The notes under the pieces were generated by a model that worked only from the letters and a program-made list of their open reading frames with translations, did no database searches and had not been told where the DNA came from. Below are positions 1 to 64,000 of a DNA stretch of 64,000 nucleotides, piece by piece. Source of the stretch: Squalus acanthias (Eukaryota). A program made the position numbers and the translations under genes. Within the stretch, counting starts at the first letter, position 1; every line of letters starts with the position of its first letter. The DNA lies in contig JASTWF010000034.1 in NCBI GenBank assembly GCA_030390025.1, positions 4,154,001-4,218,000 on the forward strand, given 5' to 3'.

Positions 1-3000
1 CACTGAGAAATAAAGTTACAGTAAATTGTTAATTTGACATCATAACCTCTACACCGGAGAATAATTTTACAGTTAATTGTTAATTTAGACATGATATCCT
101 CTACAGCACAGAATAAAGTCACAGTTATTTTTTTATTTGGCATGATATCCTGTACAAAAGAGAACAATTTTACAGTTAATTTTTAATTGACATAATATCC
201 TCTACACCGGGGAATAAAGTTAATTTAATTGTTAATTTGACATGATATACTCTACACTGGTTAAAAGAATTACGGTTAATTGTTAATTTAGACATGATAC
301 CCACTACAATGCGGGATAATGATGCAACTAATTGTTAATTTTTACATGATGCTCTCTACACCGGGGGATAAAGTTACAGTAAATTGTTAATTTGATATGA
401 TACCCTCTACACCGGGAAATAAAGTTACAGTTAATTGTTAATTTAGACATGATACCCTGTACACCAAAGAATAAACTTACTGTTAATTCTTGAATTTACA
501 TGATACCCTCTACACTGTGGAATAACATTACAGTCAATAATCTCTACACTGGGGAATAATGATACATTTAATTTGAAATGCAACCCTCTACACTGAGAAA
601 TAAAGTTACAGTTAATTGTTAATTTGATATGATACACTCTGCACCGTGGAAAATAGTTTCAGTTAATTGTTAATTTTGACATAATGCCCTCTACACCGGG
701 GATTAAAGTTACAGTTACTTGTTAATTTTGACATGATTCCTGCTACATCGAGGAATAAAGTTACTGTTATATGTTGATTTGACACGATACCCTCTACATC
801 AGTGAATATAGTTACCCTTAATATTTATTTTGACATGAAGCCCTCTACAACGGTGAATAAAGTTACAGATAATTGTTAATTTCGATATGATGCCCTATGC
901 ACCGGGGAATATAGTTACGTTTAATTGCTAATTTTGACATGATACCCTGTATACCGGGGAATAAAGTTACAGTTAATTGTTAATTTAGACATGATTCCCT
1001 GCACACCATAGAATAAATTTACAGTCAATTGCTAATTTTCACATGATATCCTCTACACTTTGGAATAATGTTACAGTTAATTGTTAATTATGCCATGATG
1101 CCCGCTACACTGGGGAATAAAAATATTTAATCTTTAATTTGACATGAAAACCTCTACACTGGGAATTAAGTTAAAGTTGATTGTTAATTTTACATGATAC
1201 CTTCTGCACAGGGGAATAAAGTTACAGTTAGTTGTTAATGTAGACATGATTCCCTCCACACCGGGGAATAAAGTTACAGTTAATTGTTAATTTTATATGA
1301 TGCTCTCAACACCGGAGAATAAAGTTGAAGTTAATTGTTAATCTGTCATGATACCCTATACACTGGGGAATAAAGTTACATGTAATTGTTAATTTGACAT
1401 GATATCCTCTACACCGGGGAATAAAGTTACATTTAATTGTTAATTTATACATGCCACCCTCTGCACCAGAGAATAAAGTTACAGGTAATTGTTGAATTTA
1501 CATGATACCCTCTACACCGGGGAATAAAGTAAAAGTGAATTTTTTTATCATGATAATCTCTACACAGAGGAATAAAGATACAGTTAATTTGAAATGATAC
1601 CGTCTACACCGGGGAATAAAGTTACAGTTAATTGTTAATTTCGACATGATGCCCTCTACCCTGGGGAATAAAATTACAGTTAATCGTTAATTAAGACATG
1701 ATTCCCGGTATTCCAAGGAATGAAGTTACAGTTAATTGTTAATTTACACAAGATACCTTCGACACCGTGGATTAAAGTTACAGTTAATTGTTAATTATGC
1801 CATGATGCCCGCTACACTGGGGAATAAATATATTTAATCTTTAATTTGTCATGAAAACCTCTAAACTGGGAATTAAGTTAAAGTTGATTGTTAATTTTAC
1901 ATGATACCTTCTGCACAGGGGAATAAAGTTACAGTTAATTGTTAATGTAGACATGATTCCCTGCACACCGGGGAATAAAGTTGCAGTTAATTATTAATTT
2001 AGACATGATTCCCTCCACACAATGGAATAAAGTTTCAGTCAATTGCTAATTTTGACAAGATACCCTCTGCACTGTGGAATAATGTTACAGTTAATTGCTA
2101 ATTTTGAAATGAAGCCCTCTACACCGGGGACTAAAGTTACAGTCACTTATAAATTTGACATGATACACTCTACACCGGGGAATAAAGTTAGAGTTATTTG
2201 TTAATTTGACATGATGTCCACTAACCTGGGGAATATATTTAAAGTTATTTGTTAATTTGTGATGAAAACCTCTAAACTGGGGAATAAAGTTATAGTTGAT
2301 TGTTAATTTTACATGATAACCTCTGCACTGGGGAACAAAGTTACTGTTGATTGTTATTTTTAAATGATAACCTCTACACCGGGGAATAAAGTTACATTAA
2401 ATTGTAAATTTAGATATGATGCCCTCTACACCGAGGAATAAGATTACATTTAAATGTTAATTTGACATGATGCCCTCTACACCGGGGAATAAAGTTACAG
2501 TGAATTGTTAATTTAGAAATTATTCCCTCTAAACCGGGGAATAAAGTTACACTTAATTGTTAATTTGATATGATACACTCTACACCGGGGAGTAAAGTTA
2601 CAGTGAATTGTTAATTTAGAAATTATTCCCTCTAAACCGGGGAATAAAGTTACACTTAATTGTTAATTTGAATTATACACTCTACCCCTGGGAATGAAGT
2701 TACAATTAATTGTTTATTTGACATGATGCCCTCTACACCGGGGTATATAGTTACAGTGAATTGTTAATTTAGAAATGATTCCCTCTAAACCGGGAAATAA
2801 AGTTACACTTAATTGTTAATTTGACATGATGCCCTCTACACCGGGTTATAAAGTTTCAGTTAATTGTTAATTTCGACAGGAGGCCCTCTACATTGGTGAA
2901 TAAAATTACAGTTAATTTTTAATTTAGACATGATACCTTTTAAACTGGGGAATAAAGTAAAAGTTACTTTTTAATTTGTCATGATGCCCTCTACACCAGG

Positions 3001-3689
3001 GAATATAGTTACGGTTAATTGCTAATTTTGACATGATACCCTGTATACCGGGGAATAACGTAACAGTTAATTGTTAATTTAGACATTATTCCCAGCACAC
3101 CATAGAATAAAGTTACAGTCAATTGCTAATTTTGGCATGATATCCTCTACAATTTGGAATAATGTTACAGTTAATTGTTAATTTTGCCATGATACCCACT
3201 ACACTGGGGAATAAATTTAAATTTAATTTTTAATTTGTCATGATGACCTCTACACTGAGAATAAATTTACAGATGATTGTTAATTTTACATGATACCTTC
3301 TACACTGGGGAATAAAGTTAAACTTGATTGTTAATTTTACATGATACCTTCTGCACAGGGGAATAAAGTTACAGTTAATTTTTAATTTAGACATGATTCC
3401 CTGCACACCGGGGAATAAAGTTATAGTTAATGGTTAATTTAGGCATGATTACCTCTACACAATGGAATAAAGTTTCAGTCAATTGCTAATAATGACATGA
3501 TACCCTGTACACTGTGAAATAATGTTACAGTTAATTGTTAATTTTGACATGAAGCCCTCTACACCGGGAAGTAAAGTTACAGTTACTTGTTAATTTGACA
3601 TGATACACTCTACACTGGGGAATAAAGTTACAGTTGATTGTTAATTTTACATGATACCCTCTACACTGGGCATCACAGTTACATTTGAT

Positions 3690-6600
3690 TGTTAATTTTA
3701 CATGATAACCTCTACACCGGGGAATAAAGTTACATTGAATTGTTAATTTAGATATGATACCCTCTACGCCGCGAAATAATGTTACAGTTAAATGTTAATT
3801 TGACACAATTCACTCTACAACGTGGAATAAAGTTACAGTTAATTGTTAATTTGATATGATACCGTCTAAACCGGGGAATAAAGTTACAGTTCATTGTTAA
3901 TTTTATATGATGCCCTCAACACCGGGGAATAAAGTTTAAGTTATTTGTTAATCTGTCATGATACCCTCTGCACTGGGGAATAAAGTTACATTTAATTGTT
4001 AATTTGACGTGATATCCTCTACACCGGGGAATAAAGTTACATTTACTTGTTAATTTATACATGATACCCTCTGCACCAGAGAATAAAGTTACAGGTAATT
4101 GTTGAATTTACATGATACCCTCTACACCGGGGAATAAAGTTAAAGTTAATTGTTAAGTTCGACATGATACACTCTACACCGGGGATTAAATTAAAAGTCA
4201 ATTTTTCATATGACATGATGCTCTCGGCACAGGGGAATAAAGTAATTGTCAATTGTTAATTTAGACATGAAACCCTCTACAGTAGAGAGTAAATTTACAG
4301 TTAATTGTTAATTTGACATGATATCCTCTGCACTGGGTAATAATGTTAAATTTAATAGTTAATTTGACCTGTTGCCTCTGCATCGTAGAATAAAGTTACA
4401 GTTAATTGTTAATTTGACATTATGCACTCTACACCGGGAAATAAAGTTACAGTTAATTGTTAATTTAAACATGATACCCTCTACACTGGGGAATAAAGTT
4501 ACAGTTAATAGTTAATTTAGACATGATGCCTTCTACACAGGGGAATGCATTTACATGTAATTGTTAATTTAGACATGATGCCCTCTGCATCGGGGAATAA
4601 CGTTACTGTTAATTGTTAATTTAGACAGGATTCCCTCAACACCAGGGAATAAAGTTTCAGTTAATTGTTAAATTGACATGATGCCCTTTACGCAAGTGAA
4701 TATAGTTACACTTAATATTTAATTTGAAATGATGCCCTCTACAACGGGGAATAAAGTTACAGTTAATTGTTAATTTAGACATGATGCCCTCTACACCGGG
4801 GAATAAAGTTACAGTTAATTGTTAATTTTATATGATGCCCTCTACACCGGGGAATAAAGTTAGAGTTAATTGTTAATTTGACGTGATATCCTCTACACTG
4901 GGGAATAATGTTAAAGTGATTTTTTAATTTGTCATGATACCCTTTTCACTGGGGAATACTGTACCAGTCAATTGTTAATTGTTAATTTAGACAGGATTCC
5001 CTCAACACCGGGGGATATAGTTACAGTTATTTGTTAATTTTAACATGATGCCCTCTACAACGAGGAGTAAAGTTACCGTTAATTGTTAATTTGACATGAT
5101 ACCCTCTACGCCGGGAATAAAGTTACTGTTAATTGTTAATTTAGAAATGATTCCCTCTACACCGGGGACTACAGTTACAGTTACTTGTTAATTTGATATG
5201 ATACACTCTACACCAGGGAATAAAGTTAGAGTTAGTTGTTAATTTGACATGATGCCCACTAAACTGGGGAATATATTTAACGTTATTTTTTAATATGTCA
5301 TTAAAACCCCAACACTGGGGAATAAATTTTCAGTTGATTGTTAATTTTACATGATAACCTCTACACCGGGGAATAAAGTTACATTGAATTGTTAATTTAG
5401 ATATGATACCCTCTACGCCGCGAAATAATGTTACAGTTAAATGTTAATTTGACACAATTCACTCTACAACGTGGAATAAAGTTACAGTTAATTGTTAATT
5501 TGATATGATACCGTCTAAACCGGGGAATAAAGTTACAGTTCATTGTTAATTTTATATGATGCCCTCAACACCGGGGAATAAAGTTTAAGTTATTTGTTAA
5601 TCTGTCATGATACCCTCTGCACTGGGGAATAAAGTTACATTTACTTGTTAATTTATACATGATACCCTCTGCACCAGAGAATAAAGTTACAGGTAATTGT
5701 TGAATTTACATGATACCCTCTACACCGGGGAATAAAGTTAAAGTTAATTGTTAATTTCGACATGATACACTCTACACCGGGGATTAAATTAAAAGTCAAT
5801 TTTTCATATGACATGATGCTCTCGGCACAGGGGAATAAAGTAATTGTCAATTGTTAATTTAGACATGAAACCCTCTACAGTAGAGAGTAAATTTACAGTT
5901 AATTGTTAATTTGACATGATATCCTCTGCACTGGGGAATAATGTTAAATTTAATAGTTAATTTGACCTGTTGCCTCTGCATCGTAGAATAAAGTTACAGT
6001 TAATTGTTAATTTGACATTATGCACTCTACACCGGGAAATAAAGTTACAGTTAATTGTTAATTTAAACATGATACCCTCTACACTGGGGAATAAAGTTAC
6101 AGTTAATAGTTAATTTAGACATGATGCCTTCTACACAGGGGAATGCATTTACATGTAATTGTTAATTTAGACATGATGCCCTCTGCATCGGGGAATAACG
6201 TTACTGTTAATTGTTAATTTAGACAGGATTCCCTCAACACCAGGGAATAAAGTTTCAGTTAATTGTTAAATTGACATGATGCCCTTTACGCAAGTGAATA
6301 TAGTTACACTTAATATTTAATTTGAAATGATGCCCTCTACAACGGGGAATAAAGTTACAGTTAATTGTTAATTTAGACATGATGCCCTCTACACCGGGGA
6401 ATAAAGTTACAGTTAATTGTTAATTTTATATGATGCCCTCTACACCGGGGAATAAATTTAGAGTTAATTGTTAATTTGACGTGATATCCTCTACACTGGG
6501 GAATAATGTTAAAGTGATTTTATAATTTGTCATGATACCCTTTTCACTGGGGAATACTGTACCAGTCAATTGTTAATTGTTAATTTAGACAGGATTCCCT

Positions 6601-6950
6601 CAACACCGGGGGATATAGTTACAGTTATTTGTTAATTTTAACATGATGCCCTCTACAACGAGGAGTAAAGTTACCGTTAATTGTTAATTTGACATGATAC
6701 CCTCTACGCCGGGAATAAAGTTACTGTTAATTGTTAATTTAGAAATGATTCCCTCTACACCGGGGACTACAGTTACAGTTACTTGTTAATTTGATATGAT
6801 ACACTCTACACCAGGGAATAAAGTTAGAGTTAATTGTTAATTTGACATGATGCCCACTAAACTGGGGAATATATTTAACGTTATTTTTTAATATGTCATT
6901 AAAACCCCAACACTGGGGAATAAATTTTCAGTTGATTGTTAATTTTACAT
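3690..6950. repeat. Near-identical tandem duplication of a ~1.6 kb block of monomers
   Basis: Diagnostic variant CTACGCCGCGAAATAATG recurs at offset 1649; after loss of one 51-bp monomer the offset is 1598 (ORFs 4055-4252 and 5653-5850 differ by one residue; TCATTAAAACCCCAACAC at ~5298 and ~6896). Confidence 0.9.
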
Positions 6951-9900
6951 GATAACCTCTACACTGGGGAACAAAGTTACAGTTGATTGTTAATGTTACA
7001 TGATAACCTCTACACCGGGGAATAAAGTTACATTAAATTGTAAATTTAGATATGATACCCTCTACACCGAGGAATAAGGTTACAGTTAAATGTTAATTTG
7101 ACATGATGCCCTCTACACCGGGGAATAAAGTTACAGTGAATTGTGAATTTTGAAATGATTCCCTCTAAACCGGGGAATAAAGTTACACTTAACTGTTAAT
7201 TTGACATGATACACTCTACACCGGGGAATTAAGTTACAGTTAATTGTTAATTTGACATAATACACTCTACATCTGGGAATGAAGTTACATTTAATTGTTA
7301 ATTTGAAATGATGTCCTCTACACCAGGGAATATATTTACATTGAATTGTTAATTTAGACATGATTCCCGGTATTCCAGGGAATGAAGTTACAGTTAATTG
7401 TTAATTTGACATGATACCCTCTACACTGGGAATAAAGTTACAGTTAAGTATTAATTTAGTAATGAATCCCTAGAAACCGGGGAATAAAGTTACACTTAAT
7501 TTTTTATTTGACACGATGCCCTCTACACTGGGGTATGCAGTTTCAGTTAATTTTTAATTTCGACAGGATGCCCTCTACATTGGTGAATAAAATTACAGTT
7601 AATTTTAAATTTTTCATGATAACCTCTACACTGGGGAATAAAGTTATAGTTGACTGTTAATTTGACATGATTCCCTCTAAACCGGGGTATAAAGTTACAG
7701 TAAATTGTTAATTTAGACATATACCCTTTACATCCTGTAATAAAGTTATAATCAGTTTTTAATTTGACATGATACTCCCTACATCGGGTAGTAAAGTTAC
7801 AGTAAATTGTTAACTGAGACATGATACCCTCTGCACCGGGGAATAAACTTACAGTTAATTGTTAATTTAGACAGGATTCCCACTACACAGTTGAATAAAG
7901 TTACAGTTCATTGTTAATTTAGATATAATTCCTTCTACATAGGGGAATAAAGTTACAATTAATTGTTAAGTTGACATGATGCCCTCTACACCATTGAATA
8001 TAGTTACACTTAATATTTAATTTGAAATGATGCCCTCTACACCGGGGAATAAAGTTACAGTTAATTGTTAAATTCGACATAATGCCATCTTTACTGGGGA
8101 ATAAAGTTAAAGTTAATTGTTAATTGAGACATGATTCCCTGCACACCGGGGAATAAAGTTACAGTGAATTGTTAATTCAGAAATAAATCCCTCTAAACCG
8201 GGGAATAAAGTTACACTTCATTGTTAATTTGACATGACGCCCTCTGCACCGAGGTATACAGTTTCAGTAAATCGTTAATTTCGACAGGAGGCCCTCTACA
8301 TTGGTGAACAAAATTACTGTTAATTTTTTATTTAGACATGATACCTTCTAAACTAGGGAAGAAAGTTAAAGTTAATTTTTAATTTGTCAAGATGCCCTCT
8401 ACACCGTGGAATATAGTTACGGTTAATTACTAATTTTGACATGATACCCTGTATACCGGGGAATAAAGTTACAGTTAATTGTTAATTTAGACATGATTCC
8501 CTGCACACCATGTAATAAAGTTATAGTCAATTGCTAATTTTGACATGATATGCTCTACATTTTGGAATAATGTTACAGTTAATTGTTAATTTTGCCATGA
8601 TGCCCACTACACTGGGGAATAAATTTAAATTTAACTTTTAATTTGTCATGATAACCTCTACAGTGGGAATAAAGTTACAGTTGATTGTTCAATTTACATG
8701 ATACCCTCTACACCTGGGAATAAAGTTACACTTGATAGTTAATTTTACATGATACCCTCTACACCCGGGACTAAAGTTACAGTTAATTGTAAAATTAGAC
8801 ATAATTCCTTCTGTGCAGGGGAATAAAGTTACAGTAAATTGCTAATTTTGACAGGATATATTCGACACAGTTGAATAAAGTTACAGTTAATTGTTAATTT
8901 AGACATGAATCCCTGCACACCGGGGAATAAAGTTTCTGTCAATTGCTAATTATGACATGATACCCTCTGCACCAGGGAATAATTTTACAGTTAATTGTTA
9001 AATTTGACATGAAGCAGTCTACACCGGGTACTAAAGTACAAGTCAATTTTTAATTTGACATGACCCCTCGGCACCGGGGAATAATTAATTATCAATTGTT
9101 AATTTAGGCATGAAACCCTCTGCAGCAGGGAGTAAATCTACAGTTAATTGTTAATTTGACATGATATCCTCTACACTGGTGAATAATTTTAAAGTTAATT
9201 GTTAATTTGACATGTTGCCTCTGCATTGGAGAATAAAGTTACAGTTAATTGTTAATTTGACATTATGCACTCTACATCGGCGAGTTTAGTTACAGTTAAT
9301 TGTTAATTTAAACATGATGCCCTCTACACAGGGGAATAAGGTTACAGTTAATTGTTAATTTAGACACGATACCTTCTGCACAGGGGAATAAAGTTACAAT
9401 TAATTGTTAATTTAGACATGATTCCCCGCACAACGTAGAATAAAGTAAAAGTCAATTGCTAATTTTGACATGATATCCTCAACACTTTGGAATAATGTTA
9501 CAGTTAATTGTTAATTTTGCCATGATGCCCACTACACTGGGGAATAAATTTAAATGTAATCTTTAATTTGGCATGAAAACCTCTACACTGGGAATAAAGT
9601 TACAATTGATTGTTAATTTTACATGATACCTTCTACACAGGGGAGTAAAGTTACAGATAATTGTTAATTTAGACATGATTCCCTTCACACAATGGAATAA
9701 AGTTTCAGTAATTTCCTAATTTTGACATGATACCCTCTACACTGTGGAATAACGTTACAGTTAATTGTTAATTTTGAAATGAAGCCCCCTACACCGGGGA
9801 CTAAAGTTACAGTTACTTGTTAATTTGACATGATACACACTACACCGGGGAATAAACTTAGAGTTATTTGTTAATTTGTCATGAAAACCTCTAAACTGTG

Positions 9901-12900
9901 GAATAAAGTTATAGTTGATTGTTAATTTTACATGATACCCTCTACACTGTGGAACAAAGTTACAGATGATTGTTAATTTTACATGATAACCTCTATACCG
10001 GGGAATAAAGTTACATTAAATTGTAAATTTAGATATGATACCCTCTACACCGAGGAATAAGATTACAGTTAAATTTTAATTTGACATGATGCCCTCCACA
10101 CCGGGGAATAAAGTTACAGTGAATGTTTAATTTGTCATGATACACTCTACACCTGGGAAGGAAGTTACAGTTAATTGTTTATTTGACATGATGCCCTCTA
10201 CACCGGGGAATAAAGTTACAGTGAGTTGTTAATTTAGAAATTATTCCCTCTAAACCTGGGAATAAAGTTACACTTAATTGTAAATTTGACATGATGCCCT
10301 CTACACCGGGGTATAAAGTTTCAGTTAATTGTTAATTTCGACAGGAGGCCCTCTACATTGGTGAATAAAATTACAGTTAATTTTTAATTTATACATGATA
10401 CCTTCCAAACTGGGGAATAAAGTTAAAGTTAATTTTTAATTTGTCATGATGCCCTCTACACCGGGGAATATATTACGGTTAATTGCTAATTTTGACATGA
10501 TGCCCTGTATACCGAGGAATAAAGTTACAGGAAATTGTTAATTTAGCCATGATTCCCTGCACACCATTTTTTAAAGTTACAGTCAATTGCTAATTTTGAC
10601 ATGATATGCTCTACATTTTGGAATAATGTTACAGTTAATTGTTAATTTTGCCATGATGCCCACTACACTGGGGAATACATTTAAATTTAATTTTTAATTT
10701 GTCATGATAACCTCTACACTGTGGAATAAAGTTAAATTTGATTGTTAATTTTACATGATAACCACTACACGGGGGAATAAAGTTACATTAAATTGTTAAA
10801 TTAGATACGATACCCTCTTTAATACCGAGGAATAAGGCTACAGGTAAATGTTAATTTGACATGATGCCCTCTACACCGGGGAATAAAGTTACAGTGAATT
10901 GTTAATTTTGAAATGATTCCCTCTAAACTGGGGAATAAAGTTACACTTAATTGTTAATTTGACATTATACACTCTACACCGGGGAATGAAGTTACAGTTA
11001 ATTGTTAATTTGACATGATACACTCTACATTTGTGAATAAAATTACAGTTAATGTTTAATTTAGACATGATACCTTCTAAACTGGGGAATAAACTGAAAT
11101 TTAATTTTTAATTTGTCATGATAACCTCTACACTGTGGAATAAAGATATAGTTGACTGTTAATTTGACATGATACCCTCTAAACCGGGGTATAAAGTTAC
11201 AGTGAATTGTAATATTTCGTCATGATACCCTCTACATCCTGTAATAAAGTTACAATCAGTTTATAATTTGACATGATACTTCCTACATCGGGTAATAAAG
11301 TTATAGTAAATTGTTAACTGAGACATGATACCCTTTGCACCGGGGAATAAACTTACAGTTAATTGTTAATTTGACATGATTCACTATACACAAGGGAATA
11401 AAGTTACCGTACATTGTTACTTTAGACATGATACCTTCTACATCGTTGAATAAATTTACAGTTAATTGTTAATTTAGACATAATTCCTTCTACATCGGGG
11501 AGTAAAGTTACAGTTCATTGTTAAATTGACATGATGCCCTCTACACCAGTGAATATAGTTACACTTAATATTTAATTTGAAATGATGCCCTCGACAACGG
11601 GGAATAAAGTTACAGTTAATTGTTAATTTGACATGATGCCCTCCACAACGGGAATAAAGTTACAGTTAATTGTTAAATTCGACATGATGCCATCTTGACT
11701 GGGGAATAAAGTTAGTTAATTGTTAATTTAGACATGCTACCTTCTACACCGGGGAATAAAGTTACAGTGAATTGTTAATTTAGAAATTATTCACTCTAAA
11801 CCGGGGAATAAAGTTACAATTAATTGTTAATTTGACATGAAGTCCTCTACACCGGGGTATAAAGTTTCAGTTAATTGTTGATTTCGACAGGAGGCCCTCT
11901 ACATTGGTGAAAAAAATTAAGTTATTTTTTAATTTAGACGTGATACCTTCTAAACTGGGGAATAAAGTTAAAGTTAATTTTTAATTTGTCATGATGCCAT
12001 CTATACCGGGGAATATAGTTACGGTTAATTGCTAATTTTGACATGATACCCTGTATACCGGGGAATAAAGTTGCAGTTAACTGTTATTTAGACATGATTC
12101 CCTGCACACCATAGAATAAAGTTACAGTCAATTGCTAATTTTGACATGATATGCTCACCAATTTGGAATAATGTTACAGTTAATTGTTAATTTTGCCATG
12201 ATGCCCACTACACTGGGAAATAACCTTACATTTAATTTTTAATTTGTCATGATAACCTCTACACTGGGAATAAAGTTAAGTTGATTGTTAATTTTACATG
12301 ATACCCTCTACACCGGATAAATAAAATTTCAGTTACTTGTTAATTTAGACATGATACCTACTGTACAAGGGAATAAAGTTACAGTTAATTGTTAATTTAG
12401 ACATGATTGCCTGCACACTGGGGAATAAAGTTTTAGTTAATTATTAATTTAGACATGATTCCCTCCACACATTGGAATAAAGTTTCAGTCAATTTCTAAT
12501 TTTGACATGATGCCCTCTACACTGTGGAATAATGTTACAGTTAATTGTTAATATTGACATGAAGCCCTCTACACCGGGGACTACAGTTACAGTTACTTGT
12601 TAATTGGACATGATACCCTCGACACCGGGGAATAAAGTTAGAGTTAATTGTTAATTTGACATGATGCCCACTAAACTGGGGAATATATTTGTCATGAAGA
12701 CCTCTACACTGTGGAATAAAGTGAAAGTTGATTGTTAATTTTACATGATACCCTATACACTGGGGAACAAAGTTACAGTTGATTGTTAATGTTACATGAT
12801 TACCTCTACACGGGGGAATAAAGTTACTTTAAATTGTTAAATTAGATATGATGCCCTCTACAACGGGAATAAAGTTACAGTGAATTGTTAATTTTGAAAT

Positions 12901-14699
12901 GATTCCCTCTAAACCGGGGAATAATGTTACAGTTAATTGTTAATTTGACATTATACACTCTGCACCGGGGAATGAAGTTACAGTTAATTGTTAATTTGAC
13001 ATGAAACACTCTGTATTGGTGAATAAAATTACAGTTAATTTTTAATTTAGACATGATACCTTCTAAACTGGGGAATAAACTGAAAGTAAATTTTTAATTT
13101 GACATGATAACCTCTACACTGAGGAATAAAGATATAGTTGACTGTTAATTTGACATGATACCCTCTAAACCGGGGTATAAATTTACAGTGAATTGTTAAT
13201 TTCGTCATGATACCCTCTACATCGGGTAATAAAGTTACAGTAAATTGTTAACTGAGACAGGATACACACTGGACCGGGGAATAAACTTACAGTTACTTGT
13301 TAATTTGACATGATTCACTATACACCAGGGAGTAAAGTTACAGTTAATTGTTAATTTAGACATGATTCCTTCTACATCAGGGAATAAAGTTACAGTTTTT
13401 GTTAAATTGACATAATGCCCTCTACACCTGTGAATATAGTTATACTTAATATTTAATTTGAAATGGATACCCTCTACAACGGGGAATAAAGTTACAGTTA
13501 ATTGTTAAATTCGACATGATGCCATCTTGACTGGGGAATAAAGTTACAGTTAATTGTTAATTTAGACATGATACCTTCTACACAGATGAATAAAGTTACA
13601 ATTAATTGGTAATTTAGAGATGACTCCCTGCACACCGGGGAATAAAATTTCAGCCAATTGTTAATTATGACATGAAGCACTCTACAACGGGGAAAAAAGT
13701 AAAAGTCAATTTTTAATTTGACATGGTACCCTCGGCACCGGGGCAAAAGGATTTATCAATTGTTAATTTAGGCATGAACCCCTCTACAGCAGGGAGTAAA
13801 TTTACAGTTAATTGTTAATTTGACATGATATCCTCTACACTGGGGAATAATGTTCAGGTTAATTGTTAATTTGACATGTTGCCTCTGCATTGGAGAATAA
13901 AGTGACAGTTAATTGTAAATTTGACATTATGCACTCTACATCGGGGATAAAGTTACAGATAATTGTTAATTTAAACATGATGCTCTCTACACTGATGAAT
14001 AAAGTTACAGTTAATTGTTAATTTAGACATGATAACTTCTACACGGGAATAAAGTTACAGTTAATTGTTAATTTAGACAGGCACCCTCAACACCGGGGAA
14101 TATAGTTACAGTTAATTGTTGATTTAGAGGTGATACCCTCTACATCGGGGGAATAACGTTACAGTTAATTGTTAATTTAGACATAATTCCTTCTACTTCG
14201 GGGAATAAAGTTACAGTTAATTGTTAATTTGACATGTTGCCATCAACACCAGTGAATATAGTTACACTTAACATATAATTTGAAATGATGCCTCTACAAC
14301 GGGGAATAAAGTTACAGGTAATTGTTAATTTAGACATGATACATTCTACACAGGGGAATAAAGTTGCAGTTAATTGTTAATTTAGACAGGATTCCCTCAA
14401 CACCGGGGAATATAATTACAGTTAATTGTTGATTTAGAGGTGATACCCTCTACATCGGGGGAATAAAGTTACAGTTAATTGTTAATTTAGACATAATTCC
14501 TTCTACTTCGGGGAATAAAGTTACAGTTAATGGTCATTTGACATGATGCCCTCAACACCAGTGAATATAGTTACACATAACCTTTAATTTGAAATGATGC
14601 CTCTACAACGGGGAATAAAGTTATAGTTAATTGTTAATTTTAAAATCATACACTGTACACCGGGGAAATACAATTATAGTTAATTGTTAATTTATACAT

Positions 14700-17600
14700 T
14701 ATGCCTTCTACAAAGGACACTAAAGTTACATTTAATGGTTTATTTAGATATTATTCCCTCCACACCGGGGAATAAAGTTATAGTTAATTGCTAATTTTGA
14801 CATAATACCATTCACACCGGGTAATAACGTTACAGTTAATTGTTAAGTTGACATGATTCCCACGACACCAGTGAATATAGTTACACTTGATATTTAATTT
14901 GGAATGATGCCTCTACAACGGGGAATAAAGTTACAGTTAATTGCTAATTTTGACATAATACCTTTTCACATCGGGTAATAAAGATACAGTTAATTGTTAA
15001 TTTAGACATGATACCCTGTACACCAGAGAATAAAGTTACAGTTAATTGTTGAATTGACATGATACCCTCTACACTGTGGAATATAGTTACACTTAATTGA
15101 TAATTTTGACATGATACCTTCTACAAAGGGGAATAAAGTTACATTTAATGGTTTATTTAGACATGATACCCTGTACACCGTGGAATAAAGTTACAGTTAA
15201 TTGTTGAATTGACATGAAACCGGGTACACTGTGGAATAAATTTACAGTCATTATTTTAACATGATAATCTCTACACCGGGAAATAAAGTTACAGTTACTT
15301 GTTAATTTCGACATGATACCTTCTGCAAAGTTGAATAAAGTTACAGTTAATTGTTAATTTGATATTATGCCCTCTAAACCAGGGAATTAAGTTACAGTTA
15401 ATTGTTAATTTAAACATGATGCCCTCTACATCGGGGAATAAAGTTACAGTTAATTGTTAATTTAAACATGATGCCCTCTATACTGAGGAATAAAATGACA
15501 GAAAATTGTTAATTGAGACAGGATTCCTTCAACACCGGGGAATATAGTTACAGTTAATTGTTAATTTAGACATAATTCCTTCTTCATCGGAGAATATAGT
15601 TACAGTTAATTGTTAATTTAGACATGATGCCCTCTAAACCGGGATATAAAGTTACATTTAATGGTTTATTTAGACATGATTCCCTTGACACCGCAGAATA
15701 TACTTACAGTTAATTGCTAATTTTGATATAATGCCCTCTACACCGGGAAATAAAGTTACAGTTAATTGTTAATTTGATATCATACCCTCTACAACTGGGA
15801 ATAAAGTTAGAGTTAATTGTTAATTTAGACATGATACCTTCTACAAAGGGGAATAAAGTTACAGTTAATTGTTAATTTGATATGATATCCTCTACACCGG
15901 GGAGTAAAGTTATAGTTAATTGTTAATTTAGACATGATGCCCTCCACATCGGGGAATATAGTTACATTAAATTGATAATATTGCCATAATACCCTCTACA
16001 CCGGGAAATAAAGTTACAGTTAATTGTTAATTTAGACGGGATACCGTCTACACCGGGGAATAAAGTTACAGTTAATTGTTAATTTATACATGATACCCTC
16101 TGCACCATAGAATAAAGTTACAGTTAATTGGTAAATTGACATGATACCCTCTACACTGTGGAATAAAGTTACAGTCATTTTTTTAACATGGTAATCTCTA
16201 CACTGGGGAATAAAGTTACAGTTAATTGTTAATTTCGACATGATACCCTCGGCACCGGGGAATAAAGTAATTTTCTATTTTGAATTTAGGCATGAAACCC
16301 TGTACACCAGAGAATAAAGTTACAGTTAATTGTTGAATTGACATGATACCCTCTACACTGTGGAATATAGTTACAGTCAGTTTTTTAACATGATAATCTC
16401 TACACCGGGGAATAAATTTACAGTTAATTGTTAATTTCGGCATGATACATTCTACACCGGGGAATAAAGTTAATGTCAATTGTTAATTTGACATGATACC
16501 CTCAGGCAGCGGGGAATAAAGTAATTGTCAATTGTTAATTTATGCATGAAACCCTCTGCAGCAGGGAGTAAATTTACAGTTAATTGTTAATTTGACATGG
16601 TATCATCTACACTGGGGAATAATGTTAAAGGTAATTGTTAATTTGACATGTTGCCTCTGCATCAGAGAATAAAGTTACAGTTAGTTGTTAATTTGACATT
16701 ATGCACTCTACATCGGGAATAAAGTTACGGTTAATTGTTAATTTAAACATGATACCTTCTGCACAGGGCAAAAATGTTACTCTTAATTGACAAATTGATA
16801 TGATACCCACTACACCGGAGAATATCGTTACAGTTAATTGTTAATTTAGACATAATTCCTTGTACATCGGGGAATAAAGTTACAGTTAATTGTTAAATTG
16901 ACATGATGCCCTCTACACCAGTGAATATAGTTACACCTAATATTTAATTTGAAATGATGCGCTACACAACGGGGAATAAAGTTACAGTTAATTGTTAATT
17001 TAGACATGAGGCCCTCTACACTTGGGAATAAAGTTGCAGTTAATTGTTAATTTTGAAATGATGCCCTCTACACCTGGGAATAAAGTTACAGTTAATTGTT
17101 CATTGGATATGATACCATCTACACCGGTTATAAAGTTACAGTTAATTGTTAATTTAGACATGATGCCCTCTCTACCGGGGAATAAAGTAGCAGTTAATTG
17201 TTAATATTGAAATGATGCCCTCTACAACGGGAAATTAAAATTGGAGTTAAGTCTTAATTTGAAATGATGCCCTCTATACCGATGAATAAAGTTGCAGTTA
17301 AATGTGAACTGAAACATCATACCCTTCACACCGGGAATATTTTTACAGTTAATTGCAAATTTTGACAGGATGGCCTCTTCACCGAGGAATAAAGTTACAG
17401 TTAATTGTTAATTTTGAGATGATACCCTCTACGCCGGGGAATAAAGTTACAGTTAATTGTTAATTTGACATGATTCCCTCGACACCGGGGAATAAAGTTA
17501 CAGTTAATTGTTAATTTGATATGATGCCCTCGACACCGGGGAATACATTTACACATAATTATTAACTTGGACATGATGCCCTCTGCACAGGGAATAAAGT

Positions 17601-20600
17601 TACAGTTAATTGTTAATTGAGACATGATAACCTCTACACTGGGAAATAAAGTTACAGTTGATTGTTAATTTTGCATGATATCCTCTACACCAGGGAATAA
17701 AGTTACAGTTAATTGTTAATTTAGACATGATACCTTCTACACAGGGGAATAAAGTTACAGTTAATTGTAAGTTTCGACACGATACCCTCTATATCGGGAA
17801 TAAAGTTACTGTCAATTGTTAATTTAGACATGATTCCCTGCACACCATCGAATAAAGTTACAGTCAATTGCTAATTTTGAGATGATATCCTCTACACTTT
17901 GGAATAATGTTACAGTTAGTTGTTAATTTTGACATGATTCCCACTACACTGGAGTATACATTTAAAATAAATTTTTAATTTGTCATGAAAACCTCTACAC
18001 TGAGAATAATGTTACAGTTGATAGTTAATTTTACATGATATCCTCTACACCGGGGAATAAGGTTACATTTAATTGTTAATTTTGACATGAAGCCCACTAC
18101 ACCAGCAACTAAAGTTGCAGTTACTTGTTAATTTGACATGATACACTCTACATCGAGGAACACAGTTAGAGTTAATTGTTAATTTGTCATGATGCACACC
18201 AAACTGGGCAATATATTTAAAGTTATATTTTAATTTGTCATGAAAACCTCTACACTGGGGAATAAAGTTACAGTTGATTGTTAATTTTAAATGATACCTT
18301 CTACACTGGGGTACAAAGTTACAGTTGATTGTTAATTTTACATGATACCCTCAACACCGAGGAATAAGTTTACAGTTAAAAGTTTATTTGACATGATGCC
18401 CTCTACGCCGGGGAATAAAGTTACAGTAAATTGTTAATTTAGAAATGAATCCCTCGAAACCGGGGAATAAAGTTACACTTAATTTTTAATTTGAAATGAT
18501 ACACTCTACACCTGGGAATGAAGTTACAAATAATTGTTAATTTCACATGATGCCATCTACAACGGGGAGTAAAGTTACAGTAAATTTCCAATTTAGAAAT
18601 GAATCCCTCGAAACCGGGGAATGAAGTTACACTTAATTTTTAATTTGACATGATGCCCTCTACGCCGGGGTATAAAGTTTCAGTTAATTGTTAATTTCGA
18701 CAGGATGCCCTCGAGATTGGTGAATAAAATTACAGTTAATTTTTAATTTAGACATGAGGCCTTCTAAACTGGGGAATAAAGATATTGTTGACTGTTAATT
18801 TGACATGATACCCTCTACATCGTGTAAAAAAGTTACAATCACTTTTAAGTTGACATGATACTCCCTACATCGGGTAATAAAGTTACAGTAAATTGTTAAC
18901 TGAGACATAATGCCCTCTACATCGGGGAATAAACTTACAGTAAATTTTTAATTTGACATGATTCACTCTACACCAGGGAATAAAGTTACAGTGAATTGTT
19001 AATTTAGACATGATTCCCACTACACCGGGAAATGAAGTTACATGTAATTGTTAATTTGACATGATACCCTCTACACTGGGGAGTAAAGTTACAGTTAATT
19101 GTTAATTGAATCGTGAAACCCTCTACACTGGGGAATAAATTTACAGTTAATTGCTAATTTTGACATGATGCGCTCTACACCGGGAAATAAAGTTGCAGTT
19201 AAATGGTAATTGAGACATGATGCCCTCTACACCGGAGAATAAAGTTACAGTTAGTTTTTAATTTAGACATGAGTCCCTCTAAACAGGGCAATGAAGTTAC
19301 AGTTAGTTTTTAATTTAGACATGATACCCTGTATACCGGGAAATAAAGATAGAGTTAATTGTTAATTTGTCATGATGTCCTCTGCACCGGGTAAAAAAGT
19401 TACAGTTAATTGTTAATTTTATATATGATACCCTCTACACTGGGGAATACAGTTATAGTTAATTGTTAATTTAGACATGATACCTTCTACTAAGGGGAAT
19501 AAAGTTACATTTTATGGTTTATTTAGACATGATTCCCTCCACACCGTGGAATATAGTTACAGTTAATTGATAATTTTGATAAAAATACCTTCTACAAAGG
19601 GGAATAAAGTTACATTTAACGGTGTATTTAGACATGATAACCTCCACACCGTGGAATATAGTTACAGTTAATTGATAATTTTGACATGATACCTTCTACA
19701 AAGGGGAACAAAGTTACATTTAATGATTTATTTAGACATGATACCCTCTACATCGGGGAACAAAGTTACAGTTAATTGTTGAATTGACATGAAACTGGGC
19801 ACACTGTGTAATAAATTTACAGTCATTATTTTAACATGATACTCTCTACACCGGGGAATAAAGTTACAGTTACTTGTTAATTTCGACATGATACCTTCTG
19901 CACAGTTGAATAAAGTTACAGTTAATTGTTAATTTGATATAAAGCCCACTAAACCAGGGAATAAAGTTACAGTTAATTGTTAATTTAAACATGATGCCCT
20001 CTACATCGGGGAATAAAGTTACAGTTAATTCTTAATTTAAACATGATGCCCTCTATACTGGGGAATAAAGTTACAGCAAATTGTCAATTGAGACAGGATT
20101 CCTTCAACACCGGGGAATATAGTTACAGTTACTTGTTAATTTAGACATAATTCCTTCTCCATCGTGGAATATAGTTACAGTTAATTGTTAATTTAGACAT
20201 GATACCCTCTAAACCGGGGTATAAAGTTACATTTAATGGTTTATTTAGACATGATTCCCTTGACACCGGGGAATATATTTACAGTTAATTGCTAATTTTG
20301 ATATAATGCCCTCTACATCGGGAAATAAAGTTACAGTTAATTGTTAATTTGATATGATATCCTCTACACCTGGGAATAAAGTTATAGTTAATTGTTAATT
20401 TAGACATGATCCCTTCTACAAAGGGGAATAAAGTTACAGTTAATTGTTAATTTGATATGATATCCTCTACACCTGGGAATAAAGTTATAGTTAATTGTTA
20501 ATTTAGACATGATGCCTTCTACAAAGGGGAATGAAGTTACATTTAATGGTTTATTTAGACATGATGCCCTCCACACCGGGGAATATAGTTACAGTAAATT

Positions 20601-23600
20601 GATAATATTGCCATAATACCCACTACACCGGGAAATAAAGTTACAGTTAATTGTTAATTTAGACAGGACACCCTCTACACCGGGGAATAAAGTTACAGTT
20701 AATTGTTAATTTATACATGATATCCTCTGCACCATAGAATAAAGTTACAGTTAATTGGTAAATTGACATGATACCATCTACACTGTGGAATAAAGTTACA
20801 GTCATTTTTTTAACATGGTAATCTCTACGCCGGGGAATAAAGTTACAGTTAATTGTTAATTTCGACATGATACCCTCGGCACCGGGGAATAAAGTAATTT
20901 TCAATTTTTAATTTAGGCATGAAACCCTGTACACCAGAGAATAAAGTTACAGTTAATTGTTGAATTGACATGATACCCTCTACACTGTGGAATACAGTTA
21001 CAGTCATTTTTTTAACATGATAATCTCTACACCGGGGAATAAATTTACAGTTAATTGTTAATTTCGACATGATACATTCTACACCGGGGAATAAAGTTAA
21101 TGTCAATTGTTAATTTGACATGATACCCTCGGTAGCGGGGAATAGAGTAATTGTCAATTGTTAATTTAGGCATGAAACCCTCTACAGCAGGGAGTAAATT
21201 TACAGTTAATTCTTAATTTGACATGATATCATCTACACTGGGGAATAAAGTTAAAGGAAATTGTTAATTTGACATGTTGCCTCTGCATCAGAGAATAAAG
21301 TTACAGTTAATTGTTAATTTGACATTATGCAGTCTACATTGGGGAATAAAGTTACAGTTAATTCTTAATTTAAACATGATACCTTCTGCACAGGGGAAAA
21401 AAGTTACTCTTAATTGATAAATTGATATGATACCCTCTACACCGGGGAATATCGTTACAGTTAATTGTTAATTTAGACATAATTCCTTCTACATCGGGGA
21501 ATAAAGTTACAGTTAATTGTTAAATTAACATGATAGCCTCTACACCAGTGAATATAGTTACACTTAATATTTAATTTTACATGTTGCCCTCCACAATGGG
21601 GAATTAAGTTACAGTTAATTGTTAAATTGACATGATGACCTCTACTCAGTGAATATAGTTACACCTAATATTTAATTTGAAATGATGCGCTACACAATGG
21701 AGAATAAAGTTACAGTTAATTGTCAATTTAGACATGAGGCCCTCTACACTCGGGAATAAAGTTGCAGTTATCTTTTAATTTTGAAATGATGCCCTCTACA
21801 CCTGGGAATAAAGTTAATCGTTCATTGGATATGATACCATCTACACCGGGGAATAAAGTTACAGTTAATTGTTAATTTAGAGATGATGCCCTCTCTACCG
21901 GGGAATAAAGTAGCAATTAATTGTTAATTTTGAAATGATGCCCTCTACAACGGGAAATTAAAATTGGAGTTAAGTGTTAATTTGAAATGATGCCCTCTAT
22001 ACCGGTGAATAAAGTTGCAGTTAAATGTGAACTGAAACATCATACCCTTCACACCGGGGAATATTTTTACAGTTAATTGCAAATTTTGACAGGATGGCCT
22101 TTTCACCGAGGAATGAAGTTACAGTTAATTGTTAATTTTGAGATGATACCCTCTACGCCGGGGAATAAAGTTACAGTTAATTGTTAATTTCACATGATTT
22201 TCTCGAAACCGGGGAATAAAGTTATGGTTAATTGTTAATTTGATATGATGCCCTTGACACCGGGGAATACATTTACAGATAATTGTTAACTTAGACATGA
22301 TGCCCTCTGCACAGGGAATAAAGTTGCATTAAAATGTTAATTGAGACATGATAACCTCTACACTGGGAAATAAAGTCACAGTTGATAGTTAATTTTGCAT
22401 GATATCCTCAACACCAGGGAATAAACTTACAGTTAATTGTTAATTTAGACATGATACCTTCTACACAGGGGAATAAAGTTACAGTTAATTGTAAATTTCG
22501 ACACGATACCCTCTATATCGGGAATAAAGTTAATGTCAATTGTTAATTTAGACATGATTCCCTGCACACCTTCGAATAAAGTTACAGTCAATTGCTAATT
22601 TTGAGATGACATCCTCTACACTTTGGAATAATGTTACAGTTAATTGTTAATTTTGACATGATGCCCACTACACTGGAGAATACATTTAAATTTAATTTTT
22701 AATTTGTCATGAAAACCTCTACACTGGGAATAATGTTACAGTTGATAGTTAATTTTACATGATATCCTCTACACCGGGGAATAAAGTTACAGTTAATTGT
22801 TAATTTTGACATGAAGCCCACTACACCAGCAACTAAAGTTGCAGTTACTTGTTAATTTGACATGATACACTCTACACCGGGTAACACAGTTAGAGTTAAT
22901 TGTTAATTTGTAATGATGCCCACCAAACTGGTCAATATATTTAAAGTTATATTTTGATTTGTCATGAAAACGTCTACACTGGGGAATAAAGTTACAGTTG
23001 ATTGTTAATTTTACATGATACCCTCTACACCGAGGATTAAGGTTACAGTTAAAAGTTTATTTGACATGATGCCCTCTACACCGGGGATTAAAGTTACAGT
23101 AAATTGTTAATTTAGAAATGAATCCCTCGAAACCGGGGAATAAAGTTACACTTAATTTTTAATTTGAAATGATGCACTCTACACCTGGGAATGAAGTTAC
23201 AAATAATTGTTAATTTGACATGATGCCATCTACAACGGGATGTAAAGTTACAGTAAATTGTCAATTTAGAAATGAATCCCTCGAAACCGGGGAATAAAGT
23301 TACACTTAATTTTTAATTTGACATGATGCCCTCTACGCCGGGGTATAAAGTTTCAGTTAATTGTTAATTTCGACAGGATGCCCTCTAGATTGGTGAATAA
23401 AATTACAGTTAATTTTTAATTTAGACATGATACCTTCTAAACTGGGGAATAAAGATATTGTTGACTGTTAATTTGACATGATACCCTCTAAACCGGGGTA
23501 TTAAGTTACAGTTAATTGTTTATTTTGACCTGATACCATCTACATCGTGTAAAAAAGTTACAATCACTTTTTAAGTTGACATGATACTCCGTACATCGGG

Positions 23601-26600
23601 TAATAAAGTTACAGTAAATTGTTAACTGAGACATAATGACCTCTACATCGGGGAATAAACTCACAGTTAATTTTTAATTTGACATGATTCACTCTACACC
23701 AGGGAATAAAGTTACAGTGAATTGTTAATTTAGACATGATTCCCACTACACCGGGAAATGAAGTTACATGTAATTGTTAATTTAACATGATACCCTCTAC
23801 ACAGGGGAGTAAAGTTACAGTTTATTGTTAATTTGACATGATACCCTCTGCACTGGGGAGTAAAGTTACAGTTAATTGTTAATTTAGACATGAGGCCCTC
23901 TGCACTCGGGAATAAAGTTGCAGTTAACTGTTATAATTGAAATGATGCCCTCTACACCTGGGAATAAAGTTGCAGTTAAATGTGAGCTGAAACATCATAC
24001 CCTTCACACCGGGGAATATTTTTACAGTTAATTGCAAATTTTGACAGGATGGCCTCTTCACCGAGGAATAAAGTTACAGTTAATTGTTAATTTTGAGATG
24101 ATATCCTCTATGCCGTGGAATAAAGTTACAGTTAATTGTTAATTTGACATGATTCCCTCGACACCGTGGAATAAAGTTACAGTTAATTGTTAATTTGATA
24201 TGATGCCCTCGACACCGGGGAATACATTTACAGATAATTGTTAACTTAGACATGATGCCCTCTGCACAGGGAATAAAGTTACATTAAATTGTTAATTGAG
24301 ACATGATAACCTCTACACTGGGAAATAAAGTCACAGTTGATAGTTAATTTTGCATGATATCCTCAACACCAGGGAATAAAGTTAAAGTTAATTGTTAATT
24401 TAGACATTATACCTTCTACACAGGGGAATAAAGTTACAGTTAATTGTAAATTTCGACACGATACCCTCTATATCGGGAATAAAGTTACTGTCAATTGTTA
24501 ATTTAGACATGATTCCCTGCACACTATCGAATAAAGTTACAGTCAATTGCTAATTTTGAGATGATATCCTCTACACTTTGGAATAATGTTACAGTTAATT
24601 ATTAATTTTGACATGATGCCCACTACACTGGAGAATACATTTAAATTTAATTTTTAATTTGTCATCAAAACCTCTACACTGGGAATAATGTTACAGTTGA
24701 TAGTTAATTTTACATGATATCCTCTACACCGGGGAATAAAGTTACAGTTAATTGTTAATTTTGACATGAAGCCCACTACACCAGCAACTAAAGTTGCAGT
24801 TACTTGTTAATTTGACATGATACACTCTACACCGGGGAACACAGTTAGAGTTAATTGTTAATTTGTCATGATGACCACCAAACTGGGCAATATATTTAAA
24901 GTTATATTTTAAATTGTCATGAAAACCTCTACACTGGGGAATAAAGTTACAGTTAATTGTTAATTTATACATGATATCCTCTGCACCATAGAATAAAGTT
25001 ACAGTTAATTGGTAAATTGACATGATACCCTCGGCACCGGGGAATAAAGTAATTTTCAATTTTTAATTTTGCAATGAAACCCTGTCCACCCGAGAATAAA
25101 GTTACAGTTAATTGTTGAATTGACAAGATACCCTCTACACTGTGGAATATAGTTACAGTCATTTTTTTAACATGATAATCTCTACACCGGGGAATAAATT
25201 TACAGTTAATTGTTAATTTCGACATGATACATTCTACACCGGGGAATAAAGTTAATGTCAATTGTTAATTTGACATGATACCCTCGGCAGCGGAGAATAA
25301 AGTAATTGTCATTTGTTAATTTAGGCATGAAACCCTCTACAGCAGGGAGTAAATTTATGGTTAATTGTTAATTTGACATGATATTACCTACACTGGGAAA
25401 TAATGTTAAAGGTAATTGTTAATTTGACATGTTGCCTCTGCATCAGAGAATAAAGTTACAGTTAATTTTTAATTTGACATTATGCACTCTACATCGGGGA
25501 AAAAAGTTACAGTTAATTGTTAATTTCAACATGATACCATCTGCACAGGGGAAAAAAGTTACTCTTAATTGATAAATTGATATGATACCCTCTACACCGG
25601 GGAATATCGTTACAGTTAATTGTTAATTTAGACATAATTCCTTCTACATCGGGGAATAAAGTTACAGTTAATTGTTAAATTAACATGATACCCTCTACAC
25701 CAGTGCAAATAGTTACACTTAATATTTAATTTTAAATGTTGCCCTCCACAACGGGGAATTAAGTTACAGTTAATTGTTAAATTGACATGATGCCCTATAC
25801 ACCAGTGAATATAGTTACACCTAATATTTAATTTGAAATGATGCACTACACAACGGGGATTAAAGTTACAGTTAATTGTTAATTCAGAGATGAGGCCCTC
25901 TACACTCGGGAATAAAGTTGCAGTTAATTGATAATTTTGAAATGATGCCCTCTACACCTGGGAATAAAGTTACAGTTAATTGTTCATTGGATATGATACC
26001 CTCTACACCGGGGAATAAAGTTACAGATAATTGTTAATTTAAACATGATGCCCTCTCTACCGGGGAATAATTTTGTAATGATGCCCTCCACAACGGGAAA
26101 TTAAAATTGGAGTTAAGTGTTAATTTGAAATGATGCCCTCTATACCGGTAAATAAAGTTGCAGTTAAATGTGAACTGAAACATCATACCCTTCACACCGG
26201 GGAATATTTTTACAGTTAATTGCAAATTTTGACAGGATGGCCTCTTCACCGAGGAATAAAGTTACAGTTAATTGATAATTTTGAGATGATACCCTCTACG
26301 CCGGGGAATAAAGTTACAGTTAATTGTTAATTTGACATGATGCCCTCGACACCGGGGAATACATTTACAGCTAATTTTTAACCTAGACATGATGCCCTCT
26401 GCACAGGGAATAAAGTTACAGTTAATTGTTAATTGAGACATGATAACCTCTACACTGGGAAATCAAGTTACAGTTGATTGTTAATTTTGCATGATATCCT
26501 CTACACCAGGGAATAAAGTTACAGTTAATTGTAATTTAGACATGATACCTTCTACACCAGGAAATAAAGTTACAGTTAATTGTAAATTTCGACATGATAC

Positions 26601-27600
26601 CCTCTATATTGGGAATAAAGTTACTGTCAATTATTAATTTAGACATGATTCCCTGCACACCATCGAATAAAGTTACAGTCAATTGCTAATTTTGAGATGA
26701 TATCCTCTACACTTTGGAATAATGTTACAGTTAATTGTTAATTTTGACATGATGCCCACGACACTGGAGAATAAATTTAAATGTAATTTTTAATTTGTGA
26801 TGAAAACCTCTACACTGGGAATAATGTTACAGTTGATAGTTAATGTTACATGATATCCTCTGCACTGGGGTACAAAGTTACAGTTGATTGTTAATTTTAC
26901 ATGATACCCTCTACACCGAGGAATGAGGTTACAGTAAATTGTTAATTTAGAAATGAATCCCTCGAAACCGGGGAATAAAGTTACATTTAATGGTTTATTT
27001 AAACATGATTCCCTTGACACCGGGGAATATAGATACAGTTAATTGCTAATTTTGATATAATGCCCTCTACACCGGGACATAAAGTTACAGTTAATTGTTA
27101 ATTTGATATGATATCCTCTACACCTGGGAATAAAGTTATAGTTAATTGTTAATTTAGACATGATGCCTTCTACAAAGGGGAATGAAGTTACATTTAATGG
27201 TTTATTTAGACATGATGCCCTCCACACCGGGGAATATAGTTGCAGTAAATTGATAATATTGCCATAATACCCTCTACACCGGGAAATAAAGTTACAGTTA
27301 ATTGTTAATTTAGACGGGATACCCTCTACACCAGTGAATAAAGTTACAGTTAATTGTTAATTTATACATGATACCCTCTGCACCATAGAATAAAGTTACA
27401 GTTAATTGGTAAATTGACATGATACCCTCTACACTGTGGAATAAAGTTACAGTCATTTTTTTAACATGGTAATCTCTACACCGGGGAATAAAGTTACAGT
27501 TAATTGTTAATTTCGACATGATACCCTCGGCACCGGGGAATAAAGTAATTTTCAATTTTTAATTTAGGCATGAAACCCACCACAGCAGGCAATAAATTTA
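14700..27600. repeat. Higher-order block of ~4.1-4.7 kb present about three times
   Basis: Marker AAATTGGAGTTAAG at ~17238, ~21961, ~26105; near-identical spurious ORFs at 16222-16479, 20849-21106, 24965-25261. Boundaries approximate. Confidence 0.8.
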
Positions 27601-30483
27601 CAGTTAATTTTTAATTTGATTTGGTATCCTATTCACCGTGGAATAAAGTTTCAGTCAATTGTTACTTTAGACAGGATACACTCTACCCCGGGGAATAATT
27701 TTACAGTTAATTGTTAATATGACATGAAGCCCTCTACACCGGGGAATAAAGTACAGTTAATTGTTAATTTGACATGATTCACTCTACACCGGGGTATGAA
27801 GTTACATGTAATTGTTAATTTGACCTGATACCCTCTACACTGGGGAATAAAGTTACAGTTAATTGCTAATTATGACATAAATGGTAATTGAGACATGATG
27901 CCCTCTACACCGGGGAATAAAGTTACAGATAGTTTTAAATTTAGACATGATACCCTGTATACCGGGGAATAAAGTTACAGTTCATTGTTAATTTAGACAT
28001 GATACCTTCTGCACAGTTGAATAAAGTTACAGTTAATTGTTAATTTAGACATGATTCCCGTCACATCGGGGAATAAAGTTACAAATAATTGTTAATTTAG
28101 ACATGATTCCCCTTACACCCGGGAATAAAGTTACAGTTAATTGCTAATTTTGACATGATACCCTCTACACCGGGGAATAATTTTACACTTAATTGTTAAT
28201 TTTGACATGATTCCCTCTACACGGGGGAATAAAGTTACAGTTAATTGCTAATTTTGACATGATGCGCTCTACACCGGGAAATAAAGTTACAGTTAAATGG
28301 TAATTGAGACATGATGCCACCTACACCAGGGAATAAAGTTACAGTTAATTTTTAATTTAGACATGACATCCTGTGTACCGGGGAATAATTTTAAAGTTAA
28401 TTGTTAATTTTGGCATGAAGCCCTCTACAACGGGGACTAAAGTTACATGTTAATTGTTAATTTGACATGATAACATCCACACCGGGGAATAAAGTTGGTG
28501 TTAATTTTTAATTTTACCTGATGCACACTACACTGGGGAATAAATTTAAAATTAGTGTTTAATTTGTCATGTAAACATCTACACCGGAGAATAAAGTTAC
28601 AGTAAATTGTTAATTTAGACATGATACGCTCTACACTGAGGAATAAAGATACAGTTAAATATTAATTTGACATGATACACTCTAAACCAGGGAATAAAGT
28701 TACAGTTAACTGTTAATTTAGACATGATGCCCTCGAAACTGGGGAATAAAGTTAAAGTTAATTGTTACTTTGACATGATACCTTCTACACCGGGGAATAA
28801 ATTTACATTAAAATGTTAATTAAGACATGATACCCTCTACAACGAGGAGTAAAGTTACAGTAAAATAATAATTAGACTTGTTTGCCTCTGCACCGGGGAA
28901 TAAACGTACAGTTAATTGTTAATTTGACATGATGCACTCTACACCAGGGAATAAAGTTACATTGAATTGTTAATTTAGACATGATTCCCGCTATTCCAGG
29001 GAATGAAGTTACAGTTAGTTGTTAATTAGACATGATACCCTCTACAACGGGAAATAACATTAAAGTTAATTATTAATTTGATATGATGCCCTCTGCACCA
29101 GAGAATAATGTTACAATTAATTGTTAACTTAATCATCATACCCTCCACACCGGGGAATATAGTTACAGTTAATTGCAAATTTTGACATGATGCTCTCTAC
29201 ACCGGGGAATGAATTTATTGTGAAATGTTAATTTAGACATGATTCCCTCTACACCGGGTAATGAAGTTAGATGTTTTGGTAATTTGACATGATGCCCTCT
29301 ACACTGGGGAATAAAGTTACAGTTAATTGTTAATTTAGACATGATACCCTCCAAACCGGGGAATAGTGTTAAAAATAATTCTTAATTTAGACATTATACC
29401 TTCTGCAAAGGGGAATAAAGTCACATTTAATTGTTGAATTAGATATGATTCCCTCCAAACCACATAATATTGTTACAGTTTATTCTTAATTTACACATTA
29501 TACCTTCTGCAAAGGGAAATACATTTACATTTAATTGTTAATTTATACAGTATTCCCTCCACACCGGGGAATATAGTTACAGTTAATTGCTAGTTTAGAC
29601 ATGATGCCCTCTAAACCAGGGAATAATGTTACAGTTACAGTTAATTGTTAAATAAAGCATCATACCCTCCACCCCGGGGAATACATTTACAGAAATTTGC
29701 TAATTTTGACATGATGCCCTCTACACCGGGCAATAAAGTTACAGTTAATTGTTAATTTTGACATGATACCCTCTGCACCAGGGTAGAAAGTTACAGTTAA
29801 TAGTTAATTTGACATGATGCCCTCTACACCAGTGAATAAACTTTCAATTAATTATTAATTTCGGCAAGATGCCCTCTACATTGTTGAATAAAGTTACAGT
29901 TAATTGTTAATTTAGACATCATGTACTCTACACCAGGAAATACAGATACAGTGAATTGTTAATTTGACATGATTCCCTCTACACCGGGAATAAAGTTACA
30001 GTTAATTTTTAATTTGACATTGTGTCCTCCACAGCGGGAATAAATTTACAATTAATTATAAATTTCAACATGATACCGTCTACACTGGGTAATTAAAATG
30101 ACAGATAATTGTTTTTTTGACATGATGCCCTCCACACCGGGTAATAAAATTACAGTAAATTGTTAAATGAGACATAATGCCCTCTACATCGGGGAATAAA
30201 CTTACAGTTAATTTTTAATTTGACATGATTCACTCTACACCAGGGAATAAAGTTAAAGTGAATTGTTAATTTAGACATGATTCCCACTACACCGGGAAAT
30301 GAAGTTACATGTAATTGTTAATTTAACATGATACCCTCTACACTGGGGAGTAAAGATACAGTTAATTGTTAATTTGCCATGATACCCTCTACACTGGGGA
30401 GTACAGTTACAGTTAATTGTTAATTTAATCATGAAACCCTCTACACTGGGGAAGAAAATTACAGTTAATTGCTAATTTTGACA

Positions 30484-30904
30484 GAAACAAGGAGAAGGAG
30501 TAGGCCATTCGGCCCGTCGAGCCTGCTCCACCATTCAATACGATCATGGCTGATCATCCAAATCCAGTACCCTGTCCCTGCTTTAATCCCCACAGTACAC
30601 ATATTCCACCCTACCCCCGTAACCCCACGTATTTAATTCCCCCTAACATATCCCATCCTATCCCCATAACCCCACATATGTAATCCCCCCTAACACTAAG
30701 GGTCAATTTATCATAGCCAAATCAACCTAACCCGCACATTTTTGGACTGTGGGAGGAAACCGGAGCACCCGGAGGAAACCCACGCAGACAGGGGTAGAAT
30801 GTGCAAACTCCACACAGACAGTTACCCGAGGTCAGCTTCGAACCCGGGTCCCTGGCGCTGTGAGGCAGCAGTGCTAACCACTATGCCACCGTGTTGCCCT
30901 CAAA
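30484..30904 (-). mobile_element. tRNA-derived V-SINE (HE1-like) with CR1-derived 3' tail, apparently full length
   Basis: Minus strand: GGGCAACACGGTGGCATAGTGGTTAGCACTGCTGCCTCACAGCGCCAGGGACCCGGGTTCGAA head (A box 30878-30888, B box 30835-30844), V domain TGTGTGGAGTTTGCACATTCT...GGGTTTCCTCCGGGTGCTCCGGTTTCCTCCCACAGTCCAAA, tail GATCAGCCATGATCGTATTGAATGGTGGAGCAGGCTCGACGGGCCGAATGGCCTACTCCT typical of CR1 3' ends. Confidence 0.93.
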
Positions 30905-33900
30905 ATGCGCTCTACAACGGTAAATAAAGTTACAGTTAAATGGTAATTGAGACATGATGCCCTCTACAACGGAGAATAAAGTTACAGTTAGTTTTTAATT
31001 TAGACATGAGTCCCTCTACACAGGGTAATGAAGTTTCAGTTAGTTTTTAATTTAGGCATGATACCCTGTATACCGGGAAATAAAGATAGAGTTAATTGTT
31101 AATTTTTCATGATGTCCTCTGCACCGGGAAAAAAAGTTAAAGTTAATTGTTAATTTTATATATGATACCCTCTACACTGGGGAATACAGTTATAGTTAAT
31201 TGTTAATTTAGACATGATACCTTCTACAAAGGGGAATAAAGTTACATTTAATGGTTTATTTAGACATGATACCCTCCACACCGGGGAATATAGTTACAGT
31301 TAATTGATAATTTTGACATGATACCTTCTACAAAGGGGAATAAAGTTACATTTAATGGTTTATTTAGACATGATACCCTCTACACCGGGGAATAAAGTTA
31401 CAGTTAATTGTTGAATTGACATGAAACCGGGTACACTGTGGAACAAATTTACAGTCATTATTTTAACATGATAATCTCTACACCGGGGAATAAATTTACA
31501 GTTACTTGTTAATTTCGACATGATACCTTCTGCACAGTTGAATAAACTTACAGTTAATTGTTAATTTGATATTATGCCCTCTAAACCAGGGACTAAAGTT
31601 ACAGTTAATTGTTAATTTAAACATGATGCCCTCCACATCGGGGAATAAAGTATAGTTAATTGTTAATTTAAGCATGATGCCCTCTATACTGGGGAATAAA
31701 GTTACAGCAAATTGTCAATTGAGACAGGATTCCTTCAACACCGGGGAATATAGTTACAGTTAATTGTTAATTTAGACATAATTCCTTCTCCATCGGGGAA
31801 TATAGTTACAGTTAATTGTTAATTTAGACATGATACCCTCTAAACCGGGGTATAAAGATACATTTAATGGTTTATTTAAACATGATTCCCTTGACACCGG
31901 GGAATATAGATACAGTTAATTGCTAATTTTGATACATTGCCCTCTACACCGGGAAATAAAGTTACAGTTAATTGTTAATTTGATATCATACCCTCTACAC
32001 CGGGGAATAAAGATAAAGTTAATTGTTAATTTGATATGATATCCTCTACACCGGGGAGTAAAGTTATAGTTAATTGTTAATTTAGACATGATGCCTTCTA
32101 CAAAGGGGAATAAAGTTACATTTAATTGATAATATTGCCATAATACCCTCTGCACCGGGAAATAAAGTTACAGTTAATTGTTAATTTAGACGGGATACCC
32201 TCTACACCGGGGAATAAAGTTACATTTAATTGTTAATTTAGACATGATACCCTCTAAACCGGGAATAAAGTTACATTTAATTTATTTATTTAGACATGAT
32301 TCCCTTGACACCGGGGAAATTAGTTACAGTTAATTGCTAATTTTGATATAATGCCCTCTACACCGGGACATAAAGTTACAGTTAATTGTTAATTTGATAT
32401 GATATCCTCTACACCTGGGAATAAAGTTATAGTTAATTGTTAATTTAGACATGATGCCTTCTACAAAGGGGAATGACGTTACATTTAATGGTTTATTTAG
32501 ACATGATGCCCTCCACACCGGGGAATATAGTTGCAGTAAATTGATAATATTGCCATAATACCCTCTACACCGGGAAATAAAGTTACAGTTAATTGTTAAT
32601 TTAGACGGGATACCCTCTGCACCAGGGAAGAAAGTTACAGTTAATAGTTAATTTGACATGATGCCCTCTACACCAGTGAACAAACTTTCAATTAATTATT
32701 AATTTCGGCAAGATGCCCTCTACATTGTTGAATAAAGTTACAGTTAATTGTTAATTTAGACATAATGTACTCTACACCAGGAAATATAGATACAGTGAGT
32801 TGTTAATTTGACATGATTCCCTCTACACCGGGAATAAAGTTACACTTAATTGTTAATTCGACATGATACACTTTAAACTGGGAATAAAGTTATAATTAAT
32901 TGTTAATTTAGACATGGTGCCCTATACACCGGGTAATAAAGTTACAGTTAATCGTTAATATGAAATGATGCCCTCGAAACTGTGGAATAAATTTAAAGTT
33001 AATTGTGAATATGACGTGATACTCACTATACTGGGGAATAAAGTTACAGTTGATTGTGAATTTGACATGAGACCCTTTACACTGTTGAATACTGTAATAG
33101 TCATTTTTATAAGGCTTGGTAACCTCTACACCGGGCAATAAAGTTACAGTAAATAGTTAATTAAGACATGATACCCTCTACACCGAGAAGTAAAGTTAGA
33201 GTTAAATATTAATTTGACATGATTGCCTCTGCACCGGGGAATAAACTTATAATTAATTGTTAATTTGACATGATGCACGCAACACCAGGGAATAAAGTTA
33301 CATTGAATTGTTAATTTAGACATGATGCACGCTATTCCAGGGAATGAAGTTACAGTTAATTGTTAATTTGACTTGATGTCCTCTACACCGGGGAATAAAT
33401 TTGCAGTTAACTGTTAATTTAGTCATGATACCTTCTAAACAGGGGCATGCAGTTACAGTTAATTGTTAATTTTTACATGAGGCACTCTACAGAGGGAAAT
33501 AAAGTTACAGTTAATTGTTAATTCAGACATGATACCCTGTATACCGGGGAATAAAGTTACAGTTAATTGTTAATTTGGCATGATGCCCTCTTCACCGGGG
33601 AATTAACATTACAGATGATTGTTTATTTAACTTGATGTCCTCTACACCGGGAATAAATTTACAGTTGACTGTTAATTTAAACAGAATACCATCTACAACG
33701 GGGAATAATATTAAAGTTAATTATTAATTTGATATGATACCCTCTTCACCAGAGTATAAATTTACAGCTCATTTTTAATTTAGACATGTTATCCTCTACA
33801 CCAGGGATTAAAGTCGCATTTAATTGTTAATTTAGACATGATTCCCTCCACACCGGGGAATATAGTTACAGTTAATTGCTAATTTAGACATGATTCCCTC

Positions 33901-35619
33901 TAAACCGGGGAATAAAGTTACAGTTAATTGTTAATGTAGACATGATGCCCTCTGCACCGGGGAATAAAGTTACAATTAATTGTTAATTTAGACATGCTAT
34001 CCTCTTCCCCAGGGAATAATCTTACAATTAATTGTTAACTTAAACATCATACCCTCCACACCGAGGAATATAGTTACAGTTAATTGCTAATTTTTCAATG
34101 AAGCGCTCTACACAGGGAAATAAAGTTACAGTTCATTGTTAATTGAGACATGATCACCTCTACACCGGGGAATAAAGTTACAGTGTATTGTTAATTTAGA
34201 CATGATTCACTCTACACCGGGGAATGAAGTTACATGTTTTGTTAATTTGACATGATTCACACAACACCAGGGAATAAAGTTAGAGTTAATTATTTATTTG
34301 ACATGATGCCAACTATATTGGGGAATATAGAGTTAATTTTTAATTTGTCATGAAAACATCTACACTGGGGAAAAAAGTTACAGTTGATTGTTAATTTTCC
34401 ATGATACCCTCTACACCGGGGAATAAAGTTACAGTAAATTGTTAATTTATGCATGATACCCTCTACACCGAGGAGGAAAGTTACAGTTAAATATTAATTT
34501 GACATGATTGCCTCTGCACCGGATAATAAACTTATATTTAATTGTTAATTTGACATGATGCAGTCTACACCAGGGAATAAAGTTACATTGAATTGCTAAT
34601 TTAGACATGATTCCCGCTATTCCAGGGAATGAAGTTACAGTTAATTGTTAATTTGGCATGATGCCCTCTACACCGGGAATAAAGTTATAGTTAATTGTTA
34701 ATTTAGACATGATACCCTCTGCACCGGGGAGTTAAAATAACAGATCATTGTTTATTTGAATTGATGTCCTCTACATCGGGGAATAACATTAAAGTTAATT
34801 AATAATTTGATATGATACCCTCTTCAGCAGAGTATAAAGTTACAGTTAATTTTTAATTTAGACATGATATCCTCTCCACCAGGGAATAAAGTCACATTTA
34901 ATTGTTAATTTAGACATGATTCCCTCCACACCGGGGAATATAGTTGCAGCTAATTGCTAATTTAGACATGATGCCCTCTAAACCGGGGAATAAAGTTACA
35001 GTTAGTTTAGACATAATACCCTCTACAGCGAGGAATAAAGATACAGTTAAATGTTAATTTAACATAATACCCCCTACACCGGGGAATTAAGTTGCAGTTA
35101 ATTGTTAATTTAACATGATACCCTCTACACTGGGGAATAAAGTTACAGTTGATTGTGAATTTGACATGATAACCTTCACACTGGGGAGTACTGAGACAGT
35201 CAATTGTTTAAAAGACTTGATAACTTCTGCACCAGGCAATAAAGTTACAGTAAATTGTTAATTCAGATATGATACCCTCTACACCGAGGAGTAAAGTTAC
35301 TGTCAAACATTAAGTTGACATGATTGCCTCTGTATCGGGGAATAAACTTACATTTAATTGTTAATTTGATATGATGCCCTCTACACTGGGGAATAAAGTT
35401 ACAGTTAATTGTTAATTTAGACATGATACCGTCTACAACGAGGAATAAAATTACATTTAATTGTTAATTTTGACATCATTCCCGCTACAACGCATAATAT
35501 AGTTACAGTTATTTGCTAATTTTTACATGATGCGCTCTACACAGGGAAATAAAGTTAGAGTTAATTGTTAATTTGACATGATGCCCTCTACACCGGGGAA
35601 TAAAGTTAGAGTTAATTGT

Positions 35620-37200
35620 TAATTTGACATGCTGCCCAATATATTGGGGAATAAATTTAAAGTTAATTTTTAATTTGTAACAGTTTATGTTAATTTGACA
35701 TGATGTACTCTACACCAGGAAATAAAGTTGCATTGAATTCTTAATTTAGACATGATTCCTGCTATTCCAGGGAATGAAGTTACAGTTAATTGTTAATTTA
35801 GAAATGATTCCCTCTAAACCAGGGAATAAGGTTACAGTTAATTGTTAATTTCGACATGAAACCCTCTACACCCGGTAATTAACAGTTAATTGCAAATTTT
35901 GACATGATATCCTCTACTCCATGGAATAAAGCTACAGTTATGTGTTAATTTAGTGAAGACGCCCTCAACACCGTGGAATAAAGTTACTGTTCATTGTAAA
36001 TTTTGACATGATATCCTCTACACCAGGGAATAAAGTTACAGTTAAGTGTTAATTTAGAGAAGATGCCCTCTACACGGGGATTAAAATTACAGTAAATTGT
36101 TAATTTTGACATGAAGCCCTCTACAACGGGGAACAAAGTTTCAGTTAATTGTTAATTTCGAGAAGATGCCCTCTACATTGTTGAATAATGTTACAGTTAA
36201 TTGTTAATTTTGACATGAAGCCCTCTACACCGGGGAAAGCAGTTACAGTTAATTGTTAATTTAGACATGATTCCCTCTACACTGGGAAAGAAAGTTAGAG
36301 TTAATTATTAATTTGACATGATTCCTTCTACACCAGGAAATGAAGTTACATGTAATTGTTAATATGACATGAGACCCTCTACACCAGGGAATAAAGTTTG
36401 AGTAAATTGTTAATTTAGACATGATTCCCTCTACACCGGAAAATTAACTTACATTTAATTGTTAATTTGACATGATGCCCAATATATTGGGGAATAAATT
36501 TAAAGTTAATTTTTAATTTGTAACAGTTTATTTTAATTTGACATGATGTACTCTACACCAGGAAATAAAGTTGCATTGAATTCTTAATTTAGACAAGATT
36601 CCCGCTATTCCAGGGAATGAAGTTACAGTTAATTGTTAATTTAGAAATGATTCCCTCTAAACCGGGGAATAAGGTTACAGTTAATTGTTAATTTCGACAT
36701 GAAACCCTCTACACCCGGTAATTAACAGTTAATTGCAAATTTTTACATGATATCCTCTACTCCATGGAATAAAGTTACAGTTATATGTTAATTTAGTGAA
36801 GACGCCCTCAACACCGTGGAATAAAGTTACAGTTCATTGTAAATTTTGACATGATATCCTCTACACCAGGGAATATAGTTACAGTTAAGTGTTAATTTAG
36901 AGAAGATGCCCTCTACACCGGGGATTAAAATTACAGTAAATTGTTAATTTTGACATGAAGCCCTCTACAACGGGGAACAAAGTTTCAGTTAATTGTTAAT
37001 TTCGAGGAGATGCCCTCTACATTGTTGAATAATGTTACAGTTAATTGTTAATTTTGACATGAAGCCCTCTACACCGGGGAATAAAGTTAATGTCAATTGT
37101 TAATTTAGACATGATTCCCTCTACACCAGGAAATGAAGTTACATGTAATTGTTAATTTGACATGAGACCCTCTACACCGGGGAATAAAGTTAAAGTTAAT
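35620..37200. repeat. Tandem duplication of a ~0.84 kb monomer block
   Basis: ATATTGGGGAATAAATTTAAAGTTAATTTTTAATTTGTAACAGTTTA at ~35641 and ~36483; TTAGTGAAGACGCCCTCAAC at ~35950 and ~36793. Confidence 0.85.
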
Positions 37201-40200
37201 TGTTAATTTGGACATGATACCCTCTACACCGAGGAATAAAATTATATTTATTTGTTAATTTTGACATGATTCCTGCTACACCGCGTAATATAGTTACAGT
37301 TATTTGCTAATGTTTACATGATGCACTCTACACAGGGAAATAATATTAAAGATAATTGTTAATTCAGAAATGATACCCTGTATACCAGGGAATAAAGTTA
37401 CAGTTAATTGTTAATTTGACATGATGCCCTCTACACCGGGAAATAAAGTTAGAGTTAATTGTTAATTTGACATGATGCCCAATACACTGGGAAATAAATT
37501 TAAAGTTAATTTTTAATTTGTCATGAAAACATCTCCACTGGGGAAAAAAGTTACAGTTGATTGTTAATTTTACATGATACCCTCTACACCGGGGAATAAA
37601 GTTACAGTTAATTGTTAATTTGTCCTGATAACCTCTGGAACGGGAATTTAAAATGAGAGTTAATTGTTAATGTAGACATGTTACCCTCTACAACGGTAAT
37701 AAAATTAAAGTTATGAATTTGATATGATAACGTCTTCACGAGGGTATAAAGTTACAGTTAATTGTTAATTTAGACATGATATCCTCTACACCGGGGAATA
37801 ATGTTACAGTTAATTGTTAATTTGACATGATTCCCTCTACACCAGGAAATGAAGTTACATGTAATTGTTAATTTGACATGATACCCTCTACACCGGGTAA
37901 TAAAGTTACAGTTAATTGATAATTTAGACATGATTCCCTCTACACCAGGAAATGAATTTACATGTAATTGTTAATTAGACATGATGCCCTCTACACTGAG
38001 GAATAAAAGTACATTTATTTGTTAATTTTGACATGATTCCCGCTGCACCGCGTAATATAGTTACAATTATTTGCTCATTTTTACATGATGCACTCTACAC
38101 AGGGAAATAAAGTTACAGTTAATTGTTAATTCAGACATGATACCCTGTATACCGGGGAATAAAGTTACACTTAATTGTGGATTTGTCATGATGCCCAATA
38201 CACTGGGGAATAAATTTAAATTTAACTTTTAATTTGTCATGAAAACATCTACACTGGGGAAAAAAGTTACAGTTGATTGTTCATTTTACATGATACCCTC
38301 TACAGCGGGGAATAAAGTTACAGTAAATTGTTAATTTAGACATGATACCCTCTACACCGAGGAGTAAAGTTACAGTTAAATATTAATTTGACATGATTGC
38401 CTCTGCACCGGGGAATAAACTTATATTTAATTGTTAATTTGACATGATGCAGTCTGCACCAGCGAATAAAGTTACATTGAATTGTTAATTTAGACATGAT
38501 TCACGCTATTCCAGGAAATGAAGATACAGTTACTTTTTAATTTGGCATGATGCACTCTACACCGGGAATAAAGTTACAGTTAATTGTTAATTTAGACATG
38601 ATAACCTCTACACCGGGGAATTAAAATAACAGATAATTTTTTATTTGACTTGATGTCCTCTACACCGGGGAATAACATTAATGTTAATTAATAATTTGAT
38701 ATGATACCCTCTTCACCAGAGTATAAAGTTACAGTTAATTTTTAATTTAGACATGATATCCTCTACACCAGGGAATAAAGTCACATTTAATTGTTAATTT
38801 AGACATGATTCCCTCCACACCGGGGAATATAGTTACAGTTAATTGCTAATTTAGACATGATACCCTCTACAGCGAGGAATAAAGATACAGTTAAATTTTA
38901 CTTTAACATGATACCCTCTACATCGGGGAATGAAGTTACAGTTAATTGTTAATTTAGAAATTATTCCCTGTAAACCGAGTAATAAAGTTACACTTAATTA
39001 TTAATTTGACATGATACACTTTAAAACAGGGAATAAAGTTAAAAATAATTGTTAATTTAGACATGATGCCCTCTACACTGGGTAATAAAGTTACAGTTAA
39101 TTGTTAATTTGACATGATACCCTCGAAACTGGGGAATTTAGTTAAAGGTAATTGTTAATTTGACATGATACTCTCTATACTGGGGAATAAAGTTACAGTT
39201 GATAGTGAATTTGACATGATAACCTTGAAACTGGGGCATACTGTAACAGTCAATTGTTTATAAAACTTGATAACCTCTACACCGGGCAATAAAGTTACAG
39301 TAAATTGTTAACTAAGACCTGATACCCTCTACACCGAGGAGTAAAGTTACAGTTAAATATTAATTTGACATGATTGCCTCTGCGCCGGGGAATAAACTTA
39401 CAGTTAATTTTTAATTTGACATGATGCACTGTACACCAGGGAATAAAGTTACATTGAATTTGTTAATTTAGACATGATTCCCGCTATTCCAGGGAATGAA
39501 GTTACAGTTAATTGTTAATTTGGCATGATGCCCTCTACACCGGGAATAAAGTTACAGTTAATTGTTAATTTAGACATGATGCCCTCTACACCGGGGAATT
39601 AAAATTACAGATAATTGTTTATTTGATTTGATGTCCTCTACACCTGGGACTACAGTTACAGATAATTGTTAATTGAGACATGATACCCTCCACACCGGGG
39701 AATTAAGTTACAGTTAATTGCTAATTTAGACCTGATGCCCTCTATACCGGGGAATAAAGTTACAGTTAATTGTTAATTTAGACATGATGCCCTCTACACC
39801 GGGGAATAAAGTTAATGTTAATTGTTAATTTAGACATGATACCTTCTACATAGGAGAATTGAGTTACAGTTAATTGTTAAATTAGCCATGCTTCCCTGCA
39901 CACCGGGGAATAAAGTTACATTTAATTGTTAATTTGACATGATATCCTCTGCACCGGGTATAAAGTTACGGTTAATTGTTAATTTAGAAATCATTCCCTC
40001 GAAACCGGGGAATAAAGTTACACTTAATTGGTAATTTGACATAACAATCTCTACACTAGGGAATAAAGTTACAGTTAATTGTTAACTGAGACATGATACG
40101 CTCTACAAAGGGGAATTAAAATTACAGTTAATTGTTAATTTGAAATGATGCCCTCGACACTGGTGAAAAAATATTAAAGTTAATTGTTAATTTATCATGA

Positions 40201-43180
40201 TACCCTCTACACTGGGGAATTATGTTACAGTTGATTGTGAATTTGACATGAAAGCCTTTACACTGGGGAATATTGTAATATTCAATTGTGTATCAGACTT
40301 GATAACCTTTACTTCGGGCAATAAAGTTACAGTGAGTTTTTAATTTAGACATGATATCCTCAACAACGAGCAATAAAATTACAGTTAATTGTTAATTTGA
40401 CATGATGCACTCTACACCAGGGAATAAAGTTACATTGAATTGTTAATTTAGGCATGATTCCCGCTATTCCAGGGAATGAAGTTACAGTTAATTGTAAATT
40501 TGACATGATGCCATCAACACCGGGAATAAAGTTACAGTTAATTGTTAATTTACACATGATACCCTCTGCACCGGGGAATAAAGTTACAGTTAATTGTTAA
40601 TTTAGACATAATACCCTCTGCACCGGGGAATAACATTAATGTTAATTAATAATTTGATATGATACCCTCTTCACCAGAGTATAAAGTTGCAGTTAATTTT
40701 TAATTTAGACATGATATCCTCTACACCAGGGAATAAAGTCACATTTAATTGTTAATTTAGACATGATTCCCTCCACATCGGGGAATGAAGTTACAGTTAA
40801 TTGTTAATTTAGAAATTATTCCCTCTAAATCGAGTAATAAAGTTACACTTAATTATTAATTTGACATGATACACTTTAAAACAGGGAATAAAGTTAAAAT
40901 TAATTGTTAATTTAGACATGATGCCCTCTACAGTCGGTAATAAAGTTACAGTTAATTGTTAATTTGACATGATACTCTCTATACTGGGGAATAAAGTTAC
41001 AGTTGATAGTGAATTTGACATGATAACCTTGAAACTGGGGCATACTGTAACAGTCAATTGTTTATAAAACTTGATAACCTCTACACCGGGCAATAAAGTT
41101 ACAGTAAATTGTTAACTAAGACCTGATACCCTCTACACCGAGGAGTAAAGTTACAGTTAAATATTAATTTGACATGATTGCCTCTGCGCCGGGGAATAAA
41201 CTTACAGTTAATTTTTAATTTGACATGATGCACTGTACACCAGGGAATAAAGTTACATTGAATTTGTTAATTTAGACATGATTCCCGCTATTCCAGGGAA
41301 TGAAGTTACAGTTAATTGTTAATTTGGCATGATGCCCTCTACACCGGGAATAAAGTTACAGTTAATTGTTAATTTAGACATGATGCCCTCTACACCGGGG
41401 AATTAAAATTACAGATAATTGTTTATTTGATTTGATGTCCTCTACACCTGGGACTACAGTTACAGATAATTGTTAATTGAGACATGATACCCTCCACACC
41501 GGGGAATTAAGTTACAGTTAATTGTTAATTTAGACATGATGCCCTCTACACCGTGGAATAAAGTTACTGTTAATTGTTAATTTAGATATGATACCTTCTA
41601 CACAGGAGAATTGAGTTACAATTAATTGTTAAATTAGCCATGCTTCCCTGCACACCGGGGAATAAAGTTACATTTAATTGTTAATTTGACATGATATCCT
41701 CTGCACCGGGTATAAAGTTACGGTTAATTGTTAATTTAGAAATCATTCCCTCGAAACCGGGGAATAAAGTTACACTTAATTGGTAATTTGACATAACAGT
41801 CTCTACACTAGGGAATAAAGTTACAGTTAATTGTTAACTAAGACATGATACGCTCTACAAAGGGGAATCAAAATTACAGTTAATAGTTAATTTGAAATGA
41901 TGCCCTCGACACTGGTGAAAAAATATTAAAGTTAATTGTTAATTTATCATGATACCCTCTACACTGGGGAATTATGTTACAGTTGATTGTGAATATGACA
42001 TGAAACCCTTTACACTGGGGAATATTGTAATATTCAATTGTGTATCAGACTTGATAACCTTTACTTCGGGCAATAAAGTTACAGTGATTTTTTAATTTAG
42101 ACATGATATCCTCAACAACGAGCAATAAAATTACAGTTAATTGTTAATTTGACATGATGCACTCTACACCAGGGAATAAAGTTACATTGAATTGTTAATT
42201 TAGGCATGATTCCCGCTATTCCAGGGAATGGAGTTACAGTTAATTGTTAATTTGACATGATGCCATCAACACCGGGAATAAAGTCACAGTTACTTGTTAA
42301 TTTACACATGATACCCTCTGCACCGGGGAATAAATTTACAGTTAATTGTTAATTTAGACATGATACCCTCTACAACGGGGTATAACATTAAAGTTAATTA
42401 TTTATTTGATATGATACCCTCTTTACCAGGGTATAGAGTTACAATTAATTGTTAATTTAGACATGATATCCTCTACACCGGGGAATAAAGTTAGAGTTAA
42501 TTGTTAATCTGACATGATGCCCACTACACTGGGGAATAAATTTAAAGTTAATTTTAAATTTGTCATGAAAACATCTACAATGGGGAAAAAAAGTTAAAGT
42601 TGATTATTAATTTTACTTGATTACCTCTACACCGGGAATAAAGTTACAGTTACTTGTTAATTTAGACATGATACCCTCTGCAACGGGGAATTAAATTTAG
42701 AGTTATTTGTTAATTTGACATGATACACTCTACACCGGTGAATAAAGTTACATTTAATTGTTAATTTAGACATGATACCCTCTACAACGGGGTATAGCAT
42801 TAAAGTTAATTATTTATTTGATATGATACCCTCTTTACCAGTGTATAAAGTTACAGTTACTTGTTAATTTTGACATGAAATAATCTACACCGGGGAATAA
42901 AATTACAGTTAATTGTTAATTTAGACATGATACCCTCTACACTGGCAATGAAGATACAGTTAATTGTTAATTTAGACATGATTCCCTCTACTCCGGGGAA
43001 TGAAGTTACAGTTAATTGTTAATTTAGAAATGATTTCCTCTAAACCGGGGAATAAAGTTGCACTTAATTGTTAATTTGACATGATACACTCTACAACAGG
43101 GAATAAATTTACAGATCATTTTTAACTTAGACATGATGCCCTCTGCACAAGGAATAACGTTACAGTTTACTGTTAATTAA

Positions 43181-43250
43181 GATCCCGGTTGAGGCCGTCC
43201 TCATTGGTGCGTAACTTGGCTATCAGTTTCTGCTCGACGATTTTGCGTTG
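43181..43250 (-). mobile_element. ~70-bp fragment resembling C-terminus of a Penelope-like GIY-YIG endonuclease, copy 1
   Basis: Non-satellite, GC-richer insert; minus strand reads QRKIVEQKLIAKLRTNEDGLNRD, matching the E..LI....T...GLN end motif of Penelope-type GIY-YIG domains (recognised from memory). Confidence 0.75.
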
Positions 43251-46200
43251 TCTACACCTGGGAATACATTTACAGTGAATTGTTAATTTAGACACGATTC
43301 CCTCTACACTGGGGAATAAAGTTACAGTTAATTGTTAATTTTGAAATGATGCCCTCTATACCGGTGACTAACGTTACAGTTAATTGTTAATTTCGAAAAG
43401 ATGCCCTCTACATTGTTGAATAAAGTTTCAGTTAATTGTTAATTTCTACAAGATGCTCTCTACATTTTTAAATAAAGTTACAGTGAATTGTTAATTTCGA
43501 CATTATTCCCTCTACACCGGGGAATGACGTTACAGTTAATTCTTAACTTGACATGATGCACTCTGCACCGGGAATAAAGTAACAGTTAATGGTTAATTTA
43601 GAAATGATTCCCTCTACACCGGGGAATTACAATTACAGTTAATTGTTAATTTGACATGATGGCTTCTACACCATGGAATAAAGTTGAAGTTACTTTTGTA
43701 TTTGATATGTTACGCTCTACACCAGGGAATAATGTTGCAGTTAATTGGTAACATAAACATCAAACCCTCCACACTGGGGAATAAAGTTACAGTTTACTGT
43801 TTATTTAGAAATGATATCCTCTACACCGGGGAATAATGTTACAGTTAATTGTTAATTTGACATGATTCCCTCTACACCAGGAAATGAAGTTACATGTAAT
43901 TGTTAATTTGACATGATACCCTCTACACCGGGGAATAAAGTTACAGTTAATTGTTAATTTAGACATGATTCCCTCTACACCAGGAAATTAAGTTACATGT
44001 AATTGTTAATTAGACATGATGCCCTCCACACTGAGGAATAAAAGTACATTTATTTGTTAATTTTGACATGATTCCCGCTGCACCACGTAATATAGTTACA
44101 ATTATTTGCTCATTTTTACATGATGCACTTTACACAGGGAAATAAAGTTGCAGTTAATTGTTAATTCAGACATGATACCCTGTATACCGGGGAATAAAGT
44201 TACACTTAATTGTGGATTTGACATGATGCCCAATACACTGGGGAATAAATTTAAATTTAATTTTTAATTTGTCATGAAAACATCTACACTGGGGAAAAAG
44301 TTACAGTTGATTGTTCATTTTACATGATACCCTCTACACCGGGGAATAAAGTTACAGTAAATTGTTAATTTAGACATGATACCCTCTACACTGAGGAGTA
44401 AAGTTACAGTTAAATATTTATTTGACATGATTGCCTCTGCCCCGGGGAATAAACTTATATTTAATTGTTAATTTGACATGATGCAGTCTGCACCAGCGAA
44501 TAAAGTTACATTGAATTATTAATTTAGACATGATTCACGCTATTCCAGGAAATGAAGATACAGTTACTTTTTAATTTGGCATGATGCCCTCTACACCGGG
44601 AATAAAGTTACAGTTAATTGTTAATTTAGACATGATAACATCTACACCGGGGAATTAAAATAACAGATAATTTTTTATTTGACTTGATGTCCTCTACACC
44701 GGGGAATAACATTAATGTTAATTAATAATTTGATATGATACCCTCTTCACCAGAGTATAAAGTTACAGTTATTTTTTAATTTAGACATGATATCCTCTAC
44801 ACCAGGGAATAAAGTCACATTTAATTGTTAATTTAGACATGATTCCCTCCACACCGGGTAATATAGTTACAGTTAATTGCTAATTTAGACATGATACCCT
44901 CTACAGCGAGGAATAAAGATACAGTTAAATGTTACTTTAACATGATACCCTCTACATCGGGGAATGAAGGTACAGTTAATTGTTAATTTAGAAATTATTC
45001 CCTCTAAACCGAGTAATAAAGTTACACTTAATTATTAATTTGACATGATACACTTTAAAACAGGGAATAAAGTTAAAATTAATTGTTAATTTAGACATGA
45101 TGCCCTCTACACTGGGTAATAAAGTTACAGTTAATTGTTAATTTGACATGATACCCTCGAAACTGGGGAATAAAGTTAAAGGTAATTGTTAATTTGACAT
45201 GATACTCTCTATACTGGGGAATAAAGTTACAGTTGATAGTGAATTTGACATGATAACCTTGAAACTGGGGCATACTGTAACAGTCAATTGTTTATAAAAC
45301 TTGATAACCTCTACACCGGGCAATAAAGTTACAGTAAATTGTTAACTAAGACCTGATACCCTCTACACCGAGGAGTAAAGTTACAGTTAAATATTAATTT
45401 GACATGATTCCCGCTATTCCAGGGAATGAAGTTACAGTTAATTGTTAATTTGGCATGATGCCCTCTACACCGGGAATAAAGTTACAGTTAATTGTTAATT
45501 TAGACATGATGCCCTCTACACCGGGGAATTAAAATTACAGATAATTGTTTATTTGATTTGATGTCCTCTACACCTGGGACTACAGTTACAGATAATTGTT
45601 AATTGAGACATGATACCCTCCACACCGGGGAATTAGTTACAGTTAATTTCTAATTTAGACCTGATGCCCTCTATACCGGGGAATAAAGTTACAGTTAATA
45701 GTTAATTTAGACATTATGCCCTCTACACTGGGGAATAAATTACAGTTAATTGTTAAATTAGCCATGCTTCCCTGCACACCAGGGAATAAAGTTACAGTTA
45801 ATTGATAATTTAGACATGATTTCCTCTACACTGTGGAATAATGTTACAGTTATTTGTTAATTTTGACATGAAGCCCTCCAGAGTGGGGACTACAGTTACA
45901 GTTAATTGTTAATTTAGACATGATTCCCTCTACACCGGGGAATAAAGTTAGAGTTAATTGTTGATTTGAAATGATGTCCTCTACACCGGGGAATAAAGTT
46001 ACAGTAAATTGTTAATTTAGACATGATTCCCTCTACACCGGGAAATTAATTTACATTTAATTGTTAATTTGACATGATATCCTCTGCACCGGGTATAAAG
46101 TTACGGTTAATTGTTAATTTAGAAATCATTCCCTCGAAACCGGGGAATAAAGTTACACCTAATTGTTAATTTGACATAACAATCTCTACACTAGAGAATA

Positions 46201-47975
46201 AAGTTACAGTTAATTGTTAACTAAGACATGATACGCTCTACAAAGGGGAATTAAAATTACAGTTAATTGTTAATTTGAAATGATGCCCTCGACACTGGTG
46301 AAGAAATATTAAAGTTAATTGTTAATTTATCATGATACCCTCTACACTGGGGAATTATGTTACAGTTGATTGTGAATTTGACAAGAAACCCTTTACACTG
46401 GGATTATTGTAATATTCAATTGTGTATCAGACTTGATAACCTTTACTTCGGGCAATAAAGTTACAGTGAGTTTTTAATTTAGACATGATATCCTCAACAA
46501 CGAGCAATAAAATTACAGTTAATTGTTAATTTGACATGATGCACTCTACACCAGGGAATAAAGTTACATTGAATTGTTAATTTAGGCATGATTCCCGCTA
46601 TTCCAGGGAATGAAGTTACAGTTAATTGTTAATTTGACATGATGCCATCAACACGGGGAATAAAGTTACAGTTACTTGTTAATTTACACATGATACCCTC
46701 TGCACCGGGGAATAAAGTTACAGTTAATTGTTAATTTAGACATGATACCCTCTACAACGGGGTATAACATTAGAGTTAATTATTTATTTGATATGATACC
46801 CTCTTTACCAGGTTATAAAGTTACAATTAGTTGTTAATTTAGACATGATATCATTCTACACCGGGGAATAAAGTTAGAGTTAATTGTTAATTTGACATGA
46901 TTCCCACTACACCGGGGAATAAATTTAAAGTTAATTTTAAATTTGTCATGAAAACATCTACAATGAGGAAAAAAAGTTAAAGTTGATTATTAATTTTACT
47001 TGATTACCTCTACACCGGGAATAAAGTTACAGTTACTTGTTAATTTAGACACGATACCCTCTGCAACGGGGAATAAAGTTACAGTTAATTGTTAATTTAG
47101 ACATGATACCCTCTACAACGGGGTAGAACATTAAAGTTAATTATTTATTTGATATGATACCCTCTTTACCAGGGTATAAAGTTACAATTAATTGTTAATT
47201 TAGACATGATATCATTCTACACCGGGGAATAACGTTAGAGTTAATTGTTAATTTGACATGATTCCCACTACACTGGGGAATAAATTTAAAGTTAATTTTA
47301 AATTTGTCATGAAAACATCTACAATGAGGAAAAAAAGTTAAAGTTGATTATTAATTTTATTGATTACCTCTACACCGGGAATAAAGTTACAGTTACTTGT
47401 TAATTTAGACATGATACCCTCTGCAACGGGGAATAAAGTTACAGTTAATTGTTAATTTGACATGATACCCTCTACAACGTGAAATTAAATTTAGAGTTAT
47501 TTGTTAATTTGACATGATACACAATACACCGGGGAATAAAGTTATATTTAATTGTTAATTTAGACATGATACCCTCTACAACGGTGTATTGCATTAAAGT
47601 TAAGTGTTTATTTAATATGATACCCTCTTTGCCAGTGTATAAAGTTACAGTTAATTGTTAATTTTGACATGATATCCTCTACACCGGGGAATAAAATTAC
47701 AGTTAATTGTTAATTTAGACATGATACCCGCTACACTGGGGAATGAAGATACAGTTAATTGTTAATTTAGACATGATTCCCTCTACTCCGGGGAATGAAG
47801 TTACAGTTAATTGTTAATTTAGAAATGATTTCATCTAAACCGGGGAATAAAGTTGCACTTAATTTTTAATTTGACATGATACACTCTCCAACAGGGAATA
47901 AATTTACAGATAATTTTTAACTTAGACATGATGCCCTCTGCACAAGGAATAAAGTTACAGTTAATTGTTAATTAA

Positions 47976-48045
47976 GATCCCGGTTGAGGCCGTCCTCATG
48001 GGTGCGATCCATGGCTATCAGTTTCTGCTCGACGATTTTGCGTTG
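47976..48045 (-). mobile_element. Same Penelope-like fragment, copy 2
   Basis: Same junctions as copy 1, 5 clustered mismatches in 70 bp; reads QRKIVEQKLIAMDRTHEDGLNRD. Confidence 0.75.
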
Positions 48046-51000
48046 TCTAAACCTGGGAATACATTTACTGTGAATTGTTAATTTAGACATGATTCCCTCT
48101 ACACTGGGGAATAAAGTTACAGTTAATTGTTAATTTTGAAATGATGCCCTCTATACCGGTGACTAAAGTTACAGTTAATTGTTAATTTCGAAAAGATGCC
48201 CTCTACATTGTTGAATAAAGTTTCAGTTAATTGTTAATTTCTACAAGATGCCCTCTACATTTTTGAATAAAGTTACAGTGAATTGTTAATTTCGACATTA
48301 TTCCCTCTACACCGGGGAATGACGTTACAGTTAATTCTTAATTTGACATGATGCACTCTGCACCGGGAATAAAGTAACAGTTAATGGTTAATTTAGAAAT
48401 GATTCCCTCTACACCGGGGAATTACAATTACAGTTAATTGTTAATTTGACATGATGGCTTCTACACCATGGAATAAAGTTGAAGTTGTATTTGATATGTT
48501 ACGCTCTACACCAGGGAATAATGTTGCAGTTAATTGGTAACGTAAACATCAAACCCTCCACACTGGGGAATAAAGTTACAGTTTACTGTTAATTTAGAAA
48601 TGAGATCCTCTACACCAGGGAATAATGTTACCGTTAATTGTTAATTTGACATGATACCCTCTACACCGTGGATTTAAAATTACAATTAATTGTAAATTTG
48701 ACATGATGCCCTCTACACCAGGGAATAAAGTTTCAGTTATTTGTTAATTTCGACTAGATGCCCTCTACATTGGTGATTAAATTTACAGTTAATTGTTTAT
48801 TTGACATGATGCCCTATTCACCTGGGTATACATTTACAGTTAATTGTTAATTTAGATATGATATCCTCTACAACAGGGAATAATATGACAGCTAATTATT
48901 ACCTTAAACATCATACCCTCCACACCGGGGAATATAGTTACAGTTAATTGATAATTTTGACTTGATGCTCTCTACACAGGGGAATAAAGTTACATTAAAT
49001 GCTTAAGTTATACAAGATGACCTCTACAACGAGGAATAAAGTTACAGTTAATTGTTCATTTAGAAATGATACCCTCTAAATCGAGGTATAAAGTTACAAT
49101 AAATTGTTAATTTGACATGATGCCCTCTACACCTGGAGTAATGTTAAAGTTAATGGTTAATGTAGAAATGATTCCCTCTGCACCGAGGAATTCAAATTAA
49201 AGATAATTGTTAATTTGACATGATTTCCTCTACACCGGGGAATACAGTTACAGTTAATTTTTAACTTAGACATGATGCACTCTGCACTGGGGAATAAAGT
49301 TACACTTAATGTTTAATTTGACATGATGCCCTCTACAGCGGGGAATAAATTTACAGATAATTGTTAACTTGGACATGATGCCCTCTACACAGGGAATAAA
49401 GTTACATTAAATTGTTAATTTAAACATGAGAACCTCTTCACCGGGAAATAAAGTAATAGTTAATTATTAATTTGACATGATACCCTCTACACCGGGGAAT
49501 AAAGTTACAGTCAATTGTTAATTTCGACAAGATGCCCTCTACGTTGTTGAATAAAGTTACAGTTAATTGTTAATTTAGACAAGATGTACTCTACACCTGG
49601 GAATACATTTACAGTGATTTGTTAATTTAGACATGATACCCTCTACACTGGGTAATAAAGTTAGAGTTAATTGTTAATTTGACATGATGCCCTCTGCATC
49701 GGAGACTAAAGATACATGTTAATTGTTAATTTGACATGATACACTCTACACCGGGGAATACAGTTAGAGTTAATTGTTAATTTGACATGATGCCCTCTAC
49801 ATTGTTTAATAAAGTTACAGTTAATTGCTAATTTAGACATGATTCCTTCTACACCAGGGAATGACGTTAAAGTAAATTATTAATTTAGAAATGATTCCCT
49901 CTACACCGGGGAATGTCGTTACAGTTAATTGTTAATTTAGAAATGATTCCCTCTACACCGGGGAATTGAAATTACAGTTAATTGTTAATTTGACATGATG
50001 CCCTCTACACCGGGGAATAACGTTGACGTTAATTTTGTATTTGATATGTTATCCTCAACACCACGGAATAATTTTACAGTTAATTGTTAACGTAAACATC
50101 AGAAACTCCACACCGGGGAATAAAGTTACAGTTAATTGTTAATTTGACATGATATACTCTACACCTTGGAATTAAAATTACAATTATTAGTTAATTTGAC
50201 ATGATGCCCTCTACACCGGGGAATAAAGTTTCAGTTATTTGCTAATTTAGACATGATATCTTCGACACCGGGGAATAAAGTTACAGTTCATTTTTAATTT
50301 GTCATGATAACCTCTACACTGGGGAATAAAGTTAGAGTTGATTGTGAATATGACACGAGGCCCTTTACACTGGAGAATACTGTTTCAGTCCATTGTTTAT
50401 AAGATTTGTTATCCTCTAAGCTGGGGAAAACAGTTACAGTTGATTGTTAATTTGAAATGATATCCTCTACACCGGGGGAAAAAGTTACAGATAAATGCTA
50501 ATTTGACATGATTGCCTCTGCACCGGGGTATAAAGTTAAAGTGAATTGTTAATTTAGACATGATTCCCTCTACACCGGGGAATGAAGTTAAAGTTAATTG
50601 TTAATTTGACATGATGCCCTCCACAACGGGACTAAAGTTACAGTTAATTGTTAATTTAGAAATCATTCCCTCTTAACCAGGGAATAAAGTTACAGTTCTT
50701 TGTTAATTTTACATGATAAACTCTACACCAGTGAATGAATTTGCAGTTAATTGTTAATTTCGACATGATACCCTCTACAACGGGAAATTAACATTATAGT
50801 TATTTGTTTATTTGACATGATGTCCTCTACAACGGGAAACAAAGTTACAGTTAATTGATAATTTGACATGATACCCTCTACAAAGGGAAATTAAAATTAC
50901 AGATAATTATTTATTTGACATGATACACTCTACAGCGGAAAATTAAAATTACAGTTAATTGTTAATTTCGACATGATGTCCTCTACACCGGGGAATAAAG

Positions 51001-52159
51001 TTAGAGTTAATTGCTAATTTAGACATGATACCCTGTACAACGGGAAATTAAAATTACAGTTAATTGTTTATTTGACATGATGCCCTCTTCACCTGGGTAT
51101 AAAGTTACAGTAAATTGTTAATATAGATATGATATCCTATACACCAGGGAATAATGTTACAGTTAATTGTTAACTAAAACATCATACCCTCCACACCGGG
51201 GAATGTAGTTACAGTTAATTGATAATTTTGACTTGATGCTCTCTACACCGGGGAATAAAGTTACATTTAATTGTTAAGTTATACAAGATGCCCTCTACAA
51301 CGGGGAATAAAGTTACAGTTAATTGTTAATTTAGACATGATACCCTCTAAGCCGGGGTATAAAGTTACAATTAATTTTTAATTTGACATGATGCTCTCTA
51401 CACCGGGAATAAAGTTACAGTTCATGGTTAATATAGAAATGATTCCCTCTACACCGGGCAATTAAAATTACAGTTAATTGTTAATTTGACATGATGTCCT
51501 TTAAACTGGCGAATATAGTTACTGTTAATTGTTAATTTGACATGATGCCCACTACACCGGGGAATAAATTAACTGATAATTGTTAACTTAGACATGATGC
51601 CTTCTGCACAGGGAATAAAGTTACAGTAAATTGTTAATTTAGACATGAGAACCTCCACCGGGAAATAAAGTAACAGTTAATTATTAATTTGACATGATGC
51701 CTTCTACACCTGGGAATAAATTTACAGTGAATTGTTAATTTAGACATGATTCGCTGTACACTGGGGATTAAAGTAACAGTTAATTGTTAATTTCGACCTG
51801 ATACCCTCTACACTGGCGAATTAAAATTACAGTTAATTGTTAATTTGACATGCTGTCCTCTACACTGGGGAATAAAGTTACAGTTAATTTTGTATTTGTT
51901 ATATTACCCTCTACACCAGGGAATAATGTTACAATTAATTGTTAATGTAAACATCAAACCCTCTACACCGGGAATAAAGTTACAGTAAATTGTTAATTTA
52001 GGCATGATACCCTCTACAACGAGGAATAATGTTACAGATAAATGTTAATTTGACATGATTGTCTCTGCACCGGGGAATAAAGTTAACGTGAATTGTTACT
52101 TTAGACATGATTCCCTCTATTCCGCAGAATTAAGTTACAGTTAATTGTTAATTTGACAT

Positions 52160-52743
52160 TGTTGGTAAAAAATGAATTCACTTGAGTCTGTCTCAAAGCA
52201 GAAGATCACAGTTTATTTAACAGAGCGCATTGGGAGAAGAGCCATACACCCCGCGGTCTAGTAATCAACTTCTCGTCGTTACAGTGGTATCGGAACTTCT
52301 TTTAGACATTATAGAGCCGGATACGCAATTCATTACATACAAATGTCTCCACCAAATCACATTCCCCTAGCAACAAGCCCCTTACCCAATCATATATCTC
52401 CACCACTGACTTAATTATAATCTGCACTATAAGCTAAACTTTCTTGTTACTTCTCTTCCGAAACTGAAAACATACAGAGTGTTGCGCCACATTTGCTTGG
52501 CCGGACTGGCTAGTCATGCGGTGATTGATTCTCAATTGTAACCGTTGGGCTATTATCGTAGTCTTTTGTTCCTTATTGGTGGGCTTCAGCTATCTCGCAC
52601 GTACGCATGTTGACAGTAGACATTACTCATCACACTGTTTCAGAGAAGCCATCTGTCTTGTCTTATTTACGAGTTCACCTTTTACAGCACGTTCTTTAAA
52701 TCTTTACGTTGCTTCTTTAAGCCCTATAATTTACACCCTAACA
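52160..52743 (-). repeat. 3' LTR (584 bp)
   Basis: Minus strand begins TGTTAG (52743) directly after PPT and ends CCAACA (52160); AATAAA at 52212-52217; homologous to 57968-58320. Confidence 0.92.
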
Positions 52744-52753
52744 GTCCCTCCTG
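52744..52753 (-). promoter_or_regulatory. Polypurine tract
   Basis: Minus strand ...CAGGAGGGAC|TGTTAG immediately before the 3' LTR. Confidence 0.75.
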
Positions 52754-52937
52754 TTGGTCCCTGATCAAGACTCTTTTCTGACAGGGAACCAGCATCATGC
52801 GGATTTCTGGTAATGTAAGTAGATCTTTGATACAGCATTTGGCAGTACTTCTTCGTATTCTGGCCTGATGTTCTGTATGTTTACATTCCAGGGGCTCACA
52901 GTCCGTTAGTCAGACTGTGGCATCCTTGTATACGGAC

Positions 52938-54068
52938 TCATATCCACACATTTCTCTCTCCAGGTGTCAATTGGTTAACCATCATGACACTTACAGCATG
53001 CCATGACATTTGAGCGCAACAACATTTTAACAATAGGACCAGACCATACATCACTAATATTATAACAAAGAACAAAATCAATCCTTGTACTACTGATGTC
53101 CCGAGTGATCCCAACCATCCAGTTGCCCAGCCCCAAAGGGTGGATGCTGGAGGTTGTTTTAATTTTTTTTACTTCTTCCTGTATGCGTGATGCCAAGTCA
53201 GTTATTGCTTCCGAGTTGTCTGGTATGTAGGTGCAGCATTTTGTACCTATTAGGGCACAGGTTCCCCCTTTTACTGCCAACACATAGTCAAGGGCCATCC
53301 GATTTTGTAGAGCTACTGTGCGGAGGGCTGCCATGTCTGCATTAACCTTAACTAGGGCTTCAGTAGTATCGTTGGCCACCTGCTGCAAGACGGGGGCCAG
53401 GTTAATGGATTCCCTTGCCAATTTACCAGCTCCATACCAGGAGAACGCAATTGCCCAGAATCTTTCAGTCTCCGTGATGGCTCGTCTGGCTCTCCCGTGG
53501 AGGTCCTTCAGTGAACCCATGTGTTATATGTAGCGTTCAACATAAGCCAGATAACAAGAACCCGTCCATTCCCGGGGCAACCAGGGATAGGCCCTATGAC
53601 CGCACACGAAATGAGTCCCGTTGTAGGGGGTATACTTATTTACCTCTGGGGGGTCCGATTGTACCTCGTTCTCAGGAACGGTGGTAGATAGGAAGCGTTA
53701 TATGTTGACTGTGTCCACCCACTACAATATTCTGAGTTGTACCCATGACGTTGGAGCTTTGCCATAGTGATGCCGTCTGTCTTGGCTTCATAACAGCCCT
53801 CACTTGTGCATCCTGCTCTAACTCCAAACATCTAACTGACCGTCTCATCATCACTATGTGGGATTGGTTGTAGGGGGACTCCGTCCTCCGAGTGCGTGGG
53901 GACATGGGCGCAGACCCAACAGCTGGCAACATCAACTCTCTTGGCATATGTGTATGACATATATAAAAAGGTGTTCACCCGTAACCCTGTTTTGGCCCAT
54001 GGGGGCACTCTAGCCTGAGTCCTCCCGAGGCTACATATTATGATTATACAAACAAGAAAACTACACAT
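52938..54068 (-). pseudogene. env: Gamma-type retroviral envelope, disrupted
   Basis: Signal peptide MCSFLVCIIIICSLG, CWVC (CXXC), NGTHFVCG...WTGSCYL, furin site RARR, immunosuppressive domain LQNRMALDYVLA, CX6CC (CALIGTKCC), and after a frameshift the anchor GLILFFVIILVMYGLVLLL ending TGA at 52938-52940. In-frame stops at 53832, 53640 and ~53526. Confidence 0.95.
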
Positions 54069-54147
54069 GATAGTTAACTTTATGTTAACAATGTCCCAAA
54101 GGCTATATCGCCAACCGAACCACTTTGTTGCTTGTAGATTTTATTTT

Positions 54148-54180
54148 CCTGTGGGGGTGAATAGAATACGGTCATTAGGC
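54148..54180 (-). promoter_or_regulatory. Candidate env splice acceptor with branch point
   Basis: Minus strand CCTAATGACCGTATTCTATTCACCCCCACAG|G: CTAAT branch-like motif, pyrimidine tract, CAG, 80 nt before env ATG. Confidence 0.7.
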
Positions 54181-54402
54181 TGGTTCCTCGATCATAATCA
54201 TTTGGATTCCCTCCTCCTGCTCGACCGATTGGAGTCGATGGGATTGTTCCCATACATACTTCACGATACATCCCATGGCGTATCCCATTATGACAATGCA
54301 TATTGTCCATACCAACGTTCGTACCAGCACCCACTTGCATTCTTTGTATTGTCTAGCGTATTCTTCACTTCCCACAAAAGGTACTTGCTCTGGTGTAGCC
54401 AT
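54175..54402 (-). CDS. 75-aa single-pass membrane ORF between pol and env (candidate accessory gene)
   Basis: ATG two bases after the integrase stop (TAA-AT-ATG, context AATATGG); hydrophobic WVLVRTLVWTICIVIMGYAMGCIV flanked by charged segments; acidic C-terminus. Confidence 0.5.
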   Translation of the reverse strand: MATPEQVPFVGSEEYARQYKECKWVLVRTLVWTICIVIMGYAMGCIVKYVWEQSHRLQSVEQEEGIQMIMIEEPA

Positions 54403-54404
54403 AT

Positions 54405-55270
54405 TTAAGCTGGCGAAGGGTCATAGACTTTTAGCTGTGTCCAGTGCTTCCATCGTCCCATGCCCTTCATATCAATGCAAGCACACGTATCTCCACTAAG
54501 TAAAATCTGATATGGTCCTGACCATTTTGGGGCAAGCTCGGGATTCCCTGGTAAACCTTTAACTATTAACTTAGTCCCGGCTGGAGGGATATATGGGAAC
54601 GCGGTCAATTCTAAATCCTTATCCTTTTCTTCGTGTCTGTCCCGCATTTGCTGCCTCATTTCCTTTAATTGACTGCTAAATTCGAGGACATACCTTCGGA
54701 GCCTATCCTTTAGAGGACCCACATCCTCTCCTCCAGTTATTATGCCATGGGAGAGTTGCATTGCCCTCCCCGTCATTTGCTCATATGGTGATAAGCCCGT
54801 TGTTCGGTTTGGAGTGGCTTTTAGTTTCATTAAGACTGCTGGTAACATATCTACCCAATGTTTGTCCCCTAAAGCCTAGGCTAAGGCTGTTTTCAATGTT
54901 TGGTTCATTCGTTCCATCATTCCAGAACTTTGGGGATTGTACGGAATATGGAATTTCTGCTTATGCCCATCCACTTGCATACATTCTTCACTACTGCTCC
55001 CGTAAAGTGAGTTCCCTGATCTGAGTCAATTTGGATCGGTATTCCCCACCTGGGAATTATTTCCTCTGCCATTATTCGTGCCATGGTGGTGGCAGTACAG
55101 TTCCGGGTTGGGAATGCCTCGACCCACCTAGTAAACTGGTCTATTATTAACAGGCAATACTTCTTACCCCTTGACGTGGGGAGTGGTCCGATAAAGTCTA
55201 TTTGTATAATTTCCCATGGGCCCCTCGGCCGTTGTTGGTGGGCCATCTGTATCTTAACGGGTCGTCCTGT
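54405..55270 (-). pseudogene. pol: Integrase core and C-terminal domain (HHCC domain absent)
   Basis: PWEIIQIDFIGPLP...IDQFTRWVEAFP...IDSDQGTHFT, frameshift near 54960 to HIPYNPQSSGMMERMNQTLK (DDE complete), one stop at ~54876, TGLSPYEQMTGR, WSGPYQIL (GPY/F motif). Confidence 0.95.
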
Positions 55271-55760
55271 TTTGAGGTCGTCCATACTGACTTCATTGCC
55301 TTGCATATATTCCCAAAGTCTCCTTCCTCCTTCCCGTCCCGGGCCAATTTTTGCACTTCCTACTGTTGCCAAATGGCAAAGTGGCTTTCCCCAGTTTACT
55401 TTTTTCCCGTCTCCCTGTACCCAGGTTAACTTTCCTTGTCGTGAATCTATTAACAAATTAAATTCTTTTAACAAATCTATTCCTAAGATAGTCCCCTCAC
55501 TGGTTGGGCATACATAAAATTGTGCGGGTAATAGTTGTCCCGCTAATTCCAATACTTGTACCTCACTTTTAAATGCATGTAAACGCTCCCCTCCCAACCC
55601 CACTATGTCTATCCTTTGTTTGGTGAGGGGAAGGGGGAAAATCGGTAATGGATACAGAAGCTCCCGTGTCTACACACATATCGCACTGCCTGCCCCCTAA
55701 CAGTGCCGGTACATAGACTCTGGGATCTTCCTTCTCCCTCTTGATGGGGGCCGCTGCTAG
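55270..55760 (-). pseudogene. pro: Retroviral aspartic protease
   Basis: In frame after gag TGA: LAAAPIKREKEDPRVYV...MCVDTGASVSIT (DTGA at 55659-55670); 1-nt frameshift in C-run at ~55635; then IVGLGG flap and ILGIDLL. Confidence 0.93.
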
Positions 55761-56684
55761 TCAGTGGTCGCCAACATGTTCCTTTACATACTGCAGGAAC
55801 TTTTGATACATATCAATGGTCCCGGTCTGGTTTGGCTCTTCCTTTTTTGTCCAACACCTCTCGGTTGAATGTCCCGGTCTTCCGCAATTCCCACATACCG
55901 GTCGGTTTTGTTTGGGGGCCCTACATTCTTTTGCCATATGACCCAACTTCCCACAGTTAAAACATGCCCCTTTCTTTCTTTGCGACAGTTCCCGTATTCT
56001 TGCGGCCCCTACTCTTTCTTGTTTTATTACTAGTGTTCGTTCCGCCTCTTTGGCATCTATCTGACACGTCCACTGGACCGCCGCATCATATGTATTCGCC
56101 GGCACTATTCCCATTTTTAATATCGCTTGGTGGGATTGGGACAACCCGTTCTTAAACATTTGAATAAAGGGCTGGTCTGTCATCTGGGGATTTGCTTGTC
56201 CCGATGATTCCTGGTATACGACGAACAATCGTTCGCCATAATAACTACTGCTTTCCCCTTTCCGCTGTTTTATTATCATTATAAGTCCCCAATTTGATGA
56301 GGATCCTCCTAAGGCCGCCTGGACCGCTGCTTTAAAGGGGTTGTAGCCCGCGAGTTGGGCCGCCTTGTCCGCAATTAAGGCGATACGGCTGGTACAGCCA
56401 CTGTCTCGGTGACCGTTTTGGATATCCACCTCCCTCCATTTGTCAGCCGGGCATTTAGCCCGTACCAGCTGGTGGATATCCCGAGGATGGAGGTCGTGGA
56501 TATCCCACATCTCCTCGAGATTTCTCCAAAATTCTCCATTTGTGCTACGGGGCTTCAATGTTCCCAAACCTTTCAATATTGTTTGTGATTCTAAGTGGCT
56601 AAAAGCTTTGTACTTGGCTGTGGTATTCTGTACCGTTCCCTCTCTTTTTAAAGGGGCTGCCTTGACTACGTTTGGGTTCTTTTT
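55761..56684 (-). CDS. gag: Gag capsid + nucleocapsid portion (open frame, 55761-56744 ORF)
   Basis: MHR-like IKQRKGESSSYYGERL, FIQMFKNGL, two CX2CX4HX4C knuckles CFNCGKLGHMAKEC (55923-55964) and CGNCGRPGHSTERC (55854-55895). Confidence 0.93.
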   Translation of the reverse strand, partial: KKNPNVVKAAPLKREGTVQNTTAKYKAFSHLESQTILKGLGTLKPRSTNGEFWRNLEEMWDIHDLHPRDIHQLVRAKCPADKWREVDIQNGHRDSGCTSRIALIADKAAQLAGYNPFKAAVQAALGGSSSNWGLIMIIKQRKGESSSYYGERLFVVYQESSGQANPQMTDQPFIQMFKNGLSQSHQAILKMGIVPANTYDAAVQWTCQIDAKEAERTLVIKQERVGAARIRELSQRKKGACFNCGKLGHMAKECRAPKQNRPVCGNCGRPGHSTERCWTKKEEPNQTGTIDMYQKFLQYVKEHVGDH

Positions 56685-56890
56685 GTGTAATTTCCTAATA
56701 TCTATTTCTTCCACCTGTGCACTGGCTACGTTTTCTTCAACCATTTCTTGTTCAAGAGCTTACTGTGCTGCAAATATCAGCGGCATGGTTCCCTCTTTGT
56801 TCCTGATTTTGTATTTTCTGGTGCGCCTTTATTTTTATTACTGCTGCTAGTGTTGGAGCCTTTGCAGCTTCCAAGAGGGCCTCTACCCTC
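56685..56890 (-). pseudogene. pol: Displaced RNase H C-terminal fragment plus linker
   Basis: Manual translation: RVEALLEAAKAPTLAAVIKIKAHQKIQNQEQRGNHAAD, matching the retroviral RNase H (K/C)xHQ...GNxxAD motif; followed by ALEQEMVEENVASAQVEEIDIRKLH. Confidence 0.85.
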
Positions 56891-57197
56891 CGCTATTAAT
56901 GCAAAATTTGGTATATACCTCCGACTGTTATTAAAGAGTCCTAACACTTTTCTGACCTCACCTTACCGAGACGGGTCTTGGCATCTCTTGGATCGCCTTC
57001 CGTCGGTCTTGTGCCATGGTCCTTACCCCCTGGGACAATTGTTGTCCCAAATATGTGACCGTAGTCTGCCCAATTTGTGCCTTTTTCGGGTTTACTTTGA
57101 ACCCTCCTGTTTCTAGGGCTTGCAGAACCACCACCAGGGCGGCAGCATGCCCTCTGCTGTCTTCTGATGCTATCAACATATCATCTATATATTGTAA
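56888..57197 (-). pseudogene. pol: Displaced reverse transcriptase palm/thumb fragment
   Basis: LQYIDDMLIA (YIDD 57180-57191)...GFKVNPKKAQ...VTYLG...AIQEMPRP, frameshift at ~56961, then EVRKVLGLFNNSRRYIPNFALIAE. Confidence 0.93.
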
Positions 57198-57477
57198 CTC
57201 TTGTTCTAATTCAAGAATTATTTTATTTTTACTTGCAAGTCTAGTGTGGAGTCGCTGCACCTTGTTCGTTAATGCAACAAATTGGTTTACTAGTATTACC
57301 CTCGCCTTTTTCGTCTTTTTCTGTTATTGACCCTCTACCACTCTCTTTTACCTTCGGATTCTGGAGCGGATCCCACCCCTCCTTCGTCATCTTATCAACT
57401 AAACCCTTCCGGTCGTCTGCATAGATCCTAGTAAGGGACCCCATTGGGCCCCATTCTATTTGTTTCCCCGACGCCAT
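57198..57477 (-). pseudogene. gag: Probable Gag N-terminus with coiled-coil start
   Basis: MASGKQIEWGPMG... first substantial ORF after the leader and splice donor; after a frameshift KKTKKARVILVNQFVALTNKVQRLHTRLASKNKIILELEQE (heptad-like). Assignment positional. Confidence 0.65.
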
Positions 57478-57486
57478 TTGCAGTCC

Positions 57487-57504
57487 AACTTACAGTCTTA
57501 CCTG
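57487..57504 (-). promoter_or_regulatory. Candidate major splice donor
   Basis: Minus strand CAG|GTAAGACT|GTAAGT just upstream of the gag ATG. Confidence 0.65.
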
Positions 57505-57947
57505 GTGCTGAGTTCCTCTACTCGGGCTTGTTCTTGATACTTTAAAGACCTTCAATTTGTTAATCAGTCACAACACATATATATATTTGCTGACTGCACG
57601 ATCCCAGGTTGCTTTGGAGCCTCTACGCCTACTTGATCCTGACCATCACGTGGGACTACGTCCTCTTAATTCAGGCTCAGGCTAGGTGTTTGAAACAGGC
57701 ACCCAACTTGTCCGTGTCGTTCCATCACTCACTCATTCCTTTGCGACATTTATCGCTACACAGTGTTCCCTTTAGTACTTGCAATCCACACTCTAACAAC
57801 TGTGTTCTCCTACCTCTCACAGACCTTACTTGATTCTTGTATCTACGGCACTGTCACTCCACCTTTCCAGGTGACTCAATTTCTGGACGGTCAAAATTGA
57901 CTTCTCGTCCGAGTTCACCGGTGCGGGCGGTCTTTCAGGTCCAGAGC

Positions 57948-57965
57948 ATCCTGCCGACTACGCCA
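57948..57965 (-). promoter_or_regulatory. Primer binding site, tRNA-Ser
   Basis: TGGCGTAGTCGGCAGGAT is the exact complement of the vertebrate tRNA-Ser(AGA/TGA) 3' end ATCCTGCCGACTACGCCA; 2 nt from the 5' LTR end. Confidence 0.95.
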
Positions 57966-57967
57966 AT

Positions 57968-58320
57968 TATTGGTGAACAATGAATTCACTCTAGTCTGTC
58001 TCAAAGCAGAGGATCACAGTTTATTTAGCAGAGCATTCTGCGAGAAGAGCCATAGACCCCGCGGTCTATTAATCAACTTCTAGTTGTTACAGTGGTATCG
58101 GAACTTCTTTTATACATTATATGGTCGGGTATGCAATTCATTACATACAAATGTCTTCACCCAATCACATTCCCCCAGCAACAAGCTCCTTAATTATAAT
58201 CTGCACTTTAAGCTAAATTTTCTTGTTACTTCCCTTCCGAAACAATAAACATATGGAGTGTTGGCCAGACTGGCTAGTCATGCGGTGATTGGTTCTGAAG
58301 TGTAACCGTTGTGCTATTAT
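57968..58320 (-). repeat. 5' LTR, truncated at its U3 end
   Basis: Aligns to 52160-52556 with two internal gaps; TATAAAA (minus) at 58108-58114; homology stops at 58320 where CR1 sequence begins. Confidence 0.92.
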
Positions 58321-58958
58321 TGCCATGGCATAGGAGTTTATTCAAGTGCGGGGAGTCAAAAGGACTTTGATAGTGGTCGGCGACTGTATAGTCAGTGGGA
58401 TAGATACTGTTCTCTGCAGCCACGGGCGAGAGTTCCGAAGGTTGTGCTGCCTGCCCGGTTCCAGGGTTAAAGATATCTCCTGGCAGCTGGAGATGAATTT
58501 GGATTGGGAGAGGGAGGATCCAGTTGCAGTGGTCCATGTAGGAACCAAAGACGAGGAATGAGTTTCTGCTGATGGAGTTTGGGGAGCTAGGATCCAAATT
58601 AAAAAGCAGATCCTCAAAAGTAATAATCTCTAGATTAATAGCTAGGCCACGCGCAAATTGGCACAGGGACAAACAGATCCGAGATTTAAATGCGTGGCTA
58701 AAAGTGTGGTGTGGAAGAAAGGGATTTGATTCATGGGGCACTGGCGCCAGTACTGGGGAAAGAGGGAGCTGTTCTGTTGGTACGGTCTCCACTTAAACCG
58801 GGCTGGGACCAGTGTCCTGGGAAATGGAATAACTAGGGCTGTAGGTTGGGTTTGGAACTACAAAGGGTGGAAGTATCAGGTGAGGGGAAATTTAGAAATC
58901 TAAAGAGACACGTCAAGACAATGGAGCAGTGTAGCGATTTGGGTAATTACAAGCAGAG
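58321..58958 (+). mobile_element. CR1 LINE ORF1 fragment (SGNH/GDSL esterase domain), degraded
   Basis: LIVVGDCIV (GDS-like)...CCLPGSRVKDI...VVHVGTKD (GTND-like)...KVIIS...LNAWLKVWCGRKGF...DGLHLN in shifted frame. Confidence 0.9.
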
Positions 58959-59369
58959 AATACAGATCACAATATTTATCTTCTCTGCATCTACAGAATG
59001 CTTAGTTCCCATGTGCAAAGGCGAGGAAAACTCGGAGGAGACTCGGTTTGCTGTCCCTCCACCCTTAGCTTTCGCAAAGCTTTCCCTGTGTAGGTCGGGT
59101 GGAGCATATGTGATCACAACATGCAGGAACTTTGTAATGGCAGGGAAGGAGGGGTAGGGGCCTAACGGTGCCTCCCAGATTAGGATTCTCTCGGTGTGGA
59201 CCATTGCTAAGGATGCACGAGGAAGCGTCAGTAACCCTTGTGGCTGCTCCCCTCACATCGGGGGTACTGTGATGGACTGGAAGCAAAGTGAAGGATGTCT
59301 ATAAGGGTGATGAGAGATTTTTTCCCAGAGGAAGTCATTCGATCAGTGGGGCTGAGTATAGAAGTTTGA

Positions 59370-59737
59370 TGCGTGTTCTAATTGAAGAGTTTAAGATGAT
59401 CAAAAGGAGTTGAGACGGTAGCTGGAGAGAAACACAATCTTCTGTTGGAGGTGTCGAGATAAATGGAGGCAGAATCTCAAAATAGGAGCTGGTACATTCA
59501 GTGGTGATGTCAGGAAGCGGTTCTTCACACAAAGGCTAATTAAATCTGGAACTCCCTCCCCAAAACACAGTTGAGTCTAGGTTATTGAAAATTTTAAAAA
59601 TGAGATTGATCTACTTTTGTTTGCTAAGTGGATTAAGGGTTATAGAACTTTGGCGAGAATTTAGAGTTCAGAACAGATTTACCTCATACAATGACAACAG
59701 GAGGAATATGTGGATGTGACTCATGTCCCTATATTCC
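59370..59737 (+). mobile_element. CR1 LINE ORF2 C-terminus and 3' UTR, degraded
   Basis: LIEEFKMIK..., GGTGATGTCAGGAAGCGGTTCTTCACACAAAGG (GDVRKRFFTQR), TGGAACTCCCTCCCC (WNSLP), GAGATTGAT...AAGGGTTAT tail. Confidence 0.85.
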
Positions 59738-60019
59738 TCTTCTATGCGTCTGGGGAAAGCTTAGTTCCTTGTTGCAAAGGAGAGGGAACATATGTGGAGA
59801 TATTGGGAGACATTGAATAATGGGACTTTATATTAGGAGGTTGGGAGACTTGATTTATTAAACCTATTATTGGGGTCTCTGCTCTCTGCCTCGGGCTTCA
59901 TTAGACGGGGGATTCGATAGGACAGGGCCCTAAGACTAATGGGCAGATCCTGAAACCTGTGCTCCAGTCCAGGGAGACGGCAGCAGGAGCAGAGCCTGGG
60001 CATGTGACCATGTCTTACC

Positions 60020-60175
60020 GCCAGTGGGCGGGGCCTGCGCTGGTTACTCTGTGATTGGCTGCTGGCTCCCTTTGTGATGTCACCTGGAGACAGGTTTTAG
60101 CTCCTGGTTACAATTCATCAGTTGTAGTTACCGTGGGCAGGAGCTGGAGTTGGCAGCGGACACTGTGAGTGAGTT
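60020..60175 (+). promoter_or_regulatory. Promoter-like cluster followed by splice-donor-like site
   Basis: GC box GGGCGGGGC 60026-60034, inverted CCAAT 60054-60058, CRE-like TGATGTCA 60075-60082, GTGAGT 60165-60170. Confidence 0.4.
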
Positions 60176-60221
60176 TAGTCCATGCACATAGGGGGAAGGC
60201 CAAAAAAGCACAATGTTTTAA

Positions 60222-60756
60222 ATTCATTCATGGGATGTGGGCGTCGCTGGCAAGGCCAGCATTTATTGCCCTTCCCTAGTTGCCCTTGAGAAGGTGGTGG
60301 TGAGCCGCATTCTTGAACCTCTGCAGTTCGTGCGGTGAAGTTACTCCCACAGTACTGTTAGGGAGGAAGTTCCAGGATTTTGACCCAGCGACGATGGAGG
60401 AATGGCGATATACTTTCAATTCAGGATGTTGTGTGATTTGGAGGGGAACTTGCAGGTGGTGGTGTTCCCATGCGCCTGCTGCCCTTGGCCTTCTAGGTGG
60501 AAGAGGTCACGGGTTTGGGAGGTGCTGCCGAAGAAGCCTTGGCGAGTTGCTGCAGTGCATCTTGTAGACACTGCATTTGTAATTAATACACATAGTAATT
60601 AGTACACACTGCATTTGTAATTAATCTACTTAGTAATTTGTACACAATGCAGCCACGGTGGAGGAAGTGAATGTTTAACGTGGTGGATGGGGTGCCAATC
60701 AAGCGGGCTGATTTGTCCTGGATGGTGTCGAGCTTCTTGAGTGTTGTTGGAGCTGT
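60222..60756 (-). mobile_element. 3' end of a second CR1-group LINE family
   Basis: Minus strand APTTLKKLDTIQDKSARLIGTP...MHCSNSPRLLRQHLP...GSKSWNFLPNST, 3' terminus GCCCACATCCCATGAATGAAT. Confidence 0.88.
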
Positions 60757-61995
60757 AATTGCTCCGTTTATCCCCTCATCCCTTTTTAAACAATAGTACA
60801 ACGTTAGCGTTTCTCCAATCCTTTGGCACCACTCCTGTAGCCAAGGAGGATTGAAAAATGATGGTCAGAGCCTCCGCAATTTCCTCCCTTGCTTCTTTTA
60901 ATAGCCTCGGATCGATTTCTACTCTCAAGGATGCTAAACACCTTAATTATACGTCTCTTACTATGTATATACCGTCAAATATTTCACTATCTTCTTCCTT
61001 AACTTCAACGTCATTCGCGTCCCCCTCTTTTGTGAATACAGCTGCAAAGTATTCATTAAGTACCTTACCCACATCCTCCGCCTCCAGACACAGATCACCA
61101 TTTGGTCCCTGATAGGCCCTACTCTTTCCTTAATTATCCTCTTGCTCTTTATGTAATTATAAAAGATCATAATATTTTCTTTGATTCTACTTGCCAGTAT
61201 TTTTTCATGCCTTCTTGTTGCTTTCCTAATTTTCCTCTTAATTTCACCCCTACACTTTCTATACTCTTCTAGGCTTTCTGCAGTATTGAGCTCACGGTAT
61301 CTGATAGAATCTTCCCTTTGTTGCCTTATCTTACCCTGTATGCATCTTGTCATCCAGGGGATTCTAAATTTGGCAGTTCTACTCTTTTTCTTTGTGGGAA
61401 CATGCTTACCCTGAACTACATGTATCTCCCTCTTGAATGCCTCCCACTGCTCTGACACTAATTAACCTTCAAGGAATTGTTTCCAGTGAACTTTTGCTAA
61501 ATCACTTCTCAACCTAGTAAAATTGGCGGTCCCCCATTTTAGAACCCTTACTCCTGTGTTTTTTCTTTGTCCTTATCCATAATTATGCTAAAACGAACTG
61601 AATTATGATCACTGCCCCAAAAATGCTCTCCCACTGATACTCCTTCCACCTGCCCAGCTTCATTCCCGAAAACTAAATCCAGAACTGCCCCGCCCCCCTC
61701 TTGTTGGGCTTGCTACGTATTGGCTAAAAAAAATGTTCTCTAGAATACAATTTAGGAATTCTGTGCCCTCTTGTCTTTTACACTGGTAATATCCCAGTTA
61801 ATATTGGGCTAAATGAAATCTCTCACTATTACTGCCCTATTGTTTTTGCACTTGTCAGAAATTTGCCTACAGATTTGCTCTTCTATCTCCCTCAGACTGT
61901 TTGGGGTCTATAGTACAATCCCAGTACTGTGATTGCCCCTTTTTTTTTTAGTTTGACCAATATAGCCTCATTTGATGATCCTTCTGACATACCAC
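60757..61995 (-). mobile_element. CR1 LINE ORF2 fragment (APE endonuclease end, linker, start of RT), internally deleted
   Basis: YRP (~61905), GSDHN (~61605), WEAFK...PWMT...KIRKATRRHEKILA...IFYNYIKSKR...VGPI (ORF 60961-61458), IFQSSLATGVVPKDWRNANVVLLFKK (~60785-60860). Confidence 0.9.
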
Positions 61996-62584
61996 CGTAT
62001 TTACCATTTATTTATTGAGGCAACATACCCACAACATACTGTGTACATCATAACACCGCCAGGGACATACTTTGAACTGTAAAACGCTCCCACTGACCTC
62101 AGGAATATTAACACTCTGACAGAAACCACCAGTTAATATTAACACTCTCACTGACACATTCTGTCCTTATTATTATACTGTCAAGGGCTGACAGTAATCA
62201 ATAAAACATTCCCACAGAACCTTGGTTCATATTTACAATAAGAGGGAGATAAAGCCCCCGTTAATATTAACACAGACCACGTGTAATTATTAATTGAATC
62301 ACAGAACACCTTGCACACAGTAAAACACTGCTAGCGACATTCCTTGTGCAAAAATATTCTCCCACAAATGCACAATATACATTAACACACGCATATAGAC
62401 ACATTGTTCATGGTAACTCAGTGTCATGTGTTCCTGTAGGCAAATCTCATTCACTCTGTCGCCTGGCCTGTCTCAGCTCTCTCTCTCGCTCTCTGTCATC
62501 CTCAGTCACTCTGTATTTATCTGCTGTTTACTGTATATAGAGGAGCTGACGCTGAGACACGCACGCGCTTCACAGTACCAGGTG

Positions 62585-62850
62585 GAGAGAGGGAGAAAAG
62601 GTGAGAGAAAGGGCGAGGGAAAGGAAGAAACAGGGGACAAGGGAGAGACAGAAAGTGAGTGATAGGGAGAAGAGCCAAAAGGGAGAAACAAGCAGGGTGA
62701 GACAGAGCGAGAGAGACATAGACAGACAGAGACAGACAGATAGACCAGGTGAGACACAGGGAGAGTGAGAGATCGGGTTAGTGAAAGATAGAAATACAGG
62801 GAAATGAGAGAAAGAGAGAGACATAACATGAGAGATAGGGAGTGGGAAAA
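62585..62850. repeat. GA-rich low-complexity tract
   Basis: Degenerate (GA)n/(GACA)n purine-rich run. Confidence 0.85.
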
Positions 62851-63751
62851 ACTGTCCCCATCAAATACTCCCAGGACAGCTATAACAAGGGTTGGATACA
62901 GAGTAAAGCTCCCTCTACACTGTACCATCAAACACTCCCAGGGCCGGTACAGCACGGGTTAGATACAGAGTAAAGCTCCCTCTACACTGTCCCATCAAAC
63001 ACTCCCAGGGCAGATACAGCACGGGTTAGATACAGAGTAAAGCTCCCTCTACACTGCTCCATCAAACACTCCCAGGACAGGTACAGCACGGGTTAGATAC
63101 AGAGTAAAGCTCCCTCTACAGTGTCCCATCAAACACTCCCAGGGCAGGTACAGCAGGGGTTATACACAGAGTAAAGCTCCCTCTACACTCTCTCATCAAA
63201 CACTCCCAGGGCAGGTACAGCACGGGTTAGATACAGAGTAAAGCTCCCTCTAAACTGCCCCGTCAAACATTCCCAGGGCAGGTACAGCCCGGGTTGCACA
63301 CAGAGTAAAGCTCCCTCTACACTGTCCCCATCAAACACTCCCAGGGCAGGTACAGCCCGGGTTGGATACAGAGTAAATATTCCTCTACACTGCCCCATCA
63401 AACACTCCCAGGGCAGGTACAGCACGGGTTAGATACAGAGTAAAGATGCTCTATGCTGTCCCTTCAAACAATCCCAGAGCAGGTACAGCACGGGTTAGAT
63501 ACAGAGTAAAGCTCGCTCTGCTCTGCCCCATCAAACACTCCCAGGGCAGGAGCAGTACGGGTTTGATCCAGAGTAAAGCTCCCTCTACACTGCCCCATCA
63601 CACACTCCCAGGGCAGGAGCAGTACGGGTTAGATACAGAGTAAAGCTCCCTCTATACTATCCCATCAAACACTCCCAGGGCAGGTACACCACGGATTACA
63701 TACAGAATAAAGCTGCCTCTACACTGTCCCATCAAATGCGCCCAGGGCAGG
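62851..63751. repeat. 67-68 bp tandem repeat, about 13 copies
   Basis: Unit GAGTAAAGCTCCCTCTACACTGTCCCATCAAACACTCCCAGGGCAGGTACAGCACGGGTTAGATACA; starts at 62901, 62968, 63035, etc. Confidence 0.96.
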
Positions 63752-64000
63752 AGATCGGGAATGAGGAAATGGCTGAGAAATTAAATAAGTACTTTGTTTC
63801 TTTCTTCACAGAGGAAGACACAAAAAACCTCCGAGAAATACGAGAAAACCAAGGGTGTGGTGAGAATGAAGAACTTAAAGAAATTATTATTAATCAAAAA
63901 ACATGGATTGAGAGTTGGTTAACAGACAGAAAACAAAGTGTAGGGAGAAACGTGTCTTTTTCAGGATGGCAGGCTGTAACTAGTGGGTTCCGCAAGGATC
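63752..64000 (+). mobile_element. CR1 LINE ORF2 fragment with internal deletion (runs off right edge)
   Basis: EEMAEKLNKYFVSFFTEED...ELKEI joined directly at ~63900 to WIESWLTDRKQSV...FSGWQAVTSG.PQGS. Confidence 0.9.

Follow-up and report, generated by a model that had tools for sequence, protein, structure and literature searches.

A protein-coding gene between pol and env of shark endogenous retroviruses is kept by purifying selection

Does the short frame lying between the integrase (IN) and env of a rearranged shark endogenous retrovirus (ERV) encode a viral protein, and, if so, how would that protein be made and what might it do? The question arose in a window of 64,000 nt, the whole stretch of Squalus acanthias DNA analyzed (contig JASTWF010000034.1), whose minus strand carries a 6.3-kb provirus flanked by what is left of a 5′ LTR and by a 3′ LTR (Table 1). 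The original prediction, made from the letters of the window, proposed that the frame, here ORF X, is an undescribed membrane accessory gene.

The window provirus itself is a rearranged, non-autonomous copy in which ORF X is a passenger. Its gag has two CCHC knuckles and terminates at an in-frame TGA, and its rearranged layout is common to 4 of the 10 nearest copies mapped. The gag TGA is followed by CTAG and is in frame with pro (55755–55766); TGA followed by CTAG is a strong readthrough context. Where they can be aligned, the two LTRs are 79 to 89% alike, whereas six sister copies give 95 to 98%; this points to recombination or rearrangement of the window copy more than to great age. The provirus borders on a long array of ~52-nt satellite units (44000–52140), and a 67-nt tandem array occupies the end of the window (62779–63880); another contig, C889, carries a large tandem cluster of tRNA-Ser-like genes and 66 of the 75 pattern matches. 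Near 54074 the window copy is missing 19 nt that are present, together with an earlier Met, in all 29 sister copies, so the apparent env start at 54068 is the family's second Met. The predicted gap of 336 nt between the pol stop and this Met is correct for the window copy, while the family gap is 334 nt.

Table 1. Features of the provirus and its pol–env junction, in window positions
Feature	Position	Strand	Remark
5′ LTR, remaining part	57968..58322	minus	
Primer-binding site	57948..57965	minus	match to host tRNA-Ser(AGA)
Leader splice donor	57806..57822	minus	exon end 57814
Rearranged gag-pro with displaced RT (YIDD) and RNase H/IN pieces	55270..57478	minus	
Integrase core and C-terminal domain, broken	54405..55269	minus	
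Upstream acceptor candidate of the original prediction	54581..54599	minus	acceptor-like
Partial TURBS-like signal, hypothetical	54456..54468	minus	AUGGGA at 54461-54456
Candidate weak ORF X acceptor	54410..54428	minus	putative; pyrimidine-rich stretch, AG 7 nt before ATG
pol stop and 2-nt spacer ahead of ORF X ATG	54403..54407	minus	stop TAA at 54407-54405
ORF X, accessory gene under purifying selection	54402-54175	minus	ATG to TAA, 75 aa
Hydrophobic, predicted membrane-spanning segment	54262..54333	minus	codons 24–47
env splice acceptor	54149..54176	minus	first exon base 54148
env 5′ leader, conserved between lineages	54069..54148	minus	
env remnant, gamma-type TM subunit (Pfam TLV_coat), broken, partly deleted	52938..54068	minus	
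3′ LTR	52160..52743	minus	

The local features from which the prediction was drawn were largely as claimed. ORF X starts 2 nt past the pol stop in a good Kozak context (A at –3 and G at +4 in the window copy; a purine at –3 with G at +4 in all four lineages described below), and the spacing from stop to ATG is identical across these lineages, the stop being TAA or TAG. At its other end, the env acceptor AG lies at 54150–54149 and the branch-point region overlaps the ORF X stop. At the composition of ORF X, the chance of 74 open codons is p ~0.007. The contrast drawn between an open ORF X and its broken flanks did not hold, however: of the 30 nearest copies, 22 had ORF X open and 25 an open IN tail, and the env start was open in 26 of 29. 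Because IN and env are at least as often open, intactness alone is uninformative. The segment could then be read as a non-coding spacer with RNA signals for env splicing, or as a stray piece of IN or of the env leader, open by chance. Its overlap with the env branch region would suit such a spacer, as would the decay of the frame after insertion, which matches that of the neighboring genes in speed, and the replication of related families without ORF X.

To assess conservation, we searched the 3.7-Gb genome, which listed 546 DNA and 524 protein candidates, figures that are not copy numbers. The ORF X set comprised 160 loci, 144 of which span the region and 124 of which are distinct by sequence; they were picked partly by protein match, which favors open copies. 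Across the 124, the ATG is kept in 122 and the TAA in 118, and the frame is open in 95 of 122 scored copies. Through recombinant copies and database relatives we reached four lineages. Lineage A is that of the window, and lineage V differs from it by 25% in ORF X DNA and by ~26% in gag-pro. Lineage W has an ORF X of 76 aa and a distinct env N-terminus, and lineage Z one of 77 aa with 41 to 47% identity to A, V, or W. Lengths across the four are thus 75, 75, 76, and 77 aa, and all indels between lineages are whole codons. The env N-terminus downstream of ORF X differs between A/V, W, and Z, yet ORF X is retained. Within the env leader (54069–54148; L002, L135, L179), a 24-nt block is nearly identical in the four lineages though env differs, possibly as an RNA element or a recombination patch. 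In several recombinant copies (L066, L080, L081, L092, L098, and L102–L109), a pol of the related family B is joined to an A/V-type IN tail, ORF X, and env, and in some recombinants ORF X itself is mosaic.

Divergence between the lineages carried a clear signal of constraint. Comparing 31 lineage-A with 18 lineage-V copies, picked by DNA only, we obtained a net dS of 0.67 to 0.72, a dN of 0.18, and a dN/dS of 0.25 to 0.27 (95% interval 0.11–0.53), whereas the +1 and +2 frames gave dN/dS of 0.62 to 0.81 with intervals spanning 1. Eight pairs among A, V, and W gave 0.15 to 0.29 at dS of 0.7 to 1.1, and five pairs of Z against A, V, or W gave 0.26 to 0.43 with upper bounds of 0.49 to 0.79, at synonymous sites near saturation. 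The dN/dS test proposed along with the prediction has therefore come out in favor of a gene, at 0.15 to 0.43 between lineages with all upper bounds below 1. We then contrasted variants shared among copies with those found in a single copy, the latter taken as having arisen after insertion. The ratio was 0.31 in the 124 copies (p 0.0007), with no stop among the shared and 11 among the single-copy variants, and the nonsynonymous/synonymous ratio was 0.26 in 65 copies chosen by DNA (p 0.0006). For comparison, env gave 0.25, IN 0.08, and four control frames 0.93 to 1.75. One reverse frame was also low (0.41, p 0.023), likely through third positions shared with ORF X.

ORF X is a protein-coding viral gene kept by purifying selection, and the frame that had been predicted from one broken copy is kept in sister proviruses with dN/dS well below 1. 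The non-coding reading is already contradicted by the dN/dS and shared-variant tests, and we regard it as barely credible: dN/dS falls well below 1 in the ORF X frame only, synonymous divergence near saturation is incompatible with an RNA element, and the frame would stay open under 56 random changes with a chance of ~2%, while the indels are in-frame only. A stray origin is countered by the separate stops that cut ORF X off from pol and env in all lineages. The frame is neither a frameshifted IN tail nor an env leader, as the pol stop, its own ATG, and its own stop are found in all four.

Three other uses of the region were considered and rejected. Splicing of ORF X to env as a fusion is ruled out by an in-frame stop kept between ORF X and the env Met in all lineages. 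A frameshift fusion with pol would meet an in-frame stop seven codons upstream in A and V, and no slippery heptamer was found by eye. A second ORF of 31 codons, beginning inside the ORF X stop, has its ATG in only 92 of 124 copies and a stop confined to a sublineage, and it is without selection signal.

In individual proviruses, ORF X is dispensable in cis, since 25 of the 30 W loci no longer have its start and it decays after insertion as its neighbors do. Separately, of 150 matches to the protein of lineage Z, about 55 are limited to residues 1–46 (L272–L288). In those read, a deletion has put the beginning and the helix of ORF X in frame with the C-terminal portion of env; the fusion is 331 aa long in 2 of 15 and shorter in the others, and it is probably a spreading deletion derivative.

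We next asked how widely the gene is distributed. It is absent from four related ERV families, of which family B begins env 8 to 9 nt past the pol stop and families C, D, and E have other pol–env junctions. On a tree of IN C-termini (22 rows from local families and from database relatives with the anchor motif), one change accounts for the four ORF X lineages with modest support (70/93). ORF X therefore likely had a single origin in the clade and was retained across env swaps. The families without ORF X have arrangements of their own. In family D (L244–L248), the pol stop overlaps an ATG (TAATG) opening an unrelated 57-aa Met-Gly frame with a hydrophobic segment and an acceptor-like site inside; its copies are too alike for a selection test, and the frame possibly serves as exon 2 of a membrane protein made by splicing. 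In family E, L258 has an ATG-less frame with a hydrophobic segment past the pol stop, behind an AG, and in L249–L253 the hydrophobic frame is broken and most of env is missing too. In family C (L239–L243), env is open from an acceptor-like site ~55 nt past the pol stop, well ahead of the first Met, and an upstream leader exon is possible.

Searches beyond the genome returned very little. No homolog of the window protein was found among 5.8 billion proteins in the 41- to 132-aa range, and the single outside match of the profile searches, P0121 (Logan), is a lineage-W type protein. The PDB profile search with ORF X gave no match under E 0.75, and the Pfam search no credible match, Vpu and Flu_M2 included. 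In the ESM Atlas, the nearest named cluster to the window protein was M2, at a score of 0.83 that lies below the reliability threshold and serves as a lead only, and the lineage-Z protein had no match. Viral and metagenome contigs searched for ORF X together with the IN tail yielded nothing; one cluster of close Pol relatives includes a record from Mustelus asterias. In the literature we found no shark ERV described as having such an ORF, although Repbase/Dfam, subscription papers, and survey supplements may annotate it; the accessible part of an anamniote Env survey reports no accessory genes in its epsilon-related ERVs (bioRxiv 2021.11.23.469661). As far as sequence comparison can tell, ORF X is a new family without detectable homolog outside its clade.

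How the protein is expressed is less certain. We examined probable-RNA contigs from six of eight runs whose RNA status was guessed, X1–X5 and X7; for X1, the splice joint itself argues for RNA. Contigs of X1, and of X1 only among the rows listed, connect the leader with position 54148 (three rows with the joint and one with a loose end), which is the env splice. As the acceptor lies 3′ of the ORF X stop, env mRNA skips ORF X, in agreement with the prediction. The acceptor of the predicted junction, 54148, was also correct, but the donor is 57814 and not 57501: sequence letters put it at 57814/57813, and all 10 long copies have this site, whereas the CAG that precedes GT at 57501 in the window is TTG in five of the seven copies shown and the site is missing or altered in two. 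At the candidate ORF X acceptors, no joint or loose end appeared among the rows listed, which is evidence neither way given that contigs drop rare forms; the probable-RNA contigs are continuous from IN into ORF X.

The route that we favor, with about an even chance, is a splice from the leader donor at 57814 to a weak candidate acceptor just before the ORF X ATG. An AG lies 1 to 7 nt ahead of the ATG in seven of seven copies tested, and, by pyrimidines and AG-free zone, the best AG of each lineage ranks in the top 1.6 to 5.4% of 1147 AGs. The last 20 nt of pol have a pyrimidine fraction of 0.60 to 0.70 in all 8 ORF X copies but of 0.25 to 0.35 in all 7 from families lacking ORF X, a contrast that rests on one evolutionary origin (tree support 70/93). 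The position of the AG varies between lineages, and in lineage V it is preceded by A, making a weak acceptor. The upstream acceptor of the original prediction, at 54581, matches the env acceptor in pyrimidine content; three to six ATGs intervene before ORF X, and look-alikes occur in families C and D, which are without ORF X.

The same protein might instead be made by termination and reinitiation at the end of pol, a TURBS-like element holding ribosomes that restart 2 nt on; these would come from Gag-Pol or from a short ORF of the IN tail, carried by an mRNA with its splice at 54581. We consider this unlikely but weighed it closely, as several features of the junction point that way. The stop-NN-AUG arrangement, among the commonest TURBS contexts in the accessible text of PMC11921876, recurs in each of the four lineages, with either of two stop codons, and the start at +5 from the stop lies inside the –8 to +6 range given there. 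Of 114 copies, 102 have a purine-UGGGA motif ~58 nt ahead of the AUG. All 8 copies taken from the four ORF X lineages have it and none of the 7 from the four families that lack ORF X, the chance being 6 to 8% per 40-nt window. GAAGGG (54468–54463) is complementary to CCCUUC (54420–54415), and the AAGGG/CCCUU pairing is possible in all four lineages. The last 26 codons of pol are also synonymously conserved: only 2 of 17 sites differ between W and A and 1 of 18 between W and V, against about half upstream (p 0.002 and 5e-5).

Other observations weaken the case. Met-Gly codons account for the motif, which has a single origin, and the minimum-energy fold buries UGGGA in A and V. The synonymous island is gone against lineage Z (7 to 8 of 17 to 18 differ, p 0.3 to 0.6), so recombination can explain it. 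The fourth pair of the P1 candidate (the AAGGG/CCCUU helix) is not C–G, and this helix closes 7 to 8 nt before the stop, below the 12 to 24 nt of all TURBS in the accessible text of PMC11921876, although its distance of 12 to 13 nt from the AUG falls in the 12- to 23-nt range stated there. A GUGCUU/AAGCAC hairpin (z –4.2) that has the C–G fourth pair was discarded, being broken in lineage Z. An Rfam search had no match, and Pol made at readthrough level would probably give little protein. We found no description of a retroviral TURBS in the literature, and the accessible text of PMC11921876 mentions none. That a shark retrovirus clade evolved, independently of lentiviruses, a Vpu/BM2-like membrane protein expressed by TURBS reinitiation at the pol end is somewhat less likely still; if true, it would be the first TURBS signal in a retrovirus and a new translation mode for the group, with the protein dose tied to Gag-Pol. 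We continue to favor a spliced mRNA and leave the remaining probability to other routes.

The encoded protein is built around one hydrophobic segment, as had been claimed. It was seen in the window copy (best 19-residue Kyte–Doolittle mean 2.14, from residue 29) and in all 95 open A/V copies (1.46 to 2.30). The C-terminal flank is more positive than the N-terminal one in 94 of these 95, and W and Z agree; the window copy has no flank-charge difference (0 and 0). From the hydrophobic stretch and flank charge, a single-pass topology with the N-terminus outside, the C-terminus inside, and no signal peptide is predicted with good confidence. AlphaFold modeled one long helix (pTM 0.41) with pLDDT of 90 to 96 over residues 21–50. 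Among 10 copies across the lineages, 17 residues are invariant, including Y19, E21, W24, W32, C35, G44, K48, and W51, and 13 of the 17 fall within residues 19–51. The C-terminal tail is the least conserved part, and the acidic tail seen in the window proved lineage-specific, its net charge ranging from –4 to +3 across 10 copies. With the invariant residues clustered in this way and the tail variable, the function likely resides in the helix and its aromatic flanks. Two motifs were set aside: GxxxG, present in 89 of 95 A/V copies, has Cys at position 40 in lineage Z, and ExxxM[IV], a sorting motif, is absent in lineage Z.

On balance, we think it reasonably probable that ORF X is a selected accessory gene of Vpu-like character. 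A clade of tRNA-Ser-primed ERVs carries it, a minor spliced mRNA of its own would yield the protein, and this small single-pass product, with its N-terminus outside and no signal peptide, would bind a host membrane protein through its conserved helix. Vpu binds tetherin through its TM helix in this manner (PMC4517115, accessible part). The role by which such binding might aid release or protect Env is put forward more tentatively, as possible by analogy. Compared with a gated channel or a fusogen of the FAST type, binding to another membrane protein seems the better fit to the helix pattern.

An oligomeric channel like M2, BM2, or SH, in place of a binder of host proteins, is also unlikely in our judgment. 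A length under 100 aa with one helix does fit the viroporin class as described in the accessible part of PMC4517115, and the predicted N-out topology, the invariant C35 and G44 with several Thr and Gly in the helix, and the ESM Atlas lead to M2 agree with it. Against this, the Atlas lead falls short of the reliability threshold, with no match at all for the protein of lineage Z, Pfam returned neither Flu_M2 nor Vpu, and the His-x-x-x-Trp pattern is not conserved. This pattern is the TM motif of M2 and BM2, and here it is found only in lineage W, which has His28 where the others have Arg or Gln. The TM His of M2 is noted in the accessible part of PMC4517115.

A cell–cell fusogen of the FAST/sORF2 type, serving Env-independent spread, would likewise be a small N-out single-pass protein, in the case of sORF2 from an LTR element (PMC11952523, accessible part), and aromatic residues adjoin the membrane in ORF X. 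Its second residue is Ala or Asp, however, leaving no N-terminal Gly myristoylation motif; residues 48–62 have a net charge of 0 to +2 and thus no polybasic patch after the helix; and the viruses with ORF X keep env. We hold this reading to be very unlikely and prefer a Vpu-like binder of host membrane proteins.

ORF X is thus well supported as a gene and new as a family, while a membrane accessory role is suggested by analogy with Vpu. Lentiviruses are the main group from which small membrane accessory proteins are known. A selected new family in an ERV clade of the cartilaginous-fish type shows that early-branching vertebrates, too, had complex retroviruses and that such proteins arose more than once, and two neighboring families have other short hydrophobic frames at the same pol–env position. 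The host partner of ORF X would point to a shark antiviral or receptor system. Surveys restricted to gag, pol, and env miss genes of this kind.

Small accessory ORFs between pol and env are also found in FIV (OrfA) and EIAV (S2). These are lentiviral and unrelated to ORF X, and neither is known as a single-pass membrane protein; EIAV S2 is reportedly directed against SERINC. Influenza B BM2 and hapavirus U5 resemble ORF X as small membrane proteins at a stop–start junction with UGGGA upstream, and both are viroporins made through TURBS (PMC11921876, accessible text). ORF X departs from them in helix spacing, in the C–G pair, and in having no conserved His-x-x-x-Trp.

Judged by features rather than by RT phylogeny, the clade shares with the XtERV-S/ERV-S type a tRNA-Ser primer site, an in-frame gag stop, and YIDD (PMC8278194) and a gamma-type TM (PMC8278194; bioRxiv 2021.11.23.469661), as far as the accessible parts of these sources go. 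In the same account, XtERV-S is simple, its env overlaps the pol stop, and a dUTPase-like segment follows IN (PMC8278194). The shark clade has two Gag zinc knuckles, in contrast to the ERV-L-like Gag without knuckles in the accessible description of XtERV-S, and it has ORF X. Its pol stops right after the IN C-terminal domain, with no dUTPase-like segment. In snakehead retrovirus (SnRV), ORF1 lies between pol and env, and the primer is tRNA-Arg. The likeness to SnRV, again by features and not by RT phylogeny, is to a retrovirus of fish that falls in none of the named genera, has subgenomic mRNAs for small ORFs (ORFs 1–3 of 52, 94, and 76 aa; PMC12193657), and uses gag-pol readthrough (PMC13517186), according to the accessible parts of both. 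SnRV has a 205-codon 3′ ORF, and none such follows env in four copies read here. It is a fish precedent for small accessory ORFs, set beside ORF X by description and not by sequence.

The closest parallel is HIV-1 Vpu, although ORF X shows no sequence, Pfam, or PDB-profile similarity to it and is not a Vpu homolog. In HIV-1, vpu lies directly 5′ of env, as ORF X does, and shares an mRNA with it, whereas the env splice skips ORF X, which is therefore not on the env mRNA. The tail of Vpu is the part recruiting host machinery, and ORF X has no conserved acidic or phospho-Ser tail. What the two have in common is a Trp in the helix, with an N-out orientation predicted for ORF X, and the overall plan of a single-pass membrane accessory protein of less than 100 aa (PMC4517115 and PMC6116218, accessible parts).

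Follow-up and report, generated by a model that had tools for sequence, protein, structure and literature searches.

Families of defective, helper-dependent retroviruses are well known, and to our knowledge nearly all of them are simple deletions. In single-cycle retroviral vectors and in oncogene capture, deletions, insertions and backward jumps arise at short identities during minus-strand synthesis on two co-packaged RNAs; however, these are events of the laboratory or of single transforming viruses, whereas the family described here became a germ-line family. Among germ-line elements, excerpts of one account (PMC6466679) present the mouse ETn/MusD and IAP 1-delta-1 elements as LTR elements without a working pol that are copied by the proteins of full-length relatives, with ETn and IAP 1-delta-1 outnumbering or out-performing their coding-competent partner. 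Excerpts of a second (PMC6112702) describe recKoRV, recombinants of the koala retrovirus with an older retroelement. In plants, modules of LTR retrotransposons are reshuffled between co-packaged RNAs, giving hybrid non-autonomous families at hundreds of loci, as reported in excerpts of two further sources (PMC1950507, PMC13570524).

The endogenous retrovirus (ERV) considered here lies in the window, that is, the whole stretch of 64,000 nucleotides of Squalus acanthias DNA that was analysed, and is one copy of a mobilised, non-autonomous ERV family with a permuted gene order. As far as the excerpted account of the mouse elements goes, the in-frame gag-pol fusion that an internal deletion produced in IAP 1-delta-1 resembles two in-frame joins of the present family (a/c and b/e, described below), but the mouse elements carry simple deletions or replacements that keep the gene order, whereas here a 530-bp pol block (1.4 kb in the form called type II) stands upstream of the capsid/nucleocapsid (CA/NC) part of gag and the protease (PR) (PMC6466679). 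Moreover, mobilisation in trans is experimentally proven in the mouse and we only infer it for the present family, and the ERV class differs, the present family having a gamma-type env and gag-stop-pol in one frame (PMC6466679, from the same excerpts). With recKoRV, so far as its excerpted description allows the comparison, the family shares an early disabling by recombination followed by remobilisation to many loci; recKoRV, however, swaps in sequence of a foreign element, whereas the present family rearranges its own lineage, and only its type IV has a foreign insert, of 1.3 kb (PMC6112702). The plant cases in the excerpts concern Ty1/Ty3-type elements and TRIMs, and are mostly swaps of LTRs or internal regions between families, or multi-LTR complexes, in contrast to a vertebrate ERV in which blocks are permuted within the genome and all intermediates are preserved (PMC1950507, PMC13570524). 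The open-access literature searched yielded no germ-line ERV family with a permuted gene order, though one may exist in print.

The provirus occupies positions 52160-58322 of the window on the minus strand, on which all of its features lie, and it is dead, with broken open reading frames (ORFs). In the sense direction it reads LTR, primer-binding site (PBS), gag N-terminus, reverse transcriptase (RT) palm/thumb, RNase H end with integrase (IN) linker, gag CA/NC, PR, IN core, env and LTR. The 5' LTR (57968-58322) is about 170 bp short at its 5' end relative to other copies, in which LTRs measure 511-551 bp; family homology ends at 58322, and because of the truncation this copy's own target duplication cannot be read. 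The 3' LTR (52160-52747), with the family ends TGTTAGG...CAACA, is preceded by a purine-rich run, and the two LTRs are direct repeats whose matched blocks are 89-92% alike. The PBS, TGGCGTAGTCGGCAGGAT (57948-57965), begins 2 nt past the LTR end, and the same motif follows the 5' LTR in other copies.

Several features of the surroundings deserve mention. A tandem satellite with periodicities of 51 nt and about 150 nt (50000-52157) adjoins the 3' LTR, and in L044, an unrelated copy, the 3' LTR is followed by an array 67-73% similar to it. The 5' LTRs of the window copy (at 58322) and of another unrelated copy (L158:1865) start at nearly the same internal position, corresponding to parent positions 980-984, and the 1 kb upstream of the window's truncated LTR had no match in the sequence upstream of L158. 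Further, a run of ORFs of up to 166 aa at 60583-61461 (minus strand) is unrelated to the provirus.

Between the LTRs, the coding remnants fall into blocks that are lettered here a to e by their order in the parental lineage. Block a ends with the gag N-terminus (57198-57477), which starts at an ATG at 57477; the ORF at 57241-57489 begins VGLQMASGK, and the region is collinear with the parental copy L115 up to L115 position 2124. Block c (56889-57197) follows and runs from the RT palm with its YIDD motif to the thumb and the start of the connection; its DNA is 92-95% identical to parent 4257-4565. Positions 147-205 of the 205 of the Pfam profile RVT_1 match residues 40-96 of the ORF at 56958-57323 (E 2.5e-10), and a phmmer search with this ORF gave 1039 hits at E<=0.001 among 1.84 billion representatives. 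In nearly all of them the best stretches start at query residues 41-44, which indicates that the first 40 residues, before LQYIDD, are not RT. Block d (56672-56894; 91-95% DNA identity to parent 5447-5667) holds the last approximately 45 residues of RNase H (..KAHQK..GNHAAD) and the linker at the N-terminus of integrase. Pfam returned no hit for the 46-aa ORF at 56755-56892 (..VIKIKAHQK..GNHAAD..), which nevertheless aligns by BLASTP (E 2e-10) to residues 652-696 of P0001, a relative's pol, a region that is the C-terminal end of PF00075 (RNase_H) in intact copies. Block b (55265-56684) contains gag CA/NC with CCHC knuckles (zf-CCHC in the ORF at 55761-56759), the gag stop at 55761-55763, PR with DTGAS and the first approximately 45 residues of RT; its identity to parent 2326-3745 is 94-97% for copies of parental subgroup A and 91% for subgroup B. 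Block e opens with the integrase core and C-terminal part (54405-55269; rve, E 1.4e-13), in which a match to MLVIN_C is weak and under the Pfam cut-off, and continues with an env remnant (52975-54400) that is broken by stops, matches TLV_coat (E 4.5e-8 on the ORF at 52975-53523) and has a transmembrane (TM) part with a CX6CC-type motif. By ORFs and Pfam, the window thus gives, in sense order, a 332-aa ORF with a CCHC knuckle, the DTGAS protease motif, rve and a gamma-type TM.

The original prediction, drawn from the letters of the window, had placed RT and RNase H pieces inside gag in a scrambled minus-strand order, and Pfam, phmmer, BLASTP and alignment to the parent bear this out to within a few bases. 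The profile check that it proposed succeeded in part: RVT_1 was found, while the RNase H piece gave no Pfam hit and was recognised through BLASTP to P0001 instead.

The canonical lineage from which the family derives is present in the same genome. A search for longer homologues of the RT-piece ORF produced 537 candidates, none at E<=0.001. With the IN-core ORF as query, P0001 was obtained, a pol of 914 aa with 77% identity across the aligned part of the query. The 150-residue RT N-terminus of P0001, a region absent from the window element, has 13,929 first-look candidate places in the genome. The lineages nearest to P0001 (L045-L074) were rejected as the parent: DNA identity over 57196-56910 is only 66-67%, and no more than 7 of the 30 loci could be aligned in that part. 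Of ten representatives of further lineages, nine were likewise not the parent. L077, one sampled representative, is canonically ordered, and its PR, RT piece, RNase H end and IN core match those of the window at 93-96% identity. Across all blocks, the parental lineage so recognised (L077 and L115-L126) shares 91-96% identity with the window, and it keeps the canonical order. The same genome holds about 14-17 parental copies: the RT N-terminal DNA of L077 has 17 places at >=93% identity, 12 of which were fetched at 10 kb each, and these 17 places stand against at least 65 loci of the window type (type III). RT-bearing open frames measure only 256-868 aa in all 13 scored places of the parental lineage, compared with 1185-1187 aa in other lineages, and all nine parental stretches that were read through have breaks in pol or have lost part of it. 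Other lineages, with 66-78% DNA identity where their blocks can be aligned, contain open frames of 1181-1187 aa; such frames occur at many places, an indication that large and seemingly young relatives of this ERV group exist in the genome.

Alignment to the parental copy L115 reduces the rearrangement to a simple scheme. The parental order is a-x1-b-x2-c-x3-d-x4-e and that of the window is a-c-d-b-e; the segments x1 to x4 are lost and no block is duplicated. Block a (L115 980-2124) corresponds to window 58322-57195, b (2326-3745) to 56684-55265, c (4257-4565) to 57197-56889, d (5447-5667) to 56894-56672 and e (5915 onward) to 55269 onward, while x1 (201 bp in L115), x2 (511 bp), x3 (881 bp) and x4 (247 bp) are absent from the window.

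The joins were mapped by aligning both parental donors, taken from the canonical lineage, to each of them, and every join lies on 3-13 nt of microhomology between the donors, in most copies with no filler or inverted DNA. Join a/c (57195-57197; TTA) is in frame (..ELEQE[L]QY(I/V)DD..). Join c/d (56889-56894) is out of frame and reads AGCAG in most copies, the window copy having private substitutions there. The backward jump is join d/b (56672-56684), an imperfect microhomology of about 13 nt (about 11 of 13), which is in frame (..IRKLH[K]KNPN..). Join b/e (55265-55269; CAGGA), between PR and IN, is in frame as well, with the ORF at 54917-55669 reading across it, and removes everything from the RT fingers/palm through the IN zinc finger. 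By our arithmetic, three joins of four would be in frame by chance with a probability of about 0.11, which is not significant.

These joins recur across the genome. At up to two mismatches, a 26-nt pattern over a/c gave 69 matches, a 25-mer over c/d 84, a 27-nt pattern over d/b 46 and a 28-nt pattern over b/e 68, and reversed control patterns gave none. The 25-mer of the window's own c/d join was discarded as a family pattern, since the private changes there left it matching only the window and its duplicate (2 further matches); the version present in 15 of 29 loci was used instead. By coordinates, the matches cluster into 113 loci, 65 of them type III-like, and 31 carry all four joins in order, at spacings of about 312 and 206 nt and, in most, about 1416 nt; deletions or insertions in individual copies account for the other values of the third spacing. 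The 731-bp stretch that contains three of the joins (56600-57330) is present at full length in 40 of 40 scored matches, at 93-100% identity on many contigs; the search had 563 first-look candidates, and a 41st match is a 188-bp fragment. Next to the type III element at L020 (contig C1, about 3.11 Mb), 188 bp of the RT piece are present a second time, in inverted orientation. In the 29 other loci first fetched, a/c, c/d and d/b are each spanned within 15 nt on either side in all 29, the alignment being gapless at the three joins in 27, 28 and 27, and the PR/IN join is spanned in 22, with no hit in six and a partial hit in one. On contig C22, at about 25.03 Mb, one copy has a/c and d/b 462 nt apart without the standard c/d join; its RT piece, about 20 nt longer, suggests an independent x3 deletion at other breakpoints.

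That the copies integrated independently is evident from their flanks and ends. Fourteen copies were fetched at about 8.3 kb each, and in 11 of them the interior is collinear with that of the window, the differences being small indels or insertions, a deletion in L042 and an indel near 53435-53664 that is common among them; in L035 and L036 the alignment stops within the fetched stretch at about 54600 and 53664. The flanks differ among the fetched copies except for L041 and the satellite-like flank of L044. L041 is a segmental duplicate of the window locus, flanks included, 220 kb away on the same contig at 94-98% identity, and has an internal inversion corresponding to window 54398-55751. Perfect 5-bp target duplications, differing between copies, occur in seven of the eight copies with both ends readable, and the eighth matches at four of five bases, so that for these eight copies shared flanks or a lack of own target duplications is contradicted. 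A usable LTR pair was present in 10 of the 14 copies (L035 gave satellite noise only, and L032, L036 and L043 had none in the stretch), and the type III pairs are 89.8, 96.4, 98.7, 96.5, 92.4, 95.5, 98.0, 95.3 and 91.8% identical.

Contigs of other public runs bridge the joins with at least 31 letters on each side: c/d in X1, X8 and X4, a/c in X8 and d/b in X18, runs X4 and X18 carrying organism codes other than that of X1. Loose ends at 57198, 56678 and 56684 continue into the gag and linker sequence of the parent, which is what divergence from canonical copies should produce, and among the contigs listed for X9, X11, X15 and X20 none extended at least 31 letters to either side of a join. The stretch is contained in no run that is recorded as RNA, and the RNA status of X4 and X8 is only guessed, so their bridging contigs say nothing on expression.

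The original prediction had put joins near 57197, 56889 and 56685, the first and last in frame; each lies where it was expected, at 57197-57195, 56894-56889 and 56684-56672, the two frames hold, and the PR/IN join at 55269-55265 has been added. Its suggestion that one backward jump plus several forward deletions had occurred agrees with a-c-d-b-e against the parental order, and its wider expectation, that the same joins elsewhere would reveal a mobilised non-autonomous family, was borne out by the full-length matches, by 46-86 pattern matches per join with none in the controls, and by the copies' own target duplications.

The sequence features place the family among class I (gamma/epsilon-like) endogenous retroviruses. 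It has paired LTRs with TG...CA ends (TGTTAGG...CAACA), a PBS 2 nt downstream and 5-bp target duplications; Pfam finds zf-CCHC, RVT_1 and rve in the window, and RNase_H, Integrase_H2C2 and rve in parental and type I ORFs. In L122, L123 and others, gag ends ..GGGH at a stop and LAAAPIKREK.. follows in the same frame, giving gag-stop-pol in one frame. The window element keeps the LTR, PBS and leader, whereas 511 bp for the RT fingers/palm, 881 bp for the connection and the greater part of RNase H, and 247 bp for the IN zinc finger are absent. Lacking these enzyme parts, elements of the window type cannot copy themselves, and copying in trans by helper proteins of full-length relatives is the presumed route.

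The coding state of the copies is consistent with decay. A private frameshift in the window's gag N-terminus puts the gag ATG in a different frame from YIDD; the frame from the gag N-terminus through YIDD, 176 aa long, has stayed open in five of the 13 copies examined, and the CA/NC ORF of 332 aa in two of them. All type III copies examined share a 1-nt frameshift after ..PRPVSVR, and types II and III have a stop between the RNase H end and the linker that is absent from parental L115 and type I L157. One copy, L037, has a 226-aa ORF that reads through d/b, and L157 has a 580-aa ORF with the C-terminal end of RVT_1, RNase_H and Integrase_H2C2. In the 13 copies there was no sign of selection on the open frames, whose survival is about that of neutral decay by a rough estimate.

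Moreover, the genome holds related forms that carry subsets of the same joins, and the junction sequences are identical across all of them. Type I, a/c-x3-d-x4-e, is represented by L157 and L160. Type P, a-x1-b/e, comprises L163/L128, L136, L139, L150 and L151. Type II, a/c-x3-d/b/e, is permuted and keeps the whole stretch from thumb to RNase H (L158 and L161, with L159 being a type II with an extra deletion), and type III, a/c/d/b/e, is the window type and the commonest. The 30 loci with a canonical gag middle comprise five of type P, recognised by the b/e join, 14 with a deletion between parent positions 2979 and 5426, and 11 that are parental or cut by the stretch. The 2979/5426 deletion defines a second, non-permuted deletion family, in which gag extends to parent 2979 and then continues as the RNase H end from about 5426 (L130, L131, L140-L149, L153 and L154). 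A query over the borders of x2, c and x3 found 14 full parental matches and six that start at or near c and continue into x3.

A variant lineage at the c/d join, type IV (L164-L172, about 21 loci), reads a/c/d up to parent 5617, then 1.3 kb of foreign DNA and a 280-bp PR piece joined to late IN-env, with LTRs only 71-85% like those of L115. Its insert (for example L170:5171-6475) has no match among the ERV copies compared; by eye against P0001, the last 65-aa ORF of the insert resembles the RT connection of a divergent lineage.

Taken together, the window element belongs to a multi-copy non-autonomous family, and the permutation likely came about by template switching of RT at microhomologies between co-packaged RNAs of the same lineage, a reading to which we assign a probability of roughly 0.72. 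The permuted order, joins of single origin on microhomologies, independent integration and the loss of enzyme parts are observed; the mechanism of the joins and the order of events are read from the structure of the surviving forms and are put forward conditionally. Two simple deletion derivatives, type I and type P, would have arisen first, and both survive. A polymerase making the minus strand from a type P RNA may then, on reaching the start of b, have jumped back to the end of d on a co-packaged type I RNA, and the product would be type II, which is still present. A further deletion at c/d would turn type II into type III, the window type, and full-length relatives would presumably have provided in trans the Gag-Pol with which all forms were packaged and copied. 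The existence of single-join and three-join intermediates indicates that the joins can arise separately, so that the scramble may have been stepwise. Against this order of events, type II could have given rise to types I and P by frequent homologous recombination with the parent, and against template switching itself, DNA end joining leaves microhomology just as typically. Against copying in trans by the parental lineage stand its short RT-bearing open frames.

The first of these objections can be developed into a possible, though distinctly less probable, course of events, in which the permuted form came first. A type P or full-length RNA would have gained a c-x3-d patch from a co-packaged full-length RNA by two non-homologous switches in one round of reverse transcription, and types I and P, or type I alone, would be later homologous recombinants of type II with the parent. 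Each join being a single shared event, with junctions identical in all forms, speaks for such a course; so does the oldest sampled LTR pair, which belongs to the type II copy L159 (85.3%, against about 95% for types I and P), and the tree of blocks c and d, which puts the type I copies and the type II copy L158 among the parents, as recombinants with parental sequence would be. However, it requires two or three illegitimate switches per cycle in addition to extra homologous crossovers, the branches concerned have weak support (85/83 and 87/86), and the sample with LTR pairs is tiny, at two type I, three type II and one full type P. Between the forms the LTR identities overlap (type II 85.3-97.7%, type I about 95%, type P 95.1%, type III 89.8-98.7% and parent 86.9-99.4%). 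Trees were star-like for block a, for block b and for blocks c and d together; they place all forms with parental subgroup A (100/100 against subgroup B) and show no order among the forms.

An origin at the level of DNA appears unlikely. In that case the permuted element would have been built by microhomology-mediated end joining, acting on unintegrated viral DNA or on an integrated provirus, or else by illegitimate recombination of two proviruses, and would then have been transcribed and mobilised. Microhomologies of 3-13 nt also mark alternative end joining, and sequence alone cannot separate the two routes. Nevertheless, four joins in one lineage, several of them also found singly in mobile derivatives, fit better with a process that recurs in each round of replication, and most copies have no LTR remnants, inversions or filler DNA at the joins. 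Retroviral reverse transcription, moreover, makes deletions and insertions of this kind in single cycles.

Template switching between co-packaged RNAs, the preferred reading, can be extended in a direction that we consider highly speculative. Two complementary defective genomes, one without gag-PR-RT and one without RT-RH-IN, would have been fused by a single backward jump, and the product would have out-copied both of its parents and the full virus. The 176-aa ORF of gag N-terminus and RT thumb, or the pol RNA placed behind the leader, would give a cis advantage in packaging or copying, comparable to that of the gag-pol fusion of the mouse IAP 1-delta-1. The retention of the a-c-d block even in the mosaic type IV would fit such a role. 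Finally, no support was found for the idea that a single provirus had decayed locally or been misassembled, for which only the window's private c/d mutations and private gag frameshift could be named. The idea is refuted by dozens of loci, spread over more than 25 contigs, at which the same joins come with target duplications of their own, and by the presence of the joins in contigs of other public runs.

The main value of the family lies in the full set of intermediates that has been preserved. The genome keeps a complete series, from the parent and two single-deletion derivatives through a permuted recombinant with the whole of RNase H and a trimmed permuted form to a later mosaic, and the identical junction sequences tie this series together. 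The trimmed permuted form, type III, is the most successful of the series, which as a whole is a natural record of illegitimate recombination building new retroelement architectures. Such permuted families are also a warning to annotators, as ERV callers that depend on gene order will split or misfile them. Provided that the copies were indeed made in trans, as their lack of enzymes suggests, the gene order between the leader and the 3' end would be dispensable for packaging, reverse transcription and integration.
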